Below, in pieces: positions 1 to 64,000 of a stretch of DNA of 64,000 nt (positions are counted from its first letter, which is position 1; each line of letters starts with the position of its first letter). The stretch spans positions 684 through 64,683 of the forward strand of contig CAMAWC010000005.1 of the NCBI GenBank assembly GCA_945861875.1. The letters are read 5' to 3'. Under the pieces are notes generated by a model. That model ran no database searches and was not told where the DNA came from. It saw only the letters and a list, made by a program, of their open reading frames with translations. The translations under genes and the position numbers were made by a program. The DNA comes from Bordetella parapertussis (GTDB lineage Bacteria; Pseudomonadota; Gammaproteobacteria; Burkholderiales; SG8-39).

Positions 1-927
1 ATCGTGCGCCAGCGGGAAGGTGTCGAGCCCCACACCCAGCGAGATATTGAAAGGCATGGGCGCCGGCGTGGCGCCGGACACAATGTAGTCGGGACGCATC
101 ACCGCGGCAAAGGCGCGGCGCACGCGGGCGCGCTCTTGCGCGAGCTTGGGCACGACGATGGCGATGCGCGCCTTGGGATTGGCTTCGAGGCGCGCCCGCG
201 CCCAGCTTGCGGCGGCGCGCATTTCGTCGCGCGCGGCGTTGAGGGCAATGCGCGCAAGCTTGGCCGCGCGCAGGGTCGGCGCACAGGTATTGACCTCGAC
301 ACCCACGCCGGCAAGCGCGTCGAGCAGCGCGCGCTGCTGCGCCGTGATGATGTCAAAGCCGTAGAGCACGAATAGCGCCGGCTTGCGAATGGCGGCGTCT
401 GAGAGCAGCGGCATCAGCACATCGGGCAGGCGCGCAGAGTCGGTCTGGCGAAAGCGCGCGGTGGCAGCGGCGTATTGCGCCGACCACTCGAGGTAGGCGC
501 GCGCGTCGTCGTTGGCCGGGTAGCCGGCGATGCTGTTCTGCAGGCGCCACGCGTGCGCCACCTGCCAGGCGTCACGGCATTGCGCCGCGGTGGCCGCGGC
601 CGAGAGCAGCGTTTCGGCGAGCTTGGAGTTGCGTATCGCCTCCTCCCACAAGGCCTGCTCCTGCGCCGCCGAGAGCATGAGGGGCAGCTTGGTGGCAAGC
701 GACGAATAGAGCGCGTCTTCGTGCGCGCGCGTGAGCCAGGATGAAAGCGGCAGGATGTCCGCCGTCTCCCAGGATGTTTTACCGGCCGCAGCCTGCGCAT
801 CGTCGAACTCGCGCGCCAGCGCCTGCGCAAGCCGGGTGTTGGGCGTGACCACGGTGATGCCCGCACTGACACCTCCCGCAAGCCGGGCAAGCAGTTGGTC
901 TTTGGCGATGGGCGCGGCGGCGGTCAT
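1..927 (-). CDS. N-terminal part of a large ORF that runs off the left edge; possibly an AddB-like / PD-(D/E)XK helicase-nuclease family protein
   Basis: Absent from the ORF track because there is no stop in the window. I translated it by hand: reverse-strand ATG at 927-925 (MTAAAPIAKDQLLARLAGGVSAGITVVTPNTRLAQALAREFDDAQ...LYGFDIITAQQRALLDAL...). I checked 301-927 and the first three codons at the left edge codon by codon and saw no stop; 10-300 was only read through quickly. The frame spans 309 codons to base 1. The family call rests only on a weak recollection of N-terminal motifs. Confidence 0.5.
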   Translation of the reverse strand, partial: MTAAAPIAKDQLLARLAGGVSAGITVVTPNTRLAQALAREFDDAQAAAGKTSWETADILPLSSWLTRAHEDALYSSLATKLPLMLSAAQEQALWEEAIRNSKLAETLLSAAATAAQCRDAWQVAHAWRLQNSIAGYPANDDARAYLEWSAQYAAATARFRQTDSARLPDVLMPLLSDAAIRKPALFVLYGFDIITAQQRALLDALAGVGVEVNTCAPTLRAAKLARIALNAARDEMRAAASWARARLEANPKARIAIVVPKLAQERARVRRAFAAVMRPDYIVSGATPAPMPFNISLGVGLDTFPLAHD

Positions 928-1059
928 GGACTGCCCATCTTACAAGGCTGGAGGCTCAACGGGTGAGCCTTTGGATGGCATGGCTTTGCCCTATGACAAA
1001 GGGGCAATAGGCTGGAAAGCCCCGATTGGCGCGGGTTTCCAGCATGCCTACCTTTGGCC

Positions 1060-1815
1060 AACCCCATGGATTCCGGGTTCGCCTGCGGCGCCCCGGAATG
1101 ACGAATTATTTGCCGATACCGGAAAAAAACTCCGTCATTCCCGCGCAAGCGGGAATCCATGGGGTTGTATTTGCACCAGTGCAACGAACCCCATGGATTC
1201 CGGGTTCGCCTACGGCGCCCCGGAATGACGAATAAGCCGGGGATGACGAATAATTTGCCGGAGTCGGAACAAAACCGCCGTCATTCCCGCGCAAGCGGGA
1301 ATCCATGGGGTTGTATCTGCACCAGCGCAACGAACCCCATGGATTCCGGGTTCGGCTACGCCGCCCCGGAATGACGAATAAGCCGGGGATGACGAATAAT
1401 TTGCCGGAGTCGGAACAAAACCGCCGTCATTCCCGCGCAAGCGGGAATCCATGGGGTTGTATCTGCACCAGTGCAACGAACCCCATGGATTCCGGGTTCG
1501 CCTACGGCGCCCCGGAATGACGAATAAGCCGGGGATGACGAATAATTTGCCGGAGTCGGAACAAAACCGCCGTCATTCCCGCGCAAGCGGGAATCCATGG
1601 GGTTGTATTTGCACCAGTGCAACGAACCCCATGGATTCCGGGTTCGCCTGCGCCGCCCCGGAATGACGAATAAGCCGGGGATGACGAATTATTTGCCGGA
1701 GTCGGAACAAAACCGCCGTCATTCCCGCGTAAGCGGGAATCCATGGGGTTGGGTTTCTACCTGTTCGACGAACCCCATGGATTCCGGGTTCGCCTGCGCC
1801 GCCCAGGAATGACGG
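1060..1815. repeat. Tandem array of composite palindromic REP units: one 127-bp unit, four 146-bp units and one partial unit (NIME-like, with dRS3-type cores)
   Basis: Unit starts (aaccccatggattcc) fall at 1060, 1187, 1333, 1479, 1625 and 1771. Each unit holds hairpin B (ATTCCGGG..CCCGGAAT) and hairpin A (ATTCCCGCGCAAGCGGGAAT). The near-identical 71-aa and 88-aa track ORFs recur every 146 bp in shifting frames. Confidence 0.95.
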
Positions 1816-1816
1816 T

Positions 1817-2572
1817 CTACGGATTTTGAGGGGTTCCGGCGAGGCTGCCGAGAATCCTTGCCCCTGTCTCGCGCAACATCTGCAACAACCTCCCCACATC
1901 GGAGGTGGCAAACCGCTGTCGGGTAAGAATCAATCCCAACGCCGCGTGGGTTTCGTGCTCGCGACTCGACAAAGGCACGGCAATCCCCACCAACCCGGGA
2001 TCGAGTTCGCCGTGGCTGATGCAATGGCCGGCGCTGCGTATGGTTTTGAGGTTGGCGAGTAAGGTGTCCCAGTCGGCGGCGAAGGCTTCGGCCGCGGCCT
2101 CCGCTGCAGGTGCGGCGTGGATGCGGCGCAATTGGGCGCGCGTCACCGAGGCGAGCAGCATCTTGGAGAGCATGCCGCGATAAAGCGGCATGCTGCGGCC
2201 GCGGCCGTAGGTGGCGCTGATGCCCTCGAGGCCGTGTTCCTGGTGCACGGTGAGGATGCGATCGCCGTAGATGCTGCCCAGCACCACGTCGCAACCGGTC
2301 TGGTCGGCGAGCGCGCGCATCGGTGCGCTGCCGGCAAGCAGCAAGGGGTCGGTGAGGCGGATCTGGTGGTCGAGTTCGATGATGCGCGTGCCCAGCCAAT
2401 AGGTACCGCCCGAGCCGCGACGCAGCAAGCCGGCCGCGGCAAGTTCGCGCACATAGCGATAGGCGGTGGGCCGCGTATAGCCGAGTTTTTCGGCTATGGC
2501 TTCGGCGGTCCAGGCCGGCGCCGTCCCGGTAAAGAGGTCGAGCACGACGAGCATGCGCCTCAGGCTGGACAT
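1817..2572 (-). CDS. IclR family transcriptional regulator
   Basis: 251 aa. N-terminal wHTH (VLDLFTGTAPAWTAEAIAEKLGYTRPTAYRYVRELAAAGLL) followed by an IclR-type effector domain. Confidence 0.85.
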   Translation of the reverse strand: MSSLRRMLVVLDLFTGTAPAWTAEAIAEKLGYTRPTAYRYVRELAAAGLLRRGSGGTYWLGTRIIELDHQIRLTDPLLLAGSAPMRALADQTGCDVVLGSIYGDRILTVHQEHGLEGISATYGRGRSMPLYRGMLSKMLLASVTRAQLRRIHAAPAAEAAAEAFAADWDTLLANLKTIRSAGHCISHGELDPGLVGIAVPLSSREHETHAALGLILTRQRFATSDVGRLLQMLRETGARILGSLAGTPQNP

Positions 2573-2588
2573 CGTCGCGACCGTTGCT

Positions 2589-4100
2589 TCAGGCCGGCCG
2601 CGGCAGGCGCGCGCTCAGGCGTTCTAGTTCCGCGGCGGTGCAGGCACTGCCCATGACATAGCGGTCCGGGCGCAACAACACGGCGCCCACCTTTTGTTCG
2701 AGCAACCACGCGGTGATTTCGGGGCCGGCGTCAGCGAGCACGGTAACGCCACCGTCGCGCCAGCGCTGGCGCGTTGCGGCGCTGACAGCGTAAATCAGGG
2801 CCTCGGTGCCGATGACAGCAAAACCAAGGCCGGTCGCCTCATCGAGCATGCGACCGTCGGCGAGGCGCGGCTGCGGAAACGGCGTGCCCACCGGCGCCGG
2901 GGCCTCATCGTGCAGGCCGGGCCCGAGGCCGGGCGAGGGAAACAGGAACACCTCGGGCTCGCCGTCCTTGAACTGGCGGTCGCGTTCGGCGGCCACCTCG
3001 TGGTCTGTGGTCTGGATGATGTCGCCGAGTTTGACCGCAAGGTCGATAAAAGCGCGCACATGCGGCTCGCGTTCCGATTCGTAGGTGTCGAGCAGGCTGT
3101 CGGCGGCCTTGCCGCGCAACACCATAATGAGTTTCCAGGCGAGGTTGGACACGTCGCGAATGCCGGCGCACATGCCCTGCCCGAGAAAAGGCGGCGTCTG
3201 GTGGGCCGCATCGCCGGCAAGCAGCAAGCGGCCCTTGCGCCAGCCGCGCGCCATGACCGAATGAAAGGTGTAGACGACGCAACGCTCAAGACGGGCGTCT
3301 GCCGGCTTGATCCAGCGGCTGAGCATGGCCCAGACGTTTTCCGGATGGGCGATGGTGGCCGGATCATCACCGGCGAGCAGCATGATTTCCCAGCGGCGGC
3401 GGTTGCCGACGACGTTGCAATAGGTCATCGGCCGCGCCGGGTCGCAATGCTGCACGGTGTGGTCGGGCAGGTCGACTTCGCGATTGAGCAGGATGTCGAA
3501 CACCAGCCAGGGCTGGTGCAGGCCCAGGTCATCCATGCTCGAGCCCATTACGCGGCGCACCAGCGAGCGCGCGCCGTCGCAACCGACGACATAAGAGGCT
3601 TCGATCTCATGCATCACGGCATCTTCGGTGCCCTGCATGCGCAGCGTCACACCGTCAGGCGTGGCTTCGACGGCCGTGACATCCTGGCGCAGGTACACGT
3701 CGACGCCGGTAAAGCGTTGCACGCCCTTGCGCAACACCGCTTCGAGTTCGGGCTGGTGAAAATAATAATTGTTGGCGCAGCCGTGCGGGCCGTTGGCGCT
3801 GTTGCCCCCGCGCACCATCATGGTCTTGCCCTCGGCGTTGACAAAATGCATGCCGCGCGCGCCCGGGCGCGACACCCCGCCTACGGCCTCCTTGAGCCCC
3901 ATGCTCTGAAAAATGCGCATCACCTCGCCGTCAAAGTGAATGGCGCGCGGCATCGGGTAAATGGCGGCGTCGCGCTCGAGCACCACCACCGAAAGCCCGG
4001 CCTGGCCGAGCAGGTTGGCGAGGGTGGCGCCCACCGGCCCGTAGCCGATGATGGCGACGTCGTAGCGCTTGCCCGGCGCGACGCTGGCGAGTTCAGGCAT
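2589..4100 (-). CDS. FAD-dependent aromatic hydroxylase, MhpA-like (3-(3-hydroxyphenyl)propionate hydroxylase family)
   Basis: 503 aa. GxGxxG motif (YDVAIIGYGPVGATLANLL), GDAAH motif, and the family C-terminal region (LLRPDRYV). Confidence 0.8.
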   Translation of the reverse strand: MPELASVAPGKRYDVAIIGYGPVGATLANLLGQAGLSVVVLERDAAIYPMPRAIHFDGEVMRIFQSMGLKEAVGGVSRPGARGMHFVNAEGKTMMVRGGNSANGPHGCANNYYFHQPELEAVLRKGVQRFTGVDVYLRQDVTAVEATPDGVTLRMQGTEDAVMHEIEASYVVGCDGARSLVRRVMGSSMDDLGLHQPWLVFDILLNREVDLPDHTVQHCDPARPMTYCNVVGNRRRWEIMLLAGDDPATIAHPENVWAMLSRWIKPADARLERCVVYTFHSVMARGWRKGRLLLAGDAAHQTPPFLGQGMCAGIRDVSNLAWKLIMVLRGKAADSLLDTYESEREPHVRAFIDLAVKLGDIIQTTDHEVAAERDRQFKDGEPEVFLFPSPGLGPGLHDEAPAPVGTPFPQPRLADGRMLDEATGLGFAVIGTEALIYAVSAATRQRWRDGGVTVLADAGPEITAWLLEQKVGAVLLRPDRYVMGSACTAAELERLSARLPRPA

Positions 4101-4665
4101 GGATGCCAGCCGCGATGCGCCGCTTCATGTCGGCCACCCACTCGGCGCGCGGCTTGAAGTTGGGCAGGCTGCGCGCGGTTTTTTCGGTGTGGGCGAGGAT
4201 CTGCTCGTCCGAGAGCGAAAAATCGACCGTCTCGCGCACCGGTTGTTCGCAATACCAGGGCGTGTCGAAAAACAACTCGATGCGGTTGCCCTCGGGGTCG
4301 CGAAAATAAATCGAGATGGCGTTGCCGTGGGTGACCGGGCGCAATTCGCTGATGCGCCCGGCGCCCTCCTCGGCGAGCAGCAGCGCGTGAAAGCGGCGCA
4401 GGTCGGCGATGCCCCCAACGCGAAACGACATCTGGTTGATGAGGTTGAAAGGCAGGTTGTCCGGCCGCCCCGAGGCAAGCACCACCTGGTGGTGCTCTTC
4501 CGGGTCGCGGCTGAAAAACACCAGTTGCACGGTGCCAAGATTGCCGCGATCGGTGACGACAAAGCCCATGACGCGGCGGAAAAAGTCTTCCATGGCGACA
4601 ATGTCTTTGACAAAAAAGCCGATGTGGCTGAAAGAGACGGCGGGAACGGACGGGTTTGCGCTCAT
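4093..4665 (-). CDS. VOC (glyoxalase/extradiol dioxygenase) family protein
   Basis: 190 aa. VOC-type repeats (FSHIGFFVKD...; ISIYFRDPEGNRIELF). Its stop overlaps the downstream hydroxylase start by 8 nt, which suggests an operon. Confidence 0.7.
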   Translation of the reverse strand: MSANPSVPAVSFSHIGFFVKDIVAMEDFFRRVMGFVVTDRGNLGTVQLVFFSRDPEEHHQVVLASGRPDNLPFNLINQMSFRVGGIADLRRFHALLLAEEGAGRISELRPVTHGNAISIYFRDPEGNRIELFFDTPWYCEQPVRETVDFSLSDEQILAHTEKTARSLPNFKPRAEWVADMKRRIAAGIHA

Positions 4666-4806
4666 GATGTGGACTCTCCGGAACAGGCATTGCGAAGCAG
4701 GAAAAACGCCTTGGGGACCGCTTTACCAGTATTTATTTATCACAATACGATATTTAAAAACTTTAAAGTACTGCTATGGTTTAATTTATTCTATTTTTCT
4801 CATTAT

Positions 4807-4835
4807 TTGACATTATATCAATTTATAATTAATCT
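4807..4835 (+). promoter_or_regulatory. Candidate sigma70 promoter for the TRAP operon (TTGACA-N17-TAATCT)
   Basis: TTGACA at 4807-4812 and TAATCT at 4830-4835, inside a conspicuously AT-rich divergent intergenic region. The call is by motif only. Confidence 0.35.
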
Positions 4836-4918
4836 GCGCGACACACTACACTATGTTGCACGCGGGTCCAAAGCCCGCCGAGCACAGTCCCCCCATGACG
4901 CGCCACCAACCAGGAGGA

Positions 4919-5932
4919 ATGATGAAAACACTAAAACTAAGGGCCGTGGTGTCGATCCTGACGCTGTTCGCAGCTTCGATGGCGTTTGCGCAGCCGGTAA
5001 CGCTGAAATTCGCCAGCTTCGAGCCGGCGCAGGCGACTTTCACCTCGAAGGTGTTCGCGACCTGGGCGGAGGATGTCAGCAAAGCCTCCAATGGCACACT
5101 GAAAATAGAGATTTTTGCCGGTGGCACGCTGGGGCGCAATCCGCTGCAGCAGTTCAAGCTGGTACAGGACGGCGTGGCCGACATTGCCTGGTCGATCGCC
5201 GGCTATACACCGGGGCGCTTCGATGACACCGAGGTCGCCGAGCTGCCTTTCCTGATCAACAATTCCTACGAGGGCTCGATGGTCCTGACGCGACTTGCCG
5301 CCCGAAACGAGCTGGTCGGGTTCGCCGATCTGAAACTCCTCCTCATCGGTTCGGTGCCACCGGTAAGCCTTCACGGCACCTTCCCGATCCGCACGCTCGC
5401 GGACTTGAAGGGCAAGCGCATGCGTGCCGCCAGTTCGCTGACCGGCAAGGTCGTTACCGCAATGGGCGGGGTACCGGTGCTCATTGGCGCGCCACAGACC
5501 ACGGAGGCGATCTCCAAGGGCGTGGTCGACGGTACGCTGGCCGAGTGGAATTTTGTCAACACCTTCAAGGTCTATGAGGTCGCGTTCAACCACATGGCAT
5601 TGCCGCTTGGCGGCACCGCGATCATGGTCTCGATGCTCAAGTCGCGCTACGACGCCCTGCCACCGGCCGCGCGCGCCGCGATCGACAAGTACAGCGGCGA
5701 GGCCTTTGCCAAACGTTTCGCCGCGGTTGGCGACGCCACCATCACCGAGGTACCCGCCGCCCTCGCCAAACGCGGCAAGAACATCATCGTGCAACCGGAT
5801 GCGGCCACGCGCGAGAGCTTCCGCAAGGCGGTGCAGCCGGTTGCGGACGATTGGCGCAAGGAAAAGCCGCGCAACGAGCGGGTCTATCAGGCGTTTGTCG
5901 CCGAACTCGAGCGCGTGCGCGCGGGCAGGTAA
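4919..5932 (+). CDS. dctP: TRAP transporter substrate-binding protein (DctP family)
   Basis: Track ORF 4853..5932 trimmed to the ATG after AGGAGG (4912-4917). The start could equally be 4922. Signal peptide MMKTLKLRAVVSILTLFAASMAFA, then DctP-like sequence. Confidence 0.85.
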   Translation: MMKTLKLRAVVSILTLFAASMAFAQPVTLKFASFEPAQATFTSKVFATWAEDVSKASNGTLKIEIFAGGTLGRNPLQQFKLVQDGVADIAWSIAGYTPGRFDDTEVAELPFLINNSYEGSMVLTRLAARNELVGFADLKLLLIGSVPPVSLHGTFPIRTLADLKGKRMRAASSLTGKVVTAMGGVPVLIGAPQTTEAISKGVVDGTLAEWNFVNTFKVYEVAFNHMALPLGGTAIMVSMLKSRYDALPPAARAAIDKYSGEAFAKRFAAVGDATITEVPAALAKRGKNIIVQPDAATRESFRKAVQPVADDWRKEKPRNERVYQAFVAELERVRAGR

Positions 5933-5962
5933 GGCGGGCGACCTGTTGCGCATGGTCAGTCT

Positions 5963-6460
5963 GTGCTGAGCCACATCGAGCGGGTGATCGAGCGTCTCGC
6001 GCTCGCACTGTCGCTTTCCGCGTCGGTGGTGCTGCTGCTGGTGGCCATCGCCACCATGCTCGATGTGCTGCTGCGCTGGCTGTTCAAGCTGCCGATTCCC
6101 GGCCTCGGGGAGATCTCGGCACTTTTCACCGCAATTGTGGTGGCCGCCTGTTTCCCCATGCTGATCGCGCAGCGCGGCAATGTGACGATCAGCATGATCG
6201 GTACGGCGCTGGGCAAACGCACTACGCGCGCGCTTGATGTCTTTGGCGCGTTGATGAGCGCGCTTTTTTTCAGCGCCATGGCCTGGCAGTACGTGCGATT
6301 CTCGGCCGAGATGACAGGCGCGGGCGAGTCAACGCCGATACTGCGCTGGGCGGTCGGGCCATGGTGGTGGATGGTAACGGCGATGATTGCGATTGCCGCA
6401 GCGATCGCCTTCGTCGTTCTTGTCCGCGAGGCACGGGGCCGGGCAGGCGAGACTTACTGA
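5963..6460 (+). CDS. dctQ: TRAP transporter small permease (DctQ family)
   Basis: 165 aa, GTG start, four hydrophobic segments, located between the dctP and dctM genes. Confidence 0.8.
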   Translation: MLSHIERVIERLALALSLSASVVLLLVAIATMLDVLLRWLFKLPIPGLGEISALFTAIVVAACFPMLIAQRGNVTISMIGTALGKRTTRALDVFGALMSALFFSAMAWQYVRFSAEMTGAGESTPILRWAVGPWWWMVTAMIAIAAAIAFVVLVREARGRAGETY

Positions 6461-6465
6461 GGCGG

Positions 6466-7776
6466 ATGGCCATGGACCCGGTGACGGTGATATTGCTCGG
6501 CCTCGCCGGCATGTTCGCGCTGATTCTCCTGCACGTGCCGCTCGGCGTGGCGATGGGCATCGCCGGCGTCATTGGATTCGGCGTCCTTGCAAGCTTCAAG
6601 CCGGCGTTTACGCTGCTCGCCTCCGAAACCGCCAGCGTGTTTTCCAGCTCCGATCTGGCAACCATACCGCTGTTCATCATGATGGGCGGGTTCGCCAGCG
6701 CGGCGGGCCTGTCCGAAGACTTGTACCGCATGGCTTACGCACTGGTGGGCCACCGGCGCGGCGGACTGGCGATGGCCACCATCGGCGGCTGCGCCGGATT
6801 TGGCGCCGTGTGCGGCTCATCCATTGCCACCACCGCCACCTTCGGACGCGTGGCGCTCCCGCCGATGCTCGCGCGCGGTTACTCGCCGGGCTTCGCCAGC
6901 GGGACGGTCGCCGCCGGCGGCACGCTCGGGATACTGGTGCCGCCCTCGATCATCATGGTGATCTACGCGGTGCTGGCCGAACAGCTGATCATCACGCTCT
7001 ACGTCGCGGCAATCGTGCCCTCCATACTTGCCATCGGGCTGCACTTTGCGGCCATTGCCGCCTATACGCGGTTGCGTCCCGGTGATGCGCCGGCCGGAGA
7101 ACGCCTGCCCTGGACCGAGCGCTTTCGCGAAATCGGGCGCGGCTGGGCGGTGATGCTGCTCATCCTGATCGTGCTGGGCGGTATTTCGTTCGGCGTGTTT
7201 ACGGCGCTCGAAGGCGCCGCGGTTGGCGCCGCGCTGGCTTTCTTTTTCGCGCTGCTGCGCCGCTCGCTCAACGCCAAGACCTTCAAGCGCACCTTGATCG
7301 ATGTGGCAAGCACCACCGCGATGATTTACGTGATCATCATCGGTGCGTCGCTGTTCGGCTATTTCGTCGCCATTTCGCACGCCCCGGAAGCCATGATCAA
7401 AGCCATCACCGGGACCGGGCTGTCGATTCCGGTCATCCTGTTCCTGTTGATGCTGATGTACCTGGTGCTGGGCGCGGTCTTCGACGAGGTTGCGGCGATG
7501 GTGATCACCCTGCCCTTTGTGCTGCCGCTTATCATGAGCTGGGGCTTCGACCCGGTGTGGTGGGGCATCATCAATGTGGTGATCATTGAACTGGGCATGC
7601 TCATTCCGCCGATCGGCATGAACGTTTTCGTGATCCACGGCCTCGCCCCCCAGGTGCCGCTCACCGCGATCTACCGCGGCGTGACCCCCTATATCGTCTC
7701 GAACCTGTTGCGCCTGGCGATTCTGCTTTCGTTTCCGCTACTGTGCCTGTGGCTGCCGGCTTATTTGAAGGGGTAG
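6466..7776 (+). CDS. dctM: TRAP transporter large permease (DctM family)
   Basis: Track ORF 6361..7776 trimmed to the ATG just after the dctQ stop (MAMDPVTVILLGLAGMFALILL...). Polytopic membrane protein of typical DctM length. Confidence 0.85.
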   Translation: MAMDPVTVILLGLAGMFALILLHVPLGVAMGIAGVIGFGVLASFKPAFTLLASETASVFSSSDLATIPLFIMMGGFASAAGLSEDLYRMAYALVGHRRGGLAMATIGGCAGFGAVCGSSIATTATFGRVALPPMLARGYSPGFASGTVAAGGTLGILVPPSIIMVIYAVLAEQLIITLYVAAIVPSILAIGLHFAAIAAYTRLRPGDAPAGERLPWTERFREIGRGWAVMLLILIVLGGISFGVFTALEGAAVGAALAFFFALLRRSLNAKTFKRTLIDVASTTAMIYVIIIGASLFGYFVAISHAPEAMIKAITGTGLSIPVILFLLMLMYLVLGAVFDEVAAMVITLPFVLPLIMSWGFDPVWWGIINVVIIELGMLIPPIGMNVFVIHGLAPQVPLTAIYRGVTPYIVSNLLRLAILLSFPLLCLWLPAYLKG

Positions 7777-7800
7777 CCTGTTGGAGACCAAAGACGTTTC

Positions 7801-9414
7801 ATGGAACAGACCCAGGTACTGATCGCCGGCGCAGGCCCGGTGGGCATGACCCTGGCGCTGGACCTGGCGCGGCGCGGGGTGCGCTCCATCATCGTCGAAC
7901 GCAACCCCACCACTACCGCCCATCCGAAGATGGACATCACCAACGCCCGTTCCATGGAGCTGTTCCGCGCTGCGGGCATCGCCGGTGCGCTGCGCAAAGT
8001 GGCGGTGCCCGAGGACCACTGCTTCGACGTGTCCTGGATCACCAGCTTCACCGGACACGAACTGCATCGTTTTGCCTATCCGAGCGTCGACGCGCATCGC
8101 GCCTGGATACGCGCCCACAACGATGGATCCCAGCCGGCCGAGTCGCCGATGCGCGTCTCGCAGGTCGTGATCGAACCGGCGCTGCGCGCGGCGATCGAGG
8201 CAGAGCCCCTGGTCGATGTGCGCTTCGGCGTGGAGTGCGCGGACCTGTCCCAGGACAGCGCCGGCGTCACCGTCGTGTTGCGCGATCGCAAGACAAATGC
8301 CGGGGCTTCGGTGCGTTGCAGCTATCTGGCCGGGTGCGACGGCGGCTCGAGCATGGTGCGCGAAAATCTCGGCATCGGGCTCGAAGGCGACATGCGCATC
8401 ATGCAGCGTTACATGGTGCACTTTCGCTCGCCGCGGCGCGACCTGCTCATGCGCTGGGGGCGCGCCTGGCACTACCAGTCGGCCCTGGGGACCCTGATCG
8501 CGCAAAACGACGCCGATGTCTGGACCCTGCATGCGCGCCTGCCGGCCGCTGCCGACCCCAGGGCCGCCGACCCCGCGGAATTGGTCGCCCGCTTTGTCGG
8601 CCAGCCAATCGAGCTCGAAGTGCTGGTGGCCAATCCGTGGGTGCCGCACCTGGTGGTGGCCGATGCCTACCAGAAGGGCCGGGTGTTTCTTGTCGGTGAC
8701 GCGGCGCACCAGTACATTCCCACCGGCGGCTATGGCATGAACACCGGTGTCTGTGAAGCTTTCGACCTGGGCTGGAAGCTCGCGGCGACGCTTGGCGGCT
8801 TCGGCGGGCCGGCACTTCTTGCCTCATACGAGATCGAACGGCGCCCCGTGGCGCTGCGCAATCGCGAGGCTTCGAGACGGCATTCCGAGGTGCGGGCGCA
8901 GATCGGCGCCCTCTATGGCCCGGCGCTGTCTGATACCGGCCCGGACGCCGATGCCGCCCGCAGGTCGGCCGCCTCGCGCATCGCACAGCTGGGCAACCTG
9001 GAGAACGAAAGCTGGGGTATCGAGCTTGGCTATGCCTACCGCGCTTCGCCTATCGTGGCAAGGGAGCCCGACGCACGCTGGATCGACGATCCGGCCACTT
9101 ACCATCCCACCAGCGCGCCGGGTGCGCGGCTGCCGAGCGTGTTCCTTCGCGATGGCACTTCGCTCTACGACCGGCTCGGCCGTTGGTTCACGGTCCTGGT
9201 CACCGGCAGGGGCAATGGCGCAGGACTGCTGCGTGCCGCCGGTGCGCTTGGCGTGCCGGCAGTCGAGGTACGCCTGGAAGAGCCGCAACTGGCGCCCTTG
9301 TATGAGGCTGATATTCTTCTTGTGCGACCGGACCAGCATGTGGCCTGGCGCGGCAAAACGCCCGAAACCGACGCCGATGCGCTGGGCATTGTCCGACTCG
9401 CGCTGGGCTGGTGA
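7801..9414 (+). CDS. FAD-dependent aromatic-ring monooxygenase (PheA/TfdB-like)
   Basis: 537 aa. VLIAGAGPVGMTLALDLARRG, GDAAHQ, and a C-terminal LLVRPDQHVAWRG motif. It is a paralogue of the gene at 38555..40282. Confidence 0.8.
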   Translation: MEQTQVLIAGAGPVGMTLALDLARRGVRSIIVERNPTTTAHPKMDITNARSMELFRAAGIAGALRKVAVPEDHCFDVSWITSFTGHELHRFAYPSVDAHRAWIRAHNDGSQPAESPMRVSQVVIEPALRAAIEAEPLVDVRFGVECADLSQDSAGVTVVLRDRKTNAGASVRCSYLAGCDGGSSMVRENLGIGLEGDMRIMQRYMVHFRSPRRDLLMRWGRAWHYQSALGTLIAQNDADVWTLHARLPAAADPRAADPAELVARFVGQPIELEVLVANPWVPHLVVADAYQKGRVFLVGDAAHQYIPTGGYGMNTGVCEAFDLGWKLAATLGGFGGPALLASYEIERRPVALRNREASRRHSEVRAQIGALYGPALSDTGPDADAARRSAASRIAQLGNLENESWGIELGYAYRASPIVAREPDARWIDDPATYHPTSAPGARLPSVFLRDGTSLYDRLGRWFTVLVTGRGNGAGLLRAAGALGVPAVEVRLEEPQLAPLYEADILLVRPDQHVAWRGKTPETDADALGIVRLALGW

Positions 9415-9624
9415 ATGACAGCGCATCGCTCGCCAGGGTGTATGCGCAGGGCGAGGCCTGGATCACGGGGAAAAGCGCGGCCTGGGGATAAACGGATCAG
9501 GGACGACCGGCAATACCGACTGGCATTACAATAGCGTCCCTGCACCGGCCGCCGAGCCCTCAAGCTCCGAAACCCCAGGCCACACCGCAGCACCATCAAT
9601 CGATTACCGTCCGGAGATTTACAA

Positions 9625-10461
9625 ATGAAACTGCTCAGCTTTTCGCGCAACAACAAAGCCACCTGGGGCGTCGCCACCGACGCCGGTGTGATCGACTGCG
9701 GTTCGCTTTTCCCGACGCTGCGCGCAGCGCTCGAGGCCAACGGCCTGGACAAGGTCAAGTCCTTTGCCGCCGGCCGCGCCGCCGACGCCAAACTCACCGA
9801 CATCACCTTCCTGCCGGTGATTCCCGATCCGGGAAAGATCATCTGCGTCGGCCTCAATTACCAGGACCACGTCAAGGAAACCAAGCGCGACAACACCGAA
9901 AATCCGGCCCTCTTTATCCGCATCGCCGAGTCACAGGTCGGGCACAACCAGCCCATCCTGCTGCCGCCCGAGTCGACGCACCTGGATTTTGAATGCGAGA
10001 TCGCCGTGATCATCGGCAAGGCCGGCCGGCGTATTTCGGAAAAGGATTCCTGGTCGCACGTGGCCGGCTACGCGCCCTACAACGACGGCTCGGTCCGCGA
10101 CTGGCAGCGCCACACCATCCAGTGGACGGCGGGCAAGAATTTTTCCAAGACCGGCGGTTTTGGTCCGTGGATGATGACGCGCGACGAAATCGCCGACGAC
10201 GAGGAATTGTCGATCGAGACGCGCCTCAACGGCCAGGTGATGCAGCACTCGACCACCAAGCACATGATTTTCAGCATCCCGGTGCTGATCAAGTACATCA
10301 GCACCTTCACCAGCCTGCAGCCGGGCGACGTGATCGTCACCGGCACGCCCGGCGGCGTCGGCGCGCGGCGCGAACCGCCGGTATGGATGAAGGCCGGCGA
10401 CAAGGTCGAGATCGAACTGGGGAAGGTCGGCACCCTGGTGAACACCATCGCCAAGGAGTAA
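9625..10461 (+). CDS. Fumarylacetoacetate hydrolase (FAH) family protein
   Basis: 278 aa with FAH-domain motifs (KIICVGLNYQDH..., PGDVIVTGTPGGVG). Confidence 0.85.
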   Translation: MKLLSFSRNNKATWGVATDAGVIDCGSLFPTLRAALEANGLDKVKSFAAGRAADAKLTDITFLPVIPDPGKIICVGLNYQDHVKETKRDNTENPALFIRIAESQVGHNQPILLPPESTHLDFECEIAVIIGKAGRRISEKDSWSHVAGYAPYNDGSVRDWQRHTIQWTAGKNFSKTGGFGPWMMTRDEIADDEELSIETRLNGQVMQHSTTKHMIFSIPVLIKYISTFTSLQPGDVIVTGTPGGVGARREPPVWMKAGDKVEIELGKVGTLVNTIAKE

Positions 10462-10486
10462 GGCGTACCGCTATCAGATAGAAGCG

Positions 10487-10586
10487 CCGTCATTCCCGCG
10501 CAAGCGGGAATCCATGGGGTTCGTCGTATAGCGGCCATGCCAACCCCATGGATTCCGGGTTCCGCTACGCGGCCCCGGAATGACGG
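10487..10586. repeat. Single composite REP unit (hairpin A - loop - hairpin B), same family as the 1060-1815 array
   Basis: ccgtcattcccgcgcaagcgggaatccatgggg ... ccccatggattccgggttccgctacgcggccccggaatgacgg. Confidence 0.9.
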
Positions 10587-10600
10587 GAATAGCAGAAAAC

Positions 10601-10627
10601 AAAAAGGGGAGCCAGGCTCCCCTTTTT
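10601..10627. terminator. Bidirectional intrinsic terminator between the FAH gene and fdxA
   Basis: AAAAA-GGGGAG-ccagg-CTCCCC-TTTTT. Confidence 0.7.
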
Positions 10628-10644
10628 GTTTGCGCTATCACCAA

Positions 10645-10968
10645 TCAACGTTCCAGCAGCTTGGCCTTCTCCGTCACCTTCGTCCATTCATCCGCATCGG
10701 CAGGCGCATCCTTGCGCTCTATGAGCGGCGGCCAGTTTCGTGACAGTTCGGCGTTAAGGGCGATAAAGGGGCGCTGCGCCGGCGGCACGTCGTCCTCGGC
10801 AAAAATCGCCTCTACCGGGCATTCGGCGACACAAAGGGTGCAGTCGATGCATTCCTCCGGGTCGATGACCAGCATATTGGGGCCCTCGCGAAAGCAGTCG
10901 ACCGGACAGACATCGACGCAGTCGGTGTACTTGCACTTGATGCAGCTTTCGGTAACGACGTAGGTCAT
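10645..10968 (-). CDS. fdxA: 7Fe ferredoxin (Azotobacter type)
   Basis: 107 aa: [26 protein letters not shown]...[12 protein letters not shown]. Confidence 0.95.
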
Positions 10969-11196
10969 GCGCGTTCTTTCCTGGTACGTAGTGCATGTAA
11001 GGCATTAACAGAAGGCATTAACAGGCTTCAAATTTTACCATGCGCCCCCAATCTGGAACCGGTGACGGGACGGGCGCACCGATGGCCTCGGCCGATTTTT
11101 GATAGCATAGTCACCCAGGGCGGCTTTTCCCCGGCCGCCGCTACCCCCCCCCAAGGCAATCCGCACGAATTTCCCAAAAACGAGGCATAAACTTAC

Positions 11197-11523
11197 ATGA
11201 GCGAGAACATCCTGCACGTCACCGATTCGACCTTCGAACCCGAGGTGCTCAAATCCGACCTACCCGTCCTGGTCGACTACTGGGCGGAATGGTGCGGTCC
11301 GTGCAAAGCCATCGCACCGATGCTCGAAGAGGTGGCCAAGGACTACGGCGGCAAGATCCGCATCGCCAAGCTCAATGTGGACGAGAATTCGGCCACTGCG
11401 ACCAAGTACGGCATTCGCGGCATCCCGACGCTGATGCTGTTCAAGGCCGGCGACGTGGCGGCGCAAAAGATCGGCGCCCTGTCAAAATCCCAGCTAACCG
11501 CCTTTCTTGACAGCAATATCTAA
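11197..11523 (+). CDS. trxA: Thioredoxin
   Basis: 108 aa with the WCGPC active site. Confidence 0.95.
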
Positions 11524-11722
11524 ACCCCCTATCCTCCGCCTGAACGTGTCGCAAACAAAAGCAAGCAAGATGCGACGCAAGCCCCCCGCACTACCCCATG
11601 CCCTATGACAGCGTTTCAAGGCGTTTTGGCGGGTATTCGGGGCGCACCAATTCCTTCTCGGCTTTACCCGTTCCATCCCCGGTCCCCTGCGGATCCTTCT
11701 TTCGGCACACGCTAAACAATCT

Positions 11723-12982
11723 ATGTATTTATCAGAGCTCAAGAGCCTGCACGTCAGTGCATTGCTCGACATGGCAACCACCAATGAAATCGAGGGTGCC
11801 AACCGCCTGCGCAAGCAGGAACTGATCTTCGCCCTGCTCAAGCACCTGTCGAAAAAAGGCGAACCGATTTTTGGCGACGGCACGCTCGAAGTGCTGCCAG
11901 ACGGCTTCGGCTTCCTGCGCTCGCCCGACACCTCCTACCTCGCCTCGACCGACGACATTTACGTCTCGCCGTCGCAGATCCGCCGCTTCAACCTGCACAC
12001 CGGCGACACCATCGAGGGTGAAATCCGCACCCCCAAGGACGGCGAGCGCTACTTCGCCCTGGTAAAGGTGGACAAGGTCAACGCCGATGCGCCCGAAGCG
12101 TCCAAGCACAAGATCCTCTTTGAAAACCTCACGCCGCTGCACCCGGACAAGATCCTCAAGCTCGAGCGCGACATCAAGAGCGAAGAGAACATCACCGGCC
12201 GCATCATCGACATCATCGCGCCCATCGGCAAGGGCCAGCGCGGCCTGATCGTCTCGCCGCCCAAGGCCGGCAAGACGGTGCTGATGCAGCAACTGGCGCA
12301 CGCCATCACCACCAATTACCCCGAGACCGTGCTGATCGTGCTGCTCATCGACGAGCGCCCGGAAGAGGTCACGGAAATGACCCGTTCGGTAAAAGGCGAG
12401 GTGGTTGCCTCGACCTTTGACGAACCGGCCACGCGCCACGTGCAGGTCGCCGAGATGGTGATCGAAAAAGCCAAGCGCCTGGTCGAGCACAAGAAAGACG
12501 TCGTCATCCTGCTCGACTCGATTACCCGCCTCGCCCGCGCCTACAACACCGTGGTGCCGGCATCGGGCAAGGTGCTCACCGGCGGCGTGGACGCCAACGC
12601 ATTGCAGCGGCCAAAGCGCTTTTTCGGCGCCGCGCGCAACGTCGAGGAAGGCGGTTCGCTCACCATCATCGCCACCGCCCTCATCGACACCGGCAGCCGC
12701 ATGGACGACGTGATCTACGAAGAGTTCAAGGGCACCGGCAACATGGAAATCCATCTTGACCGGCGCATGTACGAAAAGCGCATTTTCCCGGCCATCAACG
12801 TCAATCGCTCCGGCACGCGCCGCGAAGAATTGCTGATCGAAAAGGACATCCTGCAAAAGGTCTGGGTGTTGAGGAAACTGCTCTATCCCATGGACGACCT
12901 CGAAGCGGCGGAATTCCTCGTCGACAAGGTCAAGGCAACCAAGACCAATTCGGACTTTTTCGATTCGATGCGGCGCGGCTGA
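11723..12982 (+). CDS. rho: Transcription termination factor Rho
   Basis: 419 aa. N-terminal [18 protein letters not shown]..., Walker [18 protein letters not shown], and typical length. Confidence 0.97.
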
Positions 12983-13061
12983 TTGGCCGGCACGGAATGC
13001 CGAACCGGTTGATAAGTCCCTGATTTAATTCCGGTCGAAAGCCTGCGACAAACGGCCATGT

Positions 13062-13090
13062 TTGCCAAAACCGGCAAAAACAGGCATACT
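13062..13090 (+). promoter_or_regulatory. Candidate sigma70 promoter for rpmE (TTGCCA-N17-CATACT)
   Basis: The hexamers have 17-nt spacing and lie about 80 nt upstream of the rpmE ATG. The call is by motif only. Confidence 0.3.
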
Positions 13091-13170
13091 GCGGCACTTT
13101 TTTACAGCCTCGAAACGCCAAGGGCCATTCCGGCCGGTGAAACCGAGGCAACACCCCGAAAGGAAGCACC

Positions 13171-13440
13171 ATGAAAACCGGCATCCATCCCGAATACCAC
13201 CAGATCAAGGTCACCTGCAGCTGCGGCGCGACCTTTGAAACGCGCTCGACCAACAGCAAGCCGCTGACGGTTGAGGTCTGCTCCGCCTGCCACCCGTTCT
13301 ATACCGGCAAGCAGAAGATCCTCGACACCGCCGGCCGCGTCGAGAAATTCAAGAACAAATACGCCAGCACGGCGACCAAGGCCAAGGCCAAGGCCGACAA
13401 GGCGGCTGCCGCCGCAGCTGCGCCGGAAGCCGCTGCTTGA
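13171..13440 (+). CDS. rpmE: 50S ribosomal protein L31 (Cys-containing form) with an Ala/Lys-rich C-terminal tail
   Basis: [19 protein letters not shown]...[14 protein letters not shown]... followed by ...[21 protein letters not shown]. Confidence 0.9.
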
Positions 13441-13460
13441 GCGCAGGCATCATCCAGAGA

Positions 13461-13484
13461 AAAGGCAGCTTCGGCTGCCTTTTT
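13461..13484 (+). terminator. Intrinsic terminator after rpmE
   Basis: AAA-GGCAGC-ttcg-GCTGCC-TTTTT (UUCG loop). Confidence 0.75.
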
Positions 13485-13496
13485 AATTGGTAAGCC

Positions 13497-14921
13497 ATGT
13501 TGTTGCGCGGCATAGCATCGCTTTGCCTGCTGGCGCTGCTTTGCGCCTGCGCCACCAATCCTGTCACCGGCGGCAGCGACTTTGTGCTGATGTCGGAGGC
13601 CGAGGAACTCAATGTCGGCCGCAAGGCCGACCAGGACATCAAAAAACAGTACGCCTTGTATGACGAGAACGGCATTGCCGCCTATGTCAGCGAGATCGGC
13701 CAGCGCGCCGCCGCGGCCAGCCACCGCCCCGGTCTCAGCTATCGGTTTACCGTGCTCGATACCACCGAGATCAACGCCTTTGCCCTGCCCGGCGGCTACA
13801 TATACATCACCCGCGGCCTGATGGCCTTTTTGAACTCGGAGGCCGAACTCGCGGCGGTGCTGGGCCATGAAATCGGCCACGTCACGGCGCGGCACAGCGT
13901 GCGCCAGATGAGCGCGGCGCAAAGCGCCGACATCCTGATCACGATCGCCTCCGTACTGAGCCCGTCCCTGCGCAACGAGGCGGCGCAGAGCGTCACCGGG
14001 CTGCTGGGCAATGCGCTGCTCTCGGGCTACGGTCGCGACCACGAACTGGAGGCCGACCGGCTCGGCGCCGAATACCTCGCCCGCACCGGCTACGATCCGC
14101 AGGCGATGATCCGCGTCATCGGCGTGCTGAAGAACCAGGAATTGTTCGACGCGCAGCTGGCCAAGCAGGAGGGGCGCGAGCCGCGCGCCTACCACGGCGT
14201 GTTCGAGAGCCATCCGGACAACGACACGCGGCTGCAACAGACCGTGAGCGCATCGGAGAAGTTGCGCGCCGGCGCCTGCGGCGACGGGCGCGAGGAGTTT
14301 CTCAAACGCACCAATGGCATGATTTACGGCGACAGTCCGCGCGACGGCATCCTGCGCAACGGCGTTTTTTACCATACCGGCCTCGGCCTCGCGCTAACCC
14401 CGCCGCGCGACTGGCGCGTACAAAACCTGCCCGACCGGTTGATAATGGTCGCACCCGGCGGCGACACCCGCCTCGTCGTGCGCCTGCAACCCAAACCCAA
14501 CAAGGAACCCATCGCCGTGCTGCGCGCCAACAGCCAGATTGGCAAGGACATTGAAACGACCCCGGTCAACGGCCTGCCGGCCGCGGCTGCGACCGGACAA
14601 GCCGTCGTCGCCGCGGTGGTGTACCTTGGCGACAACATGATCACCTTCAACGCCGCCTCAAAATCAGCCAACATCAGCGCGGCGCACGCGCGTGCCGCGC
14701 GCGACACCATACGCAGCTTCCACCGCATGAGCGACGCCGAGCGGGCGCTGGCCAAGCCGCTGCGCTTGAAGACCATCAGCGCCGGCGCGACCACCCGCTT
14801 CGCCGACCTCGCCGCAAACTCGCCGCTGGGCACCAACGCCGAGACCCTGCTGCGCCTGATCAACGGCGCTTACCCCAGCGGCGAAGCGCGCGAAGGCCAG
14901 TTGCTCAAGGTGGTCGAGTAA
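13497..14921 (+). CDS. M48 family metallopeptidase, probable lipoprotein
   Basis: 474 aa. Signal/lipobox-like LLALLCACA and zinc motif HEIGH. Confidence 0.8.
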   Translation: MLLRGIASLCLLALLCACATNPVTGGSDFVLMSEAEELNVGRKADQDIKKQYALYDENGIAAYVSEIGQRAAAASHRPGLSYRFTVLDTTEINAFALPGGYIYITRGLMAFLNSEAELAAVLGHEIGHVTARHSVRQMSAAQSADILITIASVLSPSLRNEAAQSVTGLLGNALLSGYGRDHELEADRLGAEYLARTGYDPQAMIRVIGVLKNQELFDAQLAKQEGREPRAYHGVFESHPDNDTRLQQTVSASEKLRAGACGDGREEFLKRTNGMIYGDSPRDGILRNGVFYHTGLGLALTPPRDWRVQNLPDRLIMVAPGGDTRLVVRLQPKPNKEPIAVLRANSQIGKDIETTPVNGLPAAAATGQAVVAAVVYLGDNMITFNAASKSANISAAHARAARDTIRSFHRMSDAERALAKPLRLKTISAGATTRFADLAANSPLGTNAETLLRLINGAYPSGEAREGQLLKVVE

Positions 14922-16540
14922 TGCGCACCATTCCACTGCCCCTGCCCGGCGCGCTAATCGCGCTGCTTGCCGCCGCCTACATCCTGCCCGGGCTGGTCGG
15001 CCACGACCCGTGGAAGGTCGAGGATGCCATCGGCATCGGCATCGTCCACCAGTTCATGAGCGGCGGCAACTGGCTGATGCCGCATCTCGCCGGGGAACCC
15101 TACTTCGAGGACGGACCGCTGTTTTTCTGGCTCGGCGCAGCGCTGGCAAAACTGCTGGGCGGGGTGTTTGCCGTGCACGATGCGGCGCGGCTCACCTGCG
15201 CACTCGCGATGGCGGGCACCTTTGCCTTCATACGCCTTGCCGGCAAGGAATTGCTCGGCCCGGTACAGGGCAATACGGCGGTGCTGGCGCTGTTGGGATG
15301 CCTCGGCCTGCTCGTACATTCGCATGAAATGGTCGCCGACACCGGCGCGCTGGCCGGGCTCGCCGCGGCCTACTGGGGCATTGCCCTGGCACGCGATGCG
15401 GCAACGCCGCGGCGCTTTTGCAGCGCCGTGCTCGCCATCGGTGCGGGCATCGCGGTGGCGCTGCTGTGCAAGGACCCGGTCGCCGCGTTTGCGCCCTTCT
15501 TTACCGCGCTGATGCTGCCGGTCATTGCGCGCGACTGGCGCAACCGGCGCAGCATCACGGCCATGGCCGGCGGCCTCGCTCTGGCGATGGGTGCCTCGGC
15601 CGCGTGGCTCGCCGCACTGCACGCACAATCACCACAGCTGATGACCGGCTGGCTCAGCGCCGCATTCAGGCCCACCAACGATCCGTGGTACTCGCAGTTG
15701 CTGATGCTGGTCTGGGCGGCCTGGCCGGCCTGGCCGCTCGCATTATGGGAATTGTGGCGCCGGCGGCACGCCTTTGCCGTGCCCTCGGTGCAGTTGCCGC
15801 TGGTCGCGCTGGTGGCATCCATGGCGGCCTTGTTTGTGTTCGCGCCGGAAGCACGCGACATTGAGGCGCTGCCGGTGCTGCTGCCGCTTGCCCTGCTCGC
15901 CGGCAGCGCAGTGGATGCGCTGCGCCGCGGCGCGGCCAATGCACTGACCTGGTTCGGCATCATGACCTTTACCCTGGGCGGGCTTTTGGTATGGCTGGGC
16001 TGGTTTGCCATGATGACCGGATTCCCGCCGGACATCGCGCACAACTTTGCCAAGCTTGAGCCCGGTTTCCAGCCAAGGTTCGCCTTATTCCCCTTTGCGG
16101 TGGCGCTGGCGGTGAGTGTCGCCTGGACCGCGCTGATGGTGGGCGCAGTGCGCTCATCGCACCGCAGCCTGACGTTCTGGGCCGGTGGCATGACCCTGGT
16201 CTGGGCGCTGATGATGACGCTGCTGCTGCCCTGGATAGACTATGGCAAGACCTACGCCGGTGTCGCCACCTCGCTCAAGCGCGCCCTGCCAGCCGGATCA
16301 CAGGCGGCCGGCGCATGCATACAGAGCAGCGGCATGGGCGAAGCACAACGTGCCGCCTTCCACTACCATGCCGGCATTGTCACGCGCCGCAACGAAGTGT
16401 CGAAAAATCCGCAATGCGCGCTGCTGCTGGTACAGTCGGGGCCGGCTGAAACCGCCCCCGCCGGCTGGGTGCGCATCTGGGAAGGTCGGCGCCCGCGCGA
16501 CAATGAGCGCTACCGGCTGTACACCAGACAGAAAAAATAA
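14921..16540 (+). CDS. Glycosyltransferase family 39 / ArnT-like polytopic membrane protein
   Basis: 539 aa, very hydrophobic. The N-terminus (ILPGLVGHDPWKVEDAIGIGI...EPYFEDGPLFFWL) resembles the PMT/ArnT family. Its start shares a base with the upstream stop (TAATG). Confidence 0.6.
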   Translation: MRTIPLPLPGALIALLAAAYILPGLVGHDPWKVEDAIGIGIVHQFMSGGNWLMPHLAGEPYFEDGPLFFWLGAALAKLLGGVFAVHDAARLTCALAMAGTFAFIRLAGKELLGPVQGNTAVLALLGCLGLLVHSHEMVADTGALAGLAAAYWGIALARDAATPRRFCSAVLAIGAGIAVALLCKDPVAAFAPFFTALMLPVIARDWRNRRSITAMAGGLALAMGASAAWLAALHAQSPQLMTGWLSAAFRPTNDPWYSQLLMLVWAAWPAWPLALWELWRRRHAFAVPSVQLPLVALVASMAALFVFAPEARDIEALPVLLPLALLAGSAVDALRRGAANALTWFGIMTFTLGGLLVWLGWFAMMTGFPPDIAHNFAKLEPGFQPRFALFPFAVALAVSVAWTALMVGAVRSSHRSLTFWAGGMTLVWALMMTLLLPWIDYGKTYAGVATSLKRALPAGSQAAGACIQSSGMGEAQRAAFHYHAGIVTRRNEVSKNPQCALLLVQSGPAETAPAGWVRIWEGRRPRDNERYRLYTRQKK

Positions 16541-16571
16541 CGGCCTTGAGCGCCAGAAAAACCAGCCCGCC

Positions 16572-18140
16572 ATGTCCCGCCTGACCCAAAGCCCCGCCTG
16601 GATTGCGCTCGAGAGCCATGCCGAAGCGCTCGAGGACGTGCGCCTTGCCGACATGTTCAGACTCGATGCCAAACGCGCCGGGCGCTTTTCGCTCGAGGCG
16701 GCCGGGCTGTTCCTCGATTACTCGAAGCAGCGCATCACCGCGGAGACCATCACCCACCTCACCGCCCTCGCGCAGCATGCGCAGCTTGCCGGCTGGACTG
16801 AAAAACTGTTCTCCGGAAAGACTGTTAACGACACTGAAAAACGCACGGCAATGCACCCGGCCTTGCGTGGCGCACCCGGTGAGTTTTCCGCGGAATACGC
16901 TGAAAAGATTGCTGCGACCCTGGCGCAAATGCGCGGCTTTGTCGATGCCGCACGCAGCGGCGCCCTGCGCGGGCACTCCGGTTCACCGATAAAAACCATC
17001 GTCAACATCGGCATCGGCGGCTCCGACCTGGGTCCGCGCCTTGCTGTGCGTGCCTTGCGTGGCCACGCCGCAGGCTCACCGCAACTGCGCTTTGTCGCCA
17101 ATGGCGACCCGGCCGACCTCGCGGCAGCCATCGCCGGCCTCGACCCGGCGTCAACGTTTTTTATCGTCTCGTCGAAAACTTTCAGCACTGCCGAAACGCT
17201 GGCCAATGCCCATGCCGCAAAGGCCTGGCTCAAGCACGCCGGCCTGGAGAGCACGGGGCACTTTGCCGCGGTAAGCGCGAACAAGGCCGGCGCCCAAGCC
17301 TTTGGCATTGCGGCAGAGCGCTGCTTCCCGATGTGGGACTGGGTCGGCGGGCGCTACTCGGTGTGGTCGGCGATCGGCCTGCCTGTTGCCATCGCGATCG
17401 GCATGGCGGGGTTCGAAGCCTTCCTCGCCGGGGCGCGCGACATGGACCGCCATTTTCGTACTGCCCCTCCCGAGGCCAACATGCCCGCGCTGCTTGGCAT
17501 GCTTGGCGTGTGGAACGTCAATTTTTTTGGCGCCGGGACACAGGCCATCCTGCCCTACGCCGAGGACTTGCGCGACTTTCCCGCCTACCTGCAGCAACTG
17601 GAGATGGAGTCCAACGGCAAGCACATCGACCGCGACGGCAAGGCGGTGGATTACGACACCGTGCCGGTGGTCTGGGGCAAGGCCGGGAGCAACGGGCAGC
17701 ATGCGTTTCACCAGATGCTGCACCAGGGCACGCATCTGGTCCCGAGCGACTTTATCGTCTGTGCGCAGGGGGAAGAAAACCGCGAACAACATGACTTGCT
17801 GCTCGCCAACGCACTGGCCCAGTCGGCCGCCCTCGCCTTTGGCGAAAAAGGCGCAAAGGCCTACCAGACCTGCCCGGGCAACCAGCCATCAAACACCCTA
17901 GTGTTGCCCGAATTGTCGCCGCACGCGCTGGGCGCGCTGCTCGCACTCTATGAGCACAAGGTCTTTGTGCAAAGTGTAATATGGAACATCAACCCGTTCG
18001 ACCAGTGGGGTGTTGAACTGGGCAAAAAAATCGCCGGCGGGCTGCTGCCCGCGTTCGGCGGCGGCGCCCTGCCCGAGCATACCGACGCCTCGACCCGCCA
18101 ATTGCTGGCACGGCTCGCCCGCCGCAAAAAGCCGCTTTGA
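16572..18140 (+). CDS. pgi: Glucose-6-phosphate isomerase
   Basis: Track ORF 16242..18140 trimmed to MSRLTQSPAWIALESHAE.... Motifs IGIGGSDLGP and QHAFHQ are present. Confidence 0.93.
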   Translation: MSRLTQSPAWIALESHAEALEDVRLADMFRLDAKRAGRFSLEAAGLFLDYSKQRITAETITHLTALAQHAQLAGWTEKLFSGKTVNDTEKRTAMHPALRGAPGEFSAEYAEKIAATLAQMRGFVDAARSGALRGHSGSPIKTIVNIGIGGSDLGPRLAVRALRGHAAGSPQLRFVANGDPADLAAAIAGLDPASTFFIVSSKTFSTAETLANAHAAKAWLKHAGLESTGHFAAVSANKAGAQAFGIAAERCFPMWDWVGGRYSVWSAIGLPVAIAIGMAGFEAFLAGARDMDRHFRTAPPEANMPALLGMLGVWNVNFFGAGTQAILPYAEDLRDFPAYLQQLEMESNGKHIDRDGKAVDYDTVPVVWGKAGSNGQHAFHQMLHQGTHLVPSDFIVCAQGEENREQHDLLLANALAQSAALAFGEKGAKAYQTCPGNQPSNTLVLPELSPHALGALLALYEHKVFVQSVIWNINPFDQWGVELGKKIAGGLLPAFGGGALPEHTDASTRQLLARLARRKKPL

Positions 18141-18187
18141 ATTAGACTGGCCGCGCCTGGCCAGAAAACAGCCAAAGGGAGCGTTAC

Positions 18188-18394
18188 GTGAACGAAGAAA
18201 CATTCAACCTGAGCATACGCAAATTCCTCAAGACCGTGGGTGTCGGTTCACAGCGTGAAATCGAGCGTGCGGTCGATGAAGCACGCGCCAAGGGGACAAT
18301 CACCGGGAACGAATCGTTTCCGGTGCAGGTCAGGCTGGATATCCCCGGCCTGAAGGTTTCCGTCCAGTTTGACGGCAAGATCGAACTAGGCTGA
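18188..18394 (+). CDS. Small conserved hypothetical protein (68 aa)
   Basis: GTG start. MNEETFNLSIRKFLKTVGVGSQREIERAVDEARAKG.... Coding-like composition in a gap between pgi and the oxidase gene. Function unknown. Confidence 0.5.
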   Translation: MNEETFNLSIRKFLKTVGVGSQREIERAVDEARAKGTITGNESFPVQVRLDIPGLKVSVQFDGKIELG

Positions 18395-18465
18395 GACCTG
18401 CAGCAACAACGCAGGCCGCAAGCGCCCGGGGCAGCCCCGGCAGCGGCATTCTTAACGGAGACACC

Positions 18466-19851
18466 ATGAATCATCCGCGTCAACTCGAAACCGGCCTGCA
18501 CGACGAACTGCGCGCCCTGCTCGGCGACCGCCTGACCACCTCGCGCGGCGTGCGCGAACACCACGGCAAGGACGAGTCCTATTATCCGTACGCACCGCCC
18601 GATGCGGTGGCCTATGCGCAAACCACCGAGGAAGTGCGCGACATCGTCAACATCTGCCGCCGCCACAAGACGCCGATGATCCCGTTTGGCGTGGGTACCT
18701 CGCTCGAGGGCCATATTCTTGCCATCAAGGGCGGCGTGTGCATCGACATGTCGCAGATGAACAAGGTGCTCGCCATCCACGCCGAGGACCTCGACTGCAC
18801 GGTGCAGGCCGGCGTCACGCGCAAGCAGCTGAACAACGAAATCCGCCACACCGGGCTGTTCTTCCCGGTCGATCCGGGCGCCGACGCGACCCTGGGCGGC
18901 ATGGCCTCGACGCGCGCCTCGGGTACCAACGCCGTGCGCTACGGCACCATGCGCGAGAACACGCTCTCGCTCACCGTGGTCACCGCCGACGGGCGCATCA
19001 TCAAGACCGCGACGCGTTCGAGAAAATCGGCCGCCGGTTACGACCTGACGCGCCTGTTCGTCGGCGCGGAAGGCACCCTTGGCATCATCACCGAGGTCAC
19101 CGTGCGCCTGTATGCGGTGCCGCAGGCCATATCCGCGGCGGTATGTTCGTTCAAGGACATGGCCGGTGCCGTGGCCACCGTGATACAGACGCTGCAAACC
19201 GGCATACCGATTGCGCGCAGCGAGGCCTTGTGCGGCCTTACCATGAAGACCATCAATGCCTACAGCAAGACCGCCTACAAGGAACAGCCGACGCTGTTTC
19301 TCGAATTTCACGGCACCGATGCCGGCGTCAAGGAACAGATTGAAATGTTCCAGGAAATCGCCACCGAACACGGTTGCGAGGGCTTTGAATGGGCGACGCG
19401 CCCGGAAGACCGCACCCGCCTGTGGGCCGCGCGCCACGAGGCCTATTTCGCCGGCCTGCAGTTAAAGCACGGCGCGCGCGCCGTTTCCACCGATGTCTGC
19501 GTGCCGATCTCGCGGCTCACCGAGTGCATGATAGAAACCGCCAAGGACATCGCCGCCGCCTCCATGCCCATCCCGATGTTCGGCCATGTCGGCGATGGAA
19601 ATTTTCATTGCATGATCCTGGTCATGCCCGACAGCCCGGACGACCTCGAGGAGGCCAAGGCCTTTAACGACCGCCTGGTCAATCGCGCCCTCGCCATGGA
19701 AGGCACCTGCACCGGCGAGCACGGCATCGGTTCGGGCAAGATCAAGTCGCTGCAAAAGGAACTGGGTGAAGCCGTCGACCTCATGCGCGAACTCAAGCGC
19801 ACCTTCGACCCGGACAACCTGATGAACCCGGGCAAAGTCGTACCGCTCTGA
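18466..19851 (+). CDS. FAD-linked oxidase (GlcD / D-lactate dehydrogenase-like)
   Basis: 461 aa with an FAD-binding PCMH-type N-domain (PFGVGTSLEGH) and a C-terminal GEHGIG motif. Confidence 0.85.
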   Translation: MNHPRQLETGLHDELRALLGDRLTTSRGVREHHGKDESYYPYAPPDAVAYAQTTEEVRDIVNICRRHKTPMIPFGVGTSLEGHILAIKGGVCIDMSQMNKVLAIHAEDLDCTVQAGVTRKQLNNEIRHTGLFFPVDPGADATLGGMASTRASGTNAVRYGTMRENTLSLTVVTADGRIIKTATRSRKSAAGYDLTRLFVGAEGTLGIITEVTVRLYAVPQAISAAVCSFKDMAGAVATVIQTLQTGIPIARSEALCGLTMKTINAYSKTAYKEQPTLFLEFHGTDAGVKEQIEMFQEIATEHGCEGFEWATRPEDRTRLWAARHEAYFAGLQLKHGARAVSTDVCVPISRLTECMIETAKDIAAASMPIPMFGHVGDGNFHCMILVMPDSPDDLEEAKAFNDRLVNRALAMEGTCTGEHGIGSGKIKSLQKELGEAVDLMRELKRTFDPDNLMNPGKVVPL

Positions 19852-19867
19852 AAGAAGGGGAAACACC

Positions 19868-20332
19868 ATGACCATAGAGGCCCGCCTGAAACATCTGGGC
19901 ATCGTCCTGCCCCCGCCCAACAGCGCGGCGCCGGTCGGCAATTATGTCGCCGCGGTGCGCAGCGGCAACCTGCTGTTCCTCTCGGGCAAGGGGCCCAAGC
20001 ACCCGGACGGCAGCACCATCGTCGGCAAGGTGGGCGTCGACTTCAGCGTCGAGGAAGCCTACCAGCACGCGCGCAATGTCGGCCTGGCGCACCTGGCGAC
20101 CCTGCACGCGGAACTGGGCAGCCTCGACAATGTGCGTCGCATCGTCAAGCTATTAGGCATGGTCAATGCCGCACCCGATTTCACCCGCCATCCGGAGGTG
20201 ATCAACGGTTGTTCCGACCTGTTGGTGCAGGTGTTCGGTGACAAGGGCCGGCACGCACGTTCGGCCGTGGGCATGGGTTCGCTGCCAAATGGCATGAGTG
20301 TGGAGATCGAGGCCATCATCGAAGTCGAGTAG
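19868..20332 (+). CDS. RidA/YjgF family protein
   Basis: 154 aa with a typical RidA C-terminus (ARSAVGMGSLPNGMSVEIEAIIEV). Confidence 0.8.
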   Translation: MTIEARLKHLGIVLPPPNSAAPVGNYVAAVRSGNLLFLSGKGPKHPDGSTIVGKVGVDFSVEEAYQHARNVGLAHLATLHAELGSLDNVRRIVKLLGMVNAAPDFTRHPEVINGCSDLLVQVFGDKGRHARSAVGMGSLPNGMSVEIEAIIEVE

Positions 20333-20349
20333 TAGCCGGCCAATCCATG

Positions 20350-20376
20350 AAAAAAGGGGCGTAAGCCCCCTTTTTT
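20350..20376. terminator. Bidirectional intrinsic terminator (RidA gene / orn)
   Basis: AAAAAA-GGGGC-gtaa-GCCCC-c-TTTTTT. Confidence 0.75.
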
Positions 20377-20394
20377 ATTCTTACACTGCGCGAT

Positions 20395-20940
20395 TCAGAC
20401 CTTGAGGAAGTGTTCCCGGTAGTACTTCAGCTCCTCGATGGATTCGTAGATGTCGGCGAGGGCCTCGTGCTTGCCATGCTTGGTCAGTCCCTTGGAGAGT
20501 TCCGGCCGCCAGCGCTTGGCCAGCTCCTTCAGCGTCGAAACGTCGAGGTTGCGGTAATGGAAATAGCCCTCGAGCGCCGGCATCCAGCGCGCGAGGAAAC
20601 GGCGGTCCTGGCAAATGGAATTGCCGCACATCGGCGACACCTGTTTGGGGACATATTCGTTGAGGAAAGCGACCATCTGCAGTTCGGCCTCCGCTTCGGC
20701 CAGCCGTGACGCCTTGACCTTTTCTATCAGGCCGGACTTGCCATGGGTGCCCTTGTTCCAGGCGTCCATGCCGTCAAGAACGCTGTCGGCCTGGTGCACC
20801 ACCAGCACCGGCGCCTCAGCCACGGTGTTCAAGGCCGAGTCGGTGACGACGATCGCAATTTCAATAATCCTGTCGCTCTCCGGCTGCAGGCCGGTCATTT
20901 CCATATCGATCCACAACAGGTTGTTCTGGTCTTGGGCCAT
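20395..20940 (-). CDS. orn: Oligoribonuclease
   Basis: Track ORF trimmed to [18 protein letters not shown]... (181 aa), a DEDDh exonuclease. Confidence 0.93.
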
Positions 20941-21084
20941 GGTCAGTGCTGCTTTCCAAATACGCGGGTTTATGCGAGGGGCTGATGCCGGGCCGGAACA
21001 CCCCAAAACAGGATGCCAGCGTGTAAGATGCGATTGTCGCATAACCCTGTCGCATGGCCCTAACGGGCGTTAATGCGGGCCTGA

Positions 21085-22338
21085 ATGCACGTTTTCACCC
21101 TGGTCTTTCTCGCCGCGCTGGCGATCTCCACGGCGGCACGCCTCTGGCTCTCGCTGCGCCACCTGCGGCATGTAGCGCGCAAGCGCGATCATGTGCCGGC
21201 CGAATTCTCCGGCCGCATCGCGCTCGACTCCCACCAGAAGGCCGCCGACTACACCGGCGCAAAAACACGCCTGGGCATGGTCGAAACGGCGGTCGGCGTG
21301 CTGGTCCTGCTGGCCCTCACGCTGGGCGGCGGGTTGCAATGGCTGTCTGACGCATGGTCGACGGTGTTCACGGCCGGCGGCTATGCGCATGGCATCGCCC
21401 TTGTCGTGAGCGCCATTGTCGTTGGCAGCGTCATCGACCTGCCCTTCACCGTCTACCGCACCTTTGTGGTGGAGGCGAAATTCGGCTTCAATCGCATGAC
21501 TGTCGGGCTGTTCGTCGCCGACCTGGCAAAACAGACGGCGCTTGGCGCGGCGATCGGCATTCCGCTGCTCGGCTCGGTACTCTGGCTGATGGACAGGATG
21601 GGCGAGTGGTGGTGGCTTTACGTCTGGCTGTTCTGGATGGGCTTCAACCTGTTGGTACTGACCATCTATCCCACGCTAATCGCCCCCATTTTCAACAAGT
21701 TTTCGCCGCTGGAGGACGCCGCGCTCAAATCACGCATAGAAGCCTTGCTCGATAAATGCGGCTTCAAGTCAAAAGGGCTGTACGTGATGGACAGCTCCAG
21801 GCGCTCAAGCCATGGCAACGCCTATTTCACCGGGTTTGGCGCAGCCAAGCGCATCGTCCTGTTTGACACCCTGATCACCCGGCTGGCCCCGGCCGAAATC
21901 GAGGCGGTCCTGGCGCACGAACTGGGCCATTTCACCCATCACCACGTCGCCAAGCGCATGCTCATGCTGTTCATGGCAAGCTTGGGCTTTCTCTGGTTGC
22001 TCGGTTTTCTGATCAGCAAGGAATGGTTCTACACTGGCCTTGGCGTGCACAGCCAGGGTACGGCCATGGCGCTGATGCTGTTTTTCATGGCGCTACCGGC
22101 ATTCACCTTCCTGCTGCAGCCGCTCACCAGCCTTTACTCGCGCATGCACGAATACCAGGCCGACGCCTACGCCGCAAAACAGGCCGATTCGAATGACCTG
22201 GTGCAGGCACTGGTGAAGCTCTACCAGGACAACGCGGCGACGCTTACGCCCGATCCAATCCATTCCGCGGTCTACGACTCCCACCCCCCCGCGGCGCTGC
22301 GCATCGCGCGCCTGCAGGCGATGCGGCAGGCAACATGA
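21085..22338 (+). CDS. M48 family (Ste24/HtpX-like) membrane metallopeptidase
   Basis: 417 aa with multiple TM segments and the HELGH motif. Confidence 0.85.
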   Translation: MHVFTLVFLAALAISTAARLWLSLRHLRHVARKRDHVPAEFSGRIALDSHQKAADYTGAKTRLGMVETAVGVLVLLALTLGGGLQWLSDAWSTVFTAGGYAHGIALVVSAIVVGSVIDLPFTVYRTFVVEAKFGFNRMTVGLFVADLAKQTALGAAIGIPLLGSVLWLMDRMGEWWWLYVWLFWMGFNLLVLTIYPTLIAPIFNKFSPLEDAALKSRIEALLDKCGFKSKGLYVMDSSRRSSHGNAYFTGFGAAKRIVLFDTLITRLAPAEIEAVLAHELGHFTHHHVAKRMLMLFMASLGFLWLLGFLISKEWFYTGLGVHSQGTAMALMLFFMALPAFTFLLQPLTSLYSRMHEYQADAYAAKQADSNDLVQALVKLYQDNAATLTPDPIHSAVYDSHPPAALRIARLQAMRQAT

Positions 22339-22664
22339 ACACCCTGCTGGCGAAAAAATGCCGCCCCCTCGCCGCCGGCACGCCGCCGCTAACAGACGGG
22401 GAAATTAAAACACTTTTGCGCCAGGCGCCAGGCTGGGCGCACACCGGGGGCGCCATCACCAAGACCTTCAGTTTCGGAAATTACTACCAGACCATGGCCT
22501 TTGCCAACGGTGTCGCACTGGTCGCGCATGGCGAGGACCATCACCCGGAAATGACCCTCAGCTACGACCAATGCCGTATTGCGTTCAACACCCACTCCAT
22601 CGGCGGCATATCCATGAACGATTTCATCTGCGCGGCGAAACTCGAAGCACTGGCCGCCATTTGA
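22335..22664 (+). CDS. phhB: 4a-hydroxytetrahydrobiopterin (pterin-4-alpha-carbinolamine) dehydratase
   Basis: 109 aa with the HHPE motif. ATGA overlap with the upstream gene. Confidence 0.85.
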   Translation: MNTLLAKKCRPLAAGTPPLTDGEIKTLLRQAPGWAHTGGAITKTFSFGNYYQTMAFANGVALVAHGEDHHPEMTLSYDQCRIAFNTHSIGGISMNDFICAAKLEALAAI

Positions 22665-22687
22665 GTGCCGCCCCGGGGACCACCACC

Positions 22688-23548
22688 ATGCGCGGCCTCA
22701 TCGTCGCAGCATTCGGCCGGCAGTACCTGGTGAAGTCGGATGCGGGCAACATGCTGCTGTGCGTGCCGCGCGGCAAAAAAAGCGATGTCGCCTGCGGCGA
22801 CCGTATCGTGCTTGCGCAGACCTCGCCCAACCAGGGCGTGATAGAAAGCACCGAGCCGCGCAGCACGCTGTACCGGCGCTCGGCGGCTTACCGCCAGAAA
22901 CTCATTGCCGCCAACGCCACCCAGGTGGCCATCGTCGTCGCCGCCGAACCCAGTTTCAGCGAAGAGTTGATCTGCCGACTCATCGTCGGCGCGGAAGAAC
23001 AGGGCATGAAATCCCTGCTCGTCCTGAACAAGGCCGACCTGGCCTCGACCGCGCTGGCGCGCGAACGTCTCGCCCCCTATGCCGCCGCCGGCCACCGCAT
23101 GGTGGAAATCTCGGCGCTAAAGGACTGCTCCGCCCTCCTGCCCTGCCTGCACGGAGAAACCACCGTGCTTGTGGGGCAATCCGGCATGGGCAAATCGACG
23201 CTGATCAACGGCCTCATTCCAGACGCCGATGCCAGCACGCGGGAAATTTCCGCCTTTCTCGACTCCGGCCGACATACGACCACGCATGCGCGCATCTACC
23301 AACTCGATGCCGCGAGCCTGCTTATCGACTGCCCGGGCCTGCAGGAATTCGGCCTGCACCACATGAGCCAGGCGCAAATCGAATACGGCTTCATCGAATT
23401 GCGGCCTTTCCTCGGCAAATGCCGCTTTAACGACTGCCGTCACGGCGTGGAGCCGGGCTGCGCGCTGATCGGCGCCTGTGACGCGGGCAAGCTGACGGCG
23501 CGCCGGCTGGAGTTGTTGCGGCGCATTCTCGCGGCAGAACGGGCGTGA
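22688..23548 (+). CDS. rsgA: Ribosome small-subunit-dependent GTPase A
   Basis: Track ORF trimmed to MRGLIVAAFGRQYLV.... Motifs LNKADL, GQSGMGKSTL, and the C-terminal zinc cluster CRFNDCRH. Confidence 0.9.
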   Translation: MRGLIVAAFGRQYLVKSDAGNMLLCVPRGKKSDVACGDRIVLAQTSPNQGVIESTEPRSTLYRRSAAYRQKLIAANATQVAIVVAAEPSFSEELICRLIVGAEEQGMKSLLVLNKADLASTALARERLAPYAAAGHRMVEISALKDCSALLPCLHGETTVLVGQSGMGKSTLINGLIPDADASTREISAFLDSGRHTTTHARIYQLDAASLLIDCPGLQEFGLHHMSQAQIEYGFIELRPFLGKCRFNDCRHGVEPGCALIGACDAGKLTARRLELLRRILAAERA

Positions 23549-23856
23549 CAGCGCTGTTCAACTCATTCAACCTGCACGAGGTCTATCACCTCAAGAACCT
23601 GCTGGCCGCCGAGGGCATCGCAACGGTCATAAAGAATGAACTTCTTTCGCGCCTCGCCGGCGAGATTCCCTTCACCGAGTGCTCGCCGCAGTTATGCCTG
23701 CTGCGTGAAACGGACCGCCTGCCGGCGGAAAAAATCCTCGCCACGTTCCGCCGCGGGCCACCGCAGGGGCCGGCTTGGACCTGCGTGCACTGCGCGGAGA
23801 CTTGTGAGGGACAGTTCAGCAACTGTTGGAAATGCGGGATGGAACGCGCCGGCTGA
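23545..23856 (+). CDS. DUF2007-like small protein with a C-terminal Cys4 ribbon
   Basis: 103 aa. GTGA overlap with rsgA. N-terminus ...HEVYHLKNLLAAEGIATVIKNE... and C-terminus CVHCAETCEGQFSNCWKCG. Confidence 0.6.
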   Translation: MTALFNSFNLHEVYHLKNLLAAEGIATVIKNELLSRLAGEIPFTECSPQLCLLRETDRLPAEKILATFRRGPPQGPAWTCVHCAETCEGQFSNCWKCGMERAG

Positions 23857-24036
23857 TCAAGCTTACGGCTAGTTACCCTCCCTTGCAGGGCGCGCGCCCC
23901 GAAGAATCGGAGCGCCGCTCGGCGTGCGGACGGCATGCCGTCCGAAACCCACGCCTCGCCCCCCGGCCCCTCTCCCACTGTGTGGGGAGAGCGAAGCGAG
24001 GGGGGCGAAGCCGGAGATTGGTGCGCCTACGGCGTC

Positions 24037-24957
24037 CTAAAGAATGGCGGCAACACCGAGCACGAGCAGCAGCACCAGCCACAACACCAGCGCACGCCAT
24101 ACCAGACCAATCGCGCTGTCTAGAAAACTAGTGTCCGCGTCATCGCCGGCGCCCATATCCGGACGCTCGACAACCTCGCCGTCCTGGACATAAGGCATAC
24201 CGAGTTTTACGCCCATGGCCCCGGCCCCGGCGGCAATGACGATTCCCATCACCGGGTCCCGCCACTTGGCCGCCTGGCCGCGCCAACAATAGATGGCGTC
24301 CTCAAAATCCCCGACGACGGCGAATGCGCTTGCAGTAAACCTTGCCGGCAGCCATTCCATGACGGTGAACGCCTTCTGCGCAAACCTGCCGAAACGGCCC
24401 AATTCACCATCGGCCGAATTGCCCCAGCGCCGCTGGAAAAACACCGTGAGCCGGTAGAGGATCGCCCCGCTCGGTCCCGGCAGAAGGACAAACCAGAAAA
24501 CCACGGCAAAGACGTTGCGATGCGATGCCGCGAGCGCCTCTTCAATGGTGAGACGCACCACTTCCTCTTCGTTCAGGTTGGCGCAGCTGTGGCCGCGCCA
24601 CAAGGCGAGCCGCGCCCGCGCCGAATCGAGGTCACCCTGTTTCAGCGCTAAATGGATGGCGGTAAAATGATGGCTGAACTGGCGAAAACCCATGGTAAGG
24701 TAAAGTGCCAGTACGTTAAAGGCCAGCGCCAGCAGCACATTCATGCGCCACAGCAGCGCGTACACCAGCCAGGTACCAAGCACGATGGGCGCGACACCGA
24801 GAATCCAGGCAATCAAGCCGTGCTGTGACTCCCCGGCATTGAAATGACGCTCAAGCCAGGTGGCCAGCCGGCCAAGGGGTGAGAGCAGGTAACGGCGGTC
24901 GGCGAGCGGACGCCATTGCTCCAGCAGGAGAGCGATGATTAGTGAAATGAGACTCAT
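24037..24957 (-). CDS. CobD/CbiB-family membrane protein (AmpE-like)
   Basis: Track ORF trimmed to MSLISLIIALLLEQWRPL.... Polytopic. The family call is from memory of the N-terminal pattern. Confidence 0.55.
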   Translation of the reverse strand: MSLISLIIALLLEQWRPLADRRYLLSPLGRLATWLERHFNAGESQHGLIAWILGVAPIVLGTWLVYALLWRMNVLLALAFNVLALYLTMGFRQFSHHFTAIHLALKQGDLDSARARLALWRGHSCANLNEEEVVRLTIEEALAASHRNVFAVVFWFVLLPGPSGAILYRLTVFFQRRWGNSADGELGRFGRFAQKAFTVMEWLPARFTASAFAVVGDFEDAIYCWRGQAAKWRDPVMGIVIAAGAGAMGVKLGMPYVQDGEVVERPDMGAGDDADTSFLDSAIGLVWRALVLWLVLLLVLGVAAIL

Positions 24958-25013
24958 GGTACGTAGCCAAGATACCACAGCCGCACTTTTCCCGAAGATC
25001 CGGCGGAGGATGA

Positions 25014-25799
25014 ATGCCAGACAGCACCGATGAAATGACCATCACGCCGCCCTTCGGCTACGGGGAAATTGCCACCCTGCAAAAGACCGACCGCGTGCTG
25101 CTGCCCTCCCGCAACAGCACACCGGAGTTCTGCCGCACCATCAACGCACTGGCCGTGTCCGCGGGCGAATTCAACGCCGCGTCGCGTGACTACCCGATCG
25201 TGTTCAGTTCGCCGGACAACGGCGGGAGCTTCGCGCCGGTCATCGTGCTGGGTATAAACGAAGGGCAGAACCTTTTTGTCGACGCCGGCGGCGAATGGGA
25301 CAAGGGCTGCTACCTTCCGGCCTTTGTCAGGCGCTACCCGTTTTGCATTTCCAAGCTGTATGTCGACGGCCAGCCGCGCAGCGAACGCCTCGTGTGCGTC
25401 GTCAAGGCCTACATCGACGCACAGGGCTTTGCGCTGTTTGATGAAAGCGGCCAGACGACGGCGCAATGGCAGGCCATCGAACGCCTGCTGCAGGGGTACG
25501 AAGATGACCTCGATGCGACCGCGCAGATGTGCGCGATCCTCGCCAAACTCGAGCTGTTCTCGCCGTTCAAGTTCGAGGTGCTGCACGAGCAAAAGACCAT
25601 GCTCACGGTGCAAGGCATGTATCGCATCGATGAAGCCAAATTCATGGACCTCAAGCCCGCCAGCCTGAAAGCCCTGGTGACCAAGGGCCTGATGGGGCGC
25701 ATTTACGCGCACATGATTTCCCTGGAACGCTTTGGCAACCTGTACAGCCGCGCCGAGGATCGCGCCAGGCGGCACACCACCACTACGGTAAAGACCTGA
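25014..25799 (+). CDS. SapC family protein
   Basis: 261 aa with SapC-like motifs DYPIVF and YLPAFVRRYPF. Confidence 0.75.
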   Translation: MPDSTDEMTITPPFGYGEIATLQKTDRVLLPSRNSTPEFCRTINALAVSAGEFNAASRDYPIVFSSPDNGGSFAPVIVLGINEGQNLFVDAGGEWDKGCYLPAFVRRYPFCISKLYVDGQPRSERLVCVVKAYIDAQGFALFDESGQTTAQWQAIERLLQGYEDDLDATAQMCAILAKLELFSPFKFEVLHEQKTMLTVQGMYRIDEAKFMDLKPASLKALVTKGLMGRIYAHMISLERFGNLYSRAEDRARRHTTTTVKT

Positions 25800-25824
25800 C
25801 GGTAAATACCTGCGTGTTGCGGAT

Positions 25825-26445
25825 CTACCCTGCGCTAAGGTGCTGGTACAGGTTCATCAGCATGCCGGCTGTGGCGCCCCAAATGTAATGCCGGCCGAAA
25901 GGAAGGGCGTAGTAGTGCCGCTCGCCGCCCTCCCAGATGACGCTGTTGCGCTGGTGGTTGCCCGGATCGAGAAAAAAAGCCAGCGGCACCTCGAACACTT
26001 CGGCGACCTCGAAGGCGTCAAGCCGCGGTTCAAACGGCGTCCCGACCAGGCCCACCACCGGCGTGACACGGTAGCCGGTGACAGTAACGTACTCATGCAG
26101 GCTGCCAAGCACCTCAACGCTTTCGGGCGGCAAGCCGATCTCCTCCTCAGCTTCGCGCAAGGCCGTCATTTCCAGGCTGGGGTCACCGGGCTCGGCGCGT
26201 CCGCCCGGGAAACTGATCTGCCCGGCATGGTCATGCAGATGGGCGGTGCGGCGCGTGAACAACACCGTGAGGCCTTGCTCGCGCCGGATCACCGGCACCA
26301 GCACCGCAGCCGGCCGGATTTCCTCGGGCTTGCGCCACAGGTGGCCGTCCCCGGCGGTAAGGGGCGCAGCGATGCTGCGCAGGGAAAACCGCTGCCGCAG
26401 CTGGGCTTCGGACAGATCGGGGGACATCGTCTGCGGGGTGCTCAC
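25825..26445 (-). CDS. NUDIX hydrolase, CoA pyrophosphatase type
   Basis: 206 aa with Nudix box GQISFPGGRAEPGDPSLEMTALREAEEEIGL. Confidence 0.85.
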   Translation of the reverse strand: MSTPQTMSPDLSEAQLRQRFSLRSIAAPLTAGDGHLWRKPEEIRPAAVLVPVIRREQGLTVLFTRRTAHLHDHAGQISFPGGRAEPGDPSLEMTALREAEEEIGLPPESVEVLGSLHEYVTVTGYRVTPVVGLVGTPFEPRLDAFEVAEVFEVPLAFFLDPGNHQRNSVIWEGGERHYYALPFGRHYIWGATAGMLMNLYQHLSAG

Positions 26446-26486
26446 GCTTTCATTCTATCGCGATCACCCCGCACAGCGGTACCCCG

Positions 26487-26993
26487 CTAATCCACCGTGA
26501 GCAACAAGGCCGTCAGGCCGATACCCACGCCGGTCGGCACGCCGATGCGTTCGAGCACCCCCGGACGGCTGCCGGCGACGACGGCAACCGGAACATTCAC
26601 CAGGCGCACCAGTTCGTTGGTAAAGGAGCCGGCCAGAAGGCGCATCAGGCTGGTCCGGCGTGCGGTGCCGACGACGATCTGGTTGATGCCATTGTCAGCG
26701 GCGTATTGCGCGGCAGCCGACGAGGGCTCGCCGGCCATCACCGTAGAACGATAGTTGACACCCGCAGCGCGCAGCAGGCCCTCGGCTTCGCCAAGACGCC
26801 GGCATCCGGTTTCCCGATGCGCATCGGCGAGCGAGCGGCGCGACAGGAATCTGCCGGCATGCCGGTTCATTCGCGGCTGGACGTTGAGCAGGTGCACCTG
26901 CGTGTCGCCGCGCAGCGCAGCCAGGCCGAGGGTGTGCCGCACGGCGAGCAGTGCATTTTCGGAGCCATCTACGGGAACAAGAATATTGAACAT
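26487..26993 (-). CDS. Universal stress protein (UspA family)
   Basis: 168 aa: MFNILVPVDGSENALLAV... and ...IVVGTARRTS.... Confidence 0.8.
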   Translation of the reverse strand: MFNILVPVDGSENALLAVRHTLGLAALRGDTQVHLLNVQPRMNRHAGRFLSRRSLADAHRETGCRRLGEAEGLLRAAGVNYRSTVMAGEPSSAAAQYAADNGINQIVVGTARRTSLMRLLAGSFTNELVRLVNVPVAVVAGSRPGVLERIGVPTGVGIGLTALLLTVD

Positions 26994-27005
26994 GTCTTCT
27001 CTCCT

Positions 27006-27692
27006 TCAGTTTGACTGGGGGGCAAGGGTGGAACGGCGGTTGCGCAGGTAACCAAGACCGAGCACACCGCCGATAACGGCCGCATACAGGATCCAGTGCA
27101 GGGTGGCGTGAAGCTCGAAGTATTCCTTGATCAGCGGCTCGCTCGACACCATCTTGGCGGCGGTCCAGGCGAGCACAGCGGCGCCGATGTAAATGATCGA
27201 CGGGAAGCGCTCCACCCAGTGCAGTATCAATTGGCTGCCCCAGATGACGATCGGAATGCTGATCAGCAGGCCCAGAACCACCAGCAGGAAGTTGCCGTGG
27301 GCGGCACCGGCCACCGCAAGGACATTGTCCAGGCCCATCACCGCGTCGGCAATGACGATGGTCTTCATCGCGCTCCAGAAACTATGCGCCGGCGTGACGT
27401 GGGCATCTTCATTGTCGTTGGGGCACAACAGTTTGTAGGCGATCCAGACCAGCAGCAACCCGCCGACCAGCAGCAGGCCGGGAATCTTGAGCAGCCAGAC
27501 GACCACGACGGTCATGGTGGTGCGCACCACAATGGCGCCAACGGTTCCCCACATGATGGCTTTGCGCTGCAAGTGCCTGGGTACGCCGCGCGCGGCCAGC
27601 GCAATGACTATGGCATTGTCGCCTGCGAGCACCAGGTCGATAATGACAATGGCCAGCAGCGCGGAAAAAAACTCGGGTGAAAACAGTTCCAT
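27006..27692 (-). CDS. TerC/YjbE family integral membrane protein
   Basis: ATG at 27692 (the track start 27695 is a GTG one codon upstream). MELFSPEFFSALLAIVIIDLVLAGDNAIVIAL... is a hallmark TerC motif. Confidence 0.88.
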   Translation of the reverse strand: MELFSPEFFSALLAIVIIDLVLAGDNAIVIALAARGVPRHLQRKAIMWGTVGAIVVRTTMTVVVVWLLKIPGLLLVGGLLLVWIAYKLLCPNDNEDAHVTPAHSFWSAMKTIVIADAVMGLDNVLAVAGAAHGNFLLVVLGLLISIPIVIWGSQLILHWVERFPSIIYIGAAVLAWTAAKMVSSEPLIKEYFELHATLHWILYAAVIGGVLGLGYLRNRRSTLAPQSN

Positions 27693-27743
27693 CACACACT
27701 CCCCTCGCCCGGTTCATGTTTCCATCAGGCAGGGTGGGCGTAT

Positions 27744-27884
27744 CCTTTGCCGGACGGCAAAGGTCTCGCCAGTACCCGGTTCCGTGTCCGGGTATCCACA
27801 CAACCGGGGCCCGTTAGGAACCCGTGATGACGGCGGTGTGGCACACAGCATTGCGGCTGCGCGTGGCTACTCCCCTTTGTAGGG
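27744..27884 (-). promoter_or_regulatory. yybP-ykoY (Mn2+) riboswitch-like leader of the TerC-family gene
   Basis: The minus-strand RNA reads ..cuaCAAAGGGGAGUAGCCacg...GGUUGUGUGGAUACCCGGacacggaaCCGGGUACUGGCGAGACCUUUGCCguccGGCAAAGG.. . The invariant 5' and 3' ends of the motif are present, and the classical downstream gene family follows. Confidence 0.75.
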
Positions 27885-27942
27885 TGCGTCCTATCTGAAC
27901 GCAGACGGATTATCGGCAGCGGGCGCCGCCGACACCAGTGAG

Positions 27943-28207
27943 CAAATGCAATGTCTGTTATTGCGATATGCGATGCCTGTTATTGCTCATTGCAATATCT
28001 GCACTTGCAATATGCGATGCCTGTCATTGCACCACTCAATGTCTTCCATTCGAAACATCCGATGCTTGCTATTGCCCGGTTCAATATCCGTCATTGCAAT
28101 GTGCAATGCCTGTTATTGCCTATGTCAATATCTGCTATTGCAACATGCAATGTTCGTCATTGCCCACCGCAATACCTGCCATTACATGTTGCAATAACAG
28201 CGAACTT
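27943..28207. repeat. 12 tandem 22-bp units (one is 23 bp), consensus nnnnTGCAATryCTGyyATTGC; alternating GCAAT/ATTGC half-sites
   Basis: Hand alignment gives unit starts at 27943, 27965, 27987, 28009, 28031, 28053, 28076, 28098, 28120, 28142, 28164 and 28186. The region is AT-richer than its surroundings. A 22-bp period is not a multiple of 3. Confidence 0.9.
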
Positions 28208-28235
28208 GCCGCCGGACCGCCTCGCGTGCTACAGT
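28206..28235 (+). promoter_or_regulatory. Candidate sigma70 promoter (TTGCCG-N18-TACAGT) for the plus-strand riboswitch-like leader
   Basis: The hexamers sit at the right edge of the 22-bp array, about 30 nt upstream of the aptamer-like sequence. The call is by motif only. Confidence 0.35.
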
Positions 28236-28265
28236 CCGCTGCCTTCCTTAGCGGGAAGGCTCCTC

Positions 28266-28364
28266 CAAAGGGGAGTAGCTTTTAGCAGCCCGTCGTCAAT
28301 ACGAAGCCCCAGGCTTCCGGCGCGGCTGGCAGCCGGAACACCGGTTGCAAGCGAGACCTTTGCC
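28266..28364 (+). promoter_or_regulatory. Second yybP-ykoY (Mn2+) riboswitch-like element
   Basis: CAAAGGGGAGUAGCuuuuagc...CUGGCAGCCGGaacaCCGGUUGCAAGCGAGACCUUUGCC. It has the same invariant ends and the same P1 pairing (CAAAGG/CCUUUG) as the minus-strand copy. Confidence 0.6.
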
Positions 28365-28393
28365 AGAACAAGCAAAGGTCCAGCCATGTGCGA

Positions 28394-28426
28394 GGCCTTT
28401 ACCTGTTTGAGGTAAAGGCTTTTTTG
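28394..28426 (+). terminator. Intrinsic terminator; likely the expression platform of the plus-strand riboswitch
   Basis: GCCTTTACC-tgtttga-GGTAAAGGC is a perfect 9-bp stem, followed by TTTTTTgTTT and located 32 nt before the next ATG. Confidence 0.8.
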
Positions 28427-28457
28427 TTTCATACTCGCAAAACTTTGGAGGTTCCAG

Positions 28458-28802
28458 ATGAGAAACGCAACGCTGCGACGCTACTTTCGCCACGGCATCT
28501 TCACCCAGTTGATGGTGTTTGAGGCGGTGGCCCGCCTTGGCAGCCTGACACGCGCCTCGGAAGAGCTGCACCTTGCACAGCCGACGGTCTCGGTGCAAAT
28601 GAAAAAACTTTCCGAATCGATGGGGGTCAAGCTGCTGCGCATGAGCGGGCGCGGCGTGGAACTCACCGATGCCGGACGCGAGCTGCTCGCCTGCTGCTGG
28701 GAAATCAGCGGGGCCCTTGGCCACCTGGAGGAGAGACTCGCACCATTGCGCCCGGCCAAGGACATCGCCATCCCGATACTCGCCCCCCCGCCGGAAGCCT
28801 GA
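28458..28802 (+). CDS. LysR-type HTH DNA-binding domain plus linker helix only (114 aa); no effector-binding domain
   Basis: GGAGG precedes the ATG by 6 nt. LMVFEAVARLGSLTRASEELHLAQPTVSVQMKKLSESMGVKLLRMSGRGVELTDAGRELL is a canonical LTTR N-terminus. The ORF stops about 20 aa after the linker helix. It could be a truncated remnant. Confidence 0.7.
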   Translation: MRNATLRRYFRHGIFTQLMVFEAVARLGSLTRASEELHLAQPTVSVQMKKLSESMGVKLLRMSGRGVELTDAGRELLACCWEISGALGHLEERLAPLRPAKDIAIPILAPPPEA

Positions 28803-28815
28803 TCGCCGGCGGCGC

Positions 28816-28844
28816 AAAAAAATGCCCGCGCGAGGCGGGCATTT
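28816..28844 (-). terminator. Intrinsic terminator of the convergent DctP-family gene
   Basis: The minus-strand RNA reads UGCCCGC-cucgc-GCGGGCA-UUUUUUU. Confidence 0.75.
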
Positions 28845-28861
28845 GGGCAGCTCCTGAAAAC

Positions 28862-29869
28862 TTACTTGACTGCCTGAACCTTGTCGTAGACGTCCTTGGG
28901 CCAGGGCAAAGCGCTTCCGTCGGGCAGTTTGCCTTCCTTGTAGTACTTTTGCACCGCCGCGATAAACGGCTTGCGGTCGACCTTGACCACGGTCTTGCCG
29001 CGCTTGGCAAAATCGGTCATCAGGTTCTTCTCGACATTGACGATCTCGGTGGTGGCACGGGTAGCCGCCTCACGATACACATCGACAAATATCTTCTTGT
29101 CCGCGTCAGACAGTTTCGCCCACAGCGGCGCGCCGATGATGGTGAGAAGCGCATCGGTGATATGAGCGGTGATGTTGATATGCGACTGCACTTCATAAAA
29201 CTTTTTCGCATCGATGGTCGGCAGCGGGTTTTCCTGCGCCTCGACCGTCTTGTTCTGCAACGCCAGGTATACCTCGGCAAACGCGATCGGCGTGGGGTTG
29301 GCGCCAACGGCACGTGGGAACAGCGTGTACAGAGGCGCATCGGGCACGCGAATCTTCAGTCCCTTCATGTCCTCGGGTTTGTTTAGCGCCTTGTTTGAGG
29401 TGGTCTGCCGGTCACCGTAATAGGTGATCGCCACCACTTTGTTGCCGCCGCTTGCCTTCTGGTAGCCGTCGGAAATCTCGCCAAACACCGCGCTGGTGGA
29501 GAATTTTTTCCAGTGATCGAAATCACGGAAGATGAAGGGCGCGCCACCAATCGAAATCGGCCCGAAGGTGCGCCCGGCGAAGAGCTGGCCGGTATAAATC
29601 ATGTCCACCGTACCCAGCGTCAGCCCCTGGTTAATGTCGGTTTCCTTGCCCAGCGACGAAGCCGGAAAAACCTCCACGGTGTAGCGGTTGGCGGTACGTT
29701 TGGCGATTTCGCCGGCGGCCCAGACAGCGGCGGTGTGATAGGCCTCGCTGATTTCGTAGACGTGGGCGAACTTGAGCTTGGTCTGCGCCTGTGCGGGTGC
29801 CGCGGCGACCGCAGCCAGTGCCAGCGCGGCCAGCGCAACACGGATACATCCTGAAAAAACGGATTTCAT
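28862..29869 (-). CDS. TRAP-type substrate-binding protein (DctP family), orphan
   Basis: Track ORF trimmed to MKSVFSGCIRVALAALALAAVAAAPAQA (GGAGGAAG Shine-Dalgarno). No adjacent dctQ or dctM. Confidence 0.85.
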   Translation of the reverse strand: MKSVFSGCIRVALAALALAAVAAAPAQAQTKLKFAHVYEISEAYHTAAVWAAGEIAKRTANRYTVEVFPASSLGKETDINQGLTLGTVDMIYTGQLFAGRTFGPISIGGAPFIFRDFDHWKKFSTSAVFGEISDGYQKASGGNKVVAITYYGDRQTTSNKALNKPEDMKGLKIRVPDAPLYTLFPRAVGANPTPIAFAEVYLALQNKTVEAQENPLPTIDAKKFYEVQSHINITAHITDALLTIIGAPLWAKLSDADKKIFVDVYREAATRATTEIVNVEKNLMTDFAKRGKTVVKVDRKPFIAAVQKYYKEGKLPDGSALPWPKDVYDKVQAVK

Positions 29870-29986
29870 TTTCTTCCTCCAGTGATTTTTGCAAACCCCG
29901 TCCGCCCCTGTAAAATCCGGGTCTCCTCGGGTGGCCTGCAAGAATTGCATAGCACCCCGCCAAAGTCAATCAAACGGCTGCCCGAC

Positions 29987-30892
29987 ATGTTGCCCATTCC
30001 CGACAGAGCGCATGACAACCGGCGGCGCGGTGTCCTGCTGATGGTCGGGGCCGCCCTGTGCTGGAGCCTGGGTGGCATCCTGGTGCGCAAGGTCAGCGTC
30101 CCCGACCCATGGGAAATCGTATTCTGGCGGTCATTTTTCATGAGCCTGTTCGTCGCGGCGGTCCTCGGCGCAAGCCACGGGGCGGCGACAATCGGCCGGA
30201 TTCGCGCCGTCGGCATCGGCGGCCTTGTATCCGGGCTGATGTTTGCGACCATGTTCTTTTGCTACATCCTGTCGCTGTCGCGCACCACCGTGGCCAACGT
30301 CGCGGCGCTGTCGGCAATCGCGCCCTTTCTTGTCGCTATTTTCGGCTGGCTGTTCCTCGCCGAGCGCATAGCGCTGCGCACCTGGCTGGCCATTCTCGCC
30401 GCGGTGGCCGGCGTGGTACTGATGTTCGCCGAGGGCATGGACAGCGGCCAGGTTGCGGGAAACCTGCTCGCCCTCGGCATTCCCCTGGGGTTCACCGTGA
30501 ACGTCTACGTGCTGCGGCGCATGCACGCGCGCGTCGACATGATCCCGGCGGTGATGATCGCCGGCATCCTGTCGGCCGCCATCGCCCTGCCCCTCGCCTG
30601 GCCGCTCACCCCGACACTGCCCGACATCGGCATTTTCATGCTGCTGGGCTTTGTCCAACTTGGACTGGGCTGCGTGCTGATGACGCGGGCGACGCGTTAC
30701 CTTTCATCCGGGGAAATCGGCCTGTATGCGCTGCTCGAGCACGTGCTCGCGCCGATCTGGGCATGGATCGGCGTGGGCGAACGGCCGCAGGACCTCGCAC
30801 TCGCCGGCGGCGTCATCGTGATCATTGCGCTAGCTGCAAACGAATGGCTGGACCTGCGCGCCCCACGAAGCGTGGCCGCGCTGAAAAAATAA
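29987..30892 (+). CDS. DMT superfamily (EamA-like) transporter
   Basis: Track ORF trimmed to MLPIPDRAHDNRRRGVLLMVGAALCWSLGG.... About 10 TM segments. Confidence 0.8.
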   Translation: MLPIPDRAHDNRRRGVLLMVGAALCWSLGGILVRKVSVPDPWEIVFWRSFFMSLFVAAVLGASHGAATIGRIRAVGIGGLVSGLMFATMFFCYILSLSRTTVANVAALSAIAPFLVAIFGWLFLAERIALRTWLAILAAVAGVVLMFAEGMDSGQVAGNLLALGIPLGFTVNVYVLRRMHARVDMIPAVMIAGILSAAIALPLAWPLTPTLPDIGIFMLLGFVQLGLGCVLMTRATRYLSSGEIGLYALLEHVLAPIWAWIGVGERPQDLALAGGVIVIIALAANEWLDLRAPRSVAALKK

Positions 30893-30916
30893 AAAAAGGG
30901 GGCAGCCGCCCCCTTT
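30893..30916 (-). terminator. Intrinsic terminator after qor (a weaker terminator on the plus strand)
   Basis: AAAAAAA-GGGGGC-agcc-GCCCCC-TTT. Confidence 0.65.
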
Positions 30917-30935
30917 CTGGCACTGCCGGCAAAGA

Positions 30936-31910
30936 CTAGGGGATCAGCACCAGCGACCCGGTGGTCTTGCGCGACTCCAGGTCGCGATGCGCCTGCGCCG
31001 CGTCCTTCAGCGCGTAGGTCTTGCTGATGTCGATCTTCACCTTACCCGAGAGCACGATGTCGAACAGATCCTTCGAGGTCGCCTCAAGATCGGCGCGCGT
31101 CCCGGCGTAATGGCCCAGCGTAGGCCGGGTGACAAACAGCGATCCCTTGGCCGAGAGGATTCCAAGATCAACGCCGGTGATCGGGCCCGAGGCGCTGCCG
31201 AAACTCACCATCAGGCCGCGCGGACGCAGGCAATCGAGCGAACCGAGCCAGGTATCCTTTCCGACCGAGTCATAAACAACGGGCACACGCGCACCGCCGG
31301 TGATCGCGTGCACACGTTCGACGAAATTCTCGGCGCGGTAATTGATGACGTGGTCGGCCCCCAGCGACTTGGCCAGCGCGCATTTCTCATCGCTGCCGGC
31401 GGTGCCGATGACGATGACACCCAGCGCCTTGAGCCACTGGCAGGCGATCTGACCGACACCGCCGGCAGCCGCGTGCCACAACACCGTCTCACCGGCCTTG
31501 GCCGGATAAATACGTTTGATCAGGTACTGCACGGTCATGCCCTGCAGCATCATCGAGGCACCCTGCTCGAAGGAGATCGTGTCGGGCAGGTTGCACAGCT
31601 TGTCGGCCGGCATGTTGCGTACTTCCGAGTACGCCCCCAGCGGCCCGGTGCCGTAGGCGACACGGTCGCCCGCCTTGACATTGCTGACCCCGGCGCCCAC
31701 CGCCTCGACCACGCCCGAACCCTCGGCGCCCAGGCCCGAGGGCAGCGGGTGCTTGTACAGACCGCTGCGATTGTAGGTATCGACAAAATTGACGCCCACC
31801 GCCTTGTGGCGCACTTGTGCTTCACCGGGTCCGGGGGCGCCTACCTCGACATCTTCCCACGCGAGAACTTCCGGACCGCCGGTTTTTTGAAATCGGATTG
31901 CTTTAGGCAT
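30936..31910 (-). CDS. qor: NADPH:quinone oxidoreductase (zeta-crystallin type MDR)
   Basis: Track ORF trimmed to MPKAIRFQKTGGPEVLAWEDVEV.... Nucleotide motif AAAGGVG. Confidence 0.88.
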   Translation of the reverse strand: MPKAIRFQKTGGPEVLAWEDVEVGAPGPGEAQVRHKAVGVNFVDTYNRSGLYKHPLPSGLGAEGSGVVEAVGAGVSNVKAGDRVAYGTGPLGAYSEVRNMPADKLCNLPDTISFEQGASMMLQGMTVQYLIKRIYPAKAGETVLWHAAAGGVGQIACQWLKALGVIVIGTAGSDEKCALAKSLGADHVINYRAENFVERVHAITGGARVPVVYDSVGKDTWLGSLDCLRPRGLMVSFGSASGPITGVDLGILSAKGSLFVTRPTLGHYAGTRADLEATSKDLFDIVLSGKVKIDISKTYALKDAAQAHRDLESRKTTGSLVLIP

Positions 31911-31988
31911 AGCTTGCTCCATGGAAAACACGCACCAAACGGTGCAAAAGGTCGATCAAGAAATCAGGACAAAAACGGATTGCGCGCC

Positions 31989-32453
31989 TTACTTCTTTTT
32001 CGGCGCGGACTGGGGCGGCTCCTCGCCTGCCTGCGGCTGCAGCATGTTCCACCACATCGCCGGGTCGGTCAGCGGATTGCCGGCTGCCGGCGGTGCGGCG
32101 GTCGGATTCGCCGCGGACGGGTTAAAGCCCGGGGCATTGAAAGCCGATGGCGACGCGGCCTGCGCCATGTGCGGCGCCGCCTGCTGTGCCGCCTGCATTC
32201 CCTGCTGCATCGCGGCAATCGTGGCTTTTTGCATTTCCAGGCCCTGGATGTTCATGCGCAGCATATTGAGGTTCATGCTGAGCCAGTTCTCCACCGACTT
32301 CAGATCGGCGATGCGCTTGTCGATTTCCGCGACATTGAAACTGGGGGTGACCATGCCGGGCATCCCCGGCATGGGCAGGCCCATGGGGGCCCACATTTTC
32401 TTGAGCATTTCGAGGGGATCGGGCATCGGGGAAGGATCGCTCATGGCGCGCAC
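31989..32453 (-). CDS. Met/Pro/Ala-rich protein with a Lys-rich C-terminus; possibly a PhaM-like PHA-granule regulatory protein
   Basis: 154 aa. ...LEMLKKMWAPMGLPMPGMPGMVTPSFNVAEIDKRIADLKSVENWLSMNLNMLR...SAPKKK. The family call is from memory of a similar motif and is tentative. Confidence 0.45.
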   Translation of the reverse strand: MRAMSDPSPMPDPLEMLKKMWAPMGLPMPGMPGMVTPSFNVAEIDKRIADLKSVENWLSMNLNMLRMNIQGLEMQKATIAAMQQGMQAAQQAAPHMAQAASPSAFNAPGFNPSAANPTAAPPAAGNPLTDPAMWWNMLQPQAGEEPPQSAPKKK

Positions 32454-32519
32454 CTGCGTGGATGTTCGGGCTTCTAGTCTAGCAGGCTGCGAAAAGCCCG
32501 CTGCCGGCCCGCCCCCGCC

Positions 32520-33674
32520 TCAGGCCGTCCCGCCGAGAAAGTCGAGCATTTCGTCGCGCCGCGCCATGGCGTCCTCGTAGCCAAGGTTGATCAGCGCACG
32601 GCAAAACGTCTTCTCGAACAGCAGGTAACTCGCCAGGTTGGAGCCGTTGGGTTTCATTGCGCCGATGGTGCGCAACAGGAATCGTATGGTCCAGGGCAAT
32701 TCATTGACGTGTGATGCCGCGATGCGCGAGATCTGGCGCGAGGGGGCAACCACCAGCACCTTTACCGGACGCAGCGGCAGTCCGCCGTTGGCGAGTTTGT
32801 CGGGCGGGACCAGGCTGATGGTCTTGTTGATGCGCTGCAGGCGCTCGATGTCGACGTTCAGGCTGTCAAGGAAGATGCTGTTCAGCGCATGGCCGGCGAT
32901 CTGCGCCAGTGACGGATAGGCATTGGAGCGCTGGCGGACCGCCTGGACGTCCTGCCGCCCGGTTCCTATCACCAGCACGCGATCGGCCCCGAGGTGAAGG
33001 GCCGGGCTGATGGGCGCAATCTGGCGCATCGAACCGTCGCCGAAATACTCGCGGTTTATTTTTACCGCCGGAAACATGAACGGCAGGGCCGACGAGGCCA
33101 TCAGGTACTCGACGCGCAAGGTGGTGGCGCAACCGATGCGCTGGTTGCGCTCCCAGGCGACCACATCCGGGCCGCCCTGGTAAAAGGAAACGCTCTGCCC
33201 GGAGGTGTAGCCCGAACAGGTGATCGACACCGCATAGAGCGACCCGGCGTCAATGTTTTCCTGGATGCGCGAAAAATCCAGGGTGCGCCGGATCATCTCC
33301 CCCAGCGGCGCGTTATCGAGCAGGGAAATCGGGTTGTTGCGATAGAGCAAGGTCAGCGCACCGAGCCAATGCGCGCCGCTTTTCGCAATGCCGGGAAAGT
33401 CGGAACGATAAACGTGGTGGACGTGAAAATTCTCCCATACGTCCAGCAGATGGCCCACCGCTTGGTCGAAATTGTCGGCATACACCGCAAGCGCCGCGGC
33501 ATTGATCGCCCCGGCCGAGGTGCCGCAGACGATCTTGAAGGGGTTCTGGTCGGGTTCGGGCAGCAGTTCGCGCACCGCCTTGAGCACCCCGACCTGGTAG
33601 GCAGCGCGCGCGCCACCGCCGGTCAGGATCAACCCCGCTTTACTCTTGGATGCCGCGCCGGCAGTCGTTGACAT
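32520..33674 (-). CDS. Patatin-like phospholipase family protein
   Basis: 384 aa with GGGARAAYQVGVL and the GTSAGA nucleophile elbow. Confidence 0.88.
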   Translation of the reverse strand: MSTTAGAASKSKAGLILTGGGARAAYQVGVLKAVRELLPEPDQNPFKIVCGTSAGAINAAALAVYADNFDQAVGHLLDVWENFHVHHVYRSDFPGIAKSGAHWLGALTLLYRNNPISLLDNAPLGEMIRRTLDFSRIQENIDAGSLYAVSITCSGYTSGQSVSFYQGGPDVVAWERNQRIGCATTLRVEYLMASSALPFMFPAVKINREYFGDGSMRQIAPISPALHLGADRVLVIGTGRQDVQAVRQRSNAYPSLAQIAGHALNSIFLDSLNVDIERLQRINKTISLVPPDKLANGGLPLRPVKVLVVAPSRQISRIAASHVNELPWTIRFLLRTIGAMKPNGSNLASYLLFEKTFCRALINLGYEDAMARRDEMLDFLGGTA

Positions 33675-33780
33675 TTGACTTGCGCCTCCCGCAGTCGGAC
33701 CTGTTATTGCGACTCGTGCGATTACGTGCCCCGCCCCGCAGGTCGCGCACGCCGAACCGCCATTCTGTCATGTATCAGGC

Positions 33781-36078
33781 CTACAACAACGCCGATTGCT
33801 GCCCGCGCTGGGCGTTTGCGTCAACCACCGTGAGCGCCGTCATATTGACAATGCGCCGCACCGTCGCTGTCGGGGTGATGATATGCACCGGCCTGGCGGC
33901 ACCGAGCAGGATGGGCCCGATGGTGATGCCATCCCCGGCCGCGGTCTTGAGCAGATTGAATGCGATGTTGGCCGCGTCCAATGTGGGCATGATCAGCAGG
34001 TTGGCCTGGCCTTTGAGGCGTGAGTTTGGGAATGCCGCACGCCGCACATCCTCCGACAAGGCCGCATCACCGTGCATCTCGCCCTCGACCTCGAGTTCCG
34101 GGGCCTGTGCCGCGATCATCTGTAGCGCCACGCGCATTTTTTTCGCGCTGGCTGAATCGCCGGTGCCAAAGGAAGAATGCGACAGCAGCGCCGCCTTGGG
34201 CGTGATACCGAAGCGGCGGATCTCCTCCGCCGCGAGCAGGGTCATTTCGGTGATCTGCTCGGCGTTCGGGTCGAGGTTGACGTAGGTGTCGCAGATGAAC
34301 ACCGTCTGCTGGGGCAGCAACAACACGTTCATGGCGTAATAATTATTGACGCCGGGGCGCCGGCCTATGACCTTGTCGATAAAATCAAGGTGCAGGGCAT
34401 GGGTGCCGAAGGTGCCGCAAATCATGCCATCGGCGTCGCCGCGGTGGATCAGCATGGCGCCGACCAGCGTGGCGCGCCGGCGCATTTCAATTTTTGCGTA
34501 CTGTTCCGACACGCCGCGGCGTTCGGTCAGTCGGTGGTATTCCTTCCAGTAATCGCGATAGCGCGGATCGCTCTCCAGATTGACAAGGTCAAAATCCCTG
34601 CCGGCCTGGATGCGCAACCCGAATTTTTCGATGCGCTTGTCCAGTATCGCCGGCCGGCCTATCAATATCGGCCTTGCCAGGCCCTCGTCAACAATCACCT
34701 GCACCGCGCGCAATACGCGCTCATCCTCGCCCTCGGCATAGACGATGCGCCGCTTCGGACCGCTCTTGGCGCCGTCGAACACCGGCTTCATGATCAGGCC
34801 GGAATGATAGACAAACTGCTGCAGCGACTCACGGTACGCGTCCCAGTCCTCGATCGGGCGGGTCGCCACGCCCGACTCGATCGCCGCGCGCGCAACAGCC
34901 GGGGCGATTTTCACGATCAGGCGCGGATCAAACGGCCGCGGGATCAGGTACTCGGGGCCGAAGGCGATGTTCGGCTCGCCGTAGGCCATGGCGACGATGT
35001 CCGACTGCTCGGCCTGCGCCAGTTCGGCGATAGCGTACACGGCGGCAAGTTCCATCTCCGGCGTGATGGTGGTCGCACCGACATCCAGCGCGCCGCGAAA
35101 AATGTAGGGAAAGCACAGGACGTTGTTGACCTGGTTGGGAAAATCCGAACGCCCGGTGGCGATCACCGCGTCCGGCCGCGCCGCACGCGCGAGGTCGGGC
35201 TGGATTTCCGGCTCCGGATTGGCCAGTGCCAGAATCAGCGGCCGTTCGGCCATTTTCTTGACCATTTCGGGCTTGAGCACCTTGCCCGCGGACAGGCCGA
35301 GGAACACATCGGCACCGGCCATCACATCACCGAGGGTGCGGCCCTTGATGTCCTTGGCGTAACGCGCCTTGTTATCATCCATTTCCTCCTTGCGCCCGGT
35401 GTAGACCACGCCGGCGATGTCGGTGACGATGATGTTTTTCATGTCCACGCCGACCTTGACCAGCAGGTCGAGGCAGGACAGCGCGGCCGCGCCGGCGCCC
35501 GACACCACCAATTTCACCTTGGCTATGTCCTTGCCCACCACCTTGAGGCCGTTGACGATGGCGGCGCTGACAATGATGGCGGTGCCGTGCTGGTCGTCGT
35601 GAAAGACCGGGATTTTCATGCGCGCGCGCAGTTTGCGCTCGACGATGAAACATTCGGGCGCCTTGATGTCCTCGAGGTTGATGCCGCCGAAGGTCGGCTC
35701 GAGCGAGGCGATGATATCGACCAGCTTGTCCGGGTCGCGCTCGTCGATCTCGATGTCGAACACGTCGATGCCGGCGAACTTCTTGAACAGCACCGCCTTG
35801 CCCTCCATCACCGGCTTGGAAGCAAGAGGGCCGATGGCGCCCAACCCGAGCACCGCGGTGCCGTTGGTGATCACCCCGACCAGGTTGCCGCGCGAGGTCA
35901 TGTTGCGCGCCTCGGCCGGGTCACGCACGATTTCGAGGCAGGCTTCGGCAACGCCGGGCGTGTAGGCGAGCGCAAGGTCGCGCTGGTTCACCAGTTGCTT
36001 GGTCGGTGCAATAGAAATCTTGCCGGGGCGCGGCAGTCGGTGATACTCCAGTGCCGCCTTTTTCAGTGAGTCAGGCAT
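33781..36078 (-). CDS. maeB: NADP-dependent malic enzyme (malic enzyme + PTA-like domain)
   Basis: Track ORF trimmed to [28 protein letters not shown].... 765 aa. Confidence 0.93.
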
Positions 36079-36224
36079 GTTGGCCCTCGCGATTTTATTC
36101 TTATACGGGACTACGGCGTTTTTCTGTGACAATCCGCCGAAAAACACGGGCGTTGGCCAAGATTATAGAGCATCCACCAAGGCACAGGCGGCACCGGGAA
36201 AGCAATGGATGCCGCAGTAAATCC

Positions 36225-38456
36225 TTATCGCCGCACCGCGCTTTGCACATCGGCCACCCCGCGCACCTGCGCCAGCACACGCCGCAACTGCCCGACATCG
36301 GCAATGTCAAGTGTGAAATGCATGGTGGCGATGTTGTTGCGCGACTGGGTATTGGCCGCCGTGACATTGATTTTTTCGCGTGACAACACCTCGGACACAT
36401 CACGCAGCAGGCCGTGGCGATCAGAGGCGCGCACCACGATGTCGACCGGAAAGACGCCGGCCCCTGACATTTGCCGGCCCCAGTCGGCGGCGATAATGCG
36501 CTCGGGCCGGATCTCGCGCAGGCGTGCCGCGCTGGCACAACTGGCACGGTGGATCGAAATTCCGCGGCCGCGCGTCACAAACCCGACGATCTCATCGGGT
36601 GGCGCCGGCTTGCAGCAGCGCGCGAGCTGGGTCATCAGCCGGTCAACACCGACAATCAGGATGCCGCTGCCCGGATCGTCGGCCCGGCTCTGGTGGGTCT
36701 TCAACTGGTCAGCCTGCGCCGCCTCGCCGCCCGCGTCCCCGCGCAGCGCCAGTTGCAGGGCGCGCGAACCGATTTCGTCGCGGCCGACGGCGGCGAACAA
36801 GTCCTCGGCGCGCGCCAGGTCTAACTCACCGGCGAGTTCGTCGAGATTGACCCCGGTCCTGCCCTCGCGCTGCATTTCACGCTCAACCACCGCACGGCCG
36901 TTGGCGATGGTCTCTCCCAGTGCCTGGCTGTTGAACCACTGGCGCACCTTGTGGCGGGCGCGCGAACTACCCACCAGGCCGAGCGCCGGGTTGAGCCAGT
37001 CGCGGCTGGGTCCGCCGCTCTTGGCGCTGATGATCTCGACGCGCTGGCCGTTGGCAAGCCGTGTATCGAGCGCAACCATCACGCCATCGACGCGCGCGCC
37101 GCGACAGCGGTGCCCCAGGTCGGTATGCAAGGCATAGGCAAAGTCCACCGGCGTCGCGCCGGCCGGCAGGTCGAGCACCCGCCCCTGCGGCGTCAGCACA
37201 TACACCGTGTCATCGAGCGCCGCCTGCTTGGACTGTTCGATCCAGTCGGACGCGTCGACGATGTCATCGCGCCAGGCGAGCACCTGGCGCAACCAGGCGA
37301 TTTTTTCATCAAAGGCGTCGCCACCGCCCTTGGCGCCGTCGGGACGCGCCCCTTCCTTGTATTTCCAGTGCGCCGCCACGCCCAGTTCGGCGTGGCGGTG
37401 CATGTCGCGGGTGCGGATCTGGATTTCCAGGCCGCGGTCATCGGGCCCGCCCACCGCCGTGTGCAACGAGCGGTAATCATTGGCCTTGGGGCGTGAAATA
37501 TAGTCGTCAAACTCGCCCGGAATGGGTTGCCACAGGTCGTGCACCACGCCGAGCACGGCATAGCAATCCCTGACCTCGTCTACCAGCACGCGCAACCCGC
37601 GCAGGTCATACAAGTCATCGAAGCCGAGCGCCTTGGCGCGCATCTTGTTCCAGATGCTGTACAGGTGCTTGGGCCTGCCGCTGATCTCGGCCTTGATGCC
37701 GGCTGATGCAAGTGCCTCACCCAACTGCTTTTCCACACTGGCGATAAATCCCTCGCGCGCGCCGCGTGTTTCGTCCAGACGCCGGGCGATGTCCTTGTAT
37801 GCGGCCGGCTCGAGGTAGCGGAAGGACAAGTCCTCCATTTCCCACTTGAGCTGCCACACCCCGAGACGGTTGGCGAGCGGCGCATAAACGTCCAGCGTCT
37901 CCTGCGCGACGGCCCGCTGTTCTGACTCGGGCGCGCAGGCCAGATAGCGCAGCGACTGGGTGCGGCTGGCCAGGCGCAACAACACCACGCGAATATCGGC
38001 AACCATGGCGAGCAGCATTTTGCGCAGCACCTCGGCCTGCGAACGCCTGCCGCCGGAACTCAGACCCAGCGTGTCAAGTCCGCGCGTCACCACGCGCATG
38101 CTGTTGAGGCGCGCCACGCCGGCGACCAGGTCCGCCACCGTCTTGTCAAACTGCGCTTCGAGCACCTCGCCGCTGTCGGCAAGGCAATCGGGAATATCGA
38201 AAAGCAGCCCGGCGGCGCGCGTCTCGCCGTCAAGGCGCAGCGTGGCCAGGCTTTGCGCCATGCCCAGCGCATGCGTCATCGCCGGCTCGCCGGTTCCGAG
38301 TTTTTTGCCGGCGTAATGGCCGAGGGCAAATGCGTGGGCGCGCAGCACGCGCTCGCGCTCGTCCGTTGCAAGACCTTCAAGCATGGCCTCGGGAAGGGTC
38401 TCTCCCGTGACTTTGGCTGGATCGCCCGGCGCGGCGGGCTGGTTCATGGCCGGCAT
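36225..38456 (-). CDS. relA: RelA/SpoT family (p)ppGpp synthetase; RelA-like, with a degenerate HD motif
   Basis: Synthetase, TGS and ACT regions are recognisable. The N-domain has LLFDI where SpoT has LLHD. The start is uncertain (38495, 38456 or 38447). Confidence 0.88.
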   Translation of the reverse strand: MPAMNQPAAPGDPAKVTGETLPEAMLEGLATDERERVLRAHAFALGHYAGKKLGTGEPAMTHALGMAQSLATLRLDGETRAAGLLFDIPDCLADSGEVLEAQFDKTVADLVAGVARLNSMRVVTRGLDTLGLSSGGRRSQAEVLRKMLLAMVADIRVVLLRLASRTQSLRYLACAPESEQRAVAQETLDVYAPLANRLGVWQLKWEMEDLSFRYLEPAAYKDIARRLDETRGAREGFIASVEKQLGEALASAGIKAEISGRPKHLYSIWNKMRAKALGFDDLYDLRGLRVLVDEVRDCYAVLGVVHDLWQPIPGEFDDYISRPKANDYRSLHTAVGGPDDRGLEIQIRTRDMHRHAELGVAAHWKYKEGARPDGAKGGGDAFDEKIAWLRQVLAWRDDIVDASDWIEQSKQAALDDTVYVLTPQGRVLDLPAGATPVDFAYALHTDLGHRCRGARVDGVMVALDTRLANGQRVEIISAKSGGPSRDWLNPALGLVGSSRARHKVRQWFNSQALGETIANGRAVVEREMQREGRTGVNLDELAGELDLARAEDLFAAVGRDEIGSRALQLALRGDAGGEAAQADQLKTHQSRADDPGSGILIVGVDRLMTQLARCCKPAPPDEIVGFVTRGRGISIHRASCASAARLREIRPERIIAADWGRQMSGAGVFPVDIVVRASDRHGLLRDVSEVLSREKINVTAANTQSRNNIATMHFTLDIADVGQLRRVLAQVRGVADVQSAVRR

Positions 38457-38554
38457 GGCCCGATTATACGACCCACCCGACGCCCTCCCCGCCACGGCAA
38501 TGCACGCGCAGGCGAAAGCCGGAACGGCCTGTCTCTGCTAGGCTTCGCGCCAAC

Positions 38555-40282
38555 ATGACAAGCACGGCAGACAAATTCCGCGACACCCCGGTGGCCATTG
38601 TCGGCGGCGGCCCGGTCGGGCTGATGCTGGCGTTGTTCCTTGACCGCCACGGCGTGAAGAGCACGGTGTTCAACAACGAGCAGACTTCGCGCTGGCATCC
38701 CAAGGGCAGCACGCACAACTCGCGCACCATGGAGCACTACCGGCGCCTGGGCATATCAGCCCGGGTGCGCGGCCTCGGCCTGCCGACGGACCACCCGACG
38801 GACGTCGCCTACTTCACCCGCTACAACGCCTGGGAGCTGGCGCGCGTGGTAATGCCCTCTGAAGAGGAGAAAATGCGCGCCGTCATCGCCGCGCCGCGCA
38901 TCCACCAGAACTTCGAGCCCATCCACCGCGCCAACCAGATGTATGTCGAGCGATTCCTGCTCGAGCACGCGCGCACGCGGCCCAACATCAGCATGCGCTT
39001 TGGCTGGCAGGTCGGCGAGTTTGCCGAAACGGCGCAGGGCGTCAGTCTGCGCGCCGCGCGCGTTGCCGAAAATGCCGCTGCCGCCGACGACTACCTGGGC
39101 ACCACCTACGCCACAACAGGCGAATCCGAGGACTGGCATGCGCAATACCTCGTCGGCTGCGACGGCGGCCAGAGCCATGTACGCCGCAGCCTGGGCATAC
39201 GTTACGAGGGCCATGACACGCTCAACCAGGCCTTTCTTGGCGGCCGCATGGTGGCGAGCCACCTGCGCATACCGACTCTGGCGCGCGATTTCTTCGCCGG
39301 CCGGCGCGCCTGGCAATACTGGGTGGTTAACGCACAAATCCGCACCGCGCTGGTGTCACTCAACGGCACGGACGAATTCCTCTACTGGACGCGGCTGCCC
39401 GAGGGCGCCACCCTCGACGAGGACGAAATCGCGCGCGGCGTGCGCCTTGCCTGCGGCGCCGACCTGCCGGTCGAAGTGCTGGGCAACCGCAACTGGACCG
39501 CCGGGGTCGCGCTGTGGGCCGAGCGCTTCTGGAGCGGCGGTCGTGTTTTCCTTGCCGGCGACGCAATTCACCTGTTCACCCCCACCGGCGGCTTTGGCAT
39601 GAACACCGGCATTGACGGCGCCGCCAACCTCGCCTGGAAACTTGCCGCGATGCTGCAGGGCTGGGGCGGCGGACAGCTGCTGGCGAGCTACGAGGCGGAA
39701 CGCAAACCCATCGCCGCGCGCAACACCACCGCGGCGCAAAAGCTCGCCAAGAACGTCGGCGCGGTACAGGTTTCGGCGGCAATGGAACAAAACAACGCCG
39801 CCGGCGTCAGCGCACGGCGCGATGCCGGCGACTACCTCGCCACCTTCGGCGAGGAGTTCGGCTCCATCGGCGTGCAACTGGGCGCCCGTTACGACGGCTC
39901 AAAACTGGTTGCGGAGGATGGCGCGCCTCCTGCCGACAGCTACACCGCCTACACGCCCAGCGGGGTGCCGGGCGGTCGCGCTCCGCATTTTTTTCTCGAC
40001 CCGCCGGGCATGCCGGCCCGCCGTTCCCTGTTTGACCTGTTTGGCGTTGGTTTCACCCTGCTGCGCCTCGCACCCGTGGCTGACGACGGTGGCGCCCTCG
40101 CGGCCGCGGCGCAACGCCGCGGCGTGCCTCTGCAGATCGTGGATGCCATTGACGAGGACGGGCGCGAACTCTACGGCAGCGACCTCGCGCTGATCCGCCC
40201 CGACCAGCATGTGGCCTGGCGCGGCAACAGCCTGCCCGCCGACGCCGATGCGCTGCTCGCCCGCGTTACCGGGCATACGTGA
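38555..40282 (+). CDS. FAD-dependent aromatic-ring monooxygenase (paralogue of 7801..9414)
   Basis: 575 aa with VAIVGGGPVGLMLALFLDRHG, GDAIH, and a C-terminal LIRPDQHVAWRG motif. Confidence 0.8.
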   Translation: MTSTADKFRDTPVAIVGGGPVGLMLALFLDRHGVKSTVFNNEQTSRWHPKGSTHNSRTMEHYRRLGISARVRGLGLPTDHPTDVAYFTRYNAWELARVVMPSEEEKMRAVIAAPRIHQNFEPIHRANQMYVERFLLEHARTRPNISMRFGWQVGEFAETAQGVSLRAARVAENAAAADDYLGTTYATTGESEDWHAQYLVGCDGGQSHVRRSLGIRYEGHDTLNQAFLGGRMVASHLRIPTLARDFFAGRRAWQYWVVNAQIRTALVSLNGTDEFLYWTRLPEGATLDEDEIARGVRLACGADLPVEVLGNRNWTAGVALWAERFWSGGRVFLAGDAIHLFTPTGGFGMNTGIDGAANLAWKLAAMLQGWGGGQLLASYEAERKPIAARNTTAAQKLAKNVGAVQVSAAMEQNNAAGVSARRDAGDYLATFGEEFGSIGVQLGARYDGSKLVAEDGAPPADSYTAYTPSGVPGGRAPHFFLDPPGMPARRSLFDLFGVGFTLLRLAPVADDGGALAAAAQRRGVPLQIVDAIDEDGRELYGSDLALIRPDQHVAWRGNSLPADADALLARVTGHT

Positions 40283-40374
40283 ACATGCCTCGATACCATG
40301 TCCTCGCAAGGGTTATTTCCCGGATAATTTTCGAGTAGACTCCGCAACTTCCCAAAAGCCCGGATTACTGCGCC

Positions 40375-40917
40375 ATGACACAGCCCAAACCTCCCGCCCC
40401 TGTGATTGACGACTCGCTCGGCGTATTGCCACGCTGGATTTTCATGAGCCGCTGGCTGCAGGCGCCGTTGTACATCGGCCTCATCGTCGCCCAGGGCGTC
40501 TACGTCTGGCAATTCTGGGTGGAACTGATCCATCTACTGTCCATTACCGCCACCAAGGGTGTCACCGAGGCCGAGATCATGCTGGTGGTGCTGGGCCTGA
40601 TTGACGTGGTGATGATCTCCAACCTGCTGGTGATGGTCATCATCGGCGGCTGGGAAACCTTTGTCTCGCGACTGGAACTGGAAAAACACCCGGACCAGCC
40701 CGAGTGGCTGTCCCACGTCAACGCCGGCGTGCTCAAGGTCAAGCTGGCCACCGCCATCATCGGCATCTCGTCCATCCACCTGCTGAAAACCTTCATCAAC
40801 GCACAGAACTACGACGAGAAAACCCTGTTGTGGCAGACGGCCATCCACATCACCTTCGTGTTCTCGGCGATGGCCATCGCCTACACCGAAAAAATCACCC
40901 AGACGGCGCGCCACTAG
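40375..40917 (+). CDS. yqhA: YqhA / UPF0114 family membrane protein
   Basis: 180 aa with strong resemblance to E. coli YqhA (SRWLQAPLYIGL..., SSIHLLKTFI). Confidence 0.85.
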   Translation: MTQPKPPAPVIDDSLGVLPRWIFMSRWLQAPLYIGLIVAQGVYVWQFWVELIHLLSITATKGVTEAEIMLVVLGLIDVVMISNLLVMVIIGGWETFVSRLELEKHPDQPEWLSHVNAGVLKVKLATAIIGISSIHLLKTFINAQNYDEKTLLWQTAIHITFVFSAMAIAYTEKITQTARH

Positions 40918-42097
40918 CCGCGTCGCCGCGCGCGGGCGACGCCCACCAGCGCAGGACGGCGTAACCGGCGAGGCCGGACACCAGAGAACCGCCCAGCACG
41001 CCAAGGCGCACCAGCGTCATCACCATATCATCGGCGCTGTTAAAGGCGAGCGAGCCTATAAACAGGCTCATGGTGAAGCCGATGCCGCACAGGAGGGAAA
41101 CGCCGAAAAACTGCATACGGCTGGCACCCTGAGGCAGCGCGCCCCAGCCCAGCCGGATCATCAGCACACAGGCGGCGCCAATGCCCAGCGGCTTGCCCAG
41201 GATGAGGCCCGCGGCGATGCCCAGCGGCACCCCCTCGGACAGTATCGCCGGCGTTACTCCGGCGAGCGGCACGCCGGCGTTGAAAAACGCAAACACCGGC
41301 AGCACACCAAAGGCGACCCAGGGTTGCAGTTTGTGCTCGATTTGCAGCAAGGGTGACTCGCCTTCGGCATTGCGCGCACGCAGCGGCACCGCCAGCGCGC
41401 ACACCACACCGGCGAGGGTCGCATGCACCCCCGACTTGAGCACGCATACCCACAAGATGATCCCGACGAGGAAATAACCACCCATGCGGGTGACCCCGGC
41501 AAGGTTCAACACCGCCAGCGCCACCACCCCCGCACCGGCCAGCGCGATCATGCTCATTGAAAGATTGTCGGTGTAAAAAATCGCAATGATGACGATCGCG
41601 CCCAGGTCATCAATGATCGCCACCGCGGTAAGGAAAATCTTCAGCGACACCGGCACACGCCGTCCGAGCAGCAACAACACGCCAAGGGCAAAGGCGATAT
41701 CCGTGGCGGTCGGGATGGCCCAGCCGTGCATTGCAACCTTGTCACCCGCATTGAACAGCAAGTAGATCAGGGCGGGAACCACCATGCCGCCGACCGCGGC
41801 AGCCACCGGCAATGCCGCCTTGGCCGGGCTGGACAGTTCGCCTTGCAGCAACTCGCGCTTGATTTCCAGGCCGACGAGAAAAAAGAAAGCCGCCATCAGC
41901 CCGTCGTTGACCCACAACAACAACGGCTTGGCAATTTGCAACGATCCGGCCTGCACCGCCACGGGCAACTCGAGCAGCACGCCATAAACACTTTCCCACG
42001 GCGAGTTGCGCACCAACAGTGCGCACAGCGCGGCGAACATGATCACCAGTCCGCCCGCCGCCTCGTGTTCAAAAAACCTTCTGATTGCCCTGCTCAT
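40895..42097 (-). CDS. nhaA: Na+/H+ antiporter NhaA
   Basis: 400 aa with FFFLVGLEIKRE and IIDDLGAI motifs. It overlaps the 3' end of yqhA by 23 nt (convergent genes). Confidence 0.93.
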   Translation of the reverse strand: MSRAIRRFFEHEAAGGLVIMFAALCALLVRNSPWESVYGVLLELPVAVQAGSLQIAKPLLLWVNDGLMAAFFFLVGLEIKRELLQGELSSPAKAALPVAAAVGGMVVPALIYLLFNAGDKVAMHGWAIPTATDIAFALGVLLLLGRRVPVSLKIFLTAVAIIDDLGAIVIIAIFYTDNLSMSMIALAGAGVVALAVLNLAGVTRMGGYFLVGIILWVCVLKSGVHATLAGVVCALAVPLRARNAEGESPLLQIEHKLQPWVAFGVLPVFAFFNAGVPLAGVTPAILSEGVPLGIAAGLILGKPLGIGAACVLMIRLGWGALPQGASRMQFFGVSLLCGIGFTMSLFIGSLAFNSADDMVMTLVRLGVLGGSLVSGLAGYAVLRWWASPARGDAASGAPSG

Positions 42098-42193
42098 TCC
42101 CGTCTCCAGCCGCGCGCCGCGGCAGCGAGCCGGAGTATACTTGCAATGCTTCCGAAGTCACACCCCTCCTACACCGCCGCTCCAAGGACCGCC

Positions 42194-43720
42194 ATGACCG
42201 TCATCAAAGCCGAAGACCTGATCCAGAGCATCGCCGACGCGCTGCAATACATCAGCTACTACCATCCAAAGGATTACATCCAGCACCTGGCCCGCGCCTA
42301 CGAGCGCGAGCAGGCGCCGGCGGCCAAGGACGCAATCGCGCAAATCCTCACCAATTCGCGCATGAGCGCCGAGGGTCACCGGCCGATATGCCAGGACACG
42401 GGCATCGTCAACGTCTACCTGAAAATCGGCATGGACGTGCGCTTCGAGGGCGTCAAGGGCGCGCTCGCCGACGTGGTGAACGAAGGCGTGCACCGCGCCT
42501 ACATGAACCCGGACAATCCGCTGCGCGGCTCGGTGCTGGCCGACCCGATATTCACGCGCAAGAACACCAAGGACAACACGCCGGCGGTGATCCACATCGA
42601 CCTGGTGGCCGGAGACAAGCTCGATGTCACGGTGGCGGCCAAGGGCGGCGGCTCGGAAGCCAAGTCCAAGTTTGTCATGCTCAACCCGTCCGATTCCATC
42701 GTCGACTGGGTGGTGAAGACGGTGCCCAGCATGGGCGCCGGCTGGTGCCCGCCGGGCATCCTCGGCATAGGCGTGGGCGGCACTGCTGAAAAAGCCATGA
42801 TGATGGCCAAGGAGGTGCTGATGGAGCCCATCGACATGCATGAGCTGCTGGCGCGCGGGCCGAAGAACAAGACCGAGGAGATGCGCATCGAGCTCTTTAC
42901 CAAGGTCAACGCGCTGGGCATAGGCGCGCAAGGCCTCGGCGGCCTGTCCACTGTGCTCGATGTAAAAATACTGGACTACCCGACGCACGCGGCGAACAAG
43001 CCCGTCGCCATGATCCCCAACTGTGCCGCGACGCGCCACGCACACTTTGTGCTCGACGGCTCCGGTGCGGTCTCGCTTGACCCGCCCTCGCTTAGCGACT
43101 GGCCCAAGGTCACCTGGGCGCCGGCCGCCTCGGCCAAGCGCGTCAACCTTGACACCCTCACGCCGGCCGAAGTCACCGCCTGGAAGCAAGGCGACATCCT
43201 GCTCTTGTCGGGCAAGATGCTCACCGGCCGCGACGCCGCGCACAAGCGCATCGCCGACATGCTGGAAAAAGGCGAGAAGCTCCCCGTGGATTTCACCAAC
43301 CGCGTCATTTATTACGTCGGCCCGGTCGATCCGGTGCGCGACGAGGTGGTCGGCCCGGCCGGCCCCACCACCGCCACGCGCATGGACAAATTCACCGAGA
43401 CCATGCTCGGCAAGACCGGCCTCATCAGCATGATAGGCAAGGCCGAGCGCGGCCCGGTTGCAATCGAATCGATCAAGAAACACAAGGCCGCCTACCTGAT
43501 GGCCGTCGGCGGCGCCGCCTACCTCGTGGCCAAGGCGATCAAGAAACAAAAAGTGCTGGCTTTTGCCGACCTCGGCATGGAAGCCATTTATGAATTTGAA
43601 GTAAAAGACATGCCGGTTACCGTGGCGGTCGATTCGGGCGGCAACTCGGCGCATATCAGCGGCCCGGCCGAATGGGAAAAGCGCATTCGCGAATTCAAGA
43701 TTCCGGTCAACGTCGCCTGA
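42194..43720 (+). CDS. fumA: Class I (Fe-S) fumarate hydratase
   Basis: Track ORF 41726..43720 trimmed to MTVIKAEDLIQSIADALQYISYYHPKDY.... Motif CQDTGIV. 508 aa. Confidence 0.92.
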   Translation: MTVIKAEDLIQSIADALQYISYYHPKDYIQHLARAYEREQAPAAKDAIAQILTNSRMSAEGHRPICQDTGIVNVYLKIGMDVRFEGVKGALADVVNEGVHRAYMNPDNPLRGSVLADPIFTRKNTKDNTPAVIHIDLVAGDKLDVTVAAKGGGSEAKSKFVMLNPSDSIVDWVVKTVPSMGAGWCPPGILGIGVGGTAEKAMMMAKEVLMEPIDMHELLARGPKNKTEEMRIELFTKVNALGIGAQGLGGLSTVLDVKILDYPTHAANKPVAMIPNCAATRHAHFVLDGSGAVSLDPPSLSDWPKVTWAPAASAKRVNLDTLTPAEVTAWKQGDILLLSGKMLTGRDAAHKRIADMLEKGEKLPVDFTNRVIYYVGPVDPVRDEVVGPAGPTTATRMDKFTETMLGKTGLISMIGKAERGPVAIESIKKHKAAYLMAVGGAAYLVAKAIKKQKVLAFADLGMEAIYEFEVKDMPVTVAVDSGGNSAHISGPAEWEKRIREFKIPVNVA

Positions 43721-43780
43721 GCCCTTCACTTTTCACTTTTCACCTTTCCCCCTTCTGCGTTTTTTCACGGAGCAGCACAA

Positions 43781-44707
43781 TTGTTCAACCCCTTCAAGCA
43801 ACCCGAACTGATAGAAGCCAAGGTGTTCATGTCGATGCCGGCCAAGTTCCGCAAAAAATCGCGCTCGGCCTGGTCGGACCCCAACCGCCAGGGCGCCGAG
43901 GTCGAGTGCTTTCTTGAAGGGCCCTCCTTCGACCGCGACGGCAACCTGTGGTTTGTCGATATACCCTTCGGCCGCATTTTTCGCATTACGCCCAAGGGCG
44001 AATGGGAGCTGGTGACGCAATACGACGGCTGGCCCAACGGCCTGAAAATCCACAAGGACGGTCGCATTTTCATTTGCTGCTACAAGCAGGGCCTGCTGCT
44101 GCTCGACCCGAAAAGCGGCAAGATAGAAGTCGTGCTCGGCTCGATGTACAGCGAGGGCTTCAAAGGCCTTAACGACCTGCACTTTGCGCAAAACGGCGAC
44201 TTGTACTTCACCGACCAGGGCCAGACCGGCATCGCCGACCCGACCGGGCGGGTGTTTCGCCTGCGCGCCAACGGCCAACTCGACCGCCTCGCCATCAACG
44301 TACCCAGCCCCAACGGCATCACCCTCTCGACCACCGACAAGCATTGCTATGTCGCAGCGACGCGCTCGCAGCAAATCTGGCGCCTGCCGATCATGGCCGA
44401 CGGTTCGGTGTCCAAGACCGGCGTCGCCATCCAGCTCTCTGGCGGTGCTGCGGGCCCCGACGGCATCGAGATGGACAGTGAAAACGGCCTGCTGGTCTGT
44501 CACCTCGGCGTGGGCGTGTGGCGCTTTGACAGCAACATGCTGCCCACCCACCTGATCTACTCGAAAAATCCGCACCACCACCACCTCGCCAACATCGCCG
44601 CCGGCGGCCCGGACCGCAAGACGCTGTACATCACCGAATCACTCTCGGGTGACATCCTCACCGCCGAGTTGCCGGTGGCCGGCAAGAAAATGTTCGCGCA
44701 CCAGTAG
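43781..44707 (+). CDS. SMP-30/gluconolactonase/LRE family protein
   Basis: 308 aa, TTG start with GGAG 9 nt upstream. Beta-propeller-type repeats (GPSFDRDGNLWFVD, GPDGIEMD). Confidence 0.8.
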   Translation: MFNPFKQPELIEAKVFMSMPAKFRKKSRSAWSDPNRQGAEVECFLEGPSFDRDGNLWFVDIPFGRIFRITPKGEWELVTQYDGWPNGLKIHKDGRIFICCYKQGLLLLDPKSGKIEVVLGSMYSEGFKGLNDLHFAQNGDLYFTDQGQTGIADPTGRVFRLRANGQLDRLAINVPSPNGITLSTTDKHCYVAATRSQQIWRLPIMADGSVSKTGVAIQLSGGAAGPDGIEMDSENGLLVCHLGVGVWRFDSNMLPTHLIYSKNPHHHHLANIAAGGPDRKTLYITESLSGDILTAELPVAGKKMFAHQ

Positions 44708-44771
44708 GTGCCACCACAACGGAAAATCCATCCATCCGGCTGCAGAAGGATGGATGCCAGGGAGGAATCAA

Positions 44772-45743
44772 ATGAATTGCAATCGCCTGTGGGGCGCGTT
44801 GGCCGCGTTCACCGTTCTGCTTGCGCTGCCCTTGGCTGCGCAGGCGCAATACCCGAACAAGCCGGTCAGGCTGATGGTCGGCTACGCCGCCGGCAGTTCC
44901 ACCGACATCATCGGCCGCATCATGGCCGAACGCCTGTCGCTGTACTGGAAGCAGAACGTCTATGTCGAGAGCCGCGGCGGTGCCGCCGGCAACCTCGCCG
45001 CCGATGCCGTGGCAAAGGCAAGCGGCGATGGCTACACCCTGCTGTTTGCGCAGAATGGCCTCGCCATCAGCGCCGCGGCCATTCCCAACCTGCCGTTCAA
45101 GGCCGAGACCGACCTGCTGCCGCTGGTGCCGGTCACGGCAACGCCGCACATTCTCATCGTCGCGCCCGACTCGGGCATCAAGAACGTGCAGGAATTGATC
45201 GCCCGCGCCAAGGCCGAGCCAGGCAAGCTCGCATACGGCTCCTCCGGCATAGGCAACTCCGATCACCTGTGCGGCGAGCTGTTCAGCATGGTCGCCGGCA
45301 TACAGGCCATCCACGTCCCCTATAAAGGCGGGGCACCCGCAGCCACCGACCTGATGGGCGGACGCATCGCCTATTACTTCGCCGGCATGCCGGTGGGGCT
45401 GCCGCTGGCCAAATCAGGCCGCGCACCCGGCATCGCCGTCACCGGCAAGCAGCGCTTTCCCGGCGCGCCGGAGATTCCCACCGTCGCCGAGCAAGGCCTG
45501 CCCGAGTACGAGGCGACACTGTGGCAGGGATTTTTTGCCCCAGCCGCCATGCCCGCCGACCTCGCCGACAAAATTTCGCGCGACGTGCAGACGGTGCTCG
45601 CACAACCCGAAACCCGCGCCAAACTCGCCGCAGCCGGCGTTGCCCTGTTCGAGGACAGCCGCGCCAACTTCCAGCGCTTTTTTGTCGCCGAAATCGACAA
45701 ATGGCGGAACGTCGTGAAAAAGACCAATCTCAAACTGGAATAA
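44772..45743 (+). CDS. Bug family (TctC-like) tripartite tricarboxylate transporter substrate-binding protein
   Basis: Trimmed to MNCNRLWGALAAFTVLLALPLAAQAQYPNKPVRLMVGY.... GGAGG Shine-Dalgarno. Confidence 0.88.
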   Translation: MNCNRLWGALAAFTVLLALPLAAQAQYPNKPVRLMVGYAAGSSTDIIGRIMAERLSLYWKQNVYVESRGGAAGNLAADAVAKASGDGYTLLFAQNGLAISAAAIPNLPFKAETDLLPLVPVTATPHILIVAPDSGIKNVQELIARAKAEPGKLAYGSSGIGNSDHLCGELFSMVAGIQAIHVPYKGGAPAATDLMGGRIAYYFAGMPVGLPLAKSGRAPGIAVTGKQRFPGAPEIPTVAEQGLPEYEATLWQGFFAPAAMPADLADKISRDVQTVLAQPETRAKLAAAGVALFEDSRANFQRFFVAEIDKWRNVVKKTNLKLE

Positions 45744-45769
45744 GCGCAGTAGACAAAATTTGTCTCAGC

Positions 45770-45866
45770 TGTCATTGCGAGCGCAGCAAAGCAATCTCAT
45801 CGCCCCTGTGACGACAGTCGCAACACCACAAGATTGCCGCGTCGGCTTCGCCTCCTCGCAATGACA
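45770..45866. repeat. Inverted-repeat element of a second family (TGTCATTGCGAG ... CTCGCAATGACA)
   Basis: tgtcattgcgagcgcagcaaagcaatct at 45770-45797 and agattgccgcgtcggcttcgcctcctcgcaatgaca at 45831-45866 have complementary termini. Only one copy is in the window. Confidence 0.6.
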
Positions 45867-45972
45867 CGCAGAGACGATGACTGGAGATGCGCGCCAGTCA
45901 AGGCTTTCCAGTCATCGGTGTATTTTCTAGACGGCCACGCGCAGCGCCGCAACGTGAAAATACCAAGCGTGC

Positions 45973-46932
45973 TCAATCCGCCCTGGCGCCCGATTCGCGG
46001 ATGATTTTCGCCCAGCGCAGGATCTCGGACTGGATCAGTGCGCCAAAGGCCTCGGGTGTGCTGCCAACGACCTCGAAGCCGAACTGGTTGAGGCGCTCGC
46101 GCAGCTCGCCCGTCTGCAAGGCCTTCACCGTCTCGGCCTGCACGCGCAGTATCGCCTCGCGCGGCGTGCCCGCCGGGGCGAGCAGGCCGAACCAGGCCGA
46201 CACGTCGAACCCGGCCAGTCCCGCCTCGATCACCGTCGGGATTTCCGGCAACAGCGCCGAGCGCTGCGCCGAGGTCACCGCCAGCGCACGCAGCTTGCCG
46301 CCCCTGATGTGCGCAATCGCCGGCGGAATATTGTCAAAGGACAGTTGCAGCCGGCCGGCGATGAGGTCGTTGAGCCCGAGCGCCGCACCCTTGTAGGGAA
46401 CATGCACCAGTTTTGTCCCGGTAAGCGCGCCGAACAGCTCACCGGCAAGATGCGGCGTGCTGCCGGTCGAGGGCGAGCCGTAGTTGAGCTCGCCCGGGTG
46501 CGCGCGCGCGTACTCAATGAGCTCCTTCACCGTCTTGACCGGCAGCTCCGGATTGACCACCAGCACGTTGCCGGCGGCGACGAGCAGGGAAACCGGCGAG
46601 AGGTCTTTTGCCGGGTCGAACGGCAGTTTCGAGTACAGGCTGGGATTGGTGGCGATGGTGACCCCGCCAAGGAGCAGGGTGTAACCGTCGGGGGCGGACC
46701 TTGCCACCGCCTCCATGCCAATATTGGTGCCGGCGCCGGCGCGGTTCTCCACCACCACCGGCTGGCCCAGCCCCTCGGCCAGCCGCACCGACAAGGCGCG
46801 GGCAAGAATGTCTATGGTGCCGCCGGCCGCGGCCGGAACAATGATGCGCAGCGGCCGGTTCGGGTAGGTCTGCGCCTGGGCGGACGTAGCCAAAAGTATA
46901 GCCACACCGGCGAGCAAGGGTATAAGGCGCAA
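45973..46932 (-). CDS. Bug family (TctC-like) substrate-binding protein
   Basis: I place the start at TTG 46932 (AAGGAA 6 nt upstream), giving (M)RLIPLLAGVAILLATSAQAQTYPNRPLRIIVP. The track's 420-aa version extends through repeat-derived sequence. Confidence 0.8.
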   Translation of the reverse strand: MRLIPLLAGVAILLATSAQAQTYPNRPLRIIVPAAAGGTIDILARALSVRLAEGLGQPVVVENRAGAGTNIGMEAVARSAPDGYTLLLGGVTIATNPSLYSKLPFDPAKDLSPVSLLVAAGNVLVVNPELPVKTVKELIEYARAHPGELNYGSPSTGSTPHLAGELFGALTGTKLVHVPYKGAALGLNDLIAGRLQLSFDNIPPAIAHIRGGKLRALAVTSAQRSALLPEIPTVIEAGLAGFDVSAWFGLLAPAGTPREAILRVQAETVKALQTGELRERLNQFGFEVVGSTPEAFGALIQSEILRWAKIIRESGARAD

Positions 46933-47312
46933 GTTGATTCCTTTTAGGAAGTAGTGTCTGTCGTTCGCAGTGTATAGCGAAGCGGCGTAATGCCACACAT
47001 ACGATCCGGATAAATTATTGTGCTGCTTGGTTTTGCTTTTGACTTTATCTCCCGTAGGTGACGCCGAGAAGCGCAGCGCCGATGGGAGGTGTCCGACCCT
47101 GATGTCTGAGCCCCACGCTTTTGTGGTGCGAGTTTCAGGGCCGACCCATTGGCGCGAGCATCGCAGGAAACCGCCGAAGGCGGCGGCGACGTGGGGTGTG
47201 TATTCTTTGCTTACTTTCTTTGCACAGCGAAGCAAAAGAAGGAACTCGCTCCCCGCAGGGGAGTGAAACCACCCAACTAAACAGAAAGAATCTGCCCGCG
47301 CAGCGAGGAACC

Positions 47313-47346
47313 AACCCCATGGATTCCTGCTTGCGCGGGAATGACG
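47313..47346. repeat. Solo half-unit of the REP family (ATTCCT-N8-GGGAAT hairpin)
   Basis: aaccccatggattcctgcttgcgcgggaatgacg. Confidence 0.8.
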
Positions 47347-47364
47347 AACAGAGCCGCCCCATCT

Positions 47365-48261
47365 TCATCGTATTGCCAACAACACAATCCCGGTGAGCAC
47401 CATCGCCGCACCGGTCGCGGTGCGTGAATTCAGGCCCTCGCGGTTGCCCAGCAGGAACACGCTCACCGGCAACACCAGCAAGGGCGTGGTGAAGGTGATG
47501 AGGGTGGCGATGGCAATTTCCACATAGGCCATGGCGAAAGTTGTAAGCAACGAACCGCCAGCAGTGGCGAGGCCGCAGGCAGCGAACAGCGCAAGGCCGC
47601 GCCGGTCGCCGCTGCGCATGGCCGTGCCGACCTTGTTCCAGTCGCGAATGCTGGCAAGGTGGCAGGCGAGCGCCGCCACCGTGGCAATCAGGGTGCCGAA
47701 AATCGCCTCGTCCCAGCTGCGCAATGCCGCCCCGCGCAAGGCGTTGCCAAAACCAAAACCAACCACCGCCAGCAGCCCGACCAGCAGGCCTCGGCGCAAC
47801 GCCCCTGGTGCGAGTTTCGCGCCGGCAAGCTGGCTGCCGCCGGGCATTTGCGTAATCCACAAGCCCAGGATGACAAAGGCCATCACGGCCAGTTCATAGG
47901 CGCCGAGGCGCTCGCCCACCAGCAGCCAGGCGCCGACCAGCGTGAACACCGGCGTAGTCGAGTGCAGCACGCTGGCTCGTGCGGCACCGAGGGCGACCAC
48001 CGCGTCGAGCAGCATGCGCCGGCCGAGAAAAATGCCGACGATGCCCGAGGCGACAAACCAGCCGGCACCGCGCCATTGCCACACCAACGGTGCCTCGCGG
48101 AACAAGGCATAAACGGCATAGACGAGGCTGATGCAAATAACGTTGACCGTGAGCAGCACAGTAAAACCGGTTTCCACATTGATGCGCGCGGCGGCACTGC
48201 GGACGAAGAAAATGTTGCCGGCAAAGCAAACCATGGCCAGCAGTGCAAGGGTGATGCCCAT
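47365..48261 (-). CDS. DMT superfamily (EamA-like) transporter
   Basis: 298 aa with about 10 TM segments. Confidence 0.8.
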   Translation of the reverse strand: MGITLALLAMVCFAGNIFFVRSAAARINVETGFTVLLTVNVICISLVYAVYALFREAPLVWQWRGAGWFVASGIVGIFLGRRMLLDAVVALGAARASVLHSTTPVFTLVGAWLLVGERLGAYELAVMAFVILGLWITQMPGGSQLAGAKLAPGALRRGLLVGLLAVVGFGFGNALRGAALRSWDEAIFGTLIATVAALACHLASIRDWNKVGTAMRSGDRRGLALFAACGLATAGGSLLTTFAMAYVEIAIATLITFTTPLLVLPVSVFLLGNREGLNSRTATGAAMVLTGIVLLAIR

Positions 48262-48276
48262 GTGTGCGCGACGGCC

Positions 48277-48840
48277 CTAGGGCCTGACCATCTCCATCTG
48301 GATCAGCATCGATACCTCGTCGCCGACAAAATTCGCCATCGTGACAAGGCCGAAATCAGAGCGCTTGAAACTGGCGGCAAGGTCGGCGCCGCAGCGCAGT
48401 TGTGGAAAACGTATGCAACCGTAGCCCGACACCCTGAGGTTCAGCGGCCGCGTGACACCGAGAAAGCGCAGTTCGCCCTCGACCAGCACCGGTTTGTCGC
48501 CGTCAAAGCGTATGGCGCTGGCCTTGTAGGCAATTTCCGGATGGTCGACCACGGCAAAATAAAAAGCACCGCGCAACAGCGCGTCAAGATCGTCATTGCC
48601 GGTGCTGGCCGAACGCGCGTCGATGCGGATGTCGGCCGAACCGGTGCGCGCCTCGGCATCGACAGTCACCCTGCCGCTGGTCCGGTTGAAGCGCCCGCGC
48701 TGCGTGGCAATGCCAAGATGCCTGACCTCGAACACCGGGAAGGTGTGCCCCGGATCGATGTCGAAGCCCACCGGTTCGCCGCGTGCCCCGCCGCAAAGCA
48801 GTCCTGCGACAAGTATGGCCAGATGCAATACGCGTTTCAT
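48277..48840 (-). CDS. YceI family periplasmic protein
   Basis: Trimmed to MKRVLHLAILVAGLLCGGARG.... YceI-like HTFPVFEVRHLGIATQRGRF. Confidence 0.82.
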   Translation of the reverse strand: MKRVLHLAILVAGLLCGGARGEPVGFDIDPGHTFPVFEVRHLGIATQRGRFNRTSGRVTVDAEARTGSADIRIDARSASTGNDDLDALLRGAFYFAVVDHPEIAYKASAIRFDGDKPVLVEGELRFLGVTRPLNLRVSGYGCIRFPQLRCGADLAASFKRSDFGLVTMANFVGDEVSMLIQMEMVRP

Positions 48841-48953
48841 CGCCTGATTCTCGCACATTCATCCCGCCACTCCCCTTCACCTGCAACGGCATCCCGTATA
48901 AACTGCGCGCGTGGCCCGCCGTGACAGTACGCGCCCACCGGGAGCAAACCGCG

Positions 48954-49592
48954 ATGAACACCACCTGCCCGAAGTGCCAGTATGTTCGCCGACCCGCGGA
49001 TACCGCCCCGGACGGTCACTGCCCGCAGTGCGGCATCGTCTACGCCAAGTACCAGGCCCCGCCGGCAATCCAGTCCGCCGTGGGTCCGCTGCCAACGGTG
49101 CGCACGCGCCCGACCTCGTTCCCGTTTATTCCACTCATCGCCGGTGTGACATTTCTTGCCGCAGCCGCTTATTTCGTCCGCGACCACCTGCGCGCCAAGC
49201 CCGCCCCGGTGGCGAAGGTGCAAAAAATGAGCATGCTGGTCAAGGGCGACACCGGCCAGGGCATTCCCGCCTACACCGTGGCGCAGGAGGGCGATCGCGC
49301 AGTGGTGCGCCTGCTGCCCGATGCGCGCAAGAACCTGTCGCAATTTGCCCCTTCGCCGGTGGTGTTGTTCAGCACCACCTGGTGCGGTTACTGCGCCGAA
49401 ACGCGTAAATTCCTTGACGGCGCCAATATCCGCTACACCGACCACGATGTCGAGCGCGATGTCGACGCCATGCGTTATCACGGCAAGGTGCTGCGCGCCC
49501 AGGGCGTGCCGGTGATCGTCATGGGAAACCAGGTATTGCTCGGTTACGACGCGACTGAAATGCGCCTTGCCAGCGCCGGCATCGCAAAATAG
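48954..49592 (+). CDS. Zinc-ribbon / TM / glutaredoxin-domain fusion protein
   Basis: Trimmed to MNTTCPKCQYVRRPADTAPDGHCPQCGIVYAKY. One hydrophobic segment (FIPLIAGVTFLAAAAYF). C-terminal Grx fold with CGYC. Confidence 0.7.
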   Translation: MNTTCPKCQYVRRPADTAPDGHCPQCGIVYAKYQAPPAIQSAVGPLPTVRTRPTSFPFIPLIAGVTFLAAAAYFVRDHLRAKPAPVAKVQKMSMLVKGDTGQGIPAYTVAQEGDRAVVRLLPDARKNLSQFAPSPVVLFSTTWCGYCAETRKFLDGANIRYTDHDVERDVDAMRYHGKVLRAQGVPVIVMGNQVLLGYDATEMRLASAGIAK

Positions 49593-49693
49593 CCGCCGCC
49601 AAGGCAAGCCCGGGTCCCCGGCCTGCCGCCCGCGCGGCGGGTTAGAATTGCGCGACCCGCCTTTCCCACAAGAACAACAAGTCCGGACTCCCC

Positions 49694-50590
49694 TTGCATA
49701 GTGCCCCCCTCTCCCGCTGGTTTGGCATCATTCTCATGCTGGTCATCGCCGCCATCATGGGCGCCAACCACATTGCCGCGCGCATCGCCTTTGACCATGG
49801 CGTCAATGTCACCACTGCGGTAACGATCCGCTCGGGCGTCACCGCACTGGCCGTGCTCGCGCTGCTGCTCGCCTCCGGCGTGAGGGTGTGGGTGCCGGCG
49901 CTGACCCTGCGCCGCGCCGCCGGCATCGGCGTGCTCGTTGCGGTGCAAAGCTACTGCCTTTATTCCTCGGTCGCGCGCATCCCGGTGGTGCTGGCGCTGC
50001 TGGTGTTCAATATTTACCCGATGCTGCTGACACTGCTCAGCTGGGCGACCGGCGGACCGCGGCCCTCGCCGGTGGCGCTGGGTGCGATGCTGGTGGCGCT
50101 GCTCGGCCTGGCGCTGGCGCTCGACGTAACGGGGAAAACAGGGGATCTCGCCAGCCGCTGGCAGGAAATCGGCGCAGGCGTCAGTTACGCCATCACCGCG
50201 GCACTGGCGTTCAGCATGGTGATGTACCTTTCGGGCCGCTGGCTGATGCAGGTGGACGGACGCCTGCGCAGCTGCCTCGCCATGGCGACCTGCGCGCTGA
50301 TCATCGGCGGCGCCGGAGTGCTCACCGGCAGCCTCGCCGCGCCCTCCGACAATGCCGGCTGGCTCGGCCTGTCATTGCTCACGGTGTTGTACGGCAGCGG
50401 CATCACCGCCATGTTCATCGTATTGCCGCGCATCGCCGTCACCAGCGACACCGGGGTGCTCAACTTTGAACCGGTCGCCGCGCTGTTCATGGGCTGGCTC
50501 CTGCTCGGGCAAAGCCTCAGCCTGCTGCAGGGGATAGGCGCAATCATTGTCATAGGCGCCATTATCGTGCTCGGCACGGCCAAACGCTGA
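49694..50590 (+). CDS. DMT superfamily (EamA-like) transporter
   Basis: 298 aa, TTG start, about 10 TM segments. Confidence 0.78.
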   Translation: MHSAPLSRWFGIILMLVIAAIMGANHIAARIAFDHGVNVTTAVTIRSGVTALAVLALLLASGVRVWVPALTLRRAAGIGVLVAVQSYCLYSSVARIPVVLALLVFNIYPMLLTLLSWATGGPRPSPVALGAMLVALLGLALALDVTGKTGDLASRWQEIGAGVSYAITAALAFSMVMYLSGRWLMQVDGRLRSCLAMATCALIIGGAGVLTGSLAAPSDNAGWLGLSLLTVLYGSGITAMFIVLPRIAVTSDTGVLNFEPVAALFMGWLLLGQSLSLLQGIGAIIVIGAIIVLGTAKR

Positions 50591-50603
50591 ACGGGGAGAT
50601 AAC

Positions 50604-51302
50604 ATGAGCCTGGCAGGATCGGGAGTGGTGGCCATCTGGAACGGCATCGAGGCCCACGCCCGCGCCGAATTTTACGAATGGCACACGCGCGAACACATGC
50701 CCGAGCGCGTCGGCATTCGCGGCTTCTTGCGCGGCCGCCGCTACATCGCCTTTCCCGGTACGCCCACATCGGGCACGCCGGAATACTTCACGCTTTACGA
50801 AACCGAAAACCTGCAGGTGCTGAAAGGCGCCGCTTACACCGCGCGCCTGAACGACCCGACCCCTTGGACGCGTAAATGCGTCGCCGCCTTTACCGACGTT
50901 GAACGCGCCCTATGCGAAGTCGCCGCGTCCCTCAGCCACGCCCAGGGCGGACTGCTGATGACGCTGCGTTACGACGTGCTGGCCGGCAGGGAGACAATGC
51001 AACGCGACTGGCTGGTCGGGCAAGCGCTGCCCGACCTGCTGCGGCAGCCGGGCATTTGCGGCGCCCACCTGTGCCGCGCCGACACCGGCGCGAGCACCGT
51101 GCTGACGGAGGAAAAAAAGGTCAGGCCACACGCCGCCATCGTGCCCAACTGGGTGGTGATGGTCGAATGCGCGAGCGAACGTGCGGACATTGAAGCCGCC
51201 TGCGCAAAACTCCTGCCCGACAGCGGCTTTACCGCCGCAGGTTCCAGCGCCGCGCCATTGCGCGGGCTTTACCTGCTGCAGAACAGCGTGTCGCGCACCT
51301 GA
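50604..51302 (+). CDS. Hypothetical protein (232 aa), apparently two similar halves
   Basis: Coding-like composition, fills the gap, starts 14 nt after the upstream stop. I recognise no motif. Confidence 0.55.
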   Translation: MSLAGSGVVAIWNGIEAHARAEFYEWHTREHMPERVGIRGFLRGRRYIAFPGTPTSGTPEYFTLYETENLQVLKGAAYTARLNDPTPWTRKCVAAFTDVERALCEVAASLSHAQGGLLMTLRYDVLAGRETMQRDWLVGQALPDLLRQPGICGAHLCRADTGASTVLTEEKKVRPHAAIVPNWVVMVECASERADIEAACAKLLPDSGFTAAGSSAAPLRGLYLLQNSVSRT

Positions 51303-51373
51303 AAATCAGGGGTGGTGGCTGGAAACGGCCGACTGACGGGCCTTTCCAGCCATCGCGCTATACGCAGACGGCC

Positions 51374-52390
51374 TTACTGCCCGGCCATTTTCAGCGCGCG
51401 GTCGTAGTAACCGAGGTCGATATACTTTCCCGGGGCCGGCGCGACCCCGCCCCACTGGCCTTCAATTTCGGCACGCAGTGACAGCACCTTGGCAAATCCG
51501 TCCATGTCAAAGCGCGCGTCGCGATAATAGCCAAAGCCCGGCGTCATCAGTGCGGCATAGCTTTGCTCGGCGATTTGCGGGCTGAGCTTGAAACGGCGCA
51601 TCAATATATCCAGCGCGGCTGTGCGGTTGGCCGGATCCATGACAGCCCGCGTGCCCTCTATATAGGCGGCGATGTAGCGCTCAAGCACGCCGGCATTGGC
51701 TTTCGCCCAGTCGCGCATCACAAACGCACCGCCCGCCTGGTAGGGGCCGATAAGATCCTGCGCCCGGCCCATGCTTTTCAGGCCCTGCTCCTTGACCATG
51801 AAGGAAAACGGCGGGTTGACCATGCCGGCAACGAGCATCGGATCCTTGGCCATTGCTGCCGACCGCGCCAAGGTGCCGCCCACCTCGCGCAAAGTGTAGT
51901 CGCGGTTCTCCAGCAGGCCGTTGTTCTTGAGAATTTTTTTCGCCACCAGGGCGTAGGCGGTATTGGGCGCGTCCACGGCGAGCACCTTGCCGCGGATGTC
52001 GTTAAAGGAGTTGATTTCCCCGCGCACCAGGAATTCATTCAGGCCGCCATCGCCGCCCAGGAAGATGATGACATCTTTTTTCGCCCCTTCAACCATGGCC
52101 ACGGCGTTGTCCACCGCCGCATGCGCGATTTCAAACTTGCCCTCGGCGAGGCCGGCCCGCTGCAGGTCGGAATTGGGCGTGTTCTGCACCTCTATTTTCA
52201 AGCCGCGCCGGGCGAACATCCCGTTCTCTATCGCCCAATACAACGCCAGGTTGGTGGACGTCGGGAAGACGTTGACCCGCAACGTAGTCTCCTGGGAATA
52301 GGCGGCGCCGCCGGCGACAAGGCCGGTGAACAGTATGGCGGCGGGAACAAATGCGCTTGCGATGCGCGGCAGACGTGATAGCAAAGTCAT
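51374..52390 (-). CDS. ABC-type substrate-binding protein, NMT1/THI5 (SsuA/TauA-like) family, orphan
   Basis: 338 aa with a signal peptide and the family pattern. No adjacent permease or ATPase. Confidence 0.7.
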   Translation of the reverse strand: MTLLSRLPRIASAFVPAAILFTGLVAGGAAYSQETTLRVNVFPTSTNLALYWAIENGMFARRGLKIEVQNTPNSDLQRAGLAEGKFEIAHAAVDNAVAMVEGAKKDVIIFLGGDGGLNEFLVRGEINSFNDIRGKVLAVDAPNTAYALVAKKILKNNGLLENRDYTLREVGGTLARSAAMAKDPMLVAGMVNPPFSFMVKEQGLKSMGRAQDLIGPYQAGGAFVMRDWAKANAGVLERYIAAYIEGTRAVMDPANRTAALDILMRRFKLSPQIAEQSYAALMTPGFGYYRDARFDMDGFAKVLSLRAEIEGQWGGVAPAPGKYIDLGYYDRALKMAGQ

Positions 52391-52652
52391 TGCATACTCC
52401 TTTTTGTATCAGGGAACAGACGGCGTTTAATTGCCTGGCCGATTGGATAACTGCGCAACCATAGTGTCCGACAAAACACCCCAGCACTCAAACAATAACT
52501 GCGTTGCACTGCAGCGCAAAATACCCGTTGCGACGCCGCGTCCCACACCGTTGCCGACCCGTGCTATGTTGGCGCGCAACGCGGCGGCCGGCGACCGGCA
52601 AAACAAGCCCGTATTTTACGGATAAGCACATTTGAATACCCGAGGAGGCCAC

Positions 52653-53630
52653 GTGCAAAAAACGATCACCGGTTTCATGCTGTTGTTGCTGACAATGCTG
52701 ACGGTTGTGCCGCAGGCCCTAGCACAACAAGAAGCCTACCCGAACAAGCCCATACGCCTGATTGTCGCCTTCCCGCCCGGGGGCAGCGTCGATGTGGTGG
52801 CACGGCTGATCGCGCCCAAGCTGTCCGAGGCGCTCGGCCAGTCGGTGGTGGTCGACAACCGCAGCGGCGCCTCGGGCAACATCGGCACCGAAATTGCGGC
52901 CCGTTCCAAGCCCGACGGCTACACCCTGCTGATTCAGACCATTCCCTTCGTCTCGAACGCGGCGCTGTTCAAGAACGTCAGCTATGACGCGCTCAACGAC
53001 TTTGTCCCCATCGGCCTGATCTCCTCCTCGCCCTCGCTGGTGGTGGTGCACCCGGCGGTGCCGGTCAACACCTTGCAGGAACTGCTGGCCATGGCGCGCG
53101 CCAAGCCCGGCGCGCTCAATTACGCCGCCGCCGGCTCGGGTACCAACCCGCATATCGCCGGCGAACTGTTCAACCTGATGGGCAAGGTCGAAATTGTCGC
53201 CATACAGTTCAAGGGTGGCGGCCCGGCGATGATCGCCACACTCGGCAACGAGCCGGGCATCAACTTCCCCAACGTCGCCGAAGCCAACCCCTATGTCACG
53301 ACCAACCGCGTGCGCGTACTCGCCGTGACCAGCCTCAAGCGCGCCAAATCGCTGCCCAACGTGCCGACGGTGTCCGAGGCGGCACTGCCCGGTTATGAGT
53401 TCACCACCTGGCACGGCATTGTCGCGCCCAAGGGCACGCCCAAGGAAATCGTCGCACTGCTCAGCGAAAAACTGCGCGCCGTGCTGCGCAACCCGGAATT
53501 GGTCGCCCGTTTCGAGCAAATCGGCCTCGACATGATCGCCAGCACACCCGAGGAATTCGGCGTGCACCTGAAAAGTGAATCGGAAAAATGGGCGCGAGTG
53601 ATCAAAGAAAGGAATATGCGGGTGGAGTAA
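52653..53630 (+). CDS. Bug family (TctC-like) substrate-binding protein
   Basis: GTG start 5 nt after GAGGAGG. (M)QKTITGFMLLLLTMLTVVPQALAQQEAYPNKPIRLIVAFPPGG. Confidence 0.85.
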   Translation: MQKTITGFMLLLLTMLTVVPQALAQQEAYPNKPIRLIVAFPPGGSVDVVARLIAPKLSEALGQSVVVDNRSGASGNIGTEIAARSKPDGYTLLIQTIPFVSNAALFKNVSYDALNDFVPIGLISSSPSLVVVHPAVPVNTLQELLAMARAKPGALNYAAAGSGTNPHIAGELFNLMGKVEIVAIQFKGGGPAMIATLGNEPGINFPNVAEANPYVTTNRVRVLAVTSLKRAKSLPNVPTVSEAALPGYEFTTWHGIVAPKGTPKEIVALLSEKLRAVLRNPELVARFEQIGLDMIASTPEEFGVHLKSESEKWARVIKERNMRVE

Positions 53631-53631
53631 T

Positions 53632-54726
53632 TCAGGCCACACCGTAGCGCTTGATCACGGCCTGATCGAACTTCAGACCCAGCCCGGGCAAGGCCGGCAC
53701 CGAGAGCTCGCCTTTTACCGGCTCCGGCACCGACTCGAACAACCGCCCCGACCAGGGCATGTACTCGACGGTGAGTCCGTTGGCAATGCCGGCAATCAGC
53801 TGCACGTGGATCTCCGGCACGAGGTGGCTCACCACCTTGAGGTTGAACGCCTCGGCCATGGCGGCGATTTTCAGCCACGGCGTGATGCCCCCGGCGCGCA
53901 ACACGTCGATCATCACAATATCGACCGAACAGGCCTCCAGCATGTGGCGGAACGGCTGGATGCCGTAGAGATACTCGCCGCCGGCCAGCGGCGTGGCGAG
54001 GGCCGCGGCGACACGCGCAAGCCCGGCGTAATCGTCGTGCGCCACCACGTCCTCCAGCCAGTACAGGTGATACTCCTCGATGCGACTGCCGATGGCGATG
54101 GCCTGGCTCACGTCCCAGCGCTGGTTGATGTCGCACATCAGGTCGATGTCCGCGCCGACGCTCTCGCGTATCAGCCGCGTGCGCTCCACTTCCAACTGCG
54201 GCGTGGTCTGGCCCGGCAGCGCCAGTTGCATTTTCATTTGGGTAAAGCCTTTTTCCACCAGGCGCGACGCGGCCTTGAGCACATGTTCGAGTGAAAACTC
54301 GCGCATCAGCGCACCGCTGGCGTAGGTGGGGACGCGCTCGCGCCGGCCGCCTATGAGGGTCGCCACGGGCAGTCCCATCGCCTTGCCGGTGATATCCCAC
54401 AAGGCGATGTCGATGGCCGCCGATGCGAGCGTGAATATGCCGCCCGGGCCGGACATCAGCGCCGCCACGCGCAGTTTTTCGGCAATCGCCTCGATGCGCA
54501 GCGGGTCCATGCCGATGGTGAGCGCCGCCAGCGCGTCGACCGCCACTTTGAGCGCCCCGGTCAGCGCGCCGCCAAAACCGGTCAGGCCGACACCCTCCAC
54601 CCCCTCGTCTGTGTAAAGGGTGAGCGTGACGAAATTGCGCAAAGCCCCGTGCACGGCAGGACCGTCGGCCAGGGGTTCATCGGCGGGCAGGCGCACGATA
54701 TGTGACTCGAAGCGGGTGATTTTCAT
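53632..54726 (-). CDS. Enolase superfamily (mandelate racemase / muconate lactonizing enzyme family) protein
   Basis: 364 aa with N-terminal capping-domain and TIM-barrel motifs (DINQRWD, WLEDV). Confidence 0.85.
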   Translation of the reverse strand: MKITRFESHIVRLPADEPLADGPAVHGALRNFVTLTLYTDEGVEGVGLTGFGGALTGALKVAVDALAALTIGMDPLRIEAIAEKLRVAALMSGPGGIFTLASAAIDIALWDITGKAMGLPVATLIGGRRERVPTYASGALMREFSLEHVLKAASRLVEKGFTQMKMQLALPGQTTPQLEVERTRLIRESVGADIDLMCDINQRWDVSQAIAIGSRIEEYHLYWLEDVVAHDDYAGLARVAAALATPLAGGEYLYGIQPFRHMLEACSVDIVMIDVLRAGGITPWLKIAAMAEAFNLKVVSHLVPEIHVQLIAGIANGLTVEYMPWSGRLFESVPEPVKGELSVPALPGLGLKFDQAVIKRYGVA

Positions 54727-54776
54727 GTTTGATCCTTGTGTTTTCGCCCAAATGCAAAGTCAATCAGGCTCCCAAT

Positions 54777-54851
54777 CGTCATTCCCGTGAAAACGGGAAT
54801 CCAGTGACTTTCGACGAACGTCGCTGGATTCCCGCATGCGCGGGAATGACG
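54777..54851. repeat. REP unit (two ATTCCC-N8-GGGAAT hairpins in inverted orientation)
   Basis: cgtcattcccgtgaaaacgggaatccagtgactttcgacgaacgtcgctggattcccgcatgcgcgggaatgacgg. Confidence 0.9.
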
Positions 54852-54924
54852 GCGCTACGATCTGCAAATCCGGCAGCCCCCAGTATAATCACTACCCATT
54901 CATCGCATTGAATCCGGATTACTC

Positions 54925-55785
54925 ATGGCACGCATCATCGGCGGTATCGGCACATCACATGTCCCCACCATCGCCGGTGCGTTCGACCGCAAGCTGCAGG
55001 ACAACCCGGACTGGACGCCGCTGTTCAAGGGCTACGAACCGGTGGCCAGATGGATGGCCGAGAAAAATCCCGACGTGCTGGTGTTTTTCTACAACGACCA
55101 TGCCTCGACTTTTTTCTTTGACCACTACCCGACCTTTGCCCTGGGCGTGAGCGAGGAGTACCCCATCGCCGACGAGGGCTTCGGCCCACGCAAGATCCCG
55201 CCGCTCAAGGGCCACGCCGCGCTGTCGCGGCACATCGCAGACGCCCTTGTCACCGATGAATTCGACATTTCCATTTTCCAGGGCCTGCCCATAGACCACG
55301 GCGTGCATTCGCCGCTGACCATGATGTGGCAAAGCAGCCCGGACTGGCCTGGCCGCATCGTGCCCATCGAGATAAATGTCCTGCAACACCCGCTGCCGAC
55401 GCCGCTCAGGTGCTACAAGCTCGGCCAGGCGGTGCGTCGCGCCATCCTGTCCTGGCCCGAGGACATCAAGGTGGTGATTGTCGGCACCGGCGGCCTGTCG
55501 CACCAGATGAACGGCGAGCGCGGCGGCTTCAACAACCCCGAATGGGACATGAAGTTCCTCGACATGATAGACAATGATGTGGAGTCGCTGGTCAAAATGA
55601 AGCACGCCGACTTCATGCGCCTTGGCGGCACCGAGGGTGCCGAAATCATCATGTGGCTGGCGATGCGCGGCGCGCTCTCTCCCACGGTGAAAAAAATCAC
55701 CCAGAACTATTACCTGCCCATGACCACCGCCATGGCGGTGGCGGTGTTTGAGGAACAGGCCGAAACACAGAAGAAGGCCGCATGA
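54925..55785 (+). CDS. ligB: Class III extradiol dioxygenase, LigB-type catalytic subunit (protocatechuate 4,5- / gallate dioxygenase-like)
   Basis: 286 aa: MARIIGGIGTSHVP...VLVFFYNDHAS...PIDHGV...GTGGLSHQ. Confidence 0.82.
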   Translation: MARIIGGIGTSHVPTIAGAFDRKLQDNPDWTPLFKGYEPVARWMAEKNPDVLVFFYNDHASTFFFDHYPTFALGVSEEYPIADEGFGPRKIPPLKGHAALSRHIADALVTDEFDISIFQGLPIDHGVHSPLTMMWQSSPDWPGRIVPIEINVLQHPLPTPLRCYKLGQAVRRAILSWPEDIKVVIVGTGGLSHQMNGERGGFNNPEWDMKFLDMIDNDVESLVKMKHADFMRLGGTEGAEIIMWLAMRGALSPTVKKITQNYYLPMTTAMAVAVFEEQAETQKKAA

Positions 55786-55818
55786 AGCCCGGTCAATCCG
55801 ATCGTCGGCAGCCACGCT

Positions 55819-55912
55819 CCGTCATTCCGGGGCCGCAAGGCGGAACCCGGAATCCATGGGGTTCCATGCATACAGCGAACCCCATGGATTCCCGCGTGCG
55901 CGGGAATGACGG
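55819..55912. repeat. REP unit (hairpin B - loop - hairpin A) between the ligB-like and ligA-like genes
   Basis: ccgtcattccggggccgcaaggcggaacccggaatccatggggttccatgcatacagcgaaccccatggattcccgcgtgcgcgggaatgacgg. Confidence 0.9.
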
Positions 55913-55972
55913 CTTAATGCAAATTGAGTCGCTTGTTCGCGACAAATTCGCCATCCCCAGAAAGCATACTCA

Positions 55973-56332
55973 ATGAACCCGCAACTCGAAGGCGCCGAAA
56001 AGTTGCCCGGCACTTACGTGTTCGACCTTGCCACCAGCGCGCGGGCGCTGCGCCTCAACCGTTTTTTGCACGGCATGATCTTGCCGGCCAGGCGCGAACT
56101 GTTCAAGAAAGACCCCGAAGCCGCGTTCGAGCAGGCCGGCCTTTCCGCCGCAGAGCGCGAGATGGTGCGCAAGCTCGACTGGCGCGCCATGCTGCAGCAT
56201 GGCGCGAGCTTTTTTTGCCTGGAAAAACTGGGCAAGGTCACCGACGTGTCCAATCCGATGATGGTCGCCGCTTTTCGCGGCGAGAGCCTCGAGGATTTTC
56301 TCAAGACGCGCAACGTGCCCGGTGCGCGCTAG
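55973..56332 (+). CDS. ligA: LigA-type small subunit (protocatechuate 4,5-dioxygenase alpha-like)
   Basis: 119 aa. ...YVFDLATSARALRLNRFLHGMILPARRELFKKDPEAAFEQAGLSAAEREMV... is the typical LigA domain pattern. Confidence 0.75.
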   Translation: MNPQLEGAEKLPGTYVFDLATSARALRLNRFLHGMILPARRELFKKDPEAAFEQAGLSAAEREMVRKLDWRAMLQHGASFFCLEKLGKVTDVSNPMMVAAFRGESLEDFLKTRNVPGAR

Positions 56333-56377
56333 GCATTCCCCGCCAAATTCGAATGAAAACACTGATCAGCTATTTTT

Positions 56378-56462
56378 CCGTCATTCCCGCGAAAGCGGGA
56401 ATCCAGTGACTTTCGAAATTAAACCCAACGACGCTGGATCCCCGCGTTCGCGGGGATGACGG
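56378..56462. repeat. REP unit (two dRS3-like hairpins)
   Basis: ccgtcattcccgcgaaagcgggaatccagtgactttcgaaattaaacccaacgacgctggatccccgcgttcgcggggatgacgg. Confidence 0.9.
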
Positions 56463-56480
56463 CTTAGTCCAGTATTCCTT

Positions 56481-57215
56481 ATGGGCTGGGACTGGGCGAT
56501 CGTTCTTGCATTGGGCCTTGCCGCCGGCACCATAGGCGGCATTGTCGGCTTTGGCACGTCCATCATCCTGCTGCCAGCGCTGGTGATCGTCTTCGGTCCG
56601 CGCGAAGCGGTGCCCATCATGGCCATCACCGCCATTCTTGCCAACCTGTCGCGCGTGGGCGTGTGGTGGCACGACGTGAACTGGAAGATCTGCGCCGCCT
56701 ACGGCGCCACCGCCATCCCCTTTGCCGGCCTGGGCGCCACCACCTTGCTCAAACTCCCGACCCGCACCATCGAAATCGCCATGGGGGTGTTTTTCCTGCT
56801 GATGATTCCCGGACGACGCTGGCTGCAAAACACCGGCTTCAAGATGAAACTGTGGCACTTCCTGCCGGTGGGTGCGGTCATCGGTTTTCTCACCGGCATT
56901 GTCGTGTCCACCGGCCCGATCAACACGCCGTTTTTCATCGCCTACGGCCTGGTCAAGGGCGGTTTTCTCGCCACTGAAGCGATGAGTTCGCTCGGCATGT
57001 ATATCACCAAGTCCCTCGTCTTCCAGAACTTCGGCGCCCTGCCCTGGGACACCGTCGTCAAGGGCCTTATCGTCGGCTCATCGGTGATGGTCGGCTCCTG
57101 GCTGTCCAAGCGTGTCGTGCTGCGCATGGACGCGGCGCATTTCCGGCTGGTGATGGACGCGATGATGCTGGTCGCCGCGCTGACCATGCTGGCGAGCGCC
57201 GTTCAGGCAGGCTGA
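56481..57215 (+). CDS. TauE/SafE family (sulfite exporter-like) membrane protein
   Basis: 244 aa: LGLAAGTIGGIVGFGTSIILLPALV.... Confidence 0.8.
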   Translation: MGWDWAIVLALGLAAGTIGGIVGFGTSIILLPALVIVFGPREAVPIMAITAILANLSRVGVWWHDVNWKICAAYGATAIPFAGLGATTLLKLPTRTIEIAMGVFFLLMIPGRRWLQNTGFKMKLWHFLPVGAVIGFLTGIVVSTGPINTPFFIAYGLVKGGFLATEAMSSLGMYITKSLVFQNFGALPWDTVVKGLIVGSSVMVGSWLSKRVVLRMDAAHFRLVMDAMMLVAALTMLASAVQAG

Positions 57216-57225
57216 CTTTTCCGGC

Positions 57226-58200
57226 TTACTCCGCCTTCACCCCGGCCGCCGCAATCACCTTTGCCCACTTGGTGATTTCCTCTTCGAGGAATTTGCCGGC
57301 CTGCTCCGGGCTGCTGCCCACGCCCTCGATGCCAAGGGCGTCGAAGCGCCCCTTGATGTCCACGGAATTAACCGCCTTGGCCGTCTCAGCCGACAGGCGC
57401 GCGACGATGTCGCGCGGCGTGCCGGCCGGCGCAAGGAACAACACCCAGGTTGAACCCTCGATGGCCGGACCGCCCGCCTCGACGATGGTCGGCACTTCCG
57501 GCGCACCGGGCGAACGCTTGGCCGCGAACAAGCCGATCGCCCTGATCTTGCCGCCGCGCACCTGCGGCATCAACGCGCTCGGTGTGTCGGTAAACATCTG
57601 GATGTTGCCACCCATCAAGTCGGCCAGCGCCGGCGCCGTGCCCTTGTACGGCACATGCACGATGTCGATGCCGGCGACCTGCTTGAATAATTCCTGCGTC
57701 AGATGGGCCGCCGCGCCGACGCCCGAGGAGGCAAACGATATCTTGCCCGGATTGGCCTTGGCGTAGGCGATGAGTTCCTTCGCATCCTTGACCGGCAGGG
57801 CGTTGGACACCGTCAGGATCAGCGGGGCGATGCCCAGCAGCGACACCGGCGCAAAGCTCTTGACCACATCGTAGGGCAGCCGGCCCGCATACAAGGTGGC
57901 GTTGGCCGCATGCGCGCCTATCACCGTCAAGAAGGTATAGCCGTCTGGCGCGGATTTGGCGGCGAGGTCGGCGCCCAGTATGGAATTGGCGCCCGGCTTG
58001 TTCTCGATGACGATGGTCCAGCCGGTCTGTTCCTGCACCTTTTGCACCACCATGCGCGTCGCGCTGTCGGTAATGCCGCCCGGCGGGTAGGGAATGATCC
58101 ACTTGATCGGCTTGGCCGGCCAGGCGGTTGTCTGCGCCATCAAGGCTGTGGAACACAGCAGAGCAATCACCGCCAAAAACAGTCTGGACATCCGCACCAT
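57226..58200 (-). CDS. Bug family (TctC-like) substrate-binding protein
   Basis: 324 aa, AAGGAGG Shine-Dalgarno, signal peptide, PAKPIKWIIPYPPGG. Confidence 0.87.
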   Translation of the reverse strand: MVRMSRLFLAVIALLCSTALMAQTTAWPAKPIKWIIPYPPGGITDSATRMVVQKVQEQTGWTIVIENKPGANSILGADLAAKSAPDGYTFLTVIGAHAANATLYAGRLPYDVVKSFAPVSLLGIAPLILTVSNALPVKDAKELIAYAKANPGKISFASSGVGAAAHLTQELFKQVAGIDIVHVPYKGTAPALADLMGGNIQMFTDTPSALMPQVRGGKIRAIGLFAAKRSPGAPEVPTIVEAGGPAIEGSTWVLFLAPAGTPRDIVARLSAETAKAVNSVDIKGRFDALGIEGVGSSPEQAGKFLEEEITKWAKVIAAAGVKAE

Positions 58201-58265
58201 GCCGCCTCCTTATTCCCGGTTTTTGTACGCTTTCCGTCTACCTGTAATTCTATGCCTAATCTAAA

Positions 58266-59030
58266 ATGGACGGCATGATCAATTCACTGCGCAACTCGGG
58301 AAAAATCCAGGCCTTCCTAATCCACCTTGGCATCAGCGCCGGCGTGGTCGGCCTGCTGGTGCTGCTGATGCTGACGCAGTGGTATCCGCAACCCTGGTTC
58401 TCGCATGACGGTGGCTGGCACGTGTTCCGGCTGATCCTGCTGGTGGACGTGGTGCTGGGGCCGACGCTGACCCTGGTGGTGTTTCGCCGCGGCAAACCCA
58501 AGCTCCAACGCGACCTTTCCATCATCGTCTCGGTGCAGGTGGCGGCGCTCGCCTACGGCGCGGTGCTGATGTTCCTCTACCGCCCGGTCTTTCTGGTCTA
58601 CGCGGAAAACAATTTTTTCAGCCTGCCCTGGCCGGAGGTCAAGCAAGGCACGCTTGATATCGGACGCATCGAGCCCATGGCCGGGTCACGCGGACCAGCC
58701 CCGGTCATGCTGAGCCTGCCCAAGGATGCTGCCGCGCGGGCGCGCATCCTCGCCGACACGAACAGGCCCGGTGGCCCGATGCTCACCACCCTGGGCGACT
58801 ACTACGAGCCCATGAAGCCGGAGAGCTGGCAAGGCGTGTTCAACCGCGGCGTCAATATCGAGCGCCAGGCCGCCGAGGACGCCGACATCAAGCGCGAGTT
58901 CGAGCGCTTTCGCACCGGCAACAGCCAGCCGCTGGAAACCCTCGCCTTCGTGCCGGCGATCTGCCGCTACGGCGTTATCATGCTGGTGTTTGATCGCAAG
59001 ACCAACGCGCTGGTGGGCTGGCTGAACTAG
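58266..59030 (+). CDS. Membrane protein resembling type IV pilin accessory proteins (FimB/TfpY-like)
   Basis: 254 aa. N-terminal two-TM region with LILLVDVVLGPTLTLVVF. The family call is from memory and is tentative. No pilin gene is nearby. Confidence 0.45.
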   Translation: MDGMINSLRNSGKIQAFLIHLGISAGVVGLLVLLMLTQWYPQPWFSHDGGWHVFRLILLVDVVLGPTLTLVVFRRGKPKLQRDLSIIVSVQVAALAYGAVLMFLYRPVFLVYAENNFFSLPWPEVKQGTLDIGRIEPMAGSRGPAPVMLSLPKDAAARARILADTNRPGGPMLTTLGDYYEPMKPESWQGVFNRGVNIERQAAEDADIKREFERFRTGNSQPLETLAFVPAICRYGVIMLVFDRKTNALVGWLN

Positions 59031-59109
59031 ATGGCTGCGCCCGCGCATCGCCTGGAAATGGCCATCTGGCAAGGCTTTCCAGCCATTGCCCTGCCAGGAG
59101 ACGCGTGCA

Positions 59110-59916
59110 ATGACAAGCACTAAAAACCGCCAACCGGCCATTTTTTTCGGCCACGGCAGCCCCATGGTCACCCTTGGTGACAACCGCTTCACCAAAGCCT
59201 GGCGAGACTGGGGCGATGCGCTGCGCCAGCGCGCGACACCGCCGCGCGCCATTGTCTGCGTCTCGGCGCACTGGTACACCCGCGGCACCGCGGTCACAGC
59301 GATGACCCGCCCCAAGACCATCCACGACTTCGGCGGCTTTCCGCAGGCGCTGTTTGACATACAGTACCCGGCGCCGGGCGACCCCGCCCTCGCCGCGCGC
59401 GTCCGCGAACTGCTCGCGCCGGTGAACGTCATAGCCGATGAACGCGAATGGGGCTTCGATCACGGCACCTGGACGGTGCTGCGCCACGTCTATCCGGAGG
59501 CAGATATTCCGGTGATCCAGCTCAGCATTGACGGCACCCAGCCGGCGCGCTTTCACTACGACCTGGCCAAACGCCTCGCCCCCTTGCGCGACGAGGGCGT
59601 GCTGGTCACCGGCAGCGGCAATGTCGTGCACAACCTGGGCATGATGAAGCGCAACGATGAGGCGGCCGCCTTTGACTGGGCGCAGCGTTTCAACGGCGTG
59701 ATCACCACCGCGCTGCAAAAGCGCGACCATGACGTGCTCATCGACCTTGAACGGCAGGGCGAGGATGCGCGCCTGGCGGTGCCCACCGCCGAACACTACC
59801 TGCCGCTGCTCTATATCGCCGCGCTGCAGGACGACAAGGATAAAATGACCCTCGCCACCAACGAGATCGTCAACGGGTCGCTCAGCATGCTGAGCGCTAC
59901 CGTCGACAGCCGCTAA
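59110..59916 (+). CDS. ygiD: YgiD-type class III extradiol dioxygenase (4,5-DOPA dioxygenase-like)
   Basis: Trimmed to MTSTKNRQPAIFFGHGSPM.... Motifs VSAHW and GSGNVVHN. Confidence 0.85.
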   Translation: MTSTKNRQPAIFFGHGSPMVTLGDNRFTKAWRDWGDALRQRATPPRAIVCVSAHWYTRGTAVTAMTRPKTIHDFGGFPQALFDIQYPAPGDPALAARVRELLAPVNVIADEREWGFDHGTWTVLRHVYPEADIPVIQLSIDGTQPARFHYDLAKRLAPLRDEGVLVTGSGNVVHNLGMMKRNDEAAAFDWAQRFNGVITTALQKRDHDVLIDLERQGEDARLAVPTAEHYLPLLYIAALQDDKDKMTLATNEIVNGSLSMLSATVDSR

Positions 59917-59947
59917 GCTTTTCACTTTTCACCTTTCACTCCTTCAC

Positions 59948-60913
59948 ATGAAACTCCTGACGCGCAGCCTGCTGCTCACCCTGGCGCTGTTCATTTGCGC
60001 CAGCGCAATAGCGCAGTACCCGAACCGGCCGATACGCCTTGTCGTGCCGGCCACCGCCGGTGACGGTTCGGACGTGCTGGCGCGCCTGGTCGGACGCCAC
60101 CTCGCGGATGCACTGGGCCAGCCCATCGTCATCGAGAACCGCCCCGGGGCCGGCGGCAGCATCGCCGGCGCGGCGGTCGCCACGACGGCACCCGACGGCT
60201 ACACGCTGATGCTCGCCAACGGCAGCTCGCACGGCGTCACACCCGGGCTTTACCCGAAACTGCCCTACGACACACTCAAGGATTTTGCCGCGGTCACCAT
60301 GATCGCCAGTTCGCCCAACCTGCTGGTGGTCAACCCGTCGCTGCCGGCCAGCACCATCGCTGAATTCCTCGCCTATGCGCGCGCCAACCCGGGCAAGGTC
60401 AACGTCGCCTCGGCCGGCAACGGCAGCCTGTCACACCTTTCGGTCGAGATGCTCAAGAGCCTGGGCCGCATCGACATCGTCAACGTCGGCTACAAAGGCG
60501 CCGCGCCGGCGCTCAACGACCTCGTCGCCGGGCAGGTGGCGGCGATGATCATCAACATTCCTTCTACGCTGCCCCTCGTCAAGGCCGGCAAGCTGCGCGC
60601 CCTCGCCGCCACCAGCGCCGGGCGGACGCAACTGATGCCCGAGCTGCCGACCCTGGCCGAAGCCGGCCTCAGCGGCTACGAGACCCTCGCCTGGTTCGGC
60701 CTGGTGGCGCCGGCAAAAACCCCGCCCGAGGTGATAGCCAGGCTGCAAAGTGAAACGGCCAAAGTACTCGCACGCCCTGACGTGCGCGCGCAACTGGCCA
60801 ACCTGGGCGCCGAACCCTCGGGCAACAGCTCCGAGGCCTTTGCCGCCTTCATGCAGGCCGAAGTGACAAAATACAGCCGCGTCATCCGTGAGGCGGGCAT
60901 CAAGGTGGAATAA
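59948..60913 (+). CDS. Bug family (TctC-like) substrate-binding protein
   Basis: 321 aa: MKLLTRSLLLTLALFICASAIAQYPNRPIRLVVP.... No purine-rich Shine-Dalgarno sequence upstream. Confidence 0.87.
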   Translation: MKLLTRSLLLTLALFICASAIAQYPNRPIRLVVPATAGDGSDVLARLVGRHLADALGQPIVIENRPGAGGSIAGAAVATTAPDGYTLMLANGSSHGVTPGLYPKLPYDTLKDFAAVTMIASSPNLLVVNPSLPASTIAEFLAYARANPGKVNVASAGNGSLSHLSVEMLKSLGRIDIVNVGYKGAAPALNDLVAGQVAAMIINIPSTLPLVKAGKLRALAATSAGRTQLMPELPTLAEAGLSGYETLAWFGLVAPAKTPPEVIARLQSETAKVLARPDVRAQLANLGAEPSGNSSEAFAAFMQAEVTKYSRVIREAGIKVE

Positions 60914-61047
60914 ACGGTAATTTTTGCGTCAATTGGCCCCGTTGTCGTGCACCGATCCTCAAATACCGGTGCGTGCACCATCAAGACGGCGGCGGCGCGG
61001 CGGCACAGCATGCTTGCATTCACCTACCCAGAGGAAGGATAAAACGC

Positions 61048-61926
61048 ATGAATATCGCAACCGGTGACATCGACAGCGTCAACCACGTTGGCATCGCGGT
61101 TCGCGACCTTGATGCGGTGTGCCAGCTCTATGAGCGCATCGGCTTTACGCTGACGCCGCTCTCCATGCACAAGGGTTCGTTAAATCCCGGTGAAGCGCCC
61201 GTACCCTACGGCACCGGCAACCGCTGTGCCATATTCGGCAAGAACTACCTCGAAATCCTCGCCTGGATAGACAAGGACAAATGGGACTTCGGCATGAAGC
61301 ATTTCCTGTCCCGCCACGAGGGTGCGCATATCATCTGCTTTGGCTGCGGCGATGCCGCCGTGGTGGACAAACGCGTCAGCGGCAACGACATACAGACCTC
61401 AGGGGTCATTCCCCTACAGCGCGATCTCGAAATGCCTGAGGGCACGCGCACCGCCAAGTTCGAATGCGTGCATTTTGGCAAGGGGTTCATGCCCGAGGGC
61501 CTGATCCAGGCGGCCCACCACCTGACGCCGCAATACATACACCAAGACCGCTATGTGCATCACCGCAACGGTGTGACAGCGCTCTCCGACGTCTACCTTT
61601 CCACCTCGGACCCGGACGCTTTCGAAAGGCGCTATGAGAAACTCACCGGCATCAAGGCGCGGCGCGCCGGCCGTCGGCGCGTGTTCGACCTGCCGCTGGT
61701 ATCGCGCGTGAGCATCATCGATTGCAAGGACATGGCGGCGGAGTTTCCCGGTTCCACCTTCCCGGCCGAACCCTGTCTTGCCGGCTATGCTTTTGCCGTC
61801 GGCGACCTGGCAAAAATGGCCGGCATCCTGACAGAGGCCGGCCTCCCCTTCTACCAGGGCAAGTCCCGCCTCGTCGTCCCCGCCAGTGCGATGTTCGGCG
61901 CCACCGTCGTGTTCGAGTCGCCATGA
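61048..61926 (+). CDS. VOC (glyoxalase/dioxygenase) family protein, two-module
   Basis: Trimmed to MNIATGDIDSVNHVGIAVRDLDAV... (GAGGAAGG Shine-Dalgarno). Confidence 0.7.
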   Translation: MNIATGDIDSVNHVGIAVRDLDAVCQLYERIGFTLTPLSMHKGSLNPGEAPVPYGTGNRCAIFGKNYLEILAWIDKDKWDFGMKHFLSRHEGAHIICFGCGDAAVVDKRVSGNDIQTSGVIPLQRDLEMPEGTRTAKFECVHFGKGFMPEGLIQAAHHLTPQYIHQDRYVHHRNGVTALSDVYLSTSDPDAFERRYEKLTGIKARRAGRRRVFDLPLVSRVSIIDCKDMAAEFPGSTFPAEPCLAGYAFAVGDLAKMAGILTEAGLPFYQGKSRLVVPASAMFGATVVFESP

Positions 61927-62777
61927 ACACAAAAAACTCCCTACCCGAGCTTCGCACCGTCATCCTTGGCTCAGCAGCCGGAAAAGCCGCAGGGCTTCGT
62001 ATCGCCTACCGCGAAGCCGGTGCCGCCGCCAGTCCTGCGGTCCTCACCATGCACGGCATAGGATCCAACGCCTCCGGCTATCGCAACCAGCTGCGCGACT
62101 TGAGCGAGCGTTTCCGCATCATCTCCTGGGACGCGCCCGGATATGGCGGTTCGGACCCCTTCCCCGACAACTCGCCATCGGCCGCCGACTATGCCGATGC
62201 GGCGGCCGGACTGCTGGCCGCCCTCGGGGTATCGCGCGCGCATGTGGTGGGCAGTTCGCTCGGTGCCATCTATGGCGCCAAACTGGCGGCGACCCATCCG
62301 GCGCTGGTGCGCAGCCTGGTGCTCTCTGCACCCGCCACCGGCTTTGGCTGCCGCGCCAGCGGTGAGGGTGAGGCACACGCCAACGGCCGGATCGCCGACC
62401 TTGAACGCCTTGGCGCCAGAGGCCTCGCCGACGAGCGTGCCGCAAAACTGGTTGCACCGGGCTCGCCCGCGGAGGTGCTGCGCGTCGCGCACGAAGTCGT
62501 GGCATCAATCAAATTTCCTGGTTACGCCCAGGCCGCGCGCGTTCTTGGCAGCGCGAATATTTTCCTCGATGCCCCGTTGATCAATGCACCCACCCTGATC
62601 CTGGTCGGCGACCTGGACCGCGTGACGTCGCTGGACGTTTGCGCCGGACCGATACATGAGGCTATTGCCGGCAGCCGGCTGGAGGTACTCCAAGGCTGCG
62701 CCCACTTGATCAAGATCGAGGCGGCCGACCGCTTCAACGCGCTGGTCTCTGGCTTTTTCGACCAACACCGCAAATGA
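61923..62777 (+). CDS. Alpha/beta hydrolase
   Basis: Trimmed to MNTKNSLPEL... with an ATGA overlap with the VOC gene. HGIGSN and the nucleophile elbow GSSLG. Confidence 0.8.
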   Translation: MNTKNSLPELRTVILGSAAGKAAGLRIAYREAGAAASPAVLTMHGIGSNASGYRNQLRDLSERFRIISWDAPGYGGSDPFPDNSPSAADYADAAAGLLAALGVSRAHVVGSSLGAIYGAKLAATHPALVRSLVLSAPATGFGCRASGEGEAHANGRIADLERLGARGLADERAAKLVAPGSPAEVLRVAHEVVASIKFPGYAQAARVLGSANIFLDAPLINAPTLILVGDLDRVTSLDVCAGPIHEAIAGSRLEVLQGCAHLIKIEAADRFNALVSGFFDQHRK

Positions 62778-62787
62778 GCGCTTGAGC

Positions 62788-64000
62788 ATGGCTGCCGCCG
62801 CGCCACGCCGCACCCTCGTCAAAGGCGGCTTGCTGCTGGACGCAAATTGCACGGACGGCGTACCGCTCGCCGCGGACATCCTGATCGAGGGTGTCCGTAT
62901 CGCGGCGATCCTGCCACGGGACCGTGACGGCGGCCGGCACCAAGCGCTCATCGAGGGCGCGCAAATAGTCGACGCCGCCGACCGCCTTGTGACGCCGGGT
63001 TTTTTCAACGCGCATTACCACTCACACGACGTGTTCCTCAAGGGATGGTTCGAACCCTCGCCGCTGGAAATGTGGGTGCTCAACGCCCTGCCGCGCAGTT
63101 ATGCGCCACGCTCGGTGGAGGAGATCAGGCTGCGCAGCCTGCTTGGCGCGGCCGAATGCGTCCGCTCCGGCATCACCACCATCCAGGACATGGTGACGCT
63201 GTTTCCGCTCGATGCGTCCCGCGTCGACGCCGTTTTGTCGGCCTACGACGAACTGGGTGTAAGAGTGGTGCTCGGACTGCAGGTGGCCGACGCCCCCCCC
63301 CTCGACACCGTTCCCTACTGGCGCGAAACAATCCCCGCCTCCATGCTCGATCTGCTCAAGGGCTACCCGCTGGACGCCGCCGGTGTGCCCGACCCCCTTG
63401 CCGTGATCGAAGCCTTTTGCCTGGGCGGCGGCCGCCACGGCGACAGGGTTAAATGGGCGATTGCACCGTCCAGCCCCGAGCGCTGCACACCGGCACTGCT
63501 CGGCCGACTGGCCGCCCTCGCCACCCGCTTCGACCTGCCGGTCTACACCCACATTTATATTTCGCGGGCCGAAGCGCTCAATGCCCGCATGAATTTCGGC
63601 GCCCACGGTGGTTCACTGGTCAGCTTTCTTGAATCGGTGGGCCTGCTCAATAACCGGCTTTCCCTGGCGCACGGCGTATGGCTGGACGAGCGCGAAATCG
63701 ACATGCTCGGGCGCGCCGGCGCCAGCGTCGTGCTCAACACCGTCAGCAACCTCAAGAACAAGAACGGAGCCCCGCCGGTACGCCCGCTGATCGAGGCCGG
63801 TGTCAATCTTGCGCTCGGCTGCGATAACTGCAGCTGCACCGACGCGCAGAATATTTTCCAGGCGATGAAAATGACCTCGCTGCTCGCGGCAATCAGCGAT
63901 CCGCGGCCGGGACCGCCCGGGGCCATGGACATGCTGCGCGCCGCAACCGTCGGAGGCGCACGCACGGCGGGGCTGCACGATGAACTGGGCACCCTGGCGC
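62788..64000 (+). CDS. Amidohydrolase family protein (cytosine/guanine deaminase-like), 3'-truncated by the window edge
   Basis: Not in the track because there is no stop in the window. I translated it by hand from ATG 62788: MAAAAPRRTLVKGGLLLD...VTPGFFNAHYHSHD... (metal-binding HxH), open to the window end. Confidence 0.75.
   Translation, partial: MAAAAPRRTLVKGGLLLDANCTDGVPLAADILIEGVRIAAILPRDRDGGRHQALIEGAQIVDAADRLVTPGFFNAHYHSHDVFLKGWFEPSPLEMWVLNALPRSYAPRSVEEIRLRSLLGAAECVRSGITTIQDMVTLFPLDASRVDAVLSAYDELGVRVVLGLQVADAPPLDTVPYWRETIPASMLDLLKGYPLDAAGVPDPLAVIEAFCLGGGRHGDRVKWAIAPSSPERCTPALLGRLAALATRFDLPVYTHIYISRAEALNARMNFGAHGGSLVSFLESVGLLNNRLSLAHGVWLDEREIDMLGRAGASVVLNTVSNLKNKNGAPPVRPLIEAGVNLALGCDNCSCTDAQNIFQAMKMTSLLAAISDPRPGPPGAMDMLRAATVGGARTAGLHDELGTLA

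Follow-up and report, generated by a model that had tools for sequence, protein, structure and literature searches.

The window, the whole stretch of 64 kb that was analysed, contains a locus where two divergent aptamers of the yybP-ykoY class bracket 12 phased units of 22 bp, with TerC on one arm and a LysR-type protein of 114 aa on the other. We consider it fairly probable that the locus is a Mn-responsive feed-forward module, in which Mn2+ acts on a riboswitch, the riboswitch on a LysR DNA-binding domain and this domain on the terC promoter. The core of the module, a riboswitch preceding LysR beside TerC, is conserved and is not unique to the window.

The initial annotation had placed Mn-riboswitch ends on both strands, pointing apart, the minus-strand leader running into a TerC gene and the plus-strand leader, through a terminator, into a 114-aa LysR ORF, with 12 tandem 22-bp units between the promoters. 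Each of these elements was recovered. Covariance model R1 matches both leaders (27883->27752 on the minus strand and 28262-28368 on the plus strand), the gene at 27006-27695 (-) matches Pfam TerC and TIGR03717, the terminator at 28392-28422 precedes an ORF at 28458-28802 (+) which matches PF00126 only, and the units span 27938-28202 in a manual 22-bp register, one of them having 23 bp.

The TerC gene belongs to the YjbE subfamily of putative Mn2+ exporters (PF03741, 172 bits, cut-off 27.8; TIGR03717 R_switched_YjbE, 235.9 bits, cut-off 134.8). A universal stress protein (Usp) gene is located 12 bp 3' of it on the same strand (26487-26993; Pfam PF00582, 85 bits) and both genes are probably co-transcribed; this gene order was also identified in L081, L084, L090 and L094. 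On the other side, a hairpin with A-/T-run flanks, read from the sequence at 28816-28844, separates the convergent LysR and DctP genes and is likely a bidirectional terminator, a feature that the terminator scan did not pick up. For every element the coordinates of the initial annotation were correct to within a few bases.

Class and expression platforms of the two leaders

R1 was built solely from 77 metagenomic homologues, with no TerC-side sequence in training. It detected the TerC-side copy at full length (52.1 bits, E 7.8e-12), P2 appearing as an insertion, and the LysR-side copy, which is a member of the training set, at 80.3 bits with all helices intact. The E. coli leaders of alx (55.0 bits, E 1.5e-13) and mntP (44.0 bits, E 1.2e-10) were also matched at full length, immediately 5' of their genes, and across 592 kb of control loci there were no matches. 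Paired cells amounted to 92.4% over the 77 distinct homologues, compared with 78.5% after shuffling and 32-46% with slid partners. Compensatory changes were identified at 18 of 26 pairs and none of 500 shuffles equalled the observed values on any of five measures; in P1.1 the covariation is CG/AU/GC and AU/UG/GC.

L1, L3 and a four-way junction are hallmarks of the class, and the E. coli alignments were used alongside them. The L1 internal loop, with GGGGAGUAG opposite GAGAC between P1.1 and P1.2, was found in both copies and is invariant among the homologues, although these had been selected for it by the search pattern. L3 (GUCA...AC) reads CGUCAAUAC in the plus-strand copy and CGUCAUCAC in the minus-strand copy; its GUCA core, outside the search pattern, is invariant or nearly so, and the helix enclosing it has compensatory changes at 8 of 9 pairs. 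The same aptamer signature is found 5' of Alx-type and YjbE-type TerC, UPF0016 proteins and P-type ATPases. The earlier assignment of both leaders to the Mn-riboswitch class is borne out by the cross-detection with R1 and by the covariation: as judged from sequence, both are yybP-ykoY-class aptamers, canonical and four-helix on the TerC side and a variant lacking P2 on the LysR side.

Rfam, the check suggested in the initial annotation, gave no match in the whole window at the gathering threshold and only weak ones in E-value mode. RF00080 scored 17.5 bits for the plus-strand copy and 12.9 bits for the minus-strand copy, where the gathering value is 45. These scores were rejected as an argument against the riboswitches, because the validated E. 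coli mntP control also falls short (41.6 bits), its 3' half being left unaligned by the RF00080 copy used.

The TerC-side aptamer (27752-27883, minus strand) is composed of P1.1, L1, P1.2, P2, P3 with L3, and P4, according to R1 and to the fold, where the P2, P3 and P4 hairpins of the four-helix junction are present. Its landmarks are GGGGAGUAGC, complement of 27866-27875 of the plus strand, and GAGACC, complement of 27762-27767. Within the expression platform (27696-27751, minus strand) the fold places GGCAAAGG, complement of 27744-27751, opposite the P1.1 3' strand. The platform has no U-tract and carries the Shine-Dalgarno sequence GGGGAG ahead of the start codon; a translational or Rho-dependent mode of control is inferred. 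A putative -10 element of the terC promoter, GATAAT, was read at 27909-27914 (-), and GATAAT or CATAAT is kept at this position in L081, L084 and L090. In the loci with a single riboswitch no convincing -10/-35 pair was seen for terC around a conserved GAAAAATGA element.

The LysR-side aptamer (28262-28368, plus strand) is a three-way junction supported by R1 and by the covariation of the 77 homologues. P1.1 is formed by 28266-28271 and 28357-28362, and the loops are L1 (GGGGAGUAG/GAGA) and L3 (CGUCAAUAC). P2 is absent, so this copy lacks the four-helix junction and is filed as a variant of the class whose ligand specificity could differ. Downstream, the MFE fold contains a hairpin that competes with P1.1 (28355-28380), in which GACCUUUGC (28355-28363) pairs with GCAAAGGUC (28372-28380). 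The latter segment is also complementary to GGCCUUUAC, the 5' strand of the terminator as read from the sequence, and is a possible antiterminator; this dual complementarity is kept in L081, L084 and L087. The aptamer is separated from the start codon of LysR by an intrinsic terminator (28392-28429), called by the terminator scan and the MFE fold, whose hairpin has a 13-bp stem and a 5-nt loop (fold z = -6.2) and is followed by the U-tract TTTTTTGTTT. At equilibrium it is far more stable than the proposed antiterminator of 7-8 bp, so read-through would have to be kinetic. In loci where only 22-26 nt separate the aptamer from the ATG, the Shine-Dalgarno sequence (GGAGCCGAG) is itself the pairing partner of the P1.1 3' strand (CCUCGGUU). 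The coupling of aptamer to LysR ORF that had been hypothesised is thus found in two forms, terminator/antiterminator here and direct Shine-Dalgarno sequestration in other clades.

The lack of one of the four canonical helices raises the question of whether the LysR-side aptamer senses a signal other than Mn2+ (Ca2+, another divalent cation or alkaline pH), the two arms then integrating two signals. Within the class, S. pneumoniae mgtA has been reported to respond to Ca2+ and E. coli alx to alkaline pH (PMC11672702, PMC8632737). However, the GUCA core of L3 is kept free of selection by the search pattern, as is L1 under that selection, the form lacking P2 is also found 5' of Alx, UPF0016 and P-type ATPase genes, and E. 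coli alx itself aligns to R1 without a P2 segment. A second signal is rather improbable on these grounds.

The putative promoter of the short LysR gene is formed by a -35 TTGCCG (28207-28212), an 18-bp spacer and a -10 TACAGT (28231-28236). The pattern TTGCNN-N17/18-TAnnnT was located at a constant distance from the aptamer in the 8 lineages first examined (8/8). The promoters of both arms were assigned by eye, a strict sigma-70 scan having called neither.

The short LysR-type protein and its candidate operators

The 114-aa protein, preceded by the Shine-Dalgarno sequence GGAGG (28446-28450), comprises a winged HTH and a linker helix. PF00126 (HTH_1) matches residues 16-74 at 73.3 bits and the effector-binding domain PF03466 is absent by Pfam, so the protein is a derivative of the LysR-type transcriptional regulators (LTTRs) and not a complete one. 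The AlphaFold model has a pLDDT of 89, with the winged HTH at residues 14-69 and a helix at 71-97 above 90. Foldseek matched it to CcmR, CbnR_DBD-DNA and BenM_DBD-DNA (TM 0.86-0.88 to 5xxp and 4iht). The linker helix region aligns to CcmR residues 11-100 and, in the model, superposes on the DBD-linker structures of CbnR and BenM. The proposal of a protein reduced to the LysR DNA-binding domain holds, its extent being that of the LTTR constructs crystallised on DNA. Judging from dN/dS (0.07-0.17 against L081 and L084, 0.05-0.27 for short forms overall) the LysR proteins are under purifying selection.

The linker helix is the dimer interface of LTTRs. The short protein might for that reason act mainly as a dominant-negative factor, through operator competition or mixed linker-helix dimers with a full-length LTTR encoded elsewhere; its closest homologues in reference genomes are indeed full-length CbbR/CcmR-like regulators, and one locus, L124, has a short LysR without adjoining TerC. 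We hold this to be very unlikely: the dyad is essentially limited to its own intergenic region in the 64-kb window, linkage to TerC is near-universal, and the short proteins are closest to the full-length forms gated by the riboswitch (60-65% identity) and not to CbbR (42-57%).

The putative operator array (27938-28202) was defined with TRF and a unit table. Each unit is formed by ATTGC-N5-GC(A/G)AT and a 7-bp spacer containing CTG; half-sites recur every ~11 bp and therefore lie on one face of the helix. TRF reports either a period of 22 in 9.6 copies (27942-28152) or one of 44 in 5.4 copies (27947-28183). With up to one mismatch, ATTGC-N5-GCAAT occurs 10 times in the window, 9 of them within the array, the chance expectation being 4.1 +/- 1.8, and 0 of 100 shuffles reached 10. 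Some other identities for the array were discarded: microRNA or lncRNA matches (mir-5882, mir-548 and others) score far under threshold and mirror palindromic repeats, and the ORFs spanning it are artefacts of the repeat. It was also rejected as a hypervariable VNTR, having identical length and register in eleven independent contigs of two lineages.

Nearly all loci carry a T-N11-A palindrome, perfect or almost so, 2-11 bp 5' of the LysR -35. In ~50 loci the corresponding position holds one strong dyad, and in loci with one riboswitch the strong dyad is accompanied by a weaker one closer to terC. The initial reading of the array as operators fits, its units being T-N11-A dyads of the same type and position as the single operator of relatives; on sequence grounds the array appears to be the LysR-promoter dyad amplified twelvefold. 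A threonine in the recognition helix is associated with half-sites of the form ATCGCG (36 C : 6 T), and leucine, valine or isoleucine with ATTGC (34 T : 0 C). The correlation is partly phylogenetic; the switch is also seen inside one clade.

Replication slippage could also have produced a neutral minisatellite with nothing gained over the single ancestral site. The array is confined to this sub-lineage, relatives at 81-88% protein identity having one or two dyads, and its 44-bp super-period points to amplification by duplication. A neutral repeat should drift in number and sequence, yet length and register are kept in relatives at 99% and 93% protein identity, constant at the latter distance despite many substitutions, with core-to-core spacings of the aptamers of 394 and 393 bp in the array lineages with a 93% identical protein. 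Substitutions spare the half-sites and strike the centres, both within the array and between lineages (10-12 of 12 orthologous units are identical at the half-sites, 4-9 of 12 at the centres). Neutrality seems unlikely in view of this pattern.

Distribution of the module and loss of the effector domain

The aptamer->LysR arrangement was identified in 48 of 80 sampled metagenomic loci, an enriched sample found with an aptamer pattern that derives from LysR-side leaders, and 44 of the 48 have a divergent TerC; L124 is a short-LysR locus with no TerC beside it. Recovery via the protein gave the same picture, all 8 lineages (8/8) having the aptamer-LysR pair in divergent orientation to TerC. In most loci TerC has no aptamer and only the LysR gene is preceded by a riboswitch. 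The unit described in the initial annotation recurs in part: riboswitch to LysR beside TerC is widespread, whereas the second, TerC-side leader and the 12-unit array are restricted to this sub-lineage. When species-representative genomes were scanned with the short LysR, only full-length CbbR-like LTTRs of 299-347 aa, without aptamer, were returned; they served as a negative control, and no cultured relative of the module was among them.

Behind the aptamer, the LysR proteins vary in length from 313-327 aa, the full-length forms, down to 110-127 aa, the HTH-only forms. Among 40 complete riboswitch-gated ORFs, 29 are shortened and 11 have 313-327 aa. Pfam PF03466 is full in the forms of 313-318 aa, reduced to about one third in those of 169-253 aa and absent from those of 112-150 aa. 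The short forms are polyphyletic and the effector domain has been lost several times independently. The intermediate proteins of 150-253 aa were rejected as decaying remnants, the leftover segments having dN/dS of 0.14-0.44, similar to intact effector domains. The ancestral state is an LTTR of full length preceded by the same riboswitch, with a riboswitch-less terC on the divergent side, and the repeated reduction or loss fits with a transfer of ligand sensing to the RNA.

Full-length LysR in relatives had been named as a sign that the locus is just a deletion scar, the 114-aa ORF being a pseudogene and its leader a functionless leftover. Such relatives exist (the 11 of 40), with full-length kin of 313-327 aa behind the same riboswitch, but the scar does not follow, since the short forms are widespread, polyphyletic and of low dN/dS (0.05-0.27). 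They are kept in 8 or more lineages whose flanking genes are unrelated. Neither the Shine-Dalgarno sequence nor the start codon is damaged and both are coupled to the expression platform, the LysR-side aptamer reaches 80 bits with every helix in place, and downstream there are no remnants of an effector domain, the next gene starting or ending within 26-60 bp. A scar is thus extremely improbable.

Proposed regulation and known systems

The favoured feed-forward module would operate as follows. When Mn2+ is low, the segment 28372-28380 of the LysR leader would pair with the P1.1 3' strand, the terminator (28392-28422) would form and little LysR mRNA would be completed. At high Mn2+ the stabilised aptamer would keep the 3' strand in P1.1 and free 28372-28380, and this segment could allow read-through by pairing with the terminator's 5' strand; the logic of the structures suggests a Mn-ON switch. 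Homology, structure prediction and co-variation suggest that the 114-aa protein binds ATTGC-N5-GCAAT as dimers and, having no effector domain, its activity would be determined by concentration alone. Once bound it would activate the divergent terC-usp promoter, the least certain step, and would probably modulate its own promoter too. The 12 phased dyads would permit multi-site, probably cooperative occupancy over the ~270 bp between the promoters. Here terC would need Mn2+ twice, for initiation via LysR and for its own leader riboswitch, forming a coherent feed-forward loop.

A broader interpretation is offered tentatively and as the less probable one: these proteins would be an LTTR subfamily in which an RNA aptamer replaced the protein ligand domain, which was no longer needed after the riboswitch had come to gate synthesis of the regulator and was then shed repeatedly, and in the window a cooperative 12-dyad assembly would turn a graded output of the riboswitch into a sharp two-promoter switch for Mn2+ export.

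Classical LTTR activation uses a tetramer. A protein limited to the DNA-binding domain does not have that geometry, so repression is equally possible in principle: the short LysR could cover the array as a repressor or roadblock and thereby shut off terC, its own promoter or both at high Mn2+. Twelve sites across the whole inter-promoter space look like a repressive nucleoprotein tract, and a dyad abutting the LysR -35 is the typical layout of LTTR autorepression. The outcome would be negative autoregulation or an incoherent feed-forward pulse. However, terC is mostly riboswitch-less, and a Mn-induced repressor would cut the exporter at high Mn2+, which is physiologically senseless; the two-site layout of the single-riboswitch loci resembles activator-type LTTR promoters, and in GcvA only the DNA-binding domain was resolved touching the transcription initiation complex (8y6u). 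In our judgement repression has a low probability.

The yybP-ykoY switches are Mn-ON and control exporters, alx and ykoY being TerC proteins (PMC8632737, PMC10197570). The locus shares with E. coli mntP and alx (and B. subtilis ykoY and L. lactis yoaB) the L1 and L3 loops and the helices, one covariance model detecting the E. coli pair and the window, as well as the proposed Mn-ON logic by competition for the 3' strand of P1.1 and a TerC-family exporter as target (PMC8632737, PMC10197570). It differs in that one copy gates a DNA-binding regulator instead of a membrane transporter, that this copy lacks P2 and that the two copies face apart across one operator region. No report of a DNA-binding regulator as cargo of this class was found in the literature searched, and membrane proteins are the sole targets in the accessible surveys of the Mn2+ riboswitch class. 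In E. coli mntP, MntR/Fur act at the promoter and a riboswitch in the leader (PMC8632737). There too the exporter receives Mn input twice, from a protein at initiation and from RNA in the leader, but MntR senses Mn2+ itself, whereas here a sensor-less protein arm would relay the signal of the second riboswitch.

The protein has the winged HTH and linker helix of CbnR, CbbR/CcmR and BenM (45-49% identity to the CcmR DBD, rmsd ~1 A), and the locus has their T-N11-A dyad beside the promoter of the regulator and a divergent target gene. Unlike them, it has no PF03466, hence no co-inducer sensing and presumably no tetramer, its expression is riboswitch-gated and the operator is amplified to 12 phased copies. 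The same extent is found in the engineered constructs CbnR_DBD 5xxp, BenM_DBD 4iht/4ihs and CysB NTD 5z4z (target-normalised TM 0.80-0.88), several of which were crystallised on their dyads. Those are laboratory truncations, whereas the protein of the window is naturally encoded and under purifying selection.

In the usual description, a riboswitch controls transport or biosynthesis genes directly and in one step. Some c-di-GMP riboswitches precede regulators, as tfoY in Vibrio and cmrRST in C. difficile, and like the LysR arm they set the level of a regulator in an RNA-to-protein cascade. The ligand class and the regulator families are different, those regulators are not known to adjoin or act on the canonical direct target of their riboswitch class, and no loss of a sensor domain is known to be involved. 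If the proposed module is correct, such a relay joins metal homeostasis, a Mn2+ riboswitch acting through a transcription factor on the usual target of its class. The series from full-length to DBD-only proteins behind one aptamer would be a rare natural record of an RNA sensor apparently making a sensor domain of a protein superfluous. Its shortest members are minimal LTTR DNA-binding proteins of natural origin whose operator code is clear (Thr-ATCGCG; Leu/Val-ATTGC), and the compact Mn-responsive two-promoter cassette could be reused in synthetic biology.

Locus layout and class of the two leaders

The module occupies positions 26487-28845 of the window, and re-analysis bore out its description in the initial annotation: outward-pointing leaders, a TerC-family gene, a terminator, a 114-aa LysR ORF and a 22-bp array. 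The minus strand carries the TerC-family gene (27006-27695), with 236 bits against TIGR03717 ('R_switched_YjbE', a subfamily named for its association with the yybP-ykoY riboswitch), and directly downstream a Usp gene (26487-26993). The 114-aa ORF (28458-28802, plus strand) has a LysR-family HTH_1 as its sole domain. The 762-bp intergenic region contains GGGGAGUAGC...GAGACC on both strands, the two aptamers (27752-27883, minus; 28262-28368, plus) pointing outward with the 22-bp tandem repeat between them. Between the plus-strand leader and the short LysR ORF lies a hairpin of 13 bp followed by a U-tract (28392-28422, plus), which terminator scan and folding both identify as a terminator. A putative terC -10 (27909-27914, minus) and a putative LysR -35 (28207-28212, plus) were assigned by conservation; a strict sigma-70 consensus scan called neither promoter. 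The 12 repeat units fill the space between this -10 and the -35, as first described.

The Rfam yybP-ykoY (Mn2+ riboswitch) model, RF00080, had no match in the window at its gathering score (45 bits), and in permissive mode the leaders reached just 17.5 and 12.9 bits. The same copy of the model, of 177 positions, gave 41.6 bits on the mntP leader of E. coli, a riboswitch validated by experiment (L097, 962-1058), and left the 3' GAGACC half of that aptamer unaligned. Since a validated member also falls below threshold, this copy is no usable test here, and scans relying on it will miss real members. One reason for the poor Rfam score of the LysR-side copy is the absence of helix P2; on the TerC side the set of four helices is complete. 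A covariance test of our own was therefore built. Metagenomes scanned for the two conserved ends common to eight LysR-side leaders gave more than 80 loci. Model R1 was built from an alignment of 77 distinct aptamers, whose consensus follows the yybP-ykoY layout: P1.1, an L1 internal loop (GGGGAGUAG/GAGA), P1.2, a long helix broken by CGUCAAnAC (L3) and a terminal hairpin. In this alignment 92.4% of cells are paired, compared with 78.5% after column shuffling and 32-46% with slid partners; compensatory changes occur in 18 of 26 pairs, and none of 500 shuffles reached the observed value on any measure.

R1 matches the minus-strand (TerC-side) copy with 52.1 bits (E 8e-12), its training set being free of TerC-side sequences. 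It also matches both validated E. coli riboswitches at full length directly upstream of their genes (alx, 55.0 bits; mntP, 44.0 bits); 592 kb of unrelated LysR loci gave no match. Where no LysR follows the aptamer, the cargo is the usual one for the class: Alx-type and YjbE-type TerC, UPF0016 proteins and P-type ATPases. The covariation, the R1 matches including the E. coli controls and this cargo together place both leaders in the yybP-ykoY class. By themselves the RF00080 scores would have refuted the initial assignment on the terms it set. A weak R1 match at 2142-2235 (plus; 14.2 bits, E 0.08), with a degenerate L1 and GAGA missing, is probably due to chance. Loci with two or three Mn aptamers within a few kb are not confined to the window's lineage: L123 has a divergent pair and a third copy (128-263, minus; 494-615 and 2232-2335, plus), L161 has two (676-792, minus; 5038-5158, plus) and so has L167 (3088-3204, minus; 7455-7575, plus).

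Recurrence of the module and the short regulator

The short LysR has hundreds of homologues, many of 110-127 aa. Eight lineages on long contigs, with 57-88% identity to the window protein, all present the short gene divergent from TerC with an aptamer upstream; their far-side neighbours differ completely (EamA, alcohol dehydrogenase, hydrolase, TctC, DsbB and an ankyrin protein, for example). The dN/dS between short ORFs is 0.05-0.27, so these are maintained by selection. A LysR-family ORF stands directly behind the aptamer in 48 of the 80 loci retrieved by aptamer pattern, an enriched fraction that gives no estimate for all Mn riboswitches since the search pattern came from LysR-side leaders. 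TerC is divergent in 44 of these 48; of the other four, two lie at contig ends. In the majority of these loci just 106-207 bp separate the aptamer from the start of TerC, and R1 identified no second aptamer in this interval, the conserved core therefore being a riboswitch leading into LysR beside a riboswitch-less terC. The loci with a TerC-side aptamer all belong to the sub-lineage of the window (the window, L081, L084, L090, L138, L156 and, weakly, L087). The window and its relatives of 99% identity have a DctP-family TRAP solute-binding gene between the short LysR and an EamA transporter gene (28862-29950, minus; 29882-30892, plus); it looks like a recent insertion beside the module, since it is absent in L081, where EamA directly follows LysR.

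The AlphaFold model of the short protein (71-sequence alignment, pLDDT 89) comprises a short N-terminal helix, a winged HTH (14-69), a 27-residue helix (71-97) and a low-confidence tail. The N-terminal motif LRRYFRHG (residues 6-13), invariant at R7, R8, Y9, R11, H12 and G13 in 71 short homologues and in full-length forms, is predicted as an extra short helix ahead of the winged HTH and is a signature of this riboswitch-gated subfamily of LysR-type regulators (LTTRs). With Foldseek the model falls on LTTR DNA-binding domains (DBDs): CcmR at an rmsd of about 1 A and 45-49% identity, and CbnR_DBD (5xxp) and BenM_DBD (4iht), isolated DBD-linker constructs solved on DNA, at TM 0.86-0.88. The natural protein thus matches in extent those fragments that are known to bind a dyad as dimers, and the behaviour of such a DBD-only LTTR may differ from the tetrameric paradigm.

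By length, the riboswitch-gated LysR ORFs form discrete classes, with the HTH and linker highly conserved in every one. The effector-binding domain (PF03466) is complete in the 11 complete ORFs of 313-327 aa; about one third of it is left in two of 253 aa and 11 of 217-227 aa; in six of 147-169 aa there is about one third (169 aa) or none (150 aa); and the 10 of 110-127 aa have none. Three kinds of truncation were identified: a stop soon after the linker (window clade and 112-aa members of cluster 11), an in-frame deletion fusing the linker to a C-terminal 'LAELLLREA' tail (L095, L131), and partial internal deletions (253 and 221 aa). The differing end-points indicate separate events, and short and full-length proteins occur together within one close cluster, so effector-domain loss happened several times. 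The initial annotation had named a deletion scar as the alternative; full-length relatives do exist (11 of 40 complete ORFs), yet the low dN/dS of the short ORFs speaks against it. Decay in progress was likewise ruled out for the truncated forms, which are stable architectures with constrained leftover segments (dN/dS 0.14-0.44). The complete CbbR-like LTTRs examined in species-representative genomes were all of 299-347 aa, none of them preceded by a riboswitch.

Operator dyads and array

Nearly all loci contain a perfect or near-perfect 15-bp T-N11-A palindrome (e.g. ATCGCGAATCGCGAT, ATTGCGAATCGCAAT and CATTGCGATTTGCAATG) ending 2-11 bp upstream of a predicted, conserved LysR promoter element, TTGCNN-N17-TAnnnT, and a weaker second dyad nearer terC. 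This corresponds to the classic LTTR divergent-promoter layout. The half-site co-varies with one recognition-helix residue: PTVS-T-Q goes with ATCGCG (36 C vs 6 T at the variable base) and PTVS-L/V/I-Q with ATTGC (34 T vs 0 C), a switch that also takes place among the close relatives of one clade. The window protein carries Val46 there, and the dyads of its array are of the ATTGC type.

The array (27938-28202) is formed by 12 units in register, each a dyad plus a 7-bp spacer (TRF: 9.6 copies of period 22 or 5.4 of period 44). Within a unit, ATTGC (positions 1-5), GC(A/G)AT (11-15) and a CTG in the spacer have high information content and the 5 bp at the centre have low. The 64-kb window has ten dyad matches, nine of them inside the array. 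Contigs of two lineages (proteins 99% and 93% identical) keep the aptamer-core distance (394 and 393 bp) and the register, with substitutions concentrated outside the half-sites; relatives at 81-88% protein identity have one or two dyads only. For these reasons the array is best read as an operator amplification that is specific to this lineage and maintained by selection. The co-occurrence in relatives considered initially holds, and widely, for the aptamer, LysR and divergent TerC, and for the TerC-side leader and the array only within this sub-lineage.

A TerC-proximal element, GAAGAAAAATGA(A/T), is conserved in nearly all loci (window 27933-27952; about 50 loci, e.g. L092 near 3690, L115 and L099), its window-clade version being CCA(A/G)TGA(G/A)NAA..GCAATG. 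It adjoins the weaker dyad (GCGATG-N4-6-CATCGC) and may belong to the terC promoter or represent a second LTTR site; no convincing -10/-35 was found at it. ORFs of 83-154 aa run through the array (27938-28415, plus), and a 113-aa gene without Pfam match is called over the equivalent region in relatives (L081; L083, 4572-4913, minus); they are most likely artefacts of repetitive, stop-poor sequence.

Coupling and proposed regulation

The aptamer is coupled to the LysR ORF through its expression platform. One class of platform has the start codon just 22-26 nt past GAGACC, and in it the P1.1 3' strand (CCUCGGUU) pairs with the Shine-Dalgarno (GGAGCCGAG), as has been reported for E. coli mntP (PMC10197570). 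In the window clade the P1.1 3' strand GACCUUUGC (28355-28363) pairs with GCAAAGGUC (28372-28380), which is also complementary to the terminator 5' strand GGCCUUUAC. This three-part design of P1.1, competitor and terminator recurs with changed sequence in L081, L084, L087 and L156. The ligand-free minimum-energy fold of the LysR leader presents the competing hairpin and the terminator, so OFF is the default state, and the arrangement suggests a Mn-ON logic. The terminator has a large thermodynamic advantage over the proposed antiterminator, and the switch would therefore have to be kinetic.

High Mn2+ would stabilise the LysR-side aptamer, the terminator would be bypassed, and the DBD-only protein would accumulate, occupy the dyad track and activate the terC-usp promoter. 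The aptamer of the terC leader would permit expression only while Mn2+ is still high, forming with the LysR arm a coherent feed-forward loop. If the short LysR were instead a Mn-induced repressor of terC, it would be counter-productive for an exporter whose gene in most relatives has no other Mn input, and the two-site dyad layout matches activator-type LTTR promoters; activation is thus more likely than repression. DNA binding, Mn response and sign of regulation are alike what we infer.

All parts are of known kinds: the riboswitch class, the LTTR DBD, the T-N11-A operator and the TerC exporter. In the reviews and surveys searched the yybP-ykoY cargo is transporters and membrane proteins, and no link of the class to a LysR gene or any transcription factor was found in the literature searched; the supplementary gene lists of the two founding papers may hold an earlier mention. 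What appears to be new is the wiring, in which a metal riboswitch controls a regulator that would act on the canonical target of this riboswitch class; the repeated loss of that regulator's sensor domain behind the riboswitch; and, in this lineage, the mirror-image second riboswitch with a putative 12-fold phased operator. The module is readily testable.

A divergent terC is not an obligatory partner of the regulator. L124 contains the aptamer, the dyad and a 122-aa short LysR with no adjacent TerC, a terminator-like hairpin being upstream instead, and in L145 and L149 TerC is located upstream on the same strand.

Follow-up and report, generated by a model that had tools for sequence, protein, structure and literature searches.

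A twelve-unit tandem array between two riboswitch-like leaders is apparently an amplified LysR-type operator

Genes, leaders and promoters at the locus

The window, by which the whole stretch of 64,000 nucleotides analysed is meant, contains a 765-bp intergenic region between two divergent genes, and within this region lies a tandem array of 22-bp units (27947..28211, no strand assigned). On the minus strand, the gene at 27006..27692 codes for a putative metal-transport membrane protein of the TerC family (YjbE subfamily). Its score against NCBIfam TIGR03717 (R_switched_YjbE putative metal transport protein) is 235.9 bits, where the cutoff is 134.8, and the protein is likely to be a manganese exporter; a Usp gene follows. 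On the plus strand, the gene at 28458..28802 encodes a 114-aa LysR-type protein; a convergent DctP gene comes only 60 bp after its stop codon. The neighbourhood is otherwise of a chromosomal housekeeping kind (RelA/SpoT, malic enzyme, PGI, and RsgA). The source is an uncultured proteobacterium whose nearest relatives with a name carry the label Burkholderiales. With the HTH_1 gene starting at 28458 (+) opposite the divergent TerC gene starting at 27692 (-), the array is located where an operator for a LysR-type regulator (LTTR) is expected.

The original prediction had described the neighbouring gene product as a LysR DNA-binding domain protein, which agrees with the domain content found here. 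Pfam identifies HTH_1 only (PF00126, the winged helix-turn-helix and linker helix of the LTTR N-terminus), while the effector-binding domain PF03466 is absent and the protein stops after the linker helix. In the confident AF2 model (pLDDT 86.5), a winged HTH follows a short N-terminal helix and leads into a long linker; helices span residues 14-27, 30-37, and 41-55, the wing residues 60-69, and the linker helix residues 71-97. The best Foldseek matches are LTTR DNA-binding domains, namely CcmR (5y2v) and, both in complex with DNA, CbnR_DBD (5xxp, TMt 0.86) and BenM_DBD (4iht, TMt 0.89). Homologues make up a large family of short HTH-only proteins (~110-127 aa; 111-123 aa for members on long contigs), across which the N-terminal motif LRRYFRHG and the recognition helix QPTVSxQ are invariant. 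When the gene is compared with its counterpart in a sister lineage (L219), differences by codon position number 10/2/29, which indicates purifying selection. Full-length LTTRs carrying LRRYFRHG also exist, such as P0121 (318 aa, 64 % identity, with a nearly identical DNA-binding domain), and the short HTH-only form therefore looks like an offshoot of a CbbR-like subfamily. Among the matches listed from a metagenome scan with the HTH protein there were one close relative (L139) and 17 full-length CbbR-like LTTR loci; in the latter, used as a negative control, neither the leader motif nor LRRY nor the dyads described below are present.

Both genes are preceded by structured leaders. The plus-strand leader of the HTH gene (28243..28457) contains a Mn2+-riboswitch-like aptamer (CAAAGGGGAGUAGC ... 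GCGAGACCUUUG) and a GGAGG ribosome-binding site, and is closed by an intrinsic terminator at 28392-28422. The minus-strand leader of the TerC/YjbE gene (27693..27902) is its paralogue, so that the array is flanked by inverted copies of one structured leader; here, the ribosome-binding site is paired in the minimum-energy fold. At the gathering threshold, Rfam gives no match in the whole window. Against RF00080 (yybP-ykoY, Mn2+), for which the gathering score is 45, the plus-strand leader reaches 17.5 bits (E 0.016) and the minus-strand leader 12.9 bits (E 0.36), with TerC-leader orthologues at 18.5-29.9 bits and the leaders of relatives overall at 17.5-29.9 bits, all of them short of membership by threshold. 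RF00080 is the sole Rfam family recurrently matched by these leaders, with no other riboswitch family appearing. In an alignment of 11 HTH-side leaders, CAAAGGGGAGUAGC, GCGAGACCUUUG, GGGGAGUAGC, and GCGAGACC are all invariant and there are six compensatory pairs; downstream of the minus-strand leader, the gene is of the TIGR03717 'R_switched_YjbE' type. The folds are strong when compared with shuffled sequence (z = -6.05 for the plus-strand leader and -4.06 for the minus-strand leader). It is because of the resemblance to RF00080 only, the invariant elements, the compensatory pairs, and the strong folds that the leaders are referred to as riboswitch-like. Both can be described as Mn-riboswitch-like at scores below the Rfam threshold, with Mn2+ as the putative ligand.

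A probable sigma-70 promoter for the HTH-gene leader is situated at 28207..28236 on the plus strand, with a -35 box TTGCCG (28207-28212), an 18-nt spacer, and an extended -10 box TGcTACAGT (28228-28236). The pattern TTGCnn-N17/18-TGnTAnAnT is seen at a fixed distance upstream of the GGGGAGTAG motif in most of 13 lineages, being loosest in L136, L228, L232, and L230. For the TerC leader, a candidate promoter lies at 27909..27937 on the minus strand, with a -10 box GATAAT (reverse complement of 27909-27914) and a weak -35 box CTGGTG (reverse complement of 27932-27937). This -10 box aligns with that of the paralogous plus-strand leader, and relatives have TTGGnn at the -35 position, where a CCAATG box is conserved. 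A simple consensus promoter scan called neither of these promoters and detected no promoter-like site inside the array. If the two promoters have been placed correctly, the array fills the space between their -35 boxes and is upstream of both transcription starts, in keeping with the earlier suggestion that it separates two flanking promoters.

Structure and origin of the array

Twelve tandem 22-bp units had been proposed, and this number is confirmed by Tandem Repeats Finder together with a register written from 27947, in which each unit reads TGCAAT-nnCTGnn-ATTGC-nnnn (27947-28211; consensus yGCrAT-rYCTGyy-ATTGC-nnnn, from the register and position-wise conservation). Tandem Repeats Finder made two calls, one of period 22 (27942-28152, 9.6 copies, 62 % matches) and the other of period 44 (27947-28183, 5.4 copies, 71 % matches, score 183). 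As had also been noted, one unit is longer and some are degenerate: unit 4 is one base pair longer, at 23 bp, degeneracy affects units 5-6, and the -35 box of the plus-strand promoter falls partly within unit 12. Counting on the register, we find 14 exact half-sites out of 24 and a further seven with one mismatch, so that 21 of the approximately 24 half-sites predicted are present within one mismatch. Exact GCAAT occurs eight times in the array and 91 times in the whole 64 kb, and exact ATTGC nine and 79 times, respectively. For the 18-mer TGCAATNNCTGNNATTGC, there are 24 matches in the window with up to three mismatches, 18 of these within the array; shuffled sequences gave a mean of 7.4 and did not once reach 24 (0/100). 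Likewise, the dyad ATTGC-N5-GCAAT, allowing one mismatch, has nine sites in the array and two elsewhere in the 64 kb.

The tract is AT-richer than its surroundings, as first observed, with a GC content of 0.42-0.46 compared with 0.60-0.66 in the flanks. It is likewise open in all three plus-strand frames; these three ORFs run across the array and are not conserved, since most of the tract is missing in relatives. RNA transcribed from the array would fold better than shuffled sequence (z = -3.6), an excess that palindromic units predict.

With regard to helical phasing, the regular succession of half-sites stands, and the alternating spacing of 10 and 12 bp that had been reported arises from counting in the flanking G/C. 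When read as tetramers (CAAT-N7-ATTG-N7-CAAT), the half-sites are evenly spaced at 11 bp centre to centre. The helical repeat of DNA is ~10.5 bp, therefore each half-site drifts by ~17 degrees from the last. The claim that all half-sites lie on one face of the helix is therefore true locally and not across the whole array, over which they wind roughly once round the helix.

Where two units meet, ATTGC-N5-GCAAT can be rewritten as ATTG-N7-CAAT, with T2 and A14, and so has the T-N11-A format that was originally recognised in it. LTTR sites have this format within an imperfect dyad bound by a dimer, for example ATAC-N7-GTAT for BenM, and the dimer bound to a BenM-type site bends DNA by ~45 degrees (PMC11495319). 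The palindrome inside each unit, CAAT-nnCTGnn-ATTG, in which the central CTG is conserved, departs from the T-N11-A format and is left unaccounted for by a simple model of one dimer per junction dyad, a point that counts against such a model.

Each end of the array has its own promoter-proximal site. Next to the HTH gene, the dyad ATTAC-ATGTT-GCAAT (28181..28195, no strand assigned) has its centre near -55, as measured from the inferred start, and is read as the ancestral operator core. In L219, L133, L228, and L232, the dyad ATTrC-N5-GCAAT lies just as far from the -35 box, and in L234, L230, L233, L130, L222, L225, and L136 it is nearer or farther. On the TerC side, the tripartite site GCAAT-N7-ATTGC-N5-GCGAT (27948..27974, no strand assigned) has a dyad centre near -65 of the proposed TerC promoter, and its spacing to the CCAGTG/CCAATG box is, by eye, equal to that in a relative with a single operator (L139). 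A dyad near -55 overlaps neither -35 box, and this differs from the classical geometry of LTTR autorepression, which also counts against the operator reading favoured below.

Twelve further lineages were compared with the window (L130, L133, L136, L139, L219, L222, L225, L228, L230, L232, L233, and L234). The divergent TerC/HTH-only gene pair is present in nine of them (L130, L133, L136, L139, L219, L225, L228, L230, and L232), with different neighbours around the pair in L228, L230, and L232. In the short contigs of L233 and L234 the TerC side is seen as the leader motif only, and the L222 contig excludes it. The HTH-gene leader recurs in all twelve; in two, L230 and L232, the leader motif precedes the HTH gene only and is missing from the TerC side.

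Copy number of the operator differs between these lineages. There is one copy in L139, L133, L234, L228, L232, L230, and L136; there are two in L233 (80 bp apart), L222 (53 bp apart), L130, and L225; and twelve are found, among the lineages compared, only in the window and its sister lineage L219/L220. The single operator is the tripartite site rCAAT-N7-ATTGC-N5-GCAAT in L139, L133, L234, and L228 and the core ATTrC-N5-GCAAT alone in L232 and L136, while L230 has a symmetric variant, ATCGC-N5-GCGAT. Counting the window, the core is conserved upstream of the LysR DNA-binding domain gene in 12 of 13 lineages; L230 shows the variant, and in L139 the right half is degenerate. In L230 (protein P0063), the recognition helix QPTVSTQI is paired with the variant dyad; as the single informative case, it is too few for co-variation of helix and dyad to be used as evidence. 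The search of relatives for the repeat unit, which had been called for, has therefore revealed a single or double site in most and the array in two lineages. A scan of reference-genome contigs with ATTGC-N17 x4, a pattern that is too permissive to inform on arrays in other genomes, returned unrelated 11- and 22-bp tandem repeats among the matches listed, none with GCAAT-N7-ATTGC units.

Variation in copy number between strains, of the VNTR type, had been raised as something to be compared and is not supported. Ten contigs, from lake metagenomes and a MAG (GCA_037129715.1), encode the exact TerC protein, and all ten have the 765-bp intergenic region with 0-6 SNPs. In the sister lineage (L219/L220/L221), in which the HTH protein is 93 % identical to that of the window, the region is 767 bp long in L219 and L220, both of which have 12 units; the partial contig L221 is consistent with this over its covered part. 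Copy number is thus stable, at 12 units in 12 out of 12 full-length contigs of the two array-bearing lineages, and a VNTR or contingency repeat is rejected. Since the operator is single or double in most relatives and twelvefold only in the window and its sister, the array is, on this comparison, a lineage-specific tandem amplification of a pre-existing operator.

Constraint on the half-sites and the protein that binds them

The arrays of the window and L219 are regarded as orthologous as wholes, because both have 12 units with the same degenerate units 5-6. Between them, ATTGC has changed at 3 of 55 positions, GCAAT at 9 of 54, N7 at 20 of 77 (with the central G invariant in 20/20 units), and the N5 spacer at 23 of 54 (43 %), compared with 60 of 344 third codon positions of the two flanking genes (17 %). 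Assuming unit-by-unit orthology, ATTGC differs from the spacer in a Fisher test (p = 3.8e-6), and, at the third-position rate, no more than three changes in 55 would arise with a binomial probability of 0.009. ATTGC is retained in 20 of the 24 units across both arrays, or 20 of 22 without the terminal unit 12. This retention argues for selection on the half-sites. The spacers have changed faster than third codon positions, which suggests unit shuffling or gene conversion and makes strict unit orthology in the substitution test uncertain. The half-sites of units 5-6 are lost in both lineages, therefore not every unit is maintained.

These observations make it quite probable that the array is an amplified transcription-factor operator, whichever protein binds it. 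It is probably bound by the small LysR-like protein, and the whole statement, an amplified operator array with the HTH-only protein as its proposed binder, is favoured with moderate confidence. The ancestral state would have been one 27-bp tripartite site, rCAAT-N7-ATTGC-N5-GCAAT, between two back-to-back promoters. Its first and third half-sites are direct repeats 22 bp apart and may have been the substrate for slippage or unequal exchange, by which the 22-bp unit would have expanded to 12 copies in the ancestor that the window lineage and its sister share. The distance from one -35 box to the other would thereby have grown from ~44 bp to ~269 bp, ten added units accounting for ~225 bp more, and each promoter would have kept a proximal site (near -55 for the HTH gene and near -65 for TerC) matching that of single-operator relatives.

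Each ATTG(C)-N5-(G)CAAT dyad is proposed to be bound by a dimer of the HTH-only protein, with the linker helix as the dimerising element, which makes one dimer per 22 bp and a maximum of ~11; the added units would provide ~9 extra sites in near-helical phase. As 22 bp is close to two helical turns, bound dimers and the bends that they introduce would be roughly in phase. The outcome could be a cooperative nucleoprotein complex that extends along the array, a titrating complex, or one in which in-phase bends wrap the DNA, and such a complex might reshape the dose-response of both promoters and uncouple one from the other. Synthesis of the HTH-only protein would be gated by its Mn2+-riboswitch-like leader with a terminator and, the protein being made behind this terminator, the signal would enter through RNA and not through a protein effector domain. 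A bolder form of the idea, in which the Mn2+-riboswitch-like RNA replaces the LysR effector domain by gating a protein that is a DNA-binding domain only and would act on the promoter region shared by its own gene and the TerC/YjbE gene, and in which the 12-fold phased array builds multi-dimer threshold or cooperative control, is put forward as a tentative possibility.

The operator array could instead be functional and bound by another regulator, either a full-length LTTR of the same subfamily or a Fur/Mur- or MntR-type metal regulator, leaving the HTH-only protein as a competitor, a dominant-negative partner, or unrelated to the array. Full-length LTTRs with a near-identical DNA-binding domain, LRRYFRHG included, do exist, as P0121 demonstrates; the manganese-related genes at the locus would suit a metal regulator, for which palindromes of 19 bp, the Mur boxes, are known from other proteobacteria (PMC1698941); and the conserved central CTG is not explained by an LTTR dimer on the junction dyad. 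This reading is nonetheless considered unlikely, for the dyad has the T-N11-A format and stays with the promoter of the HTH-only gene even where TerC is without a riboswitch-like leader (L230 and L232), and no other regulator gene is conserved adjoining the locus in the lineages compared. The inner units might be passengers of neutral slippage in an existing operator whose two promoter-proximal sites do the work. Slippage would be favoured by the 22-bp direct repeat of rCAAT in the ancestral site, and duplications of other periods have arisen independently (80 bp in L233 and 53 bp in L222, with second copies also in L130 and L225); the shared degeneracy of units 5-6 would fit as well. A neutral 22-bp tandem array is, on the other hand, expected to vary or decay, whereas 12 full-length contigs, from different samples and two diverged lineages, all agree in copy number and ATTGC is kept in 20 of 24 units despite 17 % third-position and 43 % spacer divergence. 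Wholly neutral inner units are thus quite unlikely.

The original prediction likened the repeats to iteron or centromere-like arrays. R6K-type iterons are 22 bp long and R1 parC consists of ten 11-bp ParR sites, so that the 22-bp period, the approximately 12 phased repeats, and the AT-rich tract could all suggest a replication origin of the iteron type or a partition centromere resembling parC. The gene tables for ~20 kb round the locus, however, include no rep, ParA/B, or ParM/R gene within ~10 kb of the array and the neighbours are of the housekeeping type; blastn against 72,556 plasmid records gave no match; orthologous loci have one or two units; and the array sits exactly between two conserved promoters. 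An iteron or plasmid origin and a parC-type centromere are therefore both rejected, the probability of either being regarded as very small. A transcribed structured RNA or an encoded repeat peptide, to which the better-than-shuffled fold and the three open frames might point, is equally improbable, given that the fold excess is expected of palindromic units, that the array is upstream of both conserved promoters with no promoter-like site inside it, and that the tract is missing in most relatives; a coding or RNA role is rejected on these grounds. The amplified operator, with the HTH-only protein as its proposed binder, remains the preferred explanation.

Comparison with known regulatory systems

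Apparently, then, the array is an amplified LTTR-type operator inside a conserved module in which a TerC/YjbE gene is combined with a riboswitch-like leader and a LysR DNA-binding protein that lacks the effector domain. No description of this module was found in the literature searched, including that on yybP-ykoY with LysR and on effector-less LysR proteins, and it is apparently undescribed. Within it, an RNA sensor and a protein DNA-binder may split the work of one LTTR. If the interpretation is correct, this would be a natural case in which amplification of a transcription-factor operator has given rise to a long, phased array that evolution has maintained at a promoter of the chromosome, and the relatives with one, two, or 12 copies would offer a ready series for relating site multiplicity to response.

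Similarities to the operators of LTTRs such as BenM are the 15-bp interrupted T-N11-A dyad (ATTG-N7-CAAT), the divergent intergenic region, and the position upstream of -35, together with an adjacent protein that has the winged HTH and linker helix fold. The HTH-only protein differs from LTTRs in being without an effector domain, and neither a tetramer nor the RBS/ABS sliding-dimer mechanism would be expected of it. Here there are 12 tandem sites, compared with the usual regulatory site and activation sites, the site of the array does not overlap the regulator's own promoter, and both genes have riboswitch-like leaders.

These leaders share with the yybP-ykoY Mn2+ riboswitch (RF00080) the GGGGAGUAGC and GAGACC elements, a TerC/YjbE gene downstream, and expression platforms in the form of a terminator (in one leader) or a paired ribosome-binding site (in the other). 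They differ from it in scoring 12.9-29.9 bits against the gathering score of 45, and in that a second copy precedes, and presumably controls, a transcription-factor gene, some lineages having only that copy.

With R6K iterons and R1 parC, the array has in common phased tandem repeats of a 22- or 11-bp period, here putatively protein-binding, and possibly a complex of many dimers. Unlike these, it is chromosomal, without rep or par genes, and appears to be derived from a single promoter operator, and its units are pairs of palindromic half-sites, not direct iterons. If the phased multi-dimer reading is true, the array would be a chromosomal, transcriptional counterpart of iteron- and parC-type arrays. 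The E. coli datA locus is a cluster of titrating or decoy sites for DnaA. Like datA, the array brings together many candidate sites for one DNA-binding protein at one locus and could, by a hypothetical titration, buffer or sharpen the availability of that protein; unlike datA, it consists of regular 22-bp tandem copies and lies between promoters that it probably regulates.

The short LysR-type family

The product of window 28458-28802 (+) belongs, with its homologues P0001-P0120, to a large LysR-type family whose members are short (111-123 aa on long contigs) and have no effector domain. An N-terminal LRRYFRHG motif is invariant throughout the family and is also present in the full-length LTTRs P0121, P0122, P0127, and P0147. 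In all lineages in which the neighbouring gene is visible, the partner of the short gene is a divergent TerC/YjbE gene. Upstream in the related contig L230 there is a symmetric operator variant, ATCGC-N5-GCGAT (about 108-122 of the upstream region), and its HTH protein (P0063) carries the recognition-helix changes V46T and M48I, a single case of possible protein-site co-variation.

Operator duplications and a separate tandem repeat

Duplications of the window-type operator are present in other lineages, at about 205-320 in L233 (period 80 bp), 90-170 in L222 (53 bp), and 275-385 in L130 (about 85 bp; all upstream-region coordinates). These arose independently, with periods other than 22 bp, and remodelling of the operator region is recurrent across lineages.

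Elsewhere in the window, at 1098-1814, there is a tandem repeat of 4.9 copies of a 146 bp unit (95 % matches). The units are nested inverted repeats, GTCATTCCCGCGCAAGCGGGAATCCATGGGGTT ... AACCCCATGGATTCCGGG ... CCGGAATGAC, and look REP- or MITE-like.

Riboswitch-like leaders

Window 27693-27902 (-) and 28243-28457 (+) are paralogous, divergent Mn2+-riboswitch-like leaders, one copy of which has a transcription-factor gene under its putative control, via a terminator. Orthologues of the leaders are present in related lineages (L130, L133, L136, L139, L219, L222, L225, L228, L230, L232, L233, and L234). Rfam scores are 12.9-29.9 bits, under the gathering score of 45 bits for RF00080, and the leaders may represent a divergent yybP-ykoY variant overlooked by current models.
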